Shown here in pieces: positions 1 to 64,000 of a stretch of DNA of 64,000 bases. The position numbers and the translations under genes were made by a program. The notes beneath the pieces are model-generated. The model saw only the letters and a program-made list of their open reading frames with translations, had not been told where the DNA came from and did not search any database. The DNA is from Ginglymostoma cirratum (taxonomy: Eukaryota): NCBI GenBank assembly GCA_024137785.1, contig JAHRHZ010000069.1:14519235-14583234 (forward strand), in the 5' to 3' direction. Position 1 is the stretch's first letter; every line of letters starts with the position of its first letter.

Positions 1-1620
1 GCACATGAAGAATGGTTATTTTGTGGGAGATATTGGTCAGATAGAGGGAAATGAATGCCTGTACCACTTTACATAGCTGGGGGTCAACACCTCACAAGGA
101 CTAATTATCTTTCTCTATAATCATTTGACAGTTTCTTAAGAGTGTACAGATGAATTGAATTCATAGTCTACCATACGGGTTTTAACGCAATAAAGGAAAA
201 ACAATATTGTATGTGACCAAAACTTTTAAACAAACAGAAAGTGTTCCAATCATTTGACAGAATTTTCCCTTTCCCTGCTGTGGCATGGATGATGGGAAAT
301 TAGGAAAATCTGAGGAGAATTGAAAAGAAAATCAAAATCTCAACACTGAGAAAAAGTTTTCCAGCTTTTCCTTTCAGCTTTGACCAGCAAATTCATTATT
401 TCACTATTAAACAGTAACCATCATATTTACATTAATTTGTATGTCATAATGAGCCCAACTCACGTTATTTCTATGCAACTTCCAACTGTCCTTTCCTTTC
501 CTAAAAAGCCTGGAAAGCCCAAATTCCCAATGTGTAAATCGGGATGAGTAATAGGCAGCTGTAGTTCCCTAATACCTGTCCTAGCAATCACCCAACTGTA
601 TGTACAGCACATTGTCCCTGCATGCCCCATGGCCACCATCCTCCTCAACTCTTTGTTCAAGCGAGTCAACATTAGCAAACAACCATCTTCCACACAATGT
701 TTGCTTCAGACCAACTCTCATACCACTTCAGCCCTTCACTACATTCCTTTAGCACTCAGTAACACCTATGACTTGTATACTTCTGCCAGATTGCTTTGGA
801 CACAGCGATATACATGCATCTTTGGGTTTACTTGGAGTTTGCAAATATCAATGTAGCTTACATTGATTTTGAGCACTGAGGGAGAGGCAAACACCTTTTC
901 ACAGTGGGCAGCACTGAACAGTCAAGGGCTGGAACATCTCACTATATGGCACTGAGCTTCATCAATGCCAACTCCTCAGCATGTTCCTGCAGCTCATGTG
1001 GCAAATACACCGCACAAAGCACCAAGAAAATGACCATGGCTAAAGAAGGTCAAAGTCCTTTGTAGGGTGAAGATGGACTATGATTAGTCAGAGAGTAGCA
1101 CTACACTCTGCCAAGATGCTTTTTCAATTCCAAAGCAGGGAATTGGATATCATCAGTCAGGCCTTTGGTCCTACCAGAAACTCAGGTTCTATGCCCTTCT
1201 ACTCCAAGGATTGGGCCAGGTTAGTCGTACAGTTCAAATGCAACTAGCCTGAGAATTACAGGTCAATCGATTAGGATGCTGTGGAGATGTCAGTGTGTGG
1301 GAAGGGCTGGATTTGACTGTCTCATTGTAGGAAAAAATATTAAAGGGTTTGAGTAAGAGGGTAGTGGATGGAAGAGCAGTTAACATTGATGTAGGAATTG
1401 TAGAGATAGGTAGATGTCCCCAATGAGTGAGGAGGAAGAGTAGAAGGCAGAAGGATCAGTAGTTTGGTCTGAATAAGGTAGGTCTCAGCCATTGAATGGA
1501 CAAGATACATAAAATAGTAAAAGCTGCAGTCCATGAGTCTTGGTGAGAGACAGTGGCAGAGTTAAACTGAGTGATGACCCTGTGAGTGTAAGATAGCTGA
1601 AAGAATATGGTAACATTTAC

Positions 1621-2150
1621 CCTTGCGGTGCAGAGATGACCATTCGCCTTCTCCCTGCACTGTTGGTCATTTCTTTTAGCATGTGAGACAGCACTGACCC
1701 AGACCGCTATCTGTATCTAGGCTGGCTGTCTCTGGTAGTGTAGCCTTGTGCAGTAGTCCACAAGAAAAGAAATGATGGCCCTTCTCTCCATCATCCTGTC
1801 TACCTCCAGATCCCTCACCATGAAGCAGGGTGTGAATTTTCCTTTTTGGATCATGTCCTCAGTGATAATGATCAAGTACCACAGTGTAAGGGGCAGTTCC
1901 TAAACTTCCTGCATACTAAAGTGTTGTGCAACTAAACATTAACTGTGGTGCTGGTGACATGAACATTGTGAGGTCACAGCAGTGGTGAGCACTTCCACTT
2001 CTCCTGTACGTGATTCCATTGAAGAACCCAGTTGCATTATAAATGAGGTGGAGAACAGAAGATTGCTTGAGAAAGTCACTGTGAGCCATGACTTAGTGCC
2101 ATGAATCTCATTTGACAACACATTTGAACTACAACTGGGAAAATTCAGTA
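1621..2150 (-). mobile_element. PIF/Harbinger transposon relic: terminal region plus Myb/SANT DNA-binding exon
   Basis: The minus strand 1854-1621 translates MIQKGKFTPCFMVRDLEVDRMMERRAIISF...QPA*IQIAVWVSAVSHAKRNDQQCREKANGHLCTAR, followed by a gtaaat donor. TAG replaces the conserved Trp. The end region shares motifs with 59900-60073. Confidence 0.75.
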
Positions 2151-5100
2151 CTGTTGTATTTATTTTGACGACTGGCGTAAATTATCAAGAAGTAATCTGT
2201 AAACTCAACGTTTTGTGCATAAAAGCCTTCACTGTGTAGTGTATCTTGCTTGTGCTTCTTTCAGTCATCACTATTCATTCCACTGTAACTGGGGCAGCAG
2301 GATGGTCTACAAGTTAGGCATCTCCTTTTCTCTCTCCTGAGATGGAATGCCTCATTTATGTGTCCCTGGGATCTGCCCCAGACTAACAGAATTCACTCGC
2401 AAGGCAGGAGAAGCTAACTGATAGGCAGCTCTGGGATTCAAACTCATGACCTTTATGTTGGGGGTTGAGCACTCAGCTGTTCAAGCTCCCAGATTTCCTC
2501 GTGATCATTTCTATTCTTGGGTTTTTCTGTGTTTCACTTTTAATGACCGGACAAACTGGATTTTTTTTTTTGGAAACTGTTTTGGAGTTTACCAACTATG
2601 ATGCAGCCTATAAAAGTAGGAATCAGTATGGAAGCCAGTCAGCATATATAAGGAAGTTAATTTGTTCGTTAGAGTGTGTACTGGGAAAGAAGTAAATGAA
2701 AGACTGATTTCACAGGCAAAATTGTGTGGTCGTTGCCTTGGTGAGTTGGCTATTGTTCAGAAACAAAAAGATCTTCATGGCTAAATTCCATCTGCAGTGG
2801 AGCCGCTGAAGTTCCATTTCAGTCATTTCCAGCTCAGTGTTGTGTAAATATGTTTTCATGTAAACAAAATCTCTTAGATGAAATATGTTGAACACCAAGC
2901 ATACTTGGTTTAAAATGATCTTATAACTACTGAACTAAGCAGTCTAGAGAATTATCCTTCTGAAACATCTAAACTATGCATTGTTAGTCCTTTAAAAATC
3001 TTAATAGGTTACCAATAATACTGCTTTTCAGATGAACTAATTTTAATCTCTGTTGTAATTCTGTCATTAGCTTAACACTATTGCATCTCTGTGGAAGGGT
3101 GTCATCTCATAAGCTTTTCCATAGATGATTCTCATCTTAGCTGACACTTGGAGTTGAGGTGCCGAGGAAGGCGCATTCACAGAAGGAGAGCAGGTGAATT
3201 GCCTTGTTTTGTCCATTCAAATCCCATGAACAGTTAATGAACAGCACCAGCATCGAGCATATTGCTGGGTGATGATATGATGGTTGTAATCTAATCTCAG
3301 GATGCACATCATGATTTTAAACTGTTCTTGGAATTCATTCCACCAACTGAACTTTTAGATTAGATTACTAAGACATTGGTATGTAGAGGGAAAAGTAAAT
3401 TCAAGGAATAAAAAAGCCACATTCAGAGAAGTTTGATTTGAGTTTACACATTTATTTCCATGGCATACTGAACAAGTGCTCCTAACTAGCATTGGTTGAA
3501 TTTATTGAGTTAGAATAGATTATTTTGTTCAGAGCTGTTGGATGAAATAAGGTCTAATTATTTTTACTGAATACTGCCACAATTCTTTACGTAATTGTTT
3601 ACACTAAATAAAACAAACATCACTGTAGATTTCATAAGGTAACATTTCTTCTGTCCTCTTTTACATAGTAATAAAACTATTTTCTGATAACATTTATGTT
3701 TGTATGGTTTTCTGATAATGGAATGACAAATAAATGCTGCAGTGTCATGTAATTCTTACCAATCCTCAGTGCTTGCAGCTGGAAATGTGAGTAAAATACA
3801 CTGAATAAGAATTACCTTTCTTGGTATTCAAGGCTGTCATTGTAAAATAATCCTCCCTACTTTGATAAAATAGAGATGATCTTCTATAATAATAATATAA
3901 TAGTTACAGGTAGAGGAGGAAAAATACCAAGCAAATGTTTTGTATTGAAATGCAGAAGTAAATATTTAAATATGTAGACTATGTCGAAAGGATTAGAAAA
4001 GACGATGACAGCTGATGTTTGCCTCGAAAACCTAGCTAGACTGGCTTTCTGTGTCAGAGACCGAAGGAAGGGCTAAAAGGAAGTCACAGTATTGCTGGCA
4101 TAAATAACAACATCAGTAAGCAAATTAAAAGCTGCAGTTCCCTTTCCCTTGTTCCTGGTTGTATGTGGAAAATTGTGATTCTTAAAAGTTCCATATTTCA
4201 AGACTTGCACTACTTTTGCCAAACCTAAAAGGCTCCACACTGAGGCCTCTTTCCAAAAGCTTAGATCCAGCTGGATTTCTATCTGAACTAAAGCTTAGTC
4301 CATCCCTGTATCTCTGCAAGAGATTTGCTTGACCTCCAACAATTAGTTTTATCAAACTTTATCCTTTGTTTCACAGATGATTTGACAAAAAGGGTTTTTT
4401 TCTCTCTTTTTCATAACATCTTCGTAGACCTGCATGTTTGCTCTTGCCTTATTTGTCTACAAGTGCGTGTTTGGGTTTGAGGGGTATATGATTTGAGTTT
4501 GTATAATAGTAATTTTTAACTTATTTTGCTATTTGTTAAAGAGTAACGTTGTTCATAACAACTAAGATTTTGTCTTTATCTATGAAATCTTTTGTCCTAG
4601 ATAACAAGAATAGTAAAGGTAATTTCAGAAAAGTAAATTTAACCACCTTGATGATTTTATTGCACTTTTACATTTCGGGACTTCTCATGGTGCATTAGGG
4701 TCTGATCACTACACACCCTGCTCACCAGATTCAGAACACGGTTCAGTTCAGAAAACACCAGAGGTGAAATCAGAAACAACTTTTAGTTTCTCTCTTAGTG
4801 GGAGATTTTCATTCACTCCAGAAGAAGTGTCTAGTTTGTGTAGCTTTCTAGCCAGTAGAGTTGGATAACATTTCTACAAGTTGTTGAAACTGAGATTTGT
4901 GAAGTGTTCATGTTAACAGGCTCTGAAAGGATTCATCAAATTGTTTCCAAAGTCCATGGAAAAGAACTTGGAATGAGTCAGTTCAGTAAAAAACTCAATA
5001 ACTGTGTAATTTCTTTGGTCTTGAGTCTCTGTAATAGATGGTAAGGGTAACATATCATGATCTTTCTAACTTTTTTTAAAAATATATGCATATGTCGATG

Positions 5101-6209
5101 TGTATTCTATACTGGGTAGTTTCTACACTCTCATCAGAACTAAAGAACATGCAAACCCATCATTTACTGTAACCTTTTCAGGAAAGCTTTCTTTGGAAGT
5201 TGTGCATTCTGTAAGAACCCAAAACAAGTCTGAACAAGCCCACAAACCGGCCTGGTGACTCACTAATTCTGATTTGTCTCTTAAAGGGACACTGTCCCAA
5301 TGTAACAGGTCAAAACTATAAAACATCATCTGCAGCTTGGTCTATTTGTTTGATTTCTATTGTGTCATAACCTCATGCTCAATTTTTAAAGAAATGTCTA
5401 CAGGCTCATGTGAATACATTTTAGTGATGAATCATCATATTAACAAAAAAGAAATAAATATATGATTCATCAAGCCAAGTTTCATTCTGGGATCTGACCA
5501 GTCCAATAGCACATTCATGTGATCATAAAATATCGGTTATTTATTAAGCAGTGAAATAGTAAGAGCTACCAAAGTGTATTTGTTCAGTTCTTGGAATATT
5601 TATGCAAAAAGACATTTCACTCCTACACTGCCATGTCTGATGTATACATAAATCCTTGCTATCCATGAGGGATAGGAGATAGCCTCCCATTAGAATACAG
5701 CTATAATGAAAATCCCCTATCTACTTGGAAGGACTTTATCATCTGTGAGGGCCGTCAGTGGCGATAAAAGATCAGGTCTGGGGCCAAAGGCAAAAGTATA
5801 TGGATCCACAGGTAGTGAAGATGGCGTGTATTATCAGACTTATATTTAAAGTTTTAGGCTTAATTTATAGTTGTATCATTGTCTTGTGTGGGATCTACCT
5901 TAACTAATACTTATAGTTTGAAAAGATCTTTATAACTATTCATGAAACTGAATTCCCACCATGGCGGGATCAAACCCAGGTTTCTGGAACATTAAGTGCA
6001 TCCCTGAACTAATTGTCTCACGATAATGCCATGAGGTGATCAACCACCACCTCCCCCACCCCCCCGACTTTTGATTCATCCCAGTCTGATGGGCAGCAGT
6101 ATATCTGTTTGAAGAATTTTAGGGTCCAGCAAAGTGGACTTAAGACAAGTGTACCGTTACATAATTTGACAGGTTTATCCCAGATTAGTGAATTAGTTGT
6201 TTTTGGGGA

Positions 6210-6532
6210 GGAAAGTGCGAGCACAAGAATTCAGCCCCTCGAGCCTGCCCCACCATTTGAAATGATGATGGCTAATCTCATCTCAGCCTTAACTCCACTT
6301 TGCTGACCATTTCCCATAACCCTTTAACTCATTACTAACTAAAAACCTGTTGATCTCCTCCTTAAATTGTTTTCAGTATCCCTCCGTCCACTTCACTCTG
6401 AAATTGTAAATTCATGGATTCACAGATCTTTGAGAGATGTATTTCCTCCCCTCATTCTCTGTTTCAAATCTACTATCCCTTAGCCTAAAACTATGACCTC
6501 CCATTCCAGATTGTCTTGAAAGGGGAAACATT
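6210..6532 (-). mobile_element. CR1 3' end fragment
   Basis: attcagcccctcgagcctgccccaccatt...atgatggctaatct, homologous to 20330-20500. Confidence 0.7.
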
Positions 6533-7247
6533 CCAGGACAGCAAATCAGGTGGTTCAAGGAATGACTCTTCTTCATTTTTCATTAATTTTTACAGACAGA
6601 AAAATAAATATTTGGGAGATGCACTTGGTTTTAGTAGAAACTGAGTTATCATAAAGAAACTTCATATTTAAAAATGTAGAGTTGTGTCAGAGAAATTTGA
6701 AATTCTACAAATGTGGATTTGGTTTTGGGGATCAGTAGGACACTTTACCATTGAGCGACCAAGATGATTGAAAACCCAATTACAACTCATTCAATAAGGT
6801 GTAACTTTTTCGAGAGTTTTCAGGCAAGACCAGTCACCAAAAAGGGAACTTTCTTCTCAGTTCAGTGATTTTAATTTGATTATAGACTGGCGGGGGCAGG
6901 GGGAGGGGTGTGGAGCTAGTCTTTAGCAATGTACCACGTGGAAACTGGGAATCATTGACAGCAACTTTCCGACTTCAACATTTATCTGCACATATGCCCA
7001 GCCTAGACAGTGCTGTTGGCTTCAGAGAGTAATGACAGTCCAAAATCCTGGCTCTATTAAGACAGACTTGACATTCTTCCACCACACACATTGAATACTC
7101 TCTGTTGGAGAGAATAAAATACTTTCACCAATTTTATTTTAGCATTTATTTCCAACATTGGATGAATGATAGGCAAAGTCACTTCTGTGCATTATTTAAA
7201 AGTTATTTTTGCAATTCTAAATAACTGCATTTTGTTTCTGTTCACAG

Positions 7248-7351
7248 ATCCAGATGGCGGAAGATCTGGAACTTCAGCATCAAATGCCTGCACACTGTCA
7301 GCCTTTAGCACTATAGTGCTGTCCCTGTCAGCTAGATCAGCATTATGGTGA
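7248..7351 (+). CDS. Terminal coding exon of a contactin (CNTN3/CNTN4-like), encoding the GPI-anchor signal
   Basis: Polypyrimidine tract and acceptor (tttgtttctgttcacag) ending at 7247. The phase-1 exon reads [34 protein letters not shown], closely matching the recalled human CNTN4 C-terminus ([28 protein letters not shown]). It lies upstream of a PDZRN3-like gene, as CNTN3 does in tetrapods. No upstream contactin exons were recognised in 1-7247. Confidence 0.88.
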
Positions 7352-8640
7352 AAGCATACACTGACCTACCTAACATCATATAATCAGTCAACAATCTAAA
7401 GACTTATGAGTAAATCTGCAAATTTTGCTAGTGTGCATTTAATAACTCACCAATGTTATCTTTTCCTATAAGTCTTTATTATGGTATGCCTTGTCATTTC
7501 AAATTTATGTGGACATACCTATAATTACAAATACAATTCACCCATCAAATTAAGTTGAGAGATTTGTTCTTTGCCTGAGGTTTCCTTTGGGTTTTTCAAA
7601 TGCACTAAAGTCAACATCTGAAAAACATCAGAGATATGATGTTACCAAAGCGTGCAATCTAATAATTGCATATAATGTACAGATGGTTATATTTATACAT
7701 GTGAAATGTTCAATATTTTCAAAGTTATGATTTAACACAATTTGTTGATGTTATTTGGAATGTGTTGTAGCTTTTTAACATTGTAATACAATTTTCAAAC
7801 TTGTCACCGATACCTGAATTCACTGTTGCTTGTACTAAAATAGGAGATTTAACCAGATAACATTGGTGCAATAGCTATACCTTAAATAACAAAGGTTTCT
7901 CTGAAATATCCAGGTGCAGTCATAACAAATGAAAAGTAAAATATATGTATTTATTTCCACATTTCACATCACCTTCCAACTTTTTCTTATTTGAAATACC
8001 TTTATTTTTGCTGCAGCAAGCAAGACAGAACCTGGATTATCAAGTGTATTCTAATGTAGTTGGAACCAATGAAATTAAATTAAATTTAATGATGGTAAAG
8101 TCTAAAATTAATTAGTAGGTATGCATTGGTATAAGTGTAATATGCAGCATATTTACAAAGTCGATGACATGGTGGCGGGATTGCGGGGTGGGGGAAGAAA
8201 CAAGTCAACAAATCAAAAAGGTAAATGATATCAAAATCTGTGATGTTGCATGTGAAGGTGCATTTATATTGCTGTTAAATTAATGCACATAAAGTCTGAC
8301 AGTGCATATTTGTAAATATATGTCAGGAGCAACATCACTTTACAAAAAGCTCTGTTACTAGAATAGTTGTAAAGGTGAGCTGAAGTCAGTTTGTTTACCA
8401 AATTAAATCTGTATTGTTGTTCTAGTCTTTTAATAGTTTGATCTACTTTCCAAAAAATAATTGTTTACAGCTATGTTTTTTAAACTTCAAATCTGTTTTA
8501 TATTTTTCATTCGTCTGTTATGACTGGCCACTGTTAACGTAGGCAGCAGTATTTACATTTAAATATTGTTTGCTTAATTCTGTAAATAGTAATTTGACAG
8601 AATCCTTTGAAATAAATCTGTCTTGAAACAGTTTTCCCCC
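7352..8640 (+). other. Probable 3' UTR of the contactin gene
   Basis: AU-rich stretch with no recognisable repeats after the TGA. TGTAAATA motifs at 8311 and 8581, AATAAA at 8611. Confidence 0.6.
8611..8616 (+). terminator. Candidate polyadenylation signal AATAAA
   Basis: Canonical hexamer at the end of the AU-rich tract, preceded by UGUA elements; repeat-derived DNA begins shortly after. Confidence 0.5.
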
Positions 8641-9984
8641 TATTATCCTCCTCTTAATAATCCCAATTTGTAGTAGACAGCTGACATTTCATGATCCCAT
8701 CTTTTTACCAGATGCAGTCAGGATATATGTCGGGTGCCAAGACTGAGACATACACAATTGTAATTTCAGTGATAACTCAAATTTAGAACTGGGATTTTAG
8801 TGCATACTGAGATTGAACACTGTGCATACATGGTATGAGTTTCTGTAGCATTGCTCATAGTATCATTTTGGATGTTCAAATTATTTTTGTTTAATTCTGA
8901 TTTTTGCTTTTTTTCTTCTATCCCAATTCCCTGTCCCTCAATCCAATCATTCCTTCCGGTCTTTCTTTCCCTTTCTACACTTGACCTTGACATTGATTCA
9001 CAAATTCCTCTTTACAAGTCAGTTCAAGCTCTGTTTGTTTCACAATTATTAAAACCAAATTGGTAAAGGAGCTCTCCCCATTCCTTGTCTTGTTTGCTCA
9101 GTTTCCTTTCCCCATTTTCTTTTATTGCCCGGTTATAGACATTTAACTATGTTACATAGTTCATTGTTATCAAAAGATACAAATCATATGAATATAATAG
9201 CATTAATAGATTTTTCCTTCTTGTTTAGAAAACAATCTGAAGATTTGTGTCATTTTTTGACTCTCCTCAAAGTCCATATTCAGAGGTTTTTTTTCTATTT
9301 TGGACCTGCAATGGCTGGCTCTCCCCATCAGATTGTTAAAGAACGTAGGTTACCAAAGTTCTGTGAGGGTTGGCGTGGACATGTTGGGCCGAAGGGCCTG
9401 TTTTCACACTGTAGGGATTCTATGATTCCATGATACCCTCTGAATATCACTATTCTGCACAAATTAAGACGTATTAGCCTCTCTAGTTGGACACTGGTAC
9501 CTGATAAAAGCATACCATGTCTGTGAGGACAAAGCTGGATTTGCATGGCAAGAAGCAAAGATCCCCTGTTCTTATTGGGTCTCAGTCTAACATTCCACTG
9601 CAATGGAAGTTGAGACATTGACCATTGACACTGCACCAGAGTTAGGAATGCGGAAGCTCGAATTAATGGGTCTAAGCCTTGCAGCATTGGGTAAGTGTAG
9701 GAGGGTGAGGTAGAATGTATGAATGTTCAGTATGAGTCCTGTTTGACAGGCATTGTATGTGGTCAACATTGTTGATGAATGACTGATGAGGGTATGTCCG
9801 TGTTTGGTGTCTGCTGGGAGGAATTGGCATTCTTCTTGTCTTGATCACTTTTTGATTACTCATGTTGAGGTTAAAAAAACCTTTCCTAGTGATGCATTAA
9901 TAACACTACAAGTCTATCTGAACTTCATGATACAATCTTGTTCACCAAAAGTTGGAAACCCATGTGTTCACGAACCCAACTTTA

Positions 9985-10052
9985 GAAATGAGAAACAAAG
10001 ACAGAAATTGCTGGAAAAGCTCAGCAGACCTGGGAGCATCTGTGGAGAGGCT
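9985..10052 (-). repeat. Fragment of the 28065-type Penelope-related repeat (another at about 57825-57870, opposite strand)
   Basis: acagaaattgctggaaaagctcagcagacctgggagcatctgtggagag matches 28110-28155. Confidence 0.55.
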
Positions 10053-10350
10053 AACTTTTATAAAGGGGAGGTTGACGCCCCCTGGGTCCCTGAGAACTGA
10101 AACCAAAACATCCAAAGAGGAGCACCTCGCCCTATGATCTGTTAAAAAGGAGTGTGAAAAGTGGTGTAACCTGCCTTTCAGCAACTTCTAGCGGTGAACT
10201 AAAATAAACCCCTGACACTCACTTTACAATCAACAAGTAGCAATTTATTTATCCAACTCTAACAGTGAACAAATTAACTAAACTATTAACAAACTAAATA
10301 AACCCCATCTAACTACTGACTATTCCTAAATAAAACAAGATTCTAATGGT

Positions 10351-10917
10351 GATAACAAGGTGTGGAGCTGGATGAACACAGCAGGCCAAGCAGCATCATA
10401 GGAGCAGGAAAGCTTGACGTTTTGGGCCATNNNNNNNNNNNNNNNNNNNNNNNNNNNNNNNNNNNNNNNNNNNNNNNNNNNNNNNNNNNNNNNNNNNNNN
10501 NNNNNNNNNNNNNNNNNNNNNNNNNNNNNNNNNNNNNNNNNNNNNNNNNNNNNNNNNNNNNNNNNNNNNNNNNNNNNNNNNNNNNNNNNNNNNNNNNNNN
10601 NNNNNNNNNNNNNNNNNNNNNNNNNNNNNNNNNNNNNNNNNNNNNNNNNNNNNNNNNNNNNNNNNNNNNNNNNNNNNNNNNNNNNNNNNNNNNNNNNNNN
10701 NNNNNNNNNNNNNNNNNNNNNNNNNNNNNNNNNNNNNNNNNNNNNNNNNNNNNNNNNNNNNNNNNNNNNNNNNNNNNNNNNNNNNNNNNNNNNNNNNNNN
10801 NNNNNNNNNNNNNNNNNNNNNNNNNNNNNNCTATGATGCTGCTTGGCCTGCTGTGTTTGTCCAGCTCCACACCTTGTTATCTTGGATTCTCCAGCGTCTG
10901 CAGTACCTATTATATCT
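10351..10917. mobile_element. Penelope-type element with inverted termini spanning an assembly gap
   Basis: 10351-10402 is the near reverse complement of 10831-10881. Flanked by the exact 14-bp direct repeat AAGATTCTAATGGT (10337-10350, 10918-10931). Confidence 0.75.
10431..10830. other. Assembly gap (400 N)
   Basis: Run of N. Confidence 0.99.
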
Positions 10918-11919
10918 AAGATTCTAATGGTATGCTCTTCCAATAAGTGCTTACATAAAATAAAAAAACATAGACTTTCGTCTCTCAAAATTACAGCCAG
11001 GTTACGTGTCTTCCAGAATGCTCTGTGCCTTTTCGGTTGAAAGTTCTATCAGGATTGCCTTCTCCGTCGATTCATCTGTCAGGAACATTAACTAGTTGTG
11101 CCATAGGTAAGGTTAAGACTTAAAGAAAACTGTGAGAGCCCGCAATTCTCCCATGCAAGCTGAGAGCTGTTAACGCTAACAGATGGCAGTTAGTTCTCTT
11201 GTCTTTATCCAACTGCCCTCTCCTTTTATACCCTTGATGACATGTCATTTTCTTACAATAGGTTTGGTCATACGTTGTCAAAACCATTAGATTTAAATTT
11301 GATTGTTTTTTGGAACCTAAGTGCTTAGTTCAAATTGATTGGCCAAATTCAAAACTTGTTGTCTTGGTCACAAAACAAAACTGCTGCTTGGCCTGCTAAC
11401 CGTACAGCCTTTTAATAAAAATGTTTTAATTCAAGTACTCTCTGCACACCTGTAAACCCACAAGATGCTGCCCATAGATATCCTTTTTGAATCTCTAGAA
11501 AAAGAAAAAGCATAGAAAAAGCACATAATTTTTTAAAGGGACCACGCACTGCTTCTCCCCGCCACGAGCATTTTCCAAACTTTCTGCCTCCCAATTCACA
11601 AATACTCCACCCAACTTTGCAGCATAACATTTTGGATTGAGTGACCCTTGCTTCTATATGATGAATGTAGCTGGTAGGATAGACTGCTTCCTCCAAGATC
11701 CAGTGATTACAGACTTCTTTACTTATTTGACATATTCATAACCAAGACGTTTCTTTCCACAAACCTTTAGTTTGAGGGCTGCCCATAGTGAGCCAGCCAT
11801 ACTCACTGATACCAATAAACCTGACAGGGGCAGCCAAGTGGGGCTAAAACCAAAAGAGTGCTCAACTCAAAAGGTCATCTTTCGTAATCGTGCCCTTGAG
11901 CCATGCAAGCCTTTGGTAG

Positions 11920-12270
11920 AAATTTGTCAGATGTGACCTTCTCCTGACTGGGAAGAAACATCAGTGACTTGACGTTGCATGAACTGCTGAGTGTTGGAAA
12001 TCCTTTAATGTTTTAAAGGTGGATCCTGGCAGATACCTCAGAGGCATTAGCCCAGTCGTGCCAGTAGTACTACTTGGTAGCTACAATGAAGTAACGATAA
12101 ACTGCACAAGGCATTTGATGGAAATGCATGGTATCCTTCCCCACTTCAGATGTCTTGGTTCTCTCCCACAAAATTAAGGATTGTCTGAGCATTCAGGTTG
12201 ATGGGATGACATCCCAATTCCTGGTCCTTTATGGGGCACATTCTCCTGCAATGTGTTAAAGGGATGGATT
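11920..12270 (+). mobile_element. Harbinger transposase relic, C-terminal catalytic part
   Basis: WILAD followed by YNEVTINCTRHLMEMHGILPHFRCL, resembling WLLGD...YN..H..TR..IE..FG.LK.RFRCL. Confidence 0.6.
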
Positions 12271-12749
12271 GAGTGAGATAAAAGTGGCTGGCACAACTGT
12301 TAATGTTGGTGCAGTATAGGTGATGAGATTTCACAGGTGAGTGAGAAGGAAACACAGGAGGCAGTAGTTTTGGAGGAATGAGGTGGGTGAAAGCTATTGA
12401 ATGGCGATGTTGCATTGAGCGATGTGAGTGGTAGACCAAGGGTCTTAGTAAGATATGGCTGCAATGGCAATATGTGGTTGTGGAGATCACAATTTTTTTT
12501 TAAGTTCTGATTTTTCTTTGCTTTTTTCTTCCATGGCAATTCCCTGTCCCTGTCAATTCCCTGTCCCTCAATCCAATCCTTATTTCCTCTCTTTCTTTCT
12601 CTTTCTACTCCTGAGTTGAAATTGATTCACAAATTCTACTTTATGACTCAGTTCAAGTTCTGTTAATTTCACAATTCTTAAATCCGAATTGGTTAGGGAG
12701 AGAATGGAGGCAGCTCAAGCTGGGATGCTGAGAATTCTACATCATCCAT

Positions 12750-13070
12750 TCCATGGATATTGACCAAATGGAACTCTTTACTATTCATGCAGTCGGTTGT
12801 GTTATGATATGGCACTCACAACACAAGATGACTAAGTCTATAGCAGCCTGCCCTAGCAGAAGCCAGCTATGTTGACAAAGGCCACAGCCCAAGCTATAAC
12901 ACACACTGCGTCACAGGGAAATGAGATGAAGCAGTGTGATCTTGCAGTGTGATCTTTGATGCTTTTGTGGGTTGAGGATTGACAGAACCTGCACAAATCC
13001 CCGGTTGATCCTTGGAAGCAGCCAGTTGCATCCAAGTTAAATGCTGCTGTCACCTTAATGGCTCCCCACC
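12750..13070 (-). mobile_element. Harbinger (HARBI1-type DDE) transposase relic, N-terminal/catalytic part
   Basis: KVTAAFNLDATGCFQGSTGDLCRFCQSSTHKSIK...FISFP...AFVNIAGF, then QAAID and MNSKEFHLVNI. These are degenerate forms of ATGSFQ..GD..GISQ, IAGFP...GAID and NRKGFHSLNVQ. Confidence 0.8.
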
Positions 13071-16000
13071 CCTTGAAGTCACAGGCCCTACTCCAACAGA
13101 TGATATAGTTCTGTGATTGTGTCCCAGGATCTCCTTGTTTGGTGGTGGGAATGTGCCTGGAGAAAATTACAGTGAGGACGATAAACTCTGGGTATCCTTT
13201 ACCTTGTCCACATGCAGAGGGGAACTTCTGCTGTGACTACTTCATATAGAGGCTGTTTGGCAGCCACTGGAGATTGCTGCTGGTTGTGGGCTTGCTAAAG
13301 CCTGTTTCTCCTCCTCAGTTTCCCTGAGCCTGCACTATACAGCATCAGGCACAATGATAATACCTGCTATGGAACGATCCATTGATTACAGTTCTAATGA
13401 TTGTATGCGGGGAATATCAGACATAAAACAGCCTCTTAATAATTTGGGAGTCAGCAATCATAGCCCACACAAAGACAGTTTATCACAGTGCTTGACATCG
13501 TGGGACTTGGAGGAACTGAAAAGGAGAGCATGATATTGCCTCTAAATGAACCTATAATATATTAAATCATATTTTGATTTCGGCAGCACAAGCCCAGTCT
13601 CGCAAACACAGCAGGGGATTGTAAGTTTGATATGATTACGACAACCTCAACTCCCAAAAGCAGTGCAGAAAGAAGATGTTCTGACATACTTACAGTTCTA
13701 TATGAGAGAAAGCAGCTCCACATCCTTATGTAGCTTATCAGATCTTACGATGTGTTTGGGAATTATCAACTACAATTGACACTTAAAGTTCACCTGTGAT
13801 CACTTTTCCTTTGAAATATTACTAGAATCAATTTGTATTGATCAATTGCAGGACCAGGATTTGTAATCACTGGTCAATGTATGAGGTGTACATGCTGATT
13901 TTTGTGATTGTAAATGTGTTTAATTTTAAACCTACGAGTACTTAATTAATGCAATTCACCAGAAGGCTCTCATAAGAAAATAAACATATTCCATCCACTC
14001 TGGGTACGCTGGCAGCCATTTTCCATTTCCATTCGACAGTTCAGAATTAGATGAAGATGAAAGGCTTTCCACTTTGTGCTCAAGGGAGAGAGTTTCAGGT
14101 GCCTCACACCCCAACATTTATGTTGCTTTCCACATTGTGCATTCACCCGTTAGGTTTGCATCTCCCCAGTTCCCATTCAAACACTTCTTAAAGATCTATT
14201 TATCTCCCACTTTACACCCACCCCAGGATCCCCATTACATACCACTCAGCATTATTCAACATAATCATGACCCCTATTGAAGACAGGATAATAGTGATCA
14301 TTGATGTCCGCACCTGCCTCAGTACCCTATGCACTCGCACTGTGTATCATCTCCCTCCCTTGTATCTAGGGTTATTCACATTCAGAGTAATTGTCTTCTC
14401 TGCATCTCAGCATGCTGTCTCCAAACCCCACACAACTTTCTCAGTTTCCCCAACACAGTACTGGCCCCTTGGCATTTAATACACAACACACCCCCCCCCC
14501 CCCCCCGCCCCCCATTACTGACAGTGGCCTAACTAGCATCGACTTGGGAGGCCAGCCCTTACTGATTATGGAGCAAATACCAGACTGATCTATGAGCAGC
14601 TCCCCATTGGCTTACCAATAGCCCTTGGACTGGTTGCGTTGAACCTGCAGAACTGACCATGGCCCAATTTACTAACTGTAAGAACACAGATCCCTGGACT
14701 CTAGTTAAACCAAGAGGCCAAGTGACCATGGCCAACCCTCTGAACTGAGATATGATGATGTCCTTGACCAACTCTGACAGCAACTCTTGACTGGCCATTG
14801 GCCCCCTTCACAGGACTACCCCCTCCAGATGTTCAAACATGTCCATTTAGTTGAATTACAAGCAGTGCATTGCTGTGTGAGCTACTGGAACATGCTGCAG
14901 GTGTGTCACTGATGTAACGTAGTGCCATAGTGTAACATGTCCACCCCCTTTGAGTGTTTAATGCTGAGCAACAGGACAAGCTGCCTAGCTTTCCTAAAAG
15001 GCAAGACAAAACACAACTATTGTGGGCTTTTAAGTTCTGCATCAAGCAGTAGTACGCTAAAAGGCGAGATAGAGATCCTGCACGCATCCAAGTTAGCATA
15101 GCGTGACTGAGAACTGAGAAAGCAAACGAAGAACCCTGAGATACATCCAGTTCTGATGCACGATAAGAGTTCCCATCCCTGATTGCAAAGCAGCCTGGCA
15201 GCAGCCCTAGTGTGTAAGGTGTTGATGGGGTCCATAGTGAATTGTTGAACACTGTTATAATTTAGTCGGAGTTGTGACATAATGATGTGAGGTTTTAATG
15301 TTAACTGCAGTTGAAGAAGTGTGCAGGCAGTCACTGCACATGGAGCATGCCCTGAGATGTTGGAGAATGCGGAAAAGGAGCAGACCTGGAGAAGACGCTG
15401 GTGACTTGCAGCTGTCAGGTACCCGCTCTAACTCTGAATTGGCACAGCTTAGTTGTAAATTTAACTAAAATATCAATCACTGGAATTGTTGCCATCTAGT
15501 TGCTCACCAGTCCCTGGGAGAAGAGCAACCTGCATATAATTGAGATGAGATTAGGTAGTCATGAGATGTTAATACATGCAAGTAGGCCTCTCATCTCTAA
15601 CTAGCAAGATTCTTATCTCACCTTTAAAACCTTGTGGAGCAAGTTGGACTCTTTTTTCTCAGCATCAACAATCTCATTCATTTCTTTCTTGCTGTATTTT
15701 CCCAATTTATCCGCCATTGCCCATGTCAATCAGATGCTGTGAGAATTCCACTTAGATTTTCTGGGTGGATTTTGTTTTAAAACTGTCACAGTCAGTTCTA
15801 ACTGCTTTGCAGTCAGAATGAACATCTGCCCTGAAGAAGTATAGTGCTGGCCCTTTATGAATCTGGATTCTTAAACTGCAGATAGTAGCATTGCATTGCA
15901 TGCTGGAATGCGTTTCACAATCAAGGAAATGAACAGGGAGCACATACCTGCATCATGTCCATCTAGAGCAGGACACATTGCTATTTTTGTTAATGGACCT

Positions 16001-19000
16001 TTCCCAATGTTTAGCACATGATAATAAATTTCATGTAGAGTTTTACCAATTTTTTTCCTAAGAATTATGGATTATTAGTCATTTTATTACTAACCTGAAT
16101 GAAGCAAGAAGATTAAGGAGAGAACCAGTGGCAAGTGGTTTGATTGCTTTATTTAATGGCTTTTGAATAGTTCTTCACAAAGAATTACAGATTTGACTAT
16201 TTGGTTTTCTGTTGGTTAACTTCTTGCCTTTGGTGCATTTGCTACTTTTGATTTGTTCCCCTTAACTTTACTTTTTATTTGACCTAATCACATTTATCAT
16301 TCCAAATGAGCATGTAATGCTTTGGAGGAAGGAGAAATTCATCAGGCATGTCCTGAAAGTTATGATGCAATGGGCGTATCGTAGTTTAAAGACAATTATT
16401 TGTGTAAGTAAATTGATTCACATATGTTTTAACCTGTAAATAGTCTATTACTTTACTTCCCTACTGTTTTACTTTCAGTGTATGTCTTTTTGTTTGAAAA
16501 GGTTTTTTACCACATCAGTGACATGTGCTTTTACATGTTGACTGTTGTCAAAGAAAAATCTTAAGAAATGAGTGAATTGGCACAGCTTAGTTATATAGTT
16601 CTATTAAATTTGAAGAATGACAGCAACACAGATTTTGAAACTTTTTTCCCAAAAATTTGGCTTTTAATAATACTTTTAAAATAAGGAGATGTACAGCAGT
16701 GGTTTTCAACTGGTCTGCCACATCAGTCTGACGTGCTGCGATAAGGTGAGCAGTGAGTCATAAAATCTTTACCTACACATCAAAGCTGTGCTTCCAATAT
16801 TACTGAAGGCTGTATCTGCTGACATCAAATGCCCCTACTGACAGACCATGTGCAAACCCACAGAGTCACGTATGCATAGGCTTTTCATTCCATGGATGCG
16901 TGAAGATTCAGCACTGTGCATGTGTGGACATTCAAATCAATTCAGCTGAAAAATGTGGGTGTGCCATGAAATTGTTTGTCTCTTTGAAGTATGCCTTGAT
17001 GTTGAAGATGTTGGGAACCATTGGCATGGAGCCCCAGTTTAATCTGCTGTTTTCTTTAAAGACAATATTCAATGAGGTGTTGTTTTTCTCCAAATGTAAT
17101 TTTTATTTGTAATCTTCTCTCATTTAGTATTTTCATCATTAGACCAGGTTGACCACTAATACCCCCAAGACTTGCTCATTCATATCTTTCTCTTTTAAAT
17201 TTTTGGACATCATTAACATTCCATCGGTGAGCGGTCTCAAGGCCCTTTCTTCTTTGAAAACTAGCTCTGAGAATATGTGAAATTGCCTTATTTGTATTTC
17301 CGTAAACCTTCAGAGTAGCAGGATTTCATAGATGTTAGGTATGACTGAAAAGATTTTTTTGAAGCTTTTTGTCTTGAATGAATCAAAACAATTTTCAAGA
17401 AATGACAAAGTAAATAAGTAAAAAAAAGTGTTTATTCTATGTGAGAAAAGTGCTGATTGATGTCCAAGTGACCTCTGATTGAAAGAGGCATCGTTCTGGA
17501 GAGTATAGCAGTTAATGATGACTGGCAGTTAACTGCCAAGCTTTGTTTAAATTTTAAACCAGGCAAATTGACTTTGGTTAAGGTATTGCCTTGAGAAATG
17601 AACTGGAGAATGCTTTCATCTGTTTTGTTGAGTTTAAACAGTCTCACTGTGTGCATCTATGTTCTTTGTGTGTATGAAGAACAGGCCCTGTGTATGAACA
17701 TATGCAATAAATGCACCTGCATCACACTGTGAGCCCAACTAACAATCCTAAATAATTGTCACTGCATGTCATGCAAATGCATCAACTTTGTCTTGAAAAT
17801 CTACCTCAGATTACCCTCAAAAGCTTGAGTAACAGGTGAAGCTAGCTGTTTTATGCTGCTACTATGCAAAAGCAAAACGAGTGGTATTCACCACAACAAG
17901 ATGCTGCCATCAAGCCAAAACGATGTTCTGCCTTTAATACAAATAAGTAACATAACATATGAATTCCAGTGATGATTTAATGTTCAGTATGTAAGCCATA
18001 TGTCCCATAGACCGTCATTAAATATCAAGTAGCATAACACTTTGGTTGCTTGCAAAAAGCAATGTACTGTACACATTTAGCCCATGCTTGCAAATGTCAT
18101 ATGAGATGCGATTCCAAAACTGGAAAATGTTTGCTAAATAATCCTGACTCTGAAAAGAATTACACTGAAAACCAAGTTAGGATCGTTAGTCAGGCTCTCG
18201 GTGAGGCAAGCTCAACAATTTGGTGGAATTTCAAAGGCTGTCTTTAAATATAGAGTTAAAGATTAAAATACCAGAGCTATTCCGTGAAGCAAATGATCAA
18301 ATATAATGGTATTTCTTTCAATCTGAGGCACAACTGCTGTTAACATTGTGATGTTGTAATGTTTTCGTTCGAGTACTCAGGAAGGGTTACTAAGTAAGTT
18401 TGAAAGATACTGAACCTAAATTTGCAAGGAATTGTGATATGTCACAAATGCTTTAGATTTAAATCAAAAATGATTACAACAATGTTCTCCACAATTATCA
18501 GTAAAAGGCTGTACTGTATTCATATTTCTTCTGGGGTTAACTATTTAAAAGTCAGATTAAAGGGATGTGGAAATATTGCATATTATAATGATGTGAATTA
18601 CTGATAGGTTGTGACAATGTTTTGTCAGCGTTGCACTTTAAATCAAGAAATTTTATTTTTTCTCTACCCTATTAGTTGTTATAATCCTATTTCTTCAATG
18701 TGCAAGGAACGCTGCTTGTGAATAATGCCTGGCTTTCTAACATCTAAGTAGGAGAGTGTCGCTCTTACTGAATACTGTCATTGTTTTGTAACCTACAACG
18801 ATGGAGCAAAACGTCTTTGCAACTTTGATTAGCAAACACATCAGTTATGTTCAAATTAAAATCTCTGGACATCTTTGAATTAAGTAAATTAAATGTGTTT
18901 GTTTTTAAAACTCATCAGGCTTCCATCATTGAGCACCAATTGATTGCAATCTTATTTTGTCATTTTCCAGCACTGTAGAAGAAAAGAACAAAGTCCATTT

Positions 19001-19050
19001 CTAAGTATTTGTATTTTATATTTTATACAACTGTATAACTAAAGCTTGTT

Positions 19051-19168
19051 GGGCTCTTGAGACACAGTGCTAGTGTGCCTTCCTTTGAACCAAGAGGCCT
19101 GGTTCAAGTCCCACCTTCTCCAGGGGTGTGTATTAACATGTCTGAACAACATGATTACAAAATACTCA
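19051..19168 (+). mobile_element. Short (about 120 bp) tRNA-derived SINE
   Basis: gacacagtgctag A-box-like and ggttcaagtcc B-box; homologous to 23746-24007. Confidence 0.6.
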
Positions 19169-19259
19169 CAAGTCAAGCTTGTTTCCTCGGTTTTTGCAAT
19201 AACAATGGCCTTTCAGATCAGAAGACTTAGGCAAATGTCATGTCTGAAATATATTTAGG

Positions 19260-22200
19260 TGTTCAAACTTCATAATGGTAGGGGTTAAAACTAAATTGGC
19301 ACATTGCGGATGCGTAGTGAAGTGCAGCAGGGGGTGATGCACAGACAGATATGGCAGAAGAACCAAGTCAGTCTAGAAGGCACTGTAAATACAGTCAAGT
19401 TAAGGCACAAGGGAACATGGTAACGCCTTTTGGCATTTAGTTTAATGCAAGGAGTCTTGCAAGTCAGGCAGATGAGTTGGGGTGGCGTTTGAATAATGCA
19501 TTGGGATGTAATATCATTGCTATCATGGAGACATGGTTGAGGAAGGGACAGGACGGACTGCTGATTAATCCAGAGTATAGAATCTTTAGACAAGATTGAC
19601 TGTGGCAGGGGTGGGGTGTGGGGTGCGGGGGTGGCACAAGGTGGAGAGTAAAAGAGAAGATGGTGTCACAACATTCACAAGCAGTCAATCATTGCAGTAA
19701 CTGGGGATGGAGGTTCCTGAAATGAGGTGAGATGGATAAAACTTAAAATCACTTCACTGGGGGTCTACCATCGACGGGAAGAGATGGAAACTCAGATGTG
19801 TAGGTAACTTCCAGAGAAGTGTAAAATCAATCGGATAATAATAGGGGATTTTAAATTCCTCAATATTAACTGAGACAGACAAAATGTACAAGGATTAGAG
19901 GAGAGGTTTTTTTTAAAAAGCACACAGAAAGTCCTACAAGAGAGGGGATGGTGCCGGATCTTATTCGAGGGAATGAGGCTAAACAAGTGATAGATGTAGA
20001 AGTGGGGGAGCATTTTGGTAATAGAGACCATAATTTGTTAAGATTTAAGCTAATTATGCATTAGGACAAAGGTGGACCAGAAATAAAGCCGTTGAACTGG
20101 GGGAAGGCTGATATTGATGAGATAACACAGGATCTGGCTAAAGTGAATGAGAACTAGCTATATGCAGGAAAGTCCACATCAGAGCAGTGGAAGATATTCA
20201 AAAAGGTAATAGTGAGAATTCAAGGTCAAGATGTTTCCAAGATGGGAATCACCAAATGCAGAGATCCTGAGGTGTCAAGGGATGTGCAGGCTTGGTTAAG
20301 GAACATAAGAACATAAGAACTAGGAGCAGAAGGAGGCCATCTGGCCCCTCGAGCCTGCCCTGCCATTTTATAAAATCATGGCTGATCTTTTTGAGACTCA
20401 GCTCCACTTACCCGCCCACTCACCATAACCCTTAATTCCTTTACTGTTCAAAAATTTATCTAGCCTTGCCTTAAAAACATTCACTGAGGTTGCTTCAACC
20501 ATTTCGCTGGGCAAGCTTATGATTACTACCGAAGGCACAAAACAGCAGGTGCTCTAGAGGATAATAGAAAGTACTGAAGGTTGCTTAAAAATGTAATTTG
20601 GAAATCAAGGAGTGGACATGACAAATACTTGAGGGTAACATTAAGGAAAATCCAAAGGCATTTTATATTTGGATCAGGAACATAACCAAAGAAAGAGTAG
20701 GGTCCTTAAGGGACAAAAGTGGCAATCTGGTGTGGAGCCAGAAGACATAGCTGAGGTTTTAAAAGAGGATTTACATCTGTATTCAGAGTAGAGAAGGACA
20801 ATGTCGGTCTAGAAATCAGGGAGGGAAACTATGACATAATTGCACAAATTGACATTGAGAGAGAGGAGATGTTATTGGTTTTAGCAGACTTGAAAGTGGA
20901 TAAAACCCCAGGTCCAGGTTTTATATATATCGAAGGCTGCTTTGGGAAGTCAAGGAAGAGATTACAGGGCCTCTAACATTAAATTTCAAATCCTCTCCAG
21001 CCACAGGAGGAGTCCCATGGAGATTAGAAGATATCTAACATGGTACAATTACTCACATATGGAGTTGGGATAAACCAGGAAACTATAGGCCAGTGAGTCT
21101 AACATGTATAGTAGGAAAACTGTTGGAAAGATGTCTGAGGGACAGAACTGACTTTCTCTTGGAGAGGCAAGTGTTAATCAAGGATATTCAGCACGGAAGA
21201 GGGAGATCACAAATATTGTTGAATTTTTCAAGGAGGTGACTGGGTGTGTGCATGAGGAAAGTGTAGTTGGTGTATTTTACATGGACTTCAGTCAAGTTTT
21301 GACAAGGTCTCGCATGGCAGACTGGCTAAGAAGCTCAGAGCTCATGGAATCCAGAGAAATTTGGCAAAGTGTATCCAAAATTAGCATAATGGCAAGAAGC
21401 AGAGGGTGATAGTCAAAGTGTGATTTTGAGACTCAAATGTGGTGCTGTGTCTTTTGCTGTTTGTTATGCCTTAACAGTCTAGGCATGAATGTAGGAGGTC
21501 TGACCAGTAAGCTCACAGATGGCATGAAAATTGTGGTGTGGTAAACAGCGAAGAGGAAAGCCTTAGACGACAGGGCAATATCGACAGGCTGGTCCAATGA
21601 GGAGAACGGTAGCAAATGGAATTTGGAAAATGAGAGGTGATACTTTTTGGGAGGACTGACAAGACAAGAGAGTACATGTTGAATGGCAGGACCCTAGAAA
21701 GAACAAAGAATTGAGGGAACTTTGTAAGCATGTCCCTAGATCCTTGAAGGCAGCAGGACACACAGACAAGTTAATTAAAGAGGCATATAGGATGCTTTCT
21801 TTTATTAGTTGAGAGATTGAATACAAGAGCAAGGAGGTTTTAATGGAGTTGGAAATGATATGAGTTAGACCACAGCTGGAGTACTGTTTGCATTTCTGGT
21901 CAGCAAACTATGTGAAGGATGTGATTGTACGAGAAAAGGGAAGGAAAAGATGCACGAGGATATTGCCTGGACTGGAGCGATTCAGCTATCAAGAGAGAGA
22001 CTTGATAGGTTGGGGTTGTTTTCCTTAGAGTAGAGATGGCAGAGAGGGAATTTAGTTGAGGTGTACCAAGGTCAGAGGGGCATAGACAGAGTAGATAAGG
22101 TGAAGCTTTTCTTCTTAGTGGAGAGGTCAATAACAAGGGGGCATAGTTTTCAGGGAAGGTGCAGGAGGCTTTTGTGATTTGTGATTTTATTTTTTCTCCC

Positions 22201-22405
22201 AGAATGTTGCAGATATCTGGAACTCACTGCCTGAAAAGATGGTCGAGGTAAAGACCCTCAAGACTTTTCAGAGGTTATTTATGTGACGACTTGAAATGCC
22301 ATAGCATACAAAGCTATAGTCCAAGGGCCAGAAAAATGGGATTAGTCCAATTGTGGACACAGTGGGTTGAAGGGCCTCTTTCTGTGCTGTAAAAGTTATG
22401 ACTCT
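19260..22405 (+). mobile_element. Decayed near-full-length CR1 LINE ORF2 (APE endonuclease + RT) with 3' tail
   Basis: FNARSLASQADEL, IIGDFKFLNIN, DKPGNYRPVSLT, YMDFSQ.FDKV and VRPQLEYC motifs with stops and frameshifts; typical tail ggttgaagggcctctttctgtgctgta. Confidence 0.85.
20301..20515 (-). mobile_element. CR1 3' end nested in the larger CR1
   Basis: (aacataag)n tail followed by aggagcagaaggaggccatctggcccctcgagcctgc; the same family occurs at about 6210-6530. Confidence 0.75.
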
Positions 22406-23221
22406 AATTCTAGTTGACTTTATTGCATGACTTATTTTTATTTTGTATCACACTAATAAAGCCAAGCATTGATTCACTGGAAATATGAATCTCCTTCACA
22501 AAAGATTTATTTGAGCAATAATTTGTGGCACAAAGAGTGTAGTGTTTATGTTTGTGATCTAGTAATCCAACAAAATGCATTAGTGAGATCTGAGTTCAAA
22601 TCCCATTACAGCAGATAAGAATATTAATATTTAGTTTTGGTAATAAATAGGTAGAATTAATAATAGCAACCCTAAAACTACTGGATTGTTTAAAAAAAAA
22701 GTGCTGCTGGTCCTTCAAAGAAGGAAATCTGCAGTCTTTATCTGCCCCAATAAGTTTGTGACTCTGCGCTCACAGCAATGTTGTTGCCTTCTGAAATTGC
22801 CACTTTGTTAGAACAAACCACAAGAACAAATTACAAGAGACATAACAGCAAGCTGACCACCCATGTAATTAGGATCAGGCAGAAAAAAGGTGCACACAGC
22901 CCAGTCAATCCTATAGAGATTTGGAGATTTGTGTCAAAATTGGAAGAATTATTCCACTGACTGATCAAACAGCAGCCTGACATCGGTATCATTTTGATGA
23001 TATGACTTCCATTCAATGTTACGGATTCCTACATCATCATCCTGGGTATGTCCTGTCCCATTAGAGGTGGTAGTAGTGTTCTACAATCATGAGGGGTTTC
23101 TGTTGACAGTTCTTACCATTAACATCGAATCCATGAAATCTCATGTCATCAGGTCAAAAATGGGCAAGAAAAACATTTTGCCATTTATCAACTACCACCC
23201 TGAATCTGTAAGATCCCGAGG

Positions 23222-23556
23222 GCACCTGACTAGGTGAATGTTGAACAGATGTTTCCTCTTGTCGAACAATCTAGAACTAAGGGTCAAAGATTAAAAATAA
23301 CGATGTGCCCACTTAAAACAGAGAAAACTCTTTTTTTTCTCTCAGAGTGTCGAGAATCTTAGGAATTCCCTTCTTTAAAAGGCAGAGGATGTAGAGTCTT
23401 TAAAAATCTTTAAGGTAGATATAAATTCTTGATTACTCCAATTGGATGAAAGATTTTCAAGGATGTGCAGGAATGCAGAGTTTAAGTTAAAATCAGATCA
23501 ACCATGATCTTATTGAATGGTACAGCCAAGCGGCCTCCTCTTTTTCCTTGTTTGTA
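23222..23556 (+). mobile_element. CR1 3' fragment nested in the LINE
   Basis: gatgtttcctcttgt...tctagaactaagggtca...cagatcaaccatgatcttattgaatgg...ggcctcctct, a CR1 3' end. Confidence 0.7.
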
Positions 23557-23745
23557 TGCCCTCCTCAATATTGGCTTGCACCCAGATGAAGCACTGAAGC
23601 TTGCAATGACACAAATTTTACTCTGGTGGAGATCTTCAACGTTGATCAGAAAGGATGGCTTGGTAGGTGATGTTAATTCTATCGACTGAGGTTAAGTCCA
23701 TACAGGTGGAAGACATTTACTGTATGGTTACTTACATTTAAAACA

Positions 23746-24007
23746 GGGTCTTGAGACACAGTCTCTATAGCATCTCTATATCTAAGCCGAGAAGCCTGAA
23801 TTCAAATCCTACAGGCTCCAGAAGTGTGCATTAACATCACTAAACAGGTTGATTAGCAAAATATTCTACATATAAAAAGACACTGGAGAGCTCTCGTGGC
23901 ACAGTGGTACTGACCCTACCTTTCAGCCAGCGAGACTTGGGTTCAGGTCCTACTTACTCAAGAGATGTGTCATAATATCTGTAACATATTGATTAAAAAT
24001 AAACATC
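23746..24007 (+). mobile_element. Two head-to-tail copies of the short tRNA-derived SINE
   Basis: 23746-23867 and 23888-24007 each show [g/a]cacagt...ttca[a/g].tcc...gtgt.cat.a.atc...ttgatta. Confidence 0.6.
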
Positions 24008-26089
24008 TACAGACACACGGGTGGAGTGGAGGCAATTGATGTTTCCCATTAATTTTCCAATCTGTGAATAAAGGCATTCCAATTAAAAACTAGTGTTGAC
24101 TTCTTTCTTTACCAACTGGCTATCATTATGACAGTTGGATGAACCAGAAAAACTCAATTATAAGATAGTGCCTGCAACAGATGCGAAAAGACCAACACGA
24201 GAGAAAAACTCAACTGACCTCATCCTCACCAGTCTATTTGTCACAGCTGCATATCTCCATGCTAGTATTGGTCAGACTGACCACTCCACAGTCCTTGTTG
24301 AGACAAAGTCCCATTTGAAGCGACACTTCATCATGTCGAATGGCACCACTGCCATGGAATAGTTTAGAACAGATCTAACAATTCAAAAACTGTGCATTTC
24401 ATGGCCCAGCATGGCTCTGAGTTTATAAATAACATCAAGCCAGGGGATTAACCCTGAATCAACGAAGAGAAATGAGAAGTATGAGCAGCACTAGATCTAT
24501 ATTTAAAACAAGGAGTCAAACTGCTGAAGCTGTAATTCAGGACCACACACAAAGTTATTGCAACTATGTAAGGAGGGGTCATGGCTCTCCTCTTTCCTAA
24601 CCACTCTTTCTAAGTCACAACAATTATTTTAAAATGTTTTTTTAACACAGAACTTCAATTATACTTAGTTGTATAGATCCAAAAATGATGGCGAGTCAAT
24701 TCAAACTTTTTTTGCCAAGTTGAAGAACCTATTATCTGAAAAATAAAATTGCAATAATAAATACACACACAAACACAGGTAATAAAGAAGATGTTGGAAC
24801 AATGTCCAATAGAGTAGGGAAGGCAAAGACACATGTAGCTACAGAGTCGTGGATTGTGAGGATGAAAAGGCCTGAGTCCAGCTATTGAGATATTGTCTTG
24901 TTTCCTCTATGATGGCAAAGCTGAAAATGTCCTGAAGTTGTTGGTGAAGATCATTGGCCAGTTTTTGAGATTCGGGGAGAATGAGAGCGAGAAAGATGAG
25001 CAGTATCCGGTATCTTTTCTGTAATGAGCCCATGTTGCTTTCCTTCTTTGCTTTGTTGCGCAAAGCAAACGACTGAAGTATGCTTTTTTTTCTGCATTCC
25101 AAACCTGGTTTCACTGTCGTTTTCAAACTGAATAATCCACAGGTAACTATTCAGTTCCAATGTAAGAATATATGCAATGAGAGTAAAACCAGACATGTGA
25201 ATCTCTTGATGTCTCAGCAAGTTTCAAAATGGGAGTTCTGACTCAGCCAGTTTGATATACTCTATGTGTGTTGTCTGGACTTGTCAAATGATTTACCTCA
25301 GCTCTGTCATTTTTTTTGACAGAAAACTATTTTAGTCCATAAAATATCAGATATTCAAGTCAAATGATGAAAGTTGAGTATTTATCGTCCATTTCTTTTA
25401 TGATCGTAATTAGCTGAGTTGGAGGAAAGAATAGAAACCCAAGTGATTTCACAACCAACAAATTAGGTCAATGCTTTGTAGACCTACATAATCCAATTGT
25501 GAATGATGATGGACAACTAAGTAACGAGTAGAAAGAGTAGGCTCCATGAACCTCCCATTTTTGTTGATGGCAGAGCCAAGCACAAGGCCCCAAAGACAAA
25601 GCTGAAACATTTTCAACCAGAAGTAACCAGTGGGTGATTCATAGCAATCACCTCCTCAGGTCCTCGCATTACACAGAAGTCAATCTGCAACACATTTAAT
25701 ATGAAGGAATGGGATGAGTGGACTAGTTACGGCAAAAGCTATGACCCCTGGTAACATCACAACTGTAGTGCTGGAGGCCTGTTCTAGAATTAACCATTCC
25801 CCTAGCCGAGCCAATGCAGTTACATTGTTGGCATAACAGACAATATGGAAAATTGCCTGGATATGCCATGTCCACAAAAAAACAGAAAAAAAATGCGATC
25901 CAGTCAATTATCACCCATCAGTCTACTCTCAGTTATCAGCAAAGTGATGGCAGCAGTGCTTATTCTTCATTAACATGCTTATTGATGCTCAATTATGTTC
26001 TCAGGCCCTCATGGCTCCATACCTCTTTGAAGCTTCATCATAACCTGAACAAAATAGCTGAATCCAGAAATGAGGGCAAAGTGACCGGC

Positions 26090-26335
26090 CACCCAAACTT
26101 CTTCACCCAGAGTGTGGTGAGCCTATGGAATTCACTACCACTGAAAGCTGTTGAAGCTGAAACATTGATTGCAAGAAGGTGTTAGATATAGCATGGGGGC
26201 TAAAGGAATCAAACGATATGGGGGAAAAGCAGGAACAGACTATTGAATTAGATGATCAGCCATGATCACATTAAATGGTGGAGCAGGCTCATAGGGCCAA
26301 GTGGCCTACTCTTGCTCAAATTTCTCTGTTTTATG
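26090..26335 (+). mobile_element. CR1 3' end fragment
   Basis: NFFTQSVVSLWNSLP and tail gatcagccatgatcacattaaatggtggagcaggctc. Confidence 0.75.
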
Positions 26336-26626
26336 TCATACAACTACAAGAACAGATCAGATCCAACGTATCCTGTAGCAAGTAATTCAACTATTAATGT
26401 CACAAGTCCTTTCCACCATCTGAATGGCTCAAGTCAGGATTGTGATGAAACACTGTCCACTTGCTCCAACAACACTTAAGCTCAATACCATCCAGGACAA
26501 AAACAAACTGACTGGCATATAGTGACGAGGGCTTTAGCCTACCCGATAATTAAATGAACAAAATTTCTGCTCAACCAGTATTGGATGTCTGATAAGCCAT
26601 CTGGTAACTTAGCAACACCAGAAGAC

Positions 26627-27965
26627 TTATAGAATCATGTGGTAATACAGCACGGAAACAGACCCTTCAGTTAACCAGTACATGCCAACCATAAACCCAA
26701 GTAAACTAGACCCACTTGCCTGCGCTTGGCCCATATCCTCCAAACATTTCTTATTCATGTTTTCATCCAAAGGTCTTTTAAACATTGTAACTACACCAGT
26801 ATCTACCACTTCCTCTGGCAGTTTAAGCCACATAGGAGCACTCTCTGTGTAAAAAAATTGCCCTCGTGTCTTTTTTAAATCTTTCTCCTCTCAATTGAAA
26901 AATGTGCCCCTTAGTCTTGAAATACCATACCCGAGGGAAAAGGCACCTGCCACTCACCCTTTCTATACCCCTCATGATTTTAAAAACTTCCATAGATCAC
27001 ACCTCAACCTCCTAAGTTCTTGTGAGAAAAGTCCCAGCCTATCCAGCCTCTCTTTAAAACTCAAAGTATCCAGTCCCAGCAACATCCTGGTCAATCTTTT
27101 CTGAACCGTCTCCAGTTTAATAGTATCCTTCCTATAACAGGGTGACAAGAACGATATACAGTACTCCAAAAGGGGCTTCACCAATGTCTCGGACTACCTC
27201 AACATGATGTTCCTACAATCAAAAACCTGAGCAACGAAGCCAAGCATGCTAAATGCCTTCTTAACCATACTACCTTCATGTGATGCAGAGTTCAAAAGAA
27301 TTATATTCCTGTATCCCTAGGTCTACAACAATACCTAAGGCCCAAATTTTAAATTGTATAAATCCTGCCCTTGTTTGTTTCACCAAAATGTAACACCTTG
27401 CATTTAACCAATTTAAACTTCACCTTCCACTCCTCAGCCCATTGACCCAACTGATCAAGATCTCTTTGTAATATTAGATAACTTTCTTCACTCTCCACTA
27501 TTCCATCAATTTTGGTGTCATCAACAAACTTACTAACCATGCCTTCTATATTCTCATCCAAATCATTTATATAAATGACAAACAAAGTGGACCCAGCGCC
27601 GACCCCTGTGGAACATCGCTGGCCATAGGCTTCCACAACCACTCTATGCCTATTTTGCATCCAATTGGCAAATTCACCCTGAACCCCAGGTGTTCTAACT
27701 TTACTAAGAAGCCTACAACGCGGAAACTTGTCAAAGACTTTACCAAAAACCAACTAAGCGATGTCTACTGCTCTGGCCTCATCTGCTTGGTTACTTCCTC
27801 AAAAAACTCAATTAAGTTTGTGAAAGATGATTTCCCTTCACAGAAACATGCTGACTATCCCTAATCCCTAATCATTGCCTCTCCAAATGCGTATAAAGCC
27901 TATTTTTCAGAATCACCTTAAACAACTTACCCATCACCAAAGACAGACTCCCAGATCTATAGTTC
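26627..27965 (-). mobile_element. CR1 (HER1-like) LINE, RT and 3' end, decayed
   Basis: KVFDKFP, LFVIYINDLDENIEGMVSKFVDDTKI, VKPLLEYC...KLETVQKRLTRML. Confidence 0.88.
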
Positions 27966-27967
27966 CG

Positions 27968-28700
27968 AGTCAAGAGAGGCGGTGGTGAGTAATGGCCGAG
28001 TGTCGTAAGGCTACACGTGACATGATGATATTGCCAAGAGGCAGCATGTCAATCAGAAAAAGAACAGAAACCAAAAGAACTGCGGATGCTGTAAATCAGG
28101 AACAAAAACAAAGTTGCTGGAAAAGCTCAGCAGGTCTGGCAGCATCTGTGGAAGAGAAAACAGAGTTAACACTTCGGGTCCGGTGACCCTTCCTCAGAAA
28201 AAGAATAGATCCTCAGGGACACCAGAGGTGACATTGTGAGACTTGGAAAGAAAGCTATTGTAGCTACCCTGGATACATGCAGACTGACTGGTATAATACC
28301 AGGTGAGAGCATTCCCACCCATCCAGGATAATGGTGTCATCAACCATATCAAAAGCTGCAGAAAGATTGTGAAGGTAATGAGGAAAAGTTTAACTTTGTC
28401 ATTGCAAACTATTGTCTCTCAAGGTGGAAGTCTGGCAAAGTTTGAAGCCACCATCACATATAATGTCTTTTGTGATTGTCACAAGAGCTGATTTGGTTCT
28501 GTAGCAGCATGGAAACCTGATTGGAGGATTTCAAATAAGGAGTTGCAGGAAAGATGCACACAGATCTGGGAGGCAACAACATCTTCAAAGACATTGGAGA
28601 GGCAAGGGAGGTTAGAGATGGAGCAGTGATTTGTAAGAATGTTGGATCAAAGATTGGCCTTTGAGGAGATGAGTTGTGACTGCTGTGGAATGTTGTACAT
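27968..28700 (-). mobile_element. L2-clade LINE RT remnant (continues at about 26520-26625)
   Basis: The minus strand has NHCSISNLPCLSNVFE (cf. NYRPISNLPFLSK). The far side of the CR1 has LSDIQYWLSRNF. Confidence 0.6.
28065..28199 (-). mobile_element. Short Penelope-type insert with hammerhead-like core
   Basis: actgcggatgctg...ctggaaaagctcagcaggtctggcagcatctgtgga repeat. The minus strand reads CTGAGGA-A-GGGTC-ACCG-GACCC-GAAG. A 12-bp direct repeat TCAGAAAAAGAA lies at both ends. Confidence 0.7.
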
Positions 28701-28759
28701 ACATCTGCAAAGGGGTGTATCTAAACTACTTTCAGTCATTACCTACCCCAACATGCTCC

Positions 28760-30058
28760 CTGGTCCGGAGCCTTCCCAAAAGAGAAAACATCCTCTCTGT
28801 ATCTGCCCTATTGAGCTCCCTAAGAATCTAATATTCATATATGAAGTTGCCACTCATTCTTCTAAGCTCCAAAGAGAATAGGCCTAACCTATTCAAGCTC
28901 CCCTCATAACAAAGGCCTTCCATATTCAGGATTAACATAGTGATTCTTTTCTGCACTGACTCCAATGCCAGTACATCTTTTCTTACATAAGGTGACTAAA
29001 ACTGTTTGCAGAATTCAAGTTGTGGTGTAACTAGTGCCGTATGTAGTTTTATCAAGACTTGCCTAATTTTATCTTCCATTCCTTTTGAAATAAAGGTAAA
29101 TGTTTTGTTTGCCTTTCCTATTATCTGTTGGACTTGGATGCTAGATTTTTGTGATTCATGCATGAGAACCCCCAAACCCCAGTGTGTTGCAGCTTTTTCC
29201 AGTTTCTCTCAATTTAAACGATATTCAGCTCCATTATTCTTCCTGCTAAAGTACATGACCTCACATATTCCCACATTATATTGCATTTGCCAAATTTTTG
29301 TCCACTCATTTAATCATTTAATATGTCTATTTCCCTCTCTAGACTCTTTGCGTTATCATCATCACCCGTCCTCCCGCCTATTTTCTGTCATCCCCAAATT
29401 TGGCAACATTGCATTCCCTTCCCTCTTCAAAATCGTCAATACTGATTGTAAAAAAATGTGGCCACTGATCCCTTGGCACCCCAATACTTGCAGGTTGTCA
29501 CTCTGAAATAGTTCCCCTTATCCCAACTCTCTGTATTCCATTAGTTAGCTAATCCTTTATCCATTCTAATATACTACTCGCAACACCATGAACTCATTAT
29601 TTTAATTAGCCTTAAGCCCAGTACCTTACCAATAACTATGAGAAATCCAAACATTTTACATCCACTGAGTCTTTATTGTCTATCCTGCTTGTTCACTCAA
29701 TGAATTCTCATGAATTTGCCAGGTATGACTCCCCTTCATGAAGCCATGGTTCATCATACTATGCATTTCTAAATGTTGTGCTGTTACGTCTTTCATTAAA
29801 GACTCCTAACATTTTCCCAATGACAAATGTTACGTTAACTGGCCTTTATTTACTTTATTTTTCTGAAGAAGGGTCCAGACCCGAAACATCAGCCTTCCTG
29901 CTCCTCTGATGCTGCTTGGCCTGCTGTGTTCATCCAGCTCTACACCTTGTTATCTCTTTATTTACCTGTTTTTTTTGTCTCCCTACCTTTTTGAATAAGG
30001 GTGTTACATTGACAGTTTCCAATCCTCTGGGACTCTTCCAGAATCTAAGGATTCCTGT
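28760..30058 (-). mobile_element. Decayed CR1 LINE RT region
   Basis: Reverse-complement CR1 motifs: ccacattatttgcatttgccaaatttttgtccactc, gaagccatgg, ttccaatcctctgggactcttccagaatc. Confidence 0.75.
29854..29955 (+). mobile_element. Short Penelope-type insert with hammerhead-like core, nested in a CR1
   Basis: CTGAAGA-A-GGGTC-CA-GACCC-GAAACATC followed by gatgctgcttggcctgctgtgttcatccagc. 10-bp TSD CTTTATTTAC (29844-29853, 29956-29965). Confidence 0.75.
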
Positions 30059-30887
30059 ATGATTACAAGAACATTGCAATGATGTCAAATAGTTTGCACT
30101 CATTTACTGCCTCTGTTATCCTAAAAATACCTCATAGACACAGTCAATATTTAGATTGCCGGTTTATCATCATCAGTGCTGATATCTCAATGCTAAAAGA
30201 TAAAGGAGATGCAGTCATTCAGCTTAAACATTAAAATAAAGCTCCAACGTTCATGTTTAGGTGTAAATAAAAGATCTCATTTGACCCCAAAAGTATTGTC
30301 TATGACTGTAAGACATTTTTAGAATAAGACAGATGGTGTCTGAATTAGCTCGACAAAGGTGTAAGAACATGAGCATATTGCTGATCTTTGGTGGGACTGG
30401 TCTTCATTGAATCATGAAATTTGTGTTATCACCTTCAGGGGAATGTTGCAGTGCATTTTCCTAAGTTGTAATTACGTTGTTTGATCTTTGTTTTTTGAGT
30501 GATTGGCAGGTGGGTTGGCATTGAGATAAAGTGGTGGTCATGGAATGCCTAGATTACACTGTGTCACTATAGGGCAGGTCTGGTGAAGCAGCTACTCTTC
30601 CTATCTGCAGTTTATCACGTATTTATAAAAACTGATGGTTCTTATTACTTTCAGTAACTATAAAAATCTCAATGTTACATTATAAATTATGCTTAGCAGA
30701 CCCAGACTTACTATAGCATAATCCTTTCCCTGTTGTTCCACCCCATTGATTGAACACAATTTTTAGAATTGTTGCAGGAGATGGGAGTTACTGGATTGTC
30801 TATTTCCTAAATAACATTCTTTGTATAAGACAATGCCACACATTGCATAATTTAAACATGGACAATGAATCATTCAGTCTATTCCAT

Positions 30888-31440
30888 ACATAGAACATAG
30901 AACAATACAGCGCAGAACAGGCCCTTCGGCCCTCAATATTGCGCCGACCTGTGAACTAATCTAAGCCCATCCCCCTACACTATCCCATCATCATACATAT
31001 GCTTATCCAAGGACTGTTTAAATGCCCCTAATGTGGCTGAGTTAACTACACTGGCAGGCAGGGCATTCCACGCCCTTACCACTCTCTGAGTAAAGAACCT
31101 GCCTCTGACATCTGTCTTAAATCTATCACCCCTCAATTTGCAGCTATGCCCCCTCGTACTAGCCGATGTCATCATCCTAGGAAAAAGACTCTCACTGTCC
31201 ACCCTATCTAATCCTCTGATCATTTTGTATGTCTCTATTAAATCCCCTCTTAGCCTTCTTCTCTCCAATGAGAACAGACCCAAGTCCCTCAGCCTTTCCT
31301 CATAAGACCTTTGCTCCAGACCAGGCAACATCCTGGTAAATCTCCTCTGCACCTTTTCCAATGCTTCCACGTCCTTCCTGTAATGGGGCGACCAGAACTG
31401 TACGCAATATTCCAAGTGAGGCCGCACTAGCGTTTTGTAC
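30888..31440 (-). mobile_element. Young 5'-truncated CR1 LINE, intact ORF2 C-terminus and tail
   Basis: Uninterrupted YKTLVRPHLEYCVQFWSPHYRKDVEALEKVQRRFTRMLPGL...FFTQRVVRAWNALP, CpGs retained, (ctatgtt)n tail. Confidence 0.92.
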
Positions 31441-32029
31441 ATGAAGAAGGTTGTCTTAAGCCACTTATTGTTTTTAATTTGTGAGCTATCCATTCTTCTT
31501 CGTTATTAAGTAAACCATATTTACTCTTCTCCCGATTCACACCTTTAAGTTATCTGAATGGCTCACATTGCGCAGCCAAAATATTTGAGAGATTGTGTTA
31601 AGGAAAGAGAAAAACAAATTAAACTCAGCTCCAGTATTTGCATAATATTCTCTGCCAAATGCAACTGTTCTGCCCTGAGGTTGCCCTTTAGTCCATTTAC
31701 AATTCCAATTTCTTCATAAGGTAAATTCTTCCCTGACAGATGGTAGGAAACTAATCCAGCTTGTACTGAAATGTAGACTCGTTTTATTTAGGCTTTTCGC
31801 ACTGTAATCAACTATTGTCTTTTTCCCATCGAACAGATAAAGTTGTGTTCAAACCCAATGGAAATAAAAGTTTTCTGACGTGAAATGAAGTGAAAGTAAC
31901 TTTTGTAATGGAATGATGAAGAAAATGTCTCTCTAGTATTAATGTGAACATATAGCATTAAAACAAAGGGACTGGGTGAAATCTTAGAAAATGAAAATGT
32001 CAAACATCCATTGTCCTATCATCGTTATG

Positions 32030-32385
32030 GGGGAGCAATGGCCTAGTGGTATTATTGGTGGACTGTTAATCTAGAGACCCAAATAATGTTCTGGGGACTT
32101 GAGTTCGAATCCCACCATGGTGGATGGTGGAATTTGAATTCAATAAAATATCTGGAATTAAGAATCGAATGAGACCATGTACCCATTGTTAATTATCAGA
32201 GGAAAAACCCATCTGATTCACTAATGTCCTTTAGAGAAGGAAATCTGCCATCCTTACCTTGTCTAGCTGACATGTGACTCCAGACTCACAGCAATGTGGT
32301 TGATTCATAACTGCCCTCTAGGCAATTAGGGATGGGCAATAAATGCTGCCTAGCCAGTGACACCCTCATCCCGTTATGAATAAAG
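32030..32385 (+). mobile_element. tRNA-derived SINE with LINE-derived tail
   Basis: A-box tggcctagtgg, B-box gttcgaatcc, body gaaggaaatctgccatccttacc, tail ggcaattagggatgggcaataaatgctg...tgaataaa. Confidence 0.85.
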
Positions 32386-33359
32386 CAGAAAAGTAAAGGA
32401 GAAGCTTTAATAAGCCACTGCTATACTTCTCAGCCTGTTTTTTTCCCAATTATTTTGAGAGAGACAGCTCCTTGTTTGAGCCAAGATTTTTATCAATGAC
32501 AGAGCTGAAATATAAACAAACATGAGCAACAATCAAACTGTGCTATTCGGAGGCATCATTTGGTAGAGTACTAAAGAAATGCATAATTCAATGCCTTTCA
32601 ATTGTTGATACTGTTAAATGATGTGTTCCAAAGTATGTTATATAAATTCTGCTCTGTTGCCACAGTCGGTGGCAATGCACTAAAAGGGCCACTTCCACTC
32701 ATTTATCCTTTAGCCCTATCAGCATAACGTTCTATTTCTTTTTTACTCTTGTACTTACCTAGCTTTCCCCAAATGCAATAATTCTGGTCATCTCAACCAC
32801 TCCCTGTAGTAGTGAGTTCCATATTTTAGCCACTCTATATTCTCATGGATTCAATATTGATGAGACCACTCTTCCTATGTTCAGTATAATGAAAACAGAC
32901 TAACTGGTCATTTATCTCATTGCTGTTCATGGAAAATAGCTCCTGCTTTTGCTTCGTTTCAATATTAATCAATTGTACATGAAGTGCTTTGTAACATCTT
33001 TGAGAGATGTAATATGGCATTATGTGTAGGTTTTCCTTTTGATGATTAAACAAAAATATTCAAAAATGTTAGTTAGAATTGTAACTGCTCTGTTTATTGT
33101 TAATGATTTTGAATAACAATTACTCATTAGCTTCGGCCTCATTCAGCATTGCACTTTTATATCATTATCGAGTCTAGTTTGGTCGTTAGATCAAAGGGCA
33201 AATAAATATAATCACACATATAAATTGGTTAACCAACATAAACATGCCAAACAAGTTAATATATAAAACAGAAGAACTCATGAAACAACATGTTGACATT
33301 CTTCCTCAAATGTTTCGTGTAGAGCTAAAACTGGAATGAAATGTATTTAAGGCAAGATT

Positions 33360-33711
33360 TTTTTAAAAATTGTTCATGGAAAATGGGTATTATTGGCAAG
33401 GCCAATATTAATTGCCTATCTCTAACTTCCAAGTTGCTGGTTATGAATCAGCCACACTGATGTGGGTCAGGAATCATATATAAATCAGACCAAGTCAAGA
33501 TGGCAGATTTCATTCCTTAATGGACATCAGTGAAACACATGTATTTTTAAAACAATAATTACATGGTCACCATTGGGCTAGCTTTTTAATCCACACGTTT
33601 CTAGAATGCAAGTTTCACCATCTGGTTTGGAAGGATGTGAACCGCTATCCCTAAACCTTTCACTTTCAGGTTTATGCCCCTAACGATATGACCACGATAC
33701 CACAGCCTCCC
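33360..33711 (-). mobile_element. Older copy of the 32030 SINE (fragments also at about 5950-6050 and 61460-61600)
   Basis: Reverse-complement motifs gatggcagatttc, ggacatcagtgaa, attaattgcctatctct. Confidence 0.7.
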
Positions 33712-36700
33712 TGTAACTGTTATTAAGCAGATTGATTTGAAGGTCAAGTAGACAATGGAGTTAACATTCAAAACAGAAGTAGTGGCATTTTTAACAACAT
33801 ATATTCAGTTTGTACTGTCATAAAACATTTACAGAATGGGAACATTAAAGAAATTGAAGTGTTTTATTTTCAAAATATTTTTATTCAGGCATTGGGTAGT
33901 GAAATTAAAAAAATGCATGAAGCTAATATTACAAAGAAGTGGATCAGACCTGAATGCATAGATTATTGGGTCACTGTGATACCATTAATTGTGTGTAGGA
34001 AGAGGACTTCAAATTGTGAAAAGTATATATGTGCTTTTCAGTCAAATTATGCTCTGGCTGTTTTTAAAGGCTGCTTTTCTACACAATGGCAGGGAAAGTA
34101 CATTTTCTTTTAAATTGGAGTGTTAAATTGTGATGGGAGGAATGTGCTTGTAATCAAGCCTCACGACTGTGACAGTCACACCATCAGTGTAATTATTTTG
34201 ATTCAGTCACTAAATGGCCAATTGTTTCTTTTTTCTACTGTTGTCCAGAGTGAGACAGAATTCAAACAAACTTCTTTAATGAACTTGAAACAGTCTGTTG
34301 ATTATGAAACACAACTCAATTTTAAAAGCAAATGACCAAGCTGGTTAGCAACTAAGCTTTAATCCAAAATTAGAATTATATTCCGTTTTGATCCAGAAAC
34401 AGACACTGAAAAGACATGAGACAACAAAGTTTTTATTTACTAAAGGGCAGAACATAAACAGCTTTATTGGCCAGTAGTTTAAAAAACATAGGATATAATT
34501 TGATGAATTCACACTGGGTTTCTTGTTGATGAAAGTGAATTGTTAACAGCCATAAATCAATGGAAGATCTTCCAAACAAGGCTTTAGTTCAGATGGAATT
34601 CAAGCTGGATCCACATCTTCGGGTTGTGGTCATAATTCAGCTTTTCAGAGTTTATAAGGTATCCAAAATAATGAGGTATGGAATTTTATTAGACTCCGGA
34701 GAATTTCAATCAAGAGGGAGAGAGAGAAAGAGATAGTCTTAAAGCTGTACTCTGGCTTTGGAAGTTTTCTTCTTCTACAACTCCATAGTTTTGGGTAAAC
34801 CAAAACCAAAACCAACTCCATGAAAGACTTCTGGGCAACCACTAACACTGGAGCCCCTGTAGTCTCTTCTAAAGCTAAGGTTTCCAGCAATTAAGGGGAG
34901 TGATGCCATTTCTTTTTCTTTCTAAAACCTTTGCTGCCTATTTTGCCAAAGACATTTGACTTTCTGAAATCGGGGGTGGCTCACAGCCCATAAGATTATT
35001 AGCAGACCACATTTCCAAGAAACCATGTGGATTCTCTTTAAACACTAAGTAAAACTTCTTTTTAATTCAGGAAGTGTCCAAACAGCTCGATGGCTCTCAG
35101 CTTTTCACAAAATCTTTAAATATAGATATGTATTCCCATTAAGAGGGTAAGTCACCTTGTATTGGCCTCGCATGTTTTACATTTAGTTGTTTTTTAGCAA
35201 ATATCTGGCATGAGGATTCCTATGTTGTAAGTAGAGAAATAAAACCGAGCATGAAATAAAACAATTTAGGATGCGGTATGTTACCAAGACAGGAAGTTGC
35301 TGCCCGGGGGATTTGGAACTTCAGATGTTCAATTTCATACACCGTTGAATCTTTATAATGGCCTAGAAGCATGTGTGCGTGTTGCATTTCCACTGTCAAA
35401 ACAAGTGAGCGCTTAAAAGCAATAGAAGACATTTTAGAGTACAGCTTTTTGTGTACTTCAAATTATAAGAGTGAACAATATGTTACTTACACACACAAAA
35501 TGAAACATGATGATATAAAAGTAGCCATCATTTTGAGAATCAGTTAATTAATAATCTTTTCAACTCAGAATTATTGGCTAAAACCAAGGAGGAAACTTAA
35601 GTGAAACATTTATTCTCTTGTTCTTCTAAGCAAAGCAAGGGAACAAGATCCTGAATTTTTATTCTGCTCTTAACCCACCCTCCATCCCCTGTTTATTTTG
35701 GTTACCAACTTGTTTGTCTTGATCCAGCCAGAATTGTTAAACTATGGGTTTTTGCTTCTATTGAGCATCGTGAATAAATTACCCACAGCAATTGCCATCA
35801 TTAGCACTTGATGAGAGACTCAGCATTATTCAGTCTTAAGGAAAAGACAATGCTTAATAATGCTAGAAACTTTGAATGTTTTGGGACGTGAACATTAGAG
35901 TAAATCTGCAATTTGACTTCAGTTTGAGATCACTCAACATTGCTATAAACTGATATTCTTGACCAAAACACAACACAGACACACTGAATTTGGTCTAAAA
36001 GTGAAAATCAGAGTCCTGATAGGAATGATTGAAATGTCACTATGGAGCACCAGAATTAAACATTTTATTGAAATGTTTGATTATCAGAGGTACAGTGCTG
36101 AAAATCAACAGATACCTTGCAATGAATTTTAGAAGCCTGTTACTTAATTAAGAAATTCAGATTGCCTCACACTGTGATGCTTAACCTGTAACTAAAGGAT
36201 GAAAGGCTCCTTTCAGCTGAACAAGTAAGATTCTGTAGTCATTCCAAATTTTTTAGAAAAAATATTCATTGGAGGAAATCCACTCCCTCAGTGACTTGTG
36301 ACTTATTTCAACTTTTAAGATTGGATTATAATTTAAGTGAACTTGTGTTCCCTTCAGCAAAACATGCTTGTGAGGACTCTGTAAAGGTTGCCAAATGCAT
36401 GAAGTCAAAACAGAAATCCCACTGAATTCATCATCCTGTAATGTGCAGCGTGTTTCACCCTTGTCGGTCTTCTCAGAGCAAAACGCTAAAATGTTTGCAT
36501 TATAGTTTGTCTGGACAAAGTTACAGGACAGGAAGGAGGGGGTGGCTGGAATTTGAAATTCAGTGTGAAGGAAAACTATCCAGGCTCCAGAATGGACAGC
36601 CAACAGCTTCAGCCCATTGTGCATTCTTACTTCAGTTGCATTTCAGTCTTTCACAGACCTGATTCTAACTTGGATTGGGAAATGGGAGCAAAGGATTCGG

Positions 36701-37809
36701 TGAGTGAGGATTGAGGTGAGTACCAACAGCCCCCTATCCGTAGAGATTGTGCCCAGCAGGGCTAGTGATTTTAACTTATGGGTCTCAGCTGCATGCTAGA
36801 GGTCAGTGGCCCACCCAAATTGGCTGTGAGATGAGAGCTGGCCTGCAGACAGAAGGGTTAACCGAATTATCACTGGTGCTCCGATTCATCATGGGGAGGT
36901 TGTTTTCAGGAAGGGCTGCGGCGATTGAAACTTTGCCTCCAGGGCTCTTAGGAATACTCCTGGTTATCCAAGCTCCAGTACGGAATTTAAAAATATGCTT
37001 TTTTTAAAAAGGTAGTTGTTTGGCCTTTTCTGACTCTCATTTCACTTCCTGCCATTTTTACCTGTGGATATATTCACACTGATTTGCCATGTTGTCTCTC
37101 GTTAAAATCATAGTGAAGGCCTAATGGCTCTGACCTTCAGCTAAGAAAACACTCCATGGGTTCAGGTAGGCTTCTCTTGTACCTGCTGATTAGCAATATA
37201 CACAAGAAGCCAATGCCTGGCCCAATTACACTTTTTTCCCCAGTATCAGTTTGAAACATCCATTCTATCCTGAATACACTCCTGGACATAGTTTAGTTCA
37301 AACATATATGATAAGAATAGAAAATTAAGTGTGAAAAAGGAGAACTCAGAGACAATCAACAGATCCAAGAGAAGCAGGAGAGCTGGGGGGGAGGGGTTTC
37401 GTAGAATCTAGAGATTGATAGCAACAGACCAGCTGCAGTCTGAGAGAAATACAAGTGTTACCTCACAGGACCCAGATTAATGATTGTTCCGTAAATGTTT
37501 TGCTCATTTGACTTTTGCAGCTAATGCAATTCATTTGTAATTGGAAGGTTTTATTATTTGTAGTAAGGTGTACTGGCAGTAGTAAAGCTTGTTGACCTAT
37601 TTAGTAATTATAACTTAACCATGAAACAAATTTATTAACAAATAATGAAGATCAAAAGACAGGAGAATGTGGGATCTTCCGGGCACCAGTGTACTACCAA
37701 GGCAAGCATGTCCGCAACAAATATCTCTGCCGTGGGGAACTTTGACTCAAAGCTATTGAGATGAAGCTGAGATGTATCACATCAGGAAGGAGGAAACATT
37801 ACTGGGATT

Positions 37810-38145
37810 TTTTTTCTATTCGTTTGTGATTTGTGGGCGTCACTGGCTGGCCAGTATTTCTTGCCCATCCCTAGGTGCCCCTGAGAATGTGGTGGTGAGC
37901 TGCTTTCTTGAACCGCTGCAGTCCTTTTGCTGTGGGTTGACCCACAATGCTATTGGGGGGGGGAATTCCAGGATTTTTACCGAGTGACAGTGAAGGAAAG
38001 GCGATCTATTTCCAAGTCAGGATGGTGAGTGACTTGGAGGGGATCTTAGAGGTGGTGGTGTTCCCATATGTCTGATGCCCTTGTCCTTCTAGATGGAAGT
38101 GGATATGGGTTTGGAAGTTTCTTTCTGATGACCTTTGGTGAATTT
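37810..38145 (-). mobile_element. 3' end of the LINE that shares its tail with the 32030 SINE
   Basis: gtgggcgtcactggctggccagtatttcttgcccatccctag followed by LINE body ggtggtgagctgctttcttgaaccgctgcagtcc. Confidence 0.75.
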
Positions 38146-38199
38146 CATACCAGGATGCTTCATACCAGGAGATATGGCTAGAGTCTTCTGATTTGAACG

Positions 38200-39600
38200 G
38201 TGGTTACAGACAAGACTGACTGTCAGTGAGGAGGGTAAATGTATTATGAAGGTAGAAGTGGAGGGTATTCAGTCTTTGCAATTCTCCAATAGGTTTGATG
38301 TTCTTGAAACAAATATGGATGAAAGTGGGGTCTGCAAGGTGCCAATCAAGTAGGGAAGTAAAGGAGGATGCAGTCGGATGGGATGTTAAGAAGGAAAAAC
38401 AGTTCTCCATAGCCAAAAGTGAGCATCCAGAAAGGTGTATTACCTGTTCATGCTAGCACTTTGATCATCTGCTCTGGGATGAAAAGGAGTTTGCAGTGGG
38501 AAGGGAAGGCCTCAGTCGTCATTGTCCGGGTAGGTACAAACAACAAAAGTTAGAGTAGCAACTGGGACGGCTAAGAGTGTATGACAAGCGAGGGACTAAA
38601 TTTAAAAACTAAAATCTCAAACGTATTGATTTCTGGATTATTTTTACTCGAGCCACATGTGGATTTGCATTGTGTAACTATGATTGGAGAGTTAAATGTC
38701 TGGGTCAAAGATTGGTGTAATTGAAATGGGTTTCTATTCATAGGGCACTGGTACCAATGGTGGGAAAATTGGGAACTATACCACTTCACCTGAACCATGC
38801 TTAGGGCTGTGTCATGGTAAGTGTAGAGGGTTTTAAAGTATATAGTGTGAGCCACGGTATTGGAAGGGTGGGAGAAAAGTATCAGGTGTGGAAGATGGGA
38901 TAAATTAGAGCAAAAACAAGGCAGCAATGCTAATCAAAATCTGTCAGGGACAGATTCTAGAGAGAGTGAACTCACAGACAAGACCAGAGATTACAAAAAT
39001 AATTTTAAAAAGGCACAGATTTTCTGATGGCCATACAATCCATGATCAGTGTTGAGGTCTCAACTATTCACAAACTATTTATAGTTTTACTGACAGGACT
39101 GAATGTACAGTAGTTAAATTTGTTGGTGACACAAGTTAGTTAAGAAATTAAGTCTAATGAGGACATAAAGATAGAATAGAATAGAGTGGCAATTAATTGT
39201 CACTTGTATTTATGAAAATACAGTGGTGAGTATAATGTGGAGCCATTTTGATTACAAAAAGAAATACCTGAGATAAAGTTAGGATAAAGTCCATCTTTAG
39301 TTCCCTCCATGGCTCCTGGATTTATGGAGTGACTGTGGGATGCAGCTGCTGCAGCCGCCCCAAGGCCCCTCAAGCAAGGATTTCCGGACCAGACCCACCA
39401 CTCTGATGATGAGAGTATGGAAATCTCTTCTCCAAAGAGCTTTGGATGTTGGCTCATGAATATTTTAAAGGTAGAGGTAGAATGATTTTGGACTAATAGG
39501 GGAGTCAAACGTGATAGGAGTACGCAGGGAAGTGGAGCTGAGCCCACGGTAAGATCTTATTGAGTAGCAGAGCAGGCTTGAGGGGTCGGATGGCCTCTTC
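38200..39600 (+). mobile_element. Heavily deleted CR1 remnant (ORF1 esterase region, RT fragment, tail)
   Basis: ctccaataggtttgatgttctt, gtaggtacaaacaac, gatttctggatta (ORF1 SGNH-like), aaatttgttggtgacac (KF.DD-like), tail gagcaggcttgaggggtcggatggcct. Confidence 0.6.
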
Positions 39601-39737
39601 CGTCTTTAAAGCGTGGTTTGTGTCAATTGTCAACATTATCCACTTTCGCCTTGGGATGTAATAATATTAAAAATGGTATTTGTGTTTCAGTAATACGTGT
39701 GCTTTGGGATTATATGACAGAAATTTCACGAATCTGT

Positions 39738-40188
39738 GATAACACAGTGTGGAGCTGGAGGAGTATTTCTGAGATGATTTCTGAAGAAGGGTCCCGACCT
39801 GAAACATCAACGTGGGAGGGATGCCGAGAAATACACAAAGATAAGAATATAAATTATTGTGGTGCAGTCGTGATGTTTGTAACGTTCGGCCAGGAAGCCT
39901 CATCTATTCCAGAGGTGTTTCATACCATATCTGGATAGATTCATTTCCAATATACACACAATAAATGGCCGGCCAGTGACAAATTCGTGAAGGGATAGTA
40001 AGAACTGCCGATGCTGGAGTGAGAGATAACAGTGTGGAGCGGGAGGAACACAGCAGGCCAGGCAGCATCACAGGTGCAGGAAAGTTGATGTTTCAGGTCG
40101 GGACTCTTCTTCAGAAATCATCTCAGAAATACTCCTCCCGCTCCACTCTGTTATCTCTCACTCCAGCATCGGCAGTTCTTACTATCCC
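39738..40188. mobile_element. Rearranged Penelope-type insert containing an inverted copy of its flank
   Basis: 13-bp TSD TTCACGAATCTGT (39725-39737, 40189-40201), two oppositely oriented hammerhead-like cores, and internal inverted repeats. Confidence 0.75.
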
Positions 40189-40364
40189 TTCACGAATCTG
40201 TCACTGGCCATTTATTGTGTGTATATTGGAAATGAATCTATCCAGATATGGTATGAAACACCTTTGGAATAGATGAGGCTTCCTGGCCGAGAGTTACAAA
40301 CATCACGACTGCACCACAATAATTTATATTCTTATCTTTGTGTATTTCTCGGCATCCCTCCCAC

Positions 40365-40822
40365 TTCACTCCCACCTCCCACTCTGTTCTCTTCTCCATT
40401 CACTCCTGCCTCCCACTTTGCTCTCTTCTCCATTCACTCCCACCTCCCACTCTGCTCTCCATTCACTCCTGCCTCCCACTCTGCTCTCTTCTCCATTCAC
40501 TCCCACCTCCCACTCTGCTCCCTTCTGCATTCACTCCCACCTCCCACTCTGCTCTCTTCTATATTCACTCGCACCTCCCACTCTGCTCTCTTTTCAATTC
40601 ACTGCCACCTCCCACTCTGCTCTCTTCTCCATTCACTCCCACCTCCCACTCTGCTCTCTTCTATATTCACTCCTGCCTCCCACTTTGCTCTCTTCTCCAT
40701 TCACTCCCACCTCCCACTCTGCCCTCTTCTCCATTCACTCCTGCCTCCCACTCTGCTCCCTTCTCCATTCACTCCTCGCTCCCACTTTGCTCTCTTCTCC
40801 ATTCACTCCCAGCTCCCACTTT
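40365..40822. repeat. Minisatellite, about 34-bp unit (ttcactcccacctcccactctgctctcttctcca), about 13 copies
   Basis: Directly visible tandem array with variant units (tcctgcc vs tcccacc); it produces the repetitive ORFs in all three + frames. Confidence 0.92.
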
Positions 40823-41399
40823 TCCCTATATAGGAGCTCAGTTTCTTTTGGCCGTGCTGCCCCTGCGGTTCGTGGATTTCTCTCCGCAATGTAGGCGGGA
40901 GATTTAATGAGAATCAGAATCCCGTTGACAGTCCACAGGCAGTAGCTCGCATCTCTTTCATTTCAGTACGGGATTTTTTTTTGTTGAAGATTGTGAAGTG
41001 TGTGACTGATCCATTAATTGGTGGGATCGGGATGGTTTCGGAGTTGCTGCTGCTCGCTGCTCACATGGTATGGGGGGGAGGATTAAAACAGCTGCTGGGA
41101 GAAGGGTAACTGCACATTCATTCAGAATGAGGGGTATTATCACATTAGCACGCATCATCTCGTCTCCAGCAATACCGCAAAGGGTTATGTTTCAGCTGTG
41201 GACGTGTAACTGGATGTTATAAACTAATGCACAGTCTAGCTACTTTTTATTAATTCCGATCAAGACTAATTCGAAATTCCAAACCAGCATCGAAGAGACA
41301 GCCATAAAGAGATGGCTGGGGAAATTACAGTCCGATTGAAAACAAAACAAACAAAACTCTGAATCAATTTGTATTGCGAAACGAAATAATTAGAAGTTC

Positions 41400-42560
41400 C
41401 AAGGCACCATCCCACAGCGAGACGTTCTCACTGTCTGGAGAAGGTTATAGGTTACAACACAACGCTAAAGTTGAACGACTCGAAGTGAGTAAAGCACCGG
41501 GAGCAAAGACTGACCTCGACCGAAGTCTTTCCGTGTGTGTGTGTGTGTGGTGGGGGGGGGTGGGGGGAAGCAGTTTTGTCCCTCTTGGATAAGGAAGGCG
41601 GAGAGGGCGGTGCTTGGACACCCTGTTCTAGGAAGTCTCGGGCGAGCTGTTCCTCTCCAGTGAGAAGTGAACAGCCTCAGGCACCGAGGGACAGTACGCT
41701 GCTGCACCTTTGGACGTGAAGGGGGGGTGGGGGGCGTTCTGGAAACAAAATAAACAACTCATTGGTGCCCGAGAGCCCAGGACGTGCAGGCTGGGGAGGT
41801 GCATCCAAAACCAGAAAATGGGATTCGACCCCGAGCGTTTCAGTGAGGACGTGGATCCTGACTTCAAGTGCAACCTGTGCAATAAAGTGCTGGAGGATCC
41901 GCTGGCCACTCCGTGCGGGCACGTCTTCTGCGCCGGCTGCGTGTTGCCCTGGGTGGTGCAGAGGGGCAGCTGCCCGGTGCAGTGCCGCAGGCTCGGTCCC
42001 CGGGAGCTCAACCACGTCCTGCCGCTCAGGAACCTCATCCTCAAGCTGGAGATCCGCTGCGGTAACTGGGAGCGGGGCTGCGCCAAGGTGCTGAGGCTGC
42101 AGCACTTGGCCGAGCACGCCGAGATGTGCGAGTACGCGCTGGCTGAGTGCAGGAACCCGGGCTGCGGCCAGGCGCTGAGTCTGCGGGACGTGGACGCTCA
42201 CATGCGGGAGAGCTGCGAGCAGCGGGCGGTCGGTGTGTGCCAGCAAGGCTGCGGCTTGGTGCTGGTGCACAGGGAGCTCCGCCTCGACTCTCACTGCTGC
42301 GTGCAGGCTCTGAAAGCGCACGGCCAGGCGCTGCAAGCTCAGCTCACCGGTCTGCAGCGCCAGCTCAGAAAGCAGGCATTGAGAGCCGGCAAACGCGAGA
42401 AGTCGCTGCTCTCCCAGCTGTCAGCCCTGCAGAGTGAGCTGCAGATGGCAGCTCTCCGATACCAGAAGAAATTCACCGAGTACAGCGCCAGGATCCGCTC
42501 CCTGACTAAGAACAGCCCCGCTCCGTGCAGCGTGAGTGCCTTTTCTTGGGTCCTGCTTCA
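41400..42560. promoter_or_regulatory. CpG island over the promoter/5' UTR and exon 1 of the PDZRN3-like gene
   Basis: Marked rise in GC and CpG against an AT-rich, CpG-poor background. GC-box-like aggcgg/gggcgg near 41596-41610; (GT)n and G runs at 41533-41567. Confidence 0.7.
41818..42531 (+). CDS. PDZRN3: PDZRN3-like E3 ubiquitin ligase, coding exon 1 (RING finger, TRAF-type zinc finger, coiled coil)
   Basis: ATG in strong context (gaaaATGG). [48 protein letters not shown]...[12 protein letters not shown]...[18 protein letters not shown] matches recalled PDZRN3. 714 nt, phase 0, donor gtgagt at 42532. Confidence 0.93.
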
Positions 42561-42609
42561 GTTCCATGGGCTGGGACTGACACACTGACTCACTGTGTGA
42601 GACCAGTTC

Positions 42610-43930
42610 GGACATGGTGAGGGTCAGTGAAAGGGAGAGAGAGGTCAGAATCGGAGAGAGGCGTAGGGAAAAGTTGATGGGAAGGTGAGGTTGATGGGGG
42701 GAATATGGGAGAAAGAGAAGGGGGTAGAGAGATGATTGATGGAAGAAGGATAAGTGGTGGGAAAGGGAAGTGGGTGCTTAAGGGAGGGCCAGGGAAAGGG
42801 GCACTCGGAGAAGGGAAGGACCAGGTTATGGAGGGGCAGGGAGAAGTGAGTGTGGAGGAACGAGAAGGGGCCAGAGGAGAAAGAGGGAGTAAGTGAAGGG
42901 GGAAGTTAGTGGGAGGAGGGTGTGGCAGAGGGAAGTGGGTGGGGAAGGGAGGGGGTAGAGGAAGGGAGAGACTAGCCTATGGAGGTGTGGAGGGAGAGAA
43001 TGAGAGGGGCCAGGGGAATGGAGAGAGTGATGTTGGTATGGAACAAGGGGATGGAGTAGCCAGGAAAGGGAGGGTTGAGGGAATGAGATAGATGGCAAGG
43101 GAGGGAGGGGAGGCAATAGAGTGGAGTCATTAGGAATGAAGCAAGGGAGAAACAGGGCAGACAGAGACCAACAGAGACCCAGGGGCTAGAACAAGAGGTA
43201 AAATGTGGAGTGAGCAGGAGAAAGAGCGAGTGAAATGATATGATAGATGGAGTAAAAGAGAGAAAACATAGAGAGATGGAGCAAGAGAAGGAGAAGTGGG
43301 GAATCTGTGAGGGAGAAATGGGAGATCAGAAAGAGAGAGAGGAAGAAATGTAGGATCATAGAGAAAGGGAGAGAGAAAAGTAGAGGATTGGAATGGGTGA
43401 GAAAGTAGGAATGGAGCAAAAGAGAGAAACTGGAGGGATGAAGCAAGACACAGAGAGAAACAAGAGTGGTAATGGATCAAAAGAAAAAGAGGGAACAGGG
43501 TGAGAGATGAGGGTGAGGGTGACAGTAGGAGAAGAGATTACTGAGAGGCGGAAAGTGTATCATAGTGATGGCAAGGGACAGAGGGAGAAGAAGAGAGAGA
43601 GGAGTCAGTTAATCATGGTGAAATAGACAGGAAAAAAGTGAAAGGTGAGGGGAGATGGAGAGAGTGAAAGGAATGAGGGCCAGGGTGAAGGAGAGAGAAA
43701 GGGGCAACTATGGGGAAGAGACAAAGATGGAAATGGTGTGAGAAAGGGGGCAAGTGGGTGGGAATGCCGACAGAGGGGAATGGTGAGAAAGAATGGGACT
43801 GATGATGATGACAATGGATGACAGATCAGTTACTCGTGGTGGAGGAATGGGAGAGGAGGTAAGCTGTGATTAGGAAGTGTAGAGCAAAGTAAGAGTTAGT
43901 AGTTTGGAGTATGAGGTGAGTGAGGAATTT
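42610..43930 (+). repeat. Low-complexity purine-rich (GA) tract at the start of intron 1; similar tract at 44985-45305
   Basis: About 1.3 kb dominated by G and A with very few C. Confidence 0.85.
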
Positions 43931-44631
43931 TAAATGGACATGATGCATGTGATAGTGACAGTTGCAGTCCATGAACCTTGAAGAGCAGTGTGCAGCGGGA
44001 GAGTTTGAGTGAGTGCTGGCCCTGTGAGTGTGAGGTAGCAGAGAGAAAATGGTAGAAGTTACCTTGGTGGAGCACAGAGGACCATTAACCTTCTGTCTGC
44101 ACTGCAGTATGTTGCATTTCAGTTGGATACTGACCTGGGCTACTACATGAGTCCAGGCACGCTGAGTCAGCTAGCGTGACCGCTTTTGCTGGTCAGCAGG
44201 AAAAAGCAGTGTTCTTATTTTCCGTACACAATCTACCAGCACCTTGGGTCCTTGTCACCAAACAGTGAAGCTATTTGCCTTTCTTCGGTCATTTCCTTAG
44301 GGCTAACACTGAAATACCACAGTGTGAAGTCCAAAGGCCAGTTCCTTGTTTGCAGCTCGTGAGTGGTATGAAGCTAGGCTTTAAAAGTGGTGTACAGCAG
44401 AATGAAGCCCCGGCAGCAGCAAGCACTTCTGTCTCTCCAGCTACTCAATGGTCACCAGTGAGGCCAGTTTCATGTTTAATGAGATGAAGATGGGACGATT
44501 GCATGCAAAAAAATCAACATGGGGTCACAGCAGACTGATACCAGGAATCTCGCTTGAGAAAATACTTTGGCAACAAACAGGAAGATACAAACCATGGACT
44601 GAGTGGATAGCTCAGATAGAATGAGAGATCG

Positions 44632-44960
44632 TAGAATCACTACAGTGTGGAAAGAGGCCACTCGGCCCATGAATTCAAGACCAAACCTCCAAAGAGCACC
44701 CTACTGAAACCCAGTCTCCCTACCCTGTCCCTGTAATCCCACATTTACCTTGGCTAATCCACCTAACCTGCCCACGATGCGGCAATTTAGCATGGCCAAT
44801 CCACCTAATACGCATATCCCTGGATGTTGGGAGGAAACTGGAGCATCCGGTGAAAACCCATGCAGACACGGGGAGAACATGCAGTCACCCAGTACTAGAG
44901 TCAAACTGGGTCCCTGGTGCTGTGAGGCAGGAGTGCTAACCACTGAACCATTGTGCCACT
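44632..44960 (-). mobile_element. HE1-like V-SINE
   Basis: Reverse complement of ggttagcac...gcctcacagcaccagggaccc...ttctccccgtgtctgcatgggtttt...ggattggccatgctaaattg, with a CR1-type tail. Confidence 0.85.
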
Positions 44961-46306
44961 TGGTGGAAAGGCATTGTGAACAGAGAGTGAAAAAAAGGTG
45001 GGGTGGCATGGGTTGGGGAGTGAGCAGACAGAGACAACCAGAGAAGGGATTTAGAGAAGGGGAGTTATAAAGAGGAAGAGGCTGAGTGTCAGAGAGAGTG
45101 GGAGGCAGAGGGGGTAAAGGGGATGGCAGAAGAGAACGAAATGAAGCGAGGGGGTAACAGATGAACGGAGAGAGAGAAAGAAAGGGTAGAGTAGATAGAC
45201 TAGGAAAGGCTGGACAGAGAGAGAGAGACAGAGAGAGGCAGACAGGAGGTAGACACAGAAAGAAATGGAGGGATGGACAAAGTGCGAGAGGTCGCAGAGG
45301 AGATACACACATCCAGTGGTGTGGATATCTCCAGTGCTGGCTGGCTGTGTTCTTAACACAGGTTCCTAACAGGTGAGTCAGGACAGGCAGACGTACACAG
45401 ACAGAAACAGCTGGTGCTGGGCAGTAAAGACACTTATGCAATACACATACGGACATGGACACACCAGCAAACATTTGTGACACATCACACACAGATAACT
45501 GCAAGTTGGACAACATGCAGAATCAGTTAACACAACCACACACATCTAGCTGTTCAAGTTCCAGTTAGAGCCACAGTTCCTCAGTTTAAATATATTTGCA
45601 TATACAACTTTATGAAAAGGAAACAATTTAAACTTGTTCTGTGAAATGGTCAACGACACAACTTTCCCTCAAACATTTTGAGGTTCCCACTGCAGATTTG
45701 TATATTTTGGACCAGGGTGCTGTTTTGAGATGAGAACGGTTCTTTAATTCTATACTTAGTTTAGCCTATCATGGAGGTCGGGGATATTTTGCAGCCACGT
45801 CAAACCTTTTATACCAAATTGAATGATAGCTGAATAGCTTTGCACCCCACTTCTCCCAGTTATGCTTGTCGTACAAATAACACTGTGGCTAAATTTTCAA
45901 CTTGTTTCTAATGGCAGAACAAAATGTCCAGTGCTTTTGAGGTTTCTTTGAACAAAACATCATCTTAGAACTAAAGACTAGGAATAAATAGCCCAGGATA
46001 AATCCCCAAACCCCCACCACACCACTGTATGCAGTGTGAGGTTGGAGGAAGATTGCATGTTAGAGTGGTATTTGTGCCATCAAACACTGCAAGATCAGTC
46101 TCAATTCAATTTTTCCAAGTGTTTTGACCCCCAGAAGTTGTTAACATATTTTGTGTGTGATTCTGGTTTTCTGGTTGGTGAACTGGTTTACAAATTTCTT
46201 TCATCTAAATTATATTTTCTACTTCAGCCTATTATGGCAATTAGTAGCTAATTGCTAAATCAGTTGTTCTCAGCTCGACTGTCTAACACTTGCAATCTGT
46301 TTCTAG

Positions 46307-46387
46307 GGAGGAGAAACATTGACCATCATCATGCAGCGGGACTCGGGTTCCCTGGGATTTAATATCATTGGTGGCAGACCTTGTGCG
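46307..46387 (+). CDS. PDZRN3: PDZRN3-like coding exon 2 (start of PDZ1)
   Basis: Acceptor tgtttctag. 81 nt encoding [27 protein letters not shown], including the SLGF carboxylate-binding loop. Donor gtatgt, phase 0/0. Confidence 0.93.
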
Positions 46388-46694
46388 GTATGTATCTTCA
46401 TACATCCCTGTTATAATTCAAGATGATTGAGCAGTATTTTCAAAACGTGTCTCCCTGTTGGAATGTGGAACAATGGTTGTGCTCAGGGTTCAGCAATAAG
46501 AGCATCTGATCTCTGTGACGTCCCTTGCAGAAGAACTGAACATGTTCTTTTCTCTGCATTGAATTAGTTTCCACAACAGAGCTCAAACAATATATTTATG
46601 GTTCACATTCATGACGCAAATGAAATATCTGTGGCAGCTCCTGCAATTTTTCACAAGGAAGCGGTAGGTTAGAATAATTAAAATGTGCCTTTAT

Positions 46695-47088
46695 CAGCTG
46701 TGGCTCAATTGGTACCATTCTGGCTGTGAGTCACTATTCCAGGATTTTGACCATGCAAGAGTCAAGGTTGAAATTCTTGGCTGTGTTTTTAAACTGACTT
46801 CCCATCTGCTTCCTGTGATAGATGTAAAATAGTCCATGGCATTATTTTAAAGAGTGAGGGAGGTTTTTTGGCTGTCCTGGCCTTATTTATTGCTCAATTA
46901 AGGTTAGAATAACAAACGATCTCCTCATTATCAGTTTATTGTTAGTATATATTGCTGTGTGTAAATTGGCTGTCCTGTTTCCAATGTTACAATAGTGACT
47001 CTCCATCGAAAATACCTCATTGGCTTTAAAGTAATTTTGAGATATTTGGTGGTGGGAAAAGTGCAATATAAATGCCAATCTTTCTTCT
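46695..47088 (+). mobile_element. DeuSINE (SacSINE1-like) copy
   Basis: Head gctgtggctcaattggtacc, Deu-domain motifs gatgtaaaatagtccatggcattattt and tgtcctggcc, tail gaaaagtgcaatataaatgc. A partial copy lies at about 32890-33030. Confidence 0.7.
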
Positions 47089-47666
47089 TTTCTGATCCTA
47101 GTTGTTGCTGTTGTGTTTTGTCTCAGAGTTTTAAGAGATATAGTATGTCAGGATACCTTAAGATCTATGTTCACGATATCGTCAATGCATCATAGTATGT
47201 GATGTGACAGCATGAAGACATCTGACTTCCTCTTAACTTGATTGTTTGAACCATACATACTTCAAGAGGTTATGTTGTAATTTAATCACTTGATGTTAGC
47301 CCAGACACCTATGTGCCTGTGAATATACTGTTTGTATATTAATAGTTAGCTGTAATAAGCATCCACTGGTTTCATCAACACCATGATATCCATGCCCAGT
47401 TACTTACGTCTTGGAGATAACATAAGCATTGCTACATCAGATAAAATAACCTGATGGAGGCAAACTCTATAAAGAAAGCTACAGTGTGTTAGCAGTATAT
47501 ATTTGGAAAGCTAATTGAATGTCAACTGGTCAACAGCTTTGAATATTTCCGTATTCAGACCATGACTTTCTGAACTTTCAGAATCAAACTGTAGTGCCAG
47601 TATCCAAGTTCATCTTGGCTCCCTGAAATCTTCTATCTGGTAAACATCAATGATATAAACATCAAT

Positions 47667-47789
47667 GGGGCGGCACGGTGTCTCAGTGGTTAGCACTGCT
47701 GCCTCACAGTACCAGGGACCGAGGTTCGATTCCAGCCTCGGGCATCTGTCTGTGTGGAGTTTGCACGTTCTCCCTGTGTCTGCGTGGGT
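47667..47789 (+). mobile_element. HE1-like V-SINE 5' part, truncated by the gap
   Basis: gggcggcacggtgtctcagtggttagcactgctgcctcacag...ggttcgattcc...tgtgtggagtttgcacgttctccc. Confidence 0.85.
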
Positions 47790-47889
47790 NNNNNNNNNNN
47801 NNNNNNNNNNNNNNNNNNNNNNNNNNNNNNNNNNNNNNNNNNNNNNNNNNNNNNNNNNNNNNNNNNNNNNNNNNNNNNNNNNNNNNNNN
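47790..47889. other. Assembly gap (100 N)
   Basis: Run of N. Confidence 0.99.
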
Positions 47890-47899
47890 ACCAGCGCAG

Positions 47900-50800
47900 T
47901 GGATTTCAGTGCAGTCACAGGTGATGAGATTCAAATCGCACACAGCAGTGGAATAGACCATACCATCAAATCAGTCAACAACCTCATACACTCGTATCTG
48001 GAAGGATTGAACTGTTTGCTAATTTTAAGGGTAATGTGTTATTGTATTTTAAGGGTGATGTAACCCCATTTATTGATCTTCCAAGGTCGTTCAGCATTTA
48101 CATTCAGGAAAACCTTCATGTGGAACTTCGAAGATAGAACAAAATGGTGTAATGTAAAAGAGTGCCCAGCACACAAATTGCTGTTGCTCCATCTTAAAGA
48201 AAGCTGGCACTATATGAATCTGTCTAGATCCAAGACATGTCAACCTTTCACTTAAAGGTGTCCATGCAAGATAACGAAACTGGAAGAGCTAAATTTTCTT
48301 GAGCAATGTTCTTTCCAAAGCTAGATGTAAAACATTGATACTGGCCTCTCCATTTAGCAGAAGAATCCCAAGAGCCTATGACATTTTGGACACTATTGGA
48401 TAGTACTATTTTCATCATTTACCATTTAGGTTCTAATGTTAAGACATGTTCTACTAGTACATAGAAAGCATTGTTGAAAATATACCTGGTTATGTTTGAT
48501 AGCTGATGATATTGTGATCATGGGCAAGATGAAGGCAGGTATGATCACAACCTTCACCTACAAATGACAGCAGCGTAATGGCAAGAATTATCAGTTAACA
48601 GCACAAGAAGGTGGTCAGTTTTAGCCAGACATATTTCTCAGGGTCAATGTGCTATGCCAATGGAGTCTGTCTTGATTTGTGGTAAGACGAAGGATGTAAA
48701 ACAAATGCCGACCCTGCAGATTAAGGAAGATCTGTGATGCTGCCTCGAGTTATGTATTCTCTCTATATATTCCCAGTTTCATGGACGAGGTATCTCTGCT
48801 GAGAGACCTACTCAAGAAGGATGTCCTCTGCAAGTGGAAAGATGACTAATATGTCTTTGGTTCTTTCAAACATGTCCTGTCAGCAAAATCTTGCCTGCTG
48901 CAGAATGATAATTCTCAAGATGAAGGAATATTAAAAAGGCCCACGCACATGTCTTTTGCAAGACGATAAAGCTATTGCTCTTGTTTTGGATAACCTGTGA
49001 TCTGCTCAAGTCAGCTATTCCAATGTACAGTTCAAGACATTTATTTAGCAAGAAATTCATTATTGGTACAGATCATAAGCCAGTAGACGTGACCTGCCTT
49101 AAACCATAAATGAGGCACAACCATGTTTGTCGTACCTGCACGTTACGGTGCAAGGATATAACTTTAAAGTGAGATATAATCTGGGTAACGGGAGCAGTAT
49201 GCCTAACATGCTGAGCAAATTACCCAACCCACACAAGGACCAAAATATTCCTCATGATCAACACATTGATGCTCTAGATTATGAAGCAGAAGATGTTCTC
49301 ACCTTTGACGTGTTACATTTTTGCCAGAGTCGATGTGAACAGTTGCAGTTGACAACTACGCAAGGTGAGCAACTGCAAAAGTTGCAGAAGATCATTATCT
49401 GGAGATGGCATGAATGTAATAAGTACCTGAAAGATTCATTCATCTTGGCAACACCGAGCCAAACTTGTTATAACACATAAAGCCCTTTTTCAAGGGCAAA
49501 TGAGTCCTAATACTGAAAGAATCCTGTCAGGATATCGTGACCATATTACACTGGGTATTGAATGCTCGAGATAGCTCGCACGTGCTGTATTGCATTTTAA
49601 GGGTGATGCAACCGCATTTATTTGTCTTCCAAGGTAGTTCAGCATTTACATTCATGCAAACCCACCAGTGGAAATTTAAAGATGGAACAAAATGGTATAA
49701 TGTGAAAGGGTGCCCAGCACACAGATTGCTATGTTCCATCATACGTGTTTTAATGAAAGATGGCACCATATGAGTATGCCTAGATCCAAGGTATGTCAAC
49801 TTTTCACTTAAAGGTGTCCACGCAAGGTCATGAAGCTGGAAGAATTAAATTTTCTTACAAGATTCTTTCCAACACTGGATGTGAAACATTGATTCTGGCC
49901 TGTCTATTTAGCAGAAGAATCCCAAGAACATTTAGAACACTGTTTGGTTAGTACCATTTTCAAGGGCAAATGAGTCTTCGCATCAAAAGAATCATGTCAA
50001 GATATCATGTCCCTATTATACTGGGGTATTGAATGCTCAAGATAGCTTGCACATTTATCTGTGTACAGGCCAGAGATGGATGAGTATATTTAATGATTTG
50101 TAACCACCTATGAGGCAAGTTAAAGGTATCAGCTGCAGCAGTAAATGAGTCCCTGCATTCACACACTGTTCCACCTCCTTCTTGGATGAAAATCGCAACA
50201 GACCTTTACCCAATGCACAGGCAAATTACATCCTTGTGATGCATTAATTCTCCACGTTTCCCATTGTTCGACCACATAACAACACGACGAACATGACTGA
50301 CATAGTGAGCATTATTTTCTGTTTATCCTGTCTCCTGGATCAGGTAATACCTGACAGTGGATGGCAATACTCCAAACAAACCATCTTGATACATGTACAC
50401 TAATTGTAAGTGACCCATTATCACATTACCACCTCACTACCCACACTAATGTGGGTCAGCAGAATGATTGGACAGTATGTACCATCCAATGATCATTATG
50501 TGTTAAGCGACAAAGCAAAATTTGCCCTTTGCATTGCTACTTTTTCATGCAGCACCAGATGAGAAGGAATCACTAACACCAGCACAACTTATGCTCGGAG
50601 ACAAGTGCAAGAGTCCTTGCCCGACATTTAATTGTTGAATTGTTCCAAGACATAGGACATTCCCGTTCAAAGATAGTGGAGAATGAAAGCAATACATAAC
50701 AAATGAGGAAGTAGAGAATTATGAAAAAGGTGCACTGGGCTGACAGTTTGACTTTGAAATACAAATTCACATTCCTGGATACTAGCTAAGGTTTCTAAAA

Positions 50801-51010
50801 TATACCACCAGCCCAAATCGTACAGTCTTTATTGATCATGATGCTATATTCTGAAAGAAAAGAAGCCAGCTCAGACCAATATGCAGCACACCTGTCAAAA
50901 ACAGTGCACAAAGACAGTAAAGAAGAATTCTCTGATGACACTGATTGTACGGTGATGTTGAGTGCCAAAATTCCACAGCAAAACAACTAATTTATCAGAT
51001 AAGGAAGCTA
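47900..51010 (+). mobile_element. Decayed Ty3/Gypsy LTR retrotransposon pol (RT, RNase H, integrase)
   Basis: ICLDPRHVN, FPKLDVKH*YWPLHLAEESQEPMTF, LIADDIVIMG (RT); FIIGTDHKP..QGYNFKVRY...LSKLP (RNase H); ITLPPHYPH (integrase), in Gypsy order. Confidence 0.8.
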
Positions 51011-51411
51011 CCTTTCATATCTTTCCAGATGTGTGTACGATCACCCGATCAGGATGAACTGTCAGATCTCCAAAGCATGACTGATATTTGAAGTGTTAGT
51101 CTTGTAAACTCTATTTTATCTGTTTGTATAATTATCAAATTGGCACATTGTGTCTGTATCCAGCCATGTGTACGTTTTGGGATAAACTTTTACCTGTATG
51201 GTCAGTATACTTTTATGAGACATGGTTACGATATCATCATTGCATCATAGCATGTGACCTGAGTGTGTAATGATCCCTGGATCACGTGAATAATGACATG
51301 TTATGAGAAGCATGATGTTCCGTTGTAACTTCTGAGCTTGATGTTAGCTGAGAAACATATGTGCCTGTGAATGTCACGTTTGCATATAATGGCTAGCTGC
51401 TGTAATTGTCT

Positions 51412-51533
51412 CAGAGATAAAAGGTACTGCAGATGCTGGAGAATCCGAGATAACAAGCATGGGGCTGGGTGAACACAGCAGGTCAAGCAGCATCATAGGA
51501 GCAGGAAAACTTGATGTTTCGGGCCTAAACCCA
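51412..51533 (-). mobile_element. Short Penelope-type insert
   Basis: Same family as 10351 and 29854. 10-bp TSD GTAATTGTCT (51402-51411, 51534-51543). Truncated within the hammerhead stem II. Confidence 0.7.
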
Positions 51534-51838
51534 GTAATTGTCTGTTGGATTCTTCAATGCCACAATATCCAATTTACGTTGTGGACAAAAACATAGGAAT
51601 TTCCACATCAGGTAAAATACCCAGCTGGAAGCTAACCCACCTCAGTTCACGGCTGTTGTCATCACTTCAGCCATTGCTACTGGAGAAAATACTGTCAGGC
51701 CTTTGCCTGTTCCATTGGCTCCCATTTGCCATTTGGGTTTGGCGTCTCCTCCTACTCATGTCTTCACATCAATTCTGTTTCAAATTGTGCGCTTCAAATA
51801 CTAATTTTGTTTTTTCTTGCTTTCACCACATTTTGAAG

Positions 51839-51946
51839 GAAAATCAAGAGGGTGCAGCATGTGAGGGGATTTTTGTGTCAAAAGTAGTGGAGAATGGGCC
51901 AGCAGACAAAGAAGGAGGATTACAGACTCAAGACCGGATTCTGGAG
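51839..51946 (+). CDS. PDZRN3: PDZRN3-like coding exon 3 (PDZ1 middle)
   Basis: Pyrimidine tract and acceptor ttttgaag. 108 nt encoding [36 protein letters not shown]. Donor gtatgt, in frame with exon 2. Confidence 0.93.
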
Positions 51947-54022
51947 GTATGTGGAAGTTACTCTTTGAAGAGCTGCTGCAAACTTGATTTAAGTTGGAAG
52001 GTAAAGTTGCCTGGTGAACATTAGTATAAAGTACCTCTCTCCCTTCCTATCATGTTTAAGGGCAGGATGATGATACTGTTTATTTCTTTCACTCTGTGGC
52101 AGTGAGGCAGTAAGGTAGGGTTTTTCAGGATATGGACCAACATTTTTCCATCTACGTGCTTTAGTAAAACTTCCTACTAATATCCTTTACAATGATGTGT
52201 ATTTTCTAGCGTGGTCATTTTAATGAATGTCATATATTTTCATTTAGAATTAGATATTCGTTGTGCTGTGCTTTTAAGGGTACTGGCAACTTGTCTGATG
52301 CTGAATAATTGAAGTTTATTTCAAGGTCTCGCAGAGAGTGGTGAGGCAAATCAGGAGAAAAAAACAGCATGATTTCTTTGTGCAACTGAGGTGAAAATGC
52401 ACTGCTCAAGATCATTACAAAATATGCCACAAGACTTGGTTGCCTTTACTTCAGCTCTGTGCAAGCGTACTCTTTCACATTTTCTGTTGTGAATTACAGT
52501 TGTAGAATTGCTATGTTTAAGATAGCGTCCGTTCGTCACAGTGGGAAATAATTGAATCCCTGCTGATCTTGTAAATGGAGTAATTATGAGCTTTTTTTTC
52601 AGCAGTCTCTGCTGTCAGTGATTCCGGATTTAATGTTTTTGATAAGCTTTCTTATGAAGGGGTTTACAGTTCATAAAGTGTGAAGGTAAATTTCTTTCTC
52701 CTTCTGCACTTTCTTTCGCTGGGCCATAAGCTTTTATGATTCTTTCTTAGTTGAAGTTGCCTTTCGATTGATTTCTTGATAATTTTTATCAGTTAAGTAA
52801 CATGATATGACATTATTTTCTTTGATACTATGTGCCTATATTCTAATTGCATTTTTCTCCCTATATTGTGATTTACACATTTTCACCTGTGTGCAATTAT
52901 TTATTGCAACACACTTAAGTGATAGTTAATACTTAGAATGTGAAAATAGACCATGGATAGAGGCAAAATTGATAAGTGCACTAAGTTATGTCAGTTTGCT
53001 TTGAAAAAGATGATACCTCAATCTTCACAGCTGATTGAGTTAAGTTTTCTATTCCATTTTATTGCTTATTGTGTGTATTTATGGAGAATAATGACCTGCT
53101 TACCAATGGCTTACAGAAAGTAAACAGAGTTGGTACCCATGTAATATGAGTGAGTCAGTTGCAGCTGGTTCATATCCGCTAAACTACTGATCCCTCATGT
53201 GCAGCATGTGTTTATGTTGGCTGTTGTGCATTGATGTTTTTGACTTATTTTCCATTTCTGACCGTGTTTGTAATACATTCATTGCTCGGGTGTGGGACTT
53301 GACATTGGAATCGAGGGGTTTCTCTTTTCCATTGTCAACTTTGCTGTCACGAGGATCGCCTCGTTTGCTTCTGTATGTGTTATCCCTTAATGAAGCTAAA
53401 TATAACAGTAGGGGGCCTTTTCAACTGGGTTTCAATAATTGATGTCTCAAGGGAAAATTTGTAGCAGGAATTCTGCCCATATTTCCTTTCCGTGCCTGAG
53501 GACAATTACAATGGACCACTGCTGCTCCGACCTATGTAGTCTGAGAAGGTTCATTAGCTTGTATGATGTATACAGTATTGAGTGCAAACTACTGCATTAT
53601 AGACTTACATGCTGTGAAACTTAGTTTTTTTTAAAATATGGTAACAAGGGATTACAGACAATTTAGAAACTTTATAGCTGTGGCAAGGGGAAAAAAAAAT
53701 TGAAAACTTTCCATTCCATTACTCAAGCAATTGCACACAGATGCCAATCAGCATTTTGTTTTCAAATTTGAAATATATTGGAGCCTAACAATTAAGAAAA
53801 GCTATTATTCCTGCACACTCTCAGCCTATTTGTGAAATCACTTATCAGTTTATCAGTGTGTTGCAACAGCAAATTGGTCAACACAACAAAACTTATGATG
53901 TCTTCTTATATTGTTTTACATAGTTTGCACCAACCTTGGTTTTTATGTTCACTTGAATATCAGTACCTCACCTTTCCTTTGTTATTTCTGCGCTGTTTAC
54001 CTACAAATTAAATGTGACTTTT

Positions 54023-54337
54023 TTAGAGCCCCTACAGTGTGGAAACAGGCTATTCGGCCCATCAAGTCCACACTGCCTGTCTGAAGAGCATCTGACCCAC
54101 ACCCATTCCCCTACCCCTGCATTTCCCACGTCTAACCCATCTAGCCTCCAAATTCCCTGAACACAATGGGCGATTTAGCATGGCCAATTCACCTAACCTG
54201 CACAACTTTGGACTGCAACCCCACACAGACACGGGGAGAATGAATAAACTCCACACAGACTGTCGCCTGATGTTGAAATTGAGCACGGTCCTTGAAACTA
54301 TGAGGCAGCAGTGCGAACCACTGAGCCACCGTGCCCC
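54023..54337 (-). mobile_element. HE1-like V-SINE
   Basis: tgaggcagcagtgcgaaccactgagccaccgtgccc head, atttagcatggccaattcacctaacctgcac core, CR1-like tail. Confidence 0.85.
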
Positions 54338-54959
54338 TTCATGATTTTCTTTTCGTTTCCAGTAGCATTTTAAAGGGACAAATAATCCATCCTACTATAA
54401 GTGCAATTATTCAAGAGGTTTAAATATGTTTACCAGGATACCTGTGATTTTTTTAAAGGCATGCTTAAAACAATGCACCCTTAATGCATAGCTTTCTATA
54501 AAGTAAAACCGTTTCTCTTCCATGTTAAACCTCAATCCAACTATCACATCTTGTTTCCATTCCTCCCCATCTCAGTGCACTTCCAGTAATAGCTTTTACT
54601 CCCACCCCTGCCTGTTCAATGTTAGAAGGCTTCAGCCATCCTTGGCTCTTTACCTTAGTTGCACACTGTCTTTTGGTAATCTCAATCGTAAGTCTGCAGC
54701 TTGTTCTCTTTGTTGCCATTGTCAGCTGCTTGACAACTTTAGGGATGTTGAATTGTTTAGCTTCATTGATTATGAAATGAACAGAAATCTCATTGAAGTC
54801 CACTTTGAGAAAACTAAAGCCATCTAACTGACTTTCAGCAAGGGTCTGCAGCTTTGTTTCTGGCTTGGACTCCATGCTGATTTCTGTTGTCACCTAAACC
54901 TAGAGATAATCAGCCTCAGCCTTTGCTTAACACTGAGCTTCAGATCCCATTTCCTATCC

Positions 54960-56730
54960 ACCACTGATAGTCCGTTTCCATCTCGCTACCACTGCAGCTG
55001 TCACCCTCCAGCAAGAAGACTGAAATGAGGGGCACCTGGAAGAAAGGACAGGCCAGAGAGGAGGAAAAGGTAGCCCGTGCAGAGGCACAGCAACTGACCC
55101 AGCTCCTACCTGGACAGAGTCGATGGAGGAAGAGGAAATGAATGAGGCAGGGGAGTAGATAGTGGTAAGAAACAATTTCCAATGTAAAATGCGTCGGGCC
55201 CCCACAGGCCCACAGCAAAATGGAAAGAGGCAGCTGCGTGATGGACCCAACAGCAGCTTTTCTGATGATGATGATGTGCAGAGAGATGGTCACTAACAAA
55301 ACAAGAGCCACAGCACCACGGGAGGCAAGGAGAGGAGCACCCCCTCTCAACCCGGAAATGCCGGACATCCCAAGGGCTCGGTGAAACCCAACCCCCAGCC
55401 ATCAGACCATGGGTTACCCACTGCACTGGACAACCAGCAACAGCAACACACCAAATCAGGAGCAGAGCCCGACGGTCCCTCAGTTGGACTCGGAGCCAGA
55501 TCTTCCTTTCTTCGTTCTTGCCCAAATGACACCAGATCAGGGCAAGAGGTTCTTTCTCATCAAAGATGTTCAGAAGGATGAAAACTCCCAAACTCCAGAA
55601 AATCATGTAGAGCCTATTCCTGCTGTAGACTATAGGGAACAATGTCAGCGAGGACCTGCAGGAGGTGAAGAGCTAGCAAGCCTCGCTGTTTGCCTCAGAA
55701 GCTTCCAAGATAATCTTCCAGTCCAGGATGAGACGCGCTCACTTTTCTTCTTCCAGATGGTGCACAAGGAAAGCCCTGTTCTCAGCAGCCGGAAGGAAGA
55801 AGATGGCTCAGTAATGTCATCTCAGTCTGACATTCTAAGGATCAGCAAATCCTTTTATGACATGAAGCCCACAGACAGTGCAGCCTCCCAGTTATTCCTG
55901 TCCTGTATCACGGAGGTCTTGGATGCGGGAGAGTCTAGACCAGCCGTTGTCTCTGGATGAGCTGACAAAGGCCCTTGAATCCTTAGAAATGAATAAAACT
56001 CCCGGGAACGACAGCTTCTGTTTCAGTTGTATTCAGCTCTGTGAGACTTGATTGGCCTGGACATGCTGGAGGTGTTTGACAGTGTGCTTCTGGCAGATAG
56101 TATGTGTGAACCCATGAGGAATAGTATCGTCACACTCATCGACATGCAGAAGTAGGAGAGGGAGGAAATTAGAAATTGGCAATCAATCTCATTGCTGAAT
56201 GCAGACTGCAGAATTCTGTCTAAGGTCATCGACAACTGGGTCAGATCTGCTCTGGGATTGGTGATTCACCCCAACCAAACCTGTGTTGTACCAGGCAGGA
56301 CGATCTCTGAGAGCTTTGTGCTCCTCAGGGATATGATCCCTGAGTGCAGTGCAGTACAGGGAGTGTGGACACCTGCCTCATTAACCTGGACCAGGAGAAG
56401 GCCTTTGACATGATATTGTATGTGTACATGTGGGACTTGCTGTCCAAAATGGGCTCTGGGGAGAAAATCTGCAATTGGATCTGACTGCTCTGCACCAACA
56501 TCATTGATGTGGTCTCAAATCAATAGGTGGGAATCAGAAAGCTTCCCGATCAGATCTGGAATCAGGCATGGCTACCCACTCCCTCCTGCCTTGTTTGTGT
56601 GTTGTATGGAGCCTTTTGCTGAGTCCGTCAGGAAGGATGTGAGCCTGAGAGGGGTGACTATTCCAGGCAGGGGAGGCCTGCAGGTCAAAGCCTCTCTGTA
56701 CGTGGATGACATCACCATTTTCTGCTCTTT
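54960..56730 (+). mobile_element. Tx1-clade (L1-like) non-LTR retrotransposon relic, internally deleted
   Basis: ETRSLFFFQ..HK..EDGSVMSSQSDILRISKSFY, NKTPG.D, NWQSISLLNADCRILSKV..IHPNQT..VPGRTI, DQEKAFD, GIRHG.PL.PALF, LYVDDITIF. Confidence 0.85.
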
Positions 56731-59564
56731 TGCCTGCTTCAAATTTCACATGGGGCTAATGCAACAATATGCTTGCATTCCCACCGAATTGAAACCATGA
56801 GCAAAATCCTGTAGTCACACTTGAAATTCTGCCTTTTGACTTTGCGTGAGAGTGCTCCTTGTTTAAGTTGGTAATCAAATTAACGGATGGCGATGTTTTC
56901 TGATCTTGAATACTTGTAAACAATTGGATTTACCAAATCCAAGCATGTAGCTATTAAAAATGAATATGGTTTGTTATATTTGAAATATATGTGTTCATGA
57001 TTACAATGTTACAAAATTAACAGACTTGATTTTATTGAATTCGGACAGTATGAGCCTCATCTCCAGAGGAGCTAAAAGAAATGTGCAGATCTTTGGCCTC
57101 TGACTAACACTGGATGGAAAGCAATAATGAAACATCATTTAAAAATAGTGTGTGCTGCATGGCAGAGGCAAGGATTGCAATCATGGGGTCCGAGTCCGGG
57201 TCCTGCTCCTAGCTTGGGTTGCCAGCCCTGCTCTGGTCCCTGACCTGAGCACTGTGGCTTTGCTCCTGACCTGAGCACTGTGTACTCCCCTAGAACTCAT
57301 GGCTCATCTGCATGGTATCTGCCATCCAAAGACAAACTAGATTAAGCCTCATGCCCTCATATTTTGATAATGCCACACTGTAGGTTAAAGAGGAAGAAAA
57401 AAATCATTAAGTGCATTTGAAATAGCAGTTTTAATGATGACCAACTTCTGCAACATCCCATTTCATGACTAGATGAACTTATTCCACTGACTGACAGGTA
57501 GAGTTCACAGACCCCCAGTGCTTTATCATGCTGCACATGATACCCCAAATGCATACACAAACTGTTTTCATTTCTCCCTGTGAATTTTTTCTTTTATCAT
57601 CAGTGGTTATCTTCATTTTATCATTTTTATTACTATTTGCAATTTGATTCTGCTTTCATGCACAATGTACTGCTTTTATTTGAGTGCAAATGCAGGTTAA
57701 GTGAACCTAATACTCACCAAATCTTAGTGTCCAGCTTTTCATGGATATGGCATGAATTCTAATTTTTGAGTTGGCCCTTTTTAAAAGAGAGAATATAACC
57801 TCCAGGAAATCTCATGTTGGATTCTGCCTGGCCTGCTGAGTATTTCCAGAAATTTCTGTTTTAGTTTCTAGGGAATAGGTTTAATTTGGAAATGACTTAA
57901 CATGAAGTTGCATTTTAATATGCTGCCAAAGTCAACCCCTCTACCTCAATGTTTCAATAGATTTAATAACATCATGTACATCATTCTCTAGACCATGTTA
58001 TTTTGTGAATTTCATGTTAATTTAAGCCAGTGGGGTGTGTTTTGGTCTGGAGCACAAATATCAAAGACCATTCTGCTACAAACAAGAAATTTGATGACTG
58101 AGAAAATCATTTCAGAATCAGCTAAAAACTAAAACGCAGCATGATGCAACCTTTGTCTTTTGAGACTACTTTTAAATATGGTGAACAATTACATATGTCA
58201 TCTACAGATTCTCTTGTGTGTGCCAGTGTTTTGTGGAAAACTTTTTTTGTGCTTTTCTTTTGCCTTCTGTTTGTTTTTCAACTAACTGGCTTAAGTGGAT
58301 GTTCTGTGGTCTGTGGAATTGTATGCAAATACTTCAAGCTTTGTAATTCAATGCAATATGTTTCTTCTGTCCTTTCGGGTGAGTATTCTGAGCTAATCCA
58401 AGTTTCAGAGGGCTCATGTTGTAGCCAGAGATGACCTGTCTCTCTCCAGTAAGAAATGTCTCGTGTTTGAGAACTTATCATCATAGCAAGCATTCGGAGG
58501 GTGTTAAACTGGAGACTGGATATGTTTGGGAACTTGTCAAAAGTCAACAATGCAAACAGGAGAGTCCTATGTAATATTAAGCAGCAATTCAATGTGAATG
58601 AACAAATACTGGCTTTTTAAATTCACACTTCCAATCATTGGTGGTTATCATTGAACTGCTATGTGAAGTGGCACTTGAGATATGTGTTGTTGAGCAACAC
58701 GCGTGCATTCTTCAGTAAGCCCAAATTTACTGGTTAGTGTTGTGTTTAATATCCCAGTTATACTGACAAATGAAAATACTTTATTCGCGGAGTGTTGTGT
58801 GCTTCAAATAATTTTTTAACTCCTTAGGGAATACAGTAATCTTCCTGGTATCTGGCACGTGTGGGAAATTGGGTGTTGGGGGGTGGTGCACCCAGTTACA
58901 TGAATCTGCCATTTGTATGAGAAATACATTTGGCAGCTGGGGTAATTTGACTCGTATCTACCACAAGATGAATGTACGTTCTAAAAACAAGGAGCCAGAA
59001 TCACCTATATGCACTGGTATACTGGCCTCGATAGCTCATTCTGTCTTTCTCAATAAAGTAATTCTCAAATAAGCTTTAATAAAGTGTCTGAACTATTATT
59101 CCCTTCCAACAGTCAATGCCAGTAAAGATCTAAAGCATTTGGAATTTCCCCTTTGAATCTTGTCCTCTGGTTGCATGAGAATTCTAGCTCCTTAGGATCT
59201 GAGTAGTGAGAATTTTACTGTAGTGAGTTTCATTGACTGGTTCTTGGATTATTGTCCTTGATCCAAAGTATTGGTTTGCCAAGGTGTGTCGTAGCAAAGT
59301 TTAAGAATCAATCTGTTCAAAGGACACCTTGTGGTTTAAATAAAAATACAAAGTAAATTTTTGTATTATTTTATTTGTTTCATATCAAGAATGAGTTAAT
59401 GCTTTCATAATCCATGGAAAGCAGATTGAATGAAAGCTTGTTTATGTGAACCATGTGTAGCGTACTCAATAGCACTTGGTGTTATATAGTCAATCTTATC
59501 TGCCAAAAATCTGTTTATTGCAAATGATTTGTTGAAACAGACAGGGTAAAGAGGAAATGGTGGC

Positions 59565-60073
59565 ATTTTTCCTTGCGGAGCATAGAAGATCATTTTTAAC
59601 TTTCTCCATGCACTGCAGTATGTTGCATCTAACCTCGGACCCTGCACTTACTCTTGTTAACTCGATCCAGGCTGGCAGAGCCTGGTGGGGTGGCCTCCTC
59701 TGCCCGGCAGCAGGATAAAGCACCGCCCTTCTTTCCAACTACCCATTCATGAGCAGCTGCTGGTCTCTGTCACCAAACCAAGGAGCTAACTTTCTTTTTC
59801 TTGTCCATTTCCATGGGAGTAACAGTGCACCTCCATAGTGTGAAGGCCAGTTCCTGACCTGATGCTTGAAGTGCTGTGGGGAGCTGGGATTTAAATATGC
59901 CACAAAGTCTCAGCAGTGACAAACGCTTCTGTCACTTCAACCACATGATTTCACAACTGGGGCCAGAGACACCAGTTGCATGATTAATACCATGAAAAGC
60001 GGATGATTGTATGAGAAAAATTGAATCTCACTCAAAAAAAAAAAGCACCGGTCGAAAAATATGAAAATTCAGC
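59565..60073 (-). mobile_element. PIF/Harbinger relic, second copy: Myb/SANT exon and terminus
   Basis: KLAPWFGDRDQQLL...ERRAVLYPAAGQRRPPHQALPAWIELTRVSAGSEVRCNILQCMEKVKNDLLCSAR is a Myb/SANT-like pattern. The region ends in gaaaattcagcc, as the 1621-2150 copy ends in gaaaattcag. Confidence 0.75.
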
Positions 60074-60184
60074 CTTGTACCAATGTTAAGTCCTTCAGTT
60101 AAAACCAGTGCTCTTCTCATTAAGGTAGAATTTTTTATTGGTCCCAAATCTCATTAGTAACACCTTGAGTTAAATTTTGTTTTT

Positions 60185-60710
60185 TGTTCTGGTCGCCACA
60201 CCACTAGAAGGACTGGATGCTTTGGAGAAGGTGCAGAGAAGGTTTACCAGGATATTGCCTCGTCTGGAGGGTTTTAATTATGAAGAGAGGTTTGATAAAC
60301 TCAGAGATTGTTTTCACTGGAAAGATGGAGGCTGAGGGGTGACCTAATAGAAGTCTACAAAATTATGAGAGGCATTGATAGGGTGAATAGTCAGACTTTT
60401 TCCCAGGGCGGAAAGGTCAACTATGAGAGGGCACAGGTTCAAAGTGAGAGGGGGAAAGTTTAGCGGCGAAGTGTGGGGAAAATTTTGCATACAAAGGGCA
60501 GTGGGTGCCTGGAACACACTGCCAGTGGAGGTGGTGGGAAGCAGGCAAATTAGCAACATGTAAGATGTGTCTTGACAGACTCATGAACGGGAGGTGAAAA
60601 GAAGATAGCAACCATTTATGGGCAATAAGCAGCGGGTCTAAATAAGAACTAGGAATTGGCACAGGCTTGGTGGGCCGAAGGGCCTGTTCCTATGCTGCAT
60701 TGTATTGTAT
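60185..60710 (+). mobile_element. CR1 3' end, frameshifted
   Basis: FWSPHH*KD..ALEKVQRRFTRILPRLE...LRGDLIEVYKIMRG and tail gtgggccgaagggcctgttcctatgctg. Confidence 0.85.
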
Positions 60711-61434
60711 CATACAAACAGCTACTGTTATGTGCTCCAAGAAGGCATTGCAGAAAAAGAAGAACAAAATCATTAAGGAAGATGATAAGGAAAAGGTTTT
60801 CCTCTGACTACGCCCTCAAGCAAATGTCACTAAGCATTCCTTTGCTTTTAACTGGGCACATATTTCTGTTGACGAATACGATACTCAAAATGACTCCCAG
60901 TTGAGATTCAATCATGAAAAATGTTCTGCCAGTAAGAGATCTGTTATATATCTAATAGTTTTGACTGGAGGCCAAATTCTTGCAGGTTTTGATTGCCTCC
61001 ATCAAAGTCAGACTGTCAGGAAAACCATTTAGTCAAATTTGTCACAGTGGCTATGCTTTATTGTGTGTGGTTTTAGCATCTCTGTTATGAAGGTGAGGAA
61101 TTTGATATTGTTGAAATATGCAAGGATATGCAACGTTGTACAATTTCTCCTCTGCGATCCTTTTCACAAAAAAGGAAACTTCATCTACAGAGTAACCTGA
61201 GTTCCACAAACAACCAAGATCTTGGAATGCTTCTATTTAGGCTAAGGCTTCTGTTCTACCATTGAATGAAGAAAAACAGCTGATGGTATTAGCTATTTGG
61301 TAACTGTGGTTACTATTCTGAAGAGCTTTAAGAAATAGCATCAGCATTTTAAGAGTCAGGCCCTTGTAGACCACGAAGAATTTAGTTGACAGGTGCATTG
61401 CTGGAAGGTTCCAGAGTGAAATCTTTCAACAAAC

Positions 61435-61459
61435 TGCGCGCGCGCGTGTGTGTGTGTGT
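61435..61459. repeat. (CG)n(TG)n microsatellite
   Basis: tgcgcgcgcgcgtgtgtgtgtgtgt, alternating purine-pyrimidine. Confidence 0.85.
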
Positions 61460-63541
61460 CGTTCATCAGTGTTGGTGTCCCTGGCTAGGCCAGCATTTAT
61501 TGCCCATCCCAATTGTTCAGGGGGCAGTTAAGAGTCAACCACATGGCTGTGGGTCAGCAGTCACATGTAGGCCAGACAAGGTAAAGTAGGCAGATAGTTT
61601 TCCCAGAGGTGCGAAAACTGGCTGGTTTCCAGGGTGACCTGCCGGTCAGCTGGGGGGAGCGGGGCCCTCCATTTGCTTCAGTTCAAGGGATAGGGGAGAT
61701 GGAGACGGGGGATGGTAAGCCAGCCTGCTGTCCTTGCCCAGCCGAGGTTCCTTCTAATTTCTGCAGCCATTGTGCATCATACTGGCTGAAGAAGCCAGAA
61801 GCGAATGGTTTGGCATGGCATTGGCACTCTGGTGTACATGGACCCAACCGGCCAGCTTGAAAAGATCATTGGCCCCAACCTTTTGAGCCTATTTTTTCCT
61901 TTGTTCTCCTTCTGCTGCCTCAAAATGTTCCTGCTTCCTTCGAGAAAAATTGCTTTCTCTATTTTGTCATGACATCTATTGTACCCAACCTCAAACATTG
62001 TTAGGATAGACACCAATGCCTTCCAACAAGAGTAAGTTGGTGAAATAATGACATGGCAATATTTCCTGTCTTATTACGTGTACTCTGATAAATAACTAAA
62101 TTACATACACAAGGAATACTGTTTTTGTAGGCAACTTGTACTTTTAACTATTGGTGATGGCTCTTCTTGAATACTTTATCACCACTCTTCTCTCTCAAAC
62201 ACAGTCCTTTTAGCAAATTATGACCAGTTGGTCCCAGTCCTAAGTTAGTTACTGTATCTACATTTTGCCAAGTAGGCACTTTGTTTGACTGTTGCCAGGT
62301 GACTTTCTCAGTTTTTGGAGAATTTCTCAAATTTATCATTGCAAAACCTGTTCCAGTGATTCTGCAGGCCAGAGAAAATTTGCTGAAATCTGGGAAGGTT
62401 GCAGGATGGATCTCCACAACTAGAGACTGACATCTAGTATCTTTCCCATAGATGGCCGTACAAAGGCAAGTAGCCTTTTAGCTAACTCTGCAGGATACCT
62501 CCGTATGTGATAATCTTTGTTTTTCTGGGGAAACCTGTAACCTGATCTCAAAAATGATGTCCCCTGGTCTCTTCCTTATGCAATGTGAAACACACTCCCT
62601 TTGCATTCAAATAGCAGTGCTAATTAGCTAGTTCTGACCTCATTTCCCTTTTTCATCCTGGATGTAAGTGGACAGTTAGTAGCACAACTGCTTTCAAGGT
62701 GATACCTATAATATCTTTCTACATATTCTGGCCCTAAGTCTTTCAATTTTTCCCGCCTGAGAAGTGGCAGGGAATGTGATGTGAAAAGAAGGGAATAGAG
62801 TGGATTGGCAAAGAGGAGGTCCCTGTTCTGGGTTGGATGGTCTGTGGCTGACCTTCCTGTCGTGCTGTCAATTGATGCATTAAAGTGGTTAATTAATGAC
62901 ACTGAAGGACGTCCTCTTGCCTCGACTCCAGATGCAGGTGAGAGATGCAAGAGGTGGTCCATGTGACTGGAAGACCAGTCTGGACAGGTTACCATTTCTT
63001 TGGGGGCAGGATCTCTCTATCTGCACTGGAGATTGTGTGCATGATTCACGACCCGTGACAGCCTCCTCCATCACCCTCGAAACCAGGCCCTCTCCTCTCA
63101 ATATCACCTTCCTACCTTGTTGGTGATCTACAATCTGACGGTCTGGTTTGTGATGCTCTGCCATCTGGAGATGTTGCCTTTGGCCAGAAGTTCTAGGTGA
63201 GTGGGATTTCCTGCCCTGGGCTCATAAACCTGGCAGAAAGCACACCCACAGCCATTCAACTGCCTGATTGACAGAACATTGGGTGGGTAGACCATGGGTT
63301 GCTCTCTCGGCTGAAATTCTGCTTACTCAGTGGGAAAATCCCGACCTGCTGTCATGAAAATTGTAAACTCTGAAATAGCTATCACTGAGTCCAAGCCTAG
63401 ATACCACCCATATTTTTGTCAGCAAAACATTCCAAGTCTTCCTTTGATCTCTCATAATCAAACCACTGAGGCCTACTGCAGGGCAGGCCATGGAACAGAT
63501 CACATAACTTCTTTAGTTATACCTCAAATTTAAAACCACAC

Positions 63542-63774
63542 TGTAGTGATTGGAATGAGGTCAGACAGGTGGATAGCATAGAATATGAGTTCCCTGATTA
63601 GACCAGGCTAACATCCCCAATCAGGGAGCCCTGGATGACGGAAACAGGAGTGTCACGGGTTCTGTTCACCCTCAGAGCTGGTTCTGCTCTGGCTGGGCCA
63701 GAGTCACGTACTATGCTTGTGTAAATAACAGGTGATTTGGTGACGCGATACCAGGGCTTCATGGACTTATTTCA
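63542..63774 (+). mobile_element. Putative solo LTR
   Basis: TGTAGT...TTTCA ends, internal inverted repeat ccctgatt/aatcaggg, AATAA-like signal, imperfect 4-bp flanks acac/acaa. Confidence 0.55.
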
Positions 63775-64000
63775 ACAATCGCAAATTATAATCATCATTT
63801 CAACTTCTTAATTGTAACAATATACTGAACTACCAAGTACAAATTAAATGAATAAACCTTGTTCATTTAAACTTAACACTTCAACATCGCAACAATGTAA
63901 ATTTGCAAAAAGTTGTGTTGTTGATCTGTGAAATTCTGTGGTTTTGCCCAGTGAAACAGATGTTTTTGGTTTTTAATTTTTTTTTTGTTAATTGCCAAAT

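Follow-up and report, generated by a model that had tools for sequence, protein, structure and literature searches.

The units in which Penelope-type retroelements insert have a 5'-truncated copy in inverted orientation next to the 5' end, a tail of 30-40 bp on one side and a target-site duplication, or TSD (PMC3846280, PMC8557442). Inverted repeats are also a general feature of the edges of microinversions (PMC8755829). The locus described here combines both kinds of structure within 640 bases (39725..40364) of a 64,000-nt stretch of the Ginglymostoma cirratum genome, referred to as the window (contig JAHRHZ010000069.1, positions 14,519,235 to 14,583,234; all coordinates are those of the window). 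A first-pass annotation, made from the letters alone, had described a Penelope-type insert carrying an inverted copy of its own downstream flank and attributed the copy to a switch of reverse transcription or repair onto the target DNA during integration. We consider it probable that the locus is an old 3' stump of a Penelope-type element, framed by a 13-bp TSD, in which, much later, a likely single slip of DNA synthesis inverted a 36-bp segment and duplicated the block on either side.

The arrangement and its junction sequences are directly shown in the assembly sequence (Table 1). Blocks are named such that a prime denotes the reverse complement and t the first 25 nt of T; from left to right they follow as A, t', Y, F', T', S', Y', T, F, and then a minisatellite.

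Table 1. Features of the rearranged locus and its right-hand neighbourhood
Feature	Position	Strand	Evidence or remark
A, left target-site duplication, 13 bp	39725..39737	+	identical to 40189-40201; direct repeats of sister copies are 7-17 bp
t', short inverted 5' piece of the element without the 33-nt tail, integration-born	39738..39762	-	25/25 identical to subfamily consensus columns 72-96
Y, left duplicated block in its original copy: 14-nt junction filler, then 35 nt from the start of the element core, bearing hammerhead-like boxes	39763..39811	+	48/49 identical to reverse complement of 40084-40132
New junction 1, blunt, without microhomology; links Y to the distal flank end on the opposite strand	39811..39812	.	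reconstruction
F', 176 bp of right flank copied in inverted orientation, plus a 4-nt gain; decayed short repeat at about 39843-39957	39812..39991	-	arm alignment, genome search, relatives
T', inverted copy of the last 56 nt of the element	39992..40047	-	55/56 identical to 40133-40188
S', inverted single-copy 36-bp middle of the element	40048..40083	-	when re-inverted, occupies the interval that separates Y from T in the consensus
Y', inverted copy of Y	40084..40132	-	arm alignment
New junction 2, return switch in a perfectly matching 6-bp stretch at the inner edge of the 25-bp inverted repeat t'/t	40133..40138	+	model fit best with the switch 0-6 nt into t
T, original 3' end of the element with tail	40133..40188	+	arm and consensus alignments
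F, right flank, opening with the second TSD copy (40189-40201)	40189..40364	+	repeat and genome searches
34-bp minisatellite, 13.6 copies, 84% pyrimidine on the + strand	40365..40820	+	begins 1 base past the copied block
Neighbouring RING-finger gene, first coding stretch tested, outside the rearrangement	41818..42498	+	Pfam zf-C3HC4_2 E 2.2e-09, Sina_ZnF E 0.00019

The geometry reported by the first-pass annotation is borne out on re-analysis. The window contains exactly two occurrences of the 13-bp direct repeat (39725-39737 and 40189-40201); the arm it called X (39812-40047, 236 bp) differs from the reverse complement of 40133-40364 by 5 substitutions and one 4-nt gap; and its arm Y (39744-39811) matches 40084-40151 with 95.6% identity over 68 nt (E 1.5e-25), a match that can be extended to 39738 and 40155 with a 2-nt gap. 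The crossed order Y-X-spacer-Y'-X' follows from these arm coordinates, with Y' and X' overlapping by about 23 nt (40133-40155), and the repeats are crossed because Y is doubled, S is inverted and single, and T together with F is doubled. Counted by block, the mismatches are 1/49 between Y and Y', 1/56 between T and T', and 4/176 between F and F', to which the 4-nt gain in F' is added. The partner of X does lie partly in host flank, with 176 bp (40189-40364) outside the insert; this flank has two places in the genome and one further 63-nt match of 79% identity (3/3 candidates scored, very common words skipped). A decayed short SINE had been read in the flank: a repeat is present, with a weak match (67% over 116 nt) to another locus, L003, whose matching piece has several relatives of 66-73% identity in the sample. 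A tRNA-derived origin would be putative; a tRNA search with ARAGORN found nothing. A further decayed repeat, 68% like 20333-20488, is located just upstream at 39453-39597, and contig depth is very high at 39552-39607.

The insert is the 3' stump of a very abundant Penelope-type family, and the identity proposed for it earlier is supported by several features of the unit. An inverted 5'-truncated copy adjoins the 5' end in the form of t'; the tail is confined to one end, since t' ends at core column 96 and columns 97-129 (33 nt) are found in the direct copy only; and the target-site duplication is identical at 13/13 positions. A genome search for Y S T returned at least 4000 candidates, of which 40 were scored. 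In a random sample of 100 evenly spaced 10-kb stretches (461,057 of the 1,000,000 bases are N and 538,943 are readable), 94 family matches were found, comprising 24 of the same subfamily, 54 of a sister subfamily and 16 unassigned; the counts of 24 and 94 scale to roughly 2 x 10^5 and 8 x 10^5 fragments, respectively. Clusters with both orientations made up 21/101 in this sample, and all 40 of the two-orientation clusters tabulated are head-to-head palindromes; in many of them the inverted piece is short and 7-17-bp direct repeats are present. In longer copies, broken frames precede the 3' end and show a weak GIY-YIG match: upstream of the sister copy L020 it reaches E 0.0016 and 19.1 bits, under the cut-off of 22.6, and none is found at the present locus. 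The frame that precedes it gave no Pfam match (2 frames scanned), and a YIDD motif is visible there. Boxes resembling those of a hammerhead core are legible by eye in the consensus, and a CpG at the cleavage triplet is gone from both local copies of this hammerhead-like segment. An Rfam search of 39400-40900 gave no hammerhead at E <= 1, and only 5 sub-threshold matches to miRNA hairpins; these were rejected as miRNA precursors, being far under the gathering scores and explained by the long hairpin.

Several other loci have features of their own. In the sister copy L011 (1501-1954; G000:C69, locus 28846578-28849703) the spacer consists of four tandem 58-nt repeats of the hammerhead-like segment. 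L093 (4781-5972) is an old 1.2-kb palindrome that resembles a further family of Penelope type; inserted in it are a palindromic stump of younger age and a 17-bp direct repeat. The 91-nt spacer of a palindromic copy at L021 (2810-2900) contains a small hairpin and an apparent piece of another repeat, and no local source was found for it.

Re-inverting S' and removing the extra copy of each doubled block yields the order left flank, A, t', Y, S, T, F, whose element part is collinear with the whole 129-nt subfamily core (118/127 identical, one 2-nt gap). We infer from this order that the ancestor was an ordinary family copy. Two template switches on the reconstructed ancestor suffice for the present sequence: they rebuild the 861-nt stretch with 6 mismatches and 1 gap, which equal the differences between the arms, a fit that is partly so by construction.

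Sister copies and relatives suggest that the first step would have been an ordinary truncated insertion, giving left flank - TSD - t' - Y S T - TSD - F. In the second step, the element would first have gathered mutations, after which a polymerase copying from left to right, at a stalled fork or at a break, would have stopped at the end of Y. It would then have made a homology-free jump to the opposite strand at the minisatellite edge, landing on the base that directly precedes the repeat, and from there have synthesized 321-327 nt in reverse (F' T' S' Y'). The return to the original strand would have taken place at the match between t' and the beginning of T, in the initial 6 nt of t, a perfect stretch of the otherwise imperfect 25-bp t'/t repeat. 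The minisatellite edge may have had a role in the first switch. The canonical G-quadruplex pattern is absent from the minisatellite, and a G-quadruplex stall is not proposed. The onset of the minisatellite coincides exactly with the breakpoint, and contigs of relative A (see below) stop 31 letters beyond, which suggests that a repeat was already present. The reverse transcriptase of the element likely took no part in the second step, to which the element contributed its short inverted repeat only.

A different route to the same product, with timing unchanged, would be two pairs of staggered nicks followed by fill-in and end joining. That model predicts exactly an inversion with inverted duplications at both breakpoints, the duplications attributed to staggered breaks in Drosophila have a median of 321 bp (PMC1885836), and the blunt junction 1 would suit nicks and end joining. 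Junction 2, however, falls in the 25-bp inverted repeat that the element itself provides, at 6 perfectly matching bp, a position unexpected from random nicks, and the inverted core of just 36 bp, shorter than both duplications, also counts against them. We regard staggered nicks as unlikely here and retain the two template switches as the preferred route.

The age of the duplication relative to the insertion separates a later rearrangement from the mechanism proposed in the first-pass annotation. A template switch onto neighbouring DNA is upheld; its timing during integration is opposed by the arm ages, by rare shared mutations and by the relatives. Arms made at integration begin identical. 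The doubled blocks now differ at 6/281 sites, against 115/1158 for the integration-born arms of 16 same-subfamily palindromes from hit-centred loci (Fisher p 3e-6), and are thus about 5 times closer to each other than such arms in sister copies. Shared versus private changes number 6:2 here and 18:115 in the 16 palindromes (p 3e-4), with independence overstated because 4 of the 6 shared substitutions are common in the family, representing CpG decay or polymorphic columns. A substitution found in 0/24 sampled subfamily copies is common to T and T', as is a 2-nt deletion; t' has neither of these, being equal to the consensus. These two are the firm shared changes. A 25-nt motif that combines them is found 4 times in 4.36 Gb, and since the remaining 3 copies have no other rare change in common with T, a donor lineage is ruled out as the source of the rare changes in T. 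Since these changes are present in T and T' but not in t', and since there is no donor, T had aged before it was copied. Comparison with the divergence of relative A gives 4/176 for the flank-only arms versus 12/208 (p 0.12, not significant) and, for all arms versus the left flank of run X1, 6/281 versus 28/488 (p 0.018). Arms with zero differences over 23-44 nt occur in 3/40 palindromes, so young or homogenised arms do exist in the family.

Among the 24 sequencing runs listed for the stretch, none is from the window's own species, the largest share of its words in any run being 0.20. No RNA run is among them, which is uninformative on expression. Relatives were compared on 39300-40132 in 4 of 13 matching runs, namely X1 and X6 (relative A, two studies) and X12 and X13 (relative B, one study); over long pieces the divergence is about 5.9% for A and about 7.8% for B. 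In A, a piece from X1 runs from the left flank into t', and the flank is covered in X1 and X6 by one contig per run at the depth of neighbouring single-copy sequence; these flank contigs end in 31 letters that do not match Y. The X1 contig passes through T' and 5 nt into S', in the order of the ancestor. The relatives agree with the right-hand copy F at 39884 and 39885, and A also is without the 4-nt gain. In B, one contig per run passes from the left flank and t' directly into the middle part of F; its coordinates would fit t', the first 2-4 letters of Y, and then a later deletion. These B contigs (X12 record 9 and X13 record 17; window 39553-39930) apparently lack the greater part of the element together with 55-59 bases at the start of the right flank, a loss that would be a second rearrangement of this stump, independent of the first.

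The contigs of the relatives fit the un-inverted, single-copy order at both ends, as pieces that show presence and none of which spans the whole locus; the t'|Y join is not among the parts of A that these pieces show directly. The join of Y to F', or a flank copy, was not seen in the A or B contigs of the 4 runs, where contigs show presence and not absence. Because both A and B carry the insertion, the insertion predates both splits; and as the A contig aligns without an extra gap, the 2-nt deletion appears in A and is older than the A split. Taken with the arm comparisons, the sequences point to an old insertion and, likely, a later inversion with duplications at both breakpoints.

The opposing account, that the flank was copied during integration by reverse transcriptase or repair switching onto the target DNA and that the arms were later kept alike by conversion, draws on two precedents. 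L1 insertions can bring local inversions or inverted duplications (10.1101/2024.12.14.628481), and within the family a palindromic sister copy, L012 (1289-1350 and 1628-1690; G000:C77, locus 22830651-22833778), has at its fold point an inverted 62-nt copy of flank from nearby, with 88.7% identity and about the age of the element arms, which makes it a candidate for capture at or near integration. At the present locus, however, the relatives have the insertion with a single-depth flank and no Y|F' join, so that an origin at integration would need loss in both A and B. Conversion is opposed by ordinary palindromes, which have shorter spacers and yet are mostly not homogenised (median arm divergence 8-9%), and by the two arm pairs being equally young although they are unable to pair simultaneously. 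An L1-type event would have made the duplication as old as the insertion, and the arms here are younger. We therefore hold copying during integration to be very unlikely and favour the later inversion-duplication.

The relatives bear likewise on whether the structure is an assembly or fold-back artefact of the window's genome, a reading that we judge highly improbable. Both new junctions are known from the assembly sequence alone, two N gaps lie in the window, and tandem or inverted structures of Penelope-like elements trouble assemblies (PMC8557442). Against this, the copies differ at 6 sites and by the 4-nt gain, the inverted copy is derived at the three sites visible in the relatives, and a fold-back read would be expected to give one symmetric palindrome and not two crossed repeats with a flipped core. 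The preferred reading is again a genuine rearrangement of an old stump.

A count of family insertions with inverted flank copies, as suggested with the first-pass annotation, was run on samples and gave 0/101 in the random clusters and 1/47 in the hit-centred clusters after inspection. In the random sample a script had flagged 10/101 clusters, and all 10 were unmasked copies of other Penelope-type subfamilies or nested insertions; in the hit-centred sample 5/47 were flagged, of which one is real (L012, above), the two of L005 being judged element sequence. The integration mechanism of the first-pass annotation may occur rarely in the family, and not at the present locus.

The locus lies just upstream of a CpG-rich gene start, at the distance of about 1.5 kb reported before: the ATG at 41818, which opens a frame with RING and Sina-type zinc-finger domains (Pfam), is 1454 bp from 40364; the name PDZRN3-like for this gene is that of the first-pass annotation. 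Alternative long hairpins had been envisaged, and their balance is not reproduced by the predicted RNA fold, in which X and X' form 229 pairs and Y and Y' 0; pairing of the X arms is predicted at -452 kcal/mol and excludes that of Y, which alone would reach about -125. Cruciform extrusion would be unlikely with a spacer or loop of 85 nt. The product is most likely neutral, given that the structure is lineage-specific and that B has lost most of the element. A more far-reaching proposal, that 10^5 or more dead palindromic Penelope stumps seed local duplication-inversions and that here a lineage-specific 230-bp dsRNA hairpin, 1.5 kb from a promoter, is transcribed and alters gene regulation, is in our estimate quite unlikely.

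As it stands, the locus is one clean, datable fossil of a known rearrangement class and of little significance, and it is likely an ordinary mutation scar, neither a new element nor a new way of inserting. It does carry a caution: an inverted flank copy inside a TSD-bracketed retroelement mimics an integration product and can be far younger, and since the flank copy can postdate the insertion, such cases are unfit for inferring how Penelope integrates. It would gain weight if such rearrangements proved, in a genome-wide count, to arise regularly at inverted Penelope stumps, or if transcripts of the hairpin existed.

A search of the accessible literature found no publication on a post-insertion inversion-duplication at a Penelope stump; the closest described systems each share part of the structure. 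The endonuclease-bearing Penelope-like units (PMC3846280, PMC8557442) are alike in 5' truncation, an inverted 5'-truncated copy, a 30-40-bp tail at one end and a TSD; in them the inverted arm is element sequence, whereas the flank copy described here is a later addition. The L1 insertions that come with an inversion or an inverted duplication of their target DNA (10.1101/2024.12.14.628481) resemble the locus in placing a retroelement beside inverted neighbouring DNA, but that type arises at the insertion break, while the duplication here is younger than the insertion and element sequence is doubled at both ends. Four-point template switching (PMC7954356) and microinversions at inverted repeats (PMC8755829) share with this locus two switches, a nearby reverse-complement template, a net gain and a repeat at a switch point. 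The locus can be explained by the two switches and the reverse-complement copy of a local template that define four-point switching, with a copy length above the published range: the copied segments in the great ape set have a median of 12 and a maximum of 128 nt (PMC7954356), compared with 321-327 nt here, and just one of the two switches is at a repeat, unlike the pattern of PMC7954356 and PMC8755829. Inversions from staggered breaks (PMC1885836) and the dupINVdup class (PMC5338099) have the same crossed inverted repeats, duplication of both breakpoints and lengths of tens to hundreds of bases; they differ from the present case, which occupies less than 0.6 kb in all, has a core of 36 bp and places one junction in the inverted repeat of a retroelement. 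An inverted segment with inverted duplications of both breakpoint regions, as found here, is what characterizes that class, and we propose that the product is likely an inversion with duplications at both breakpoints, of the dupINVdup type.
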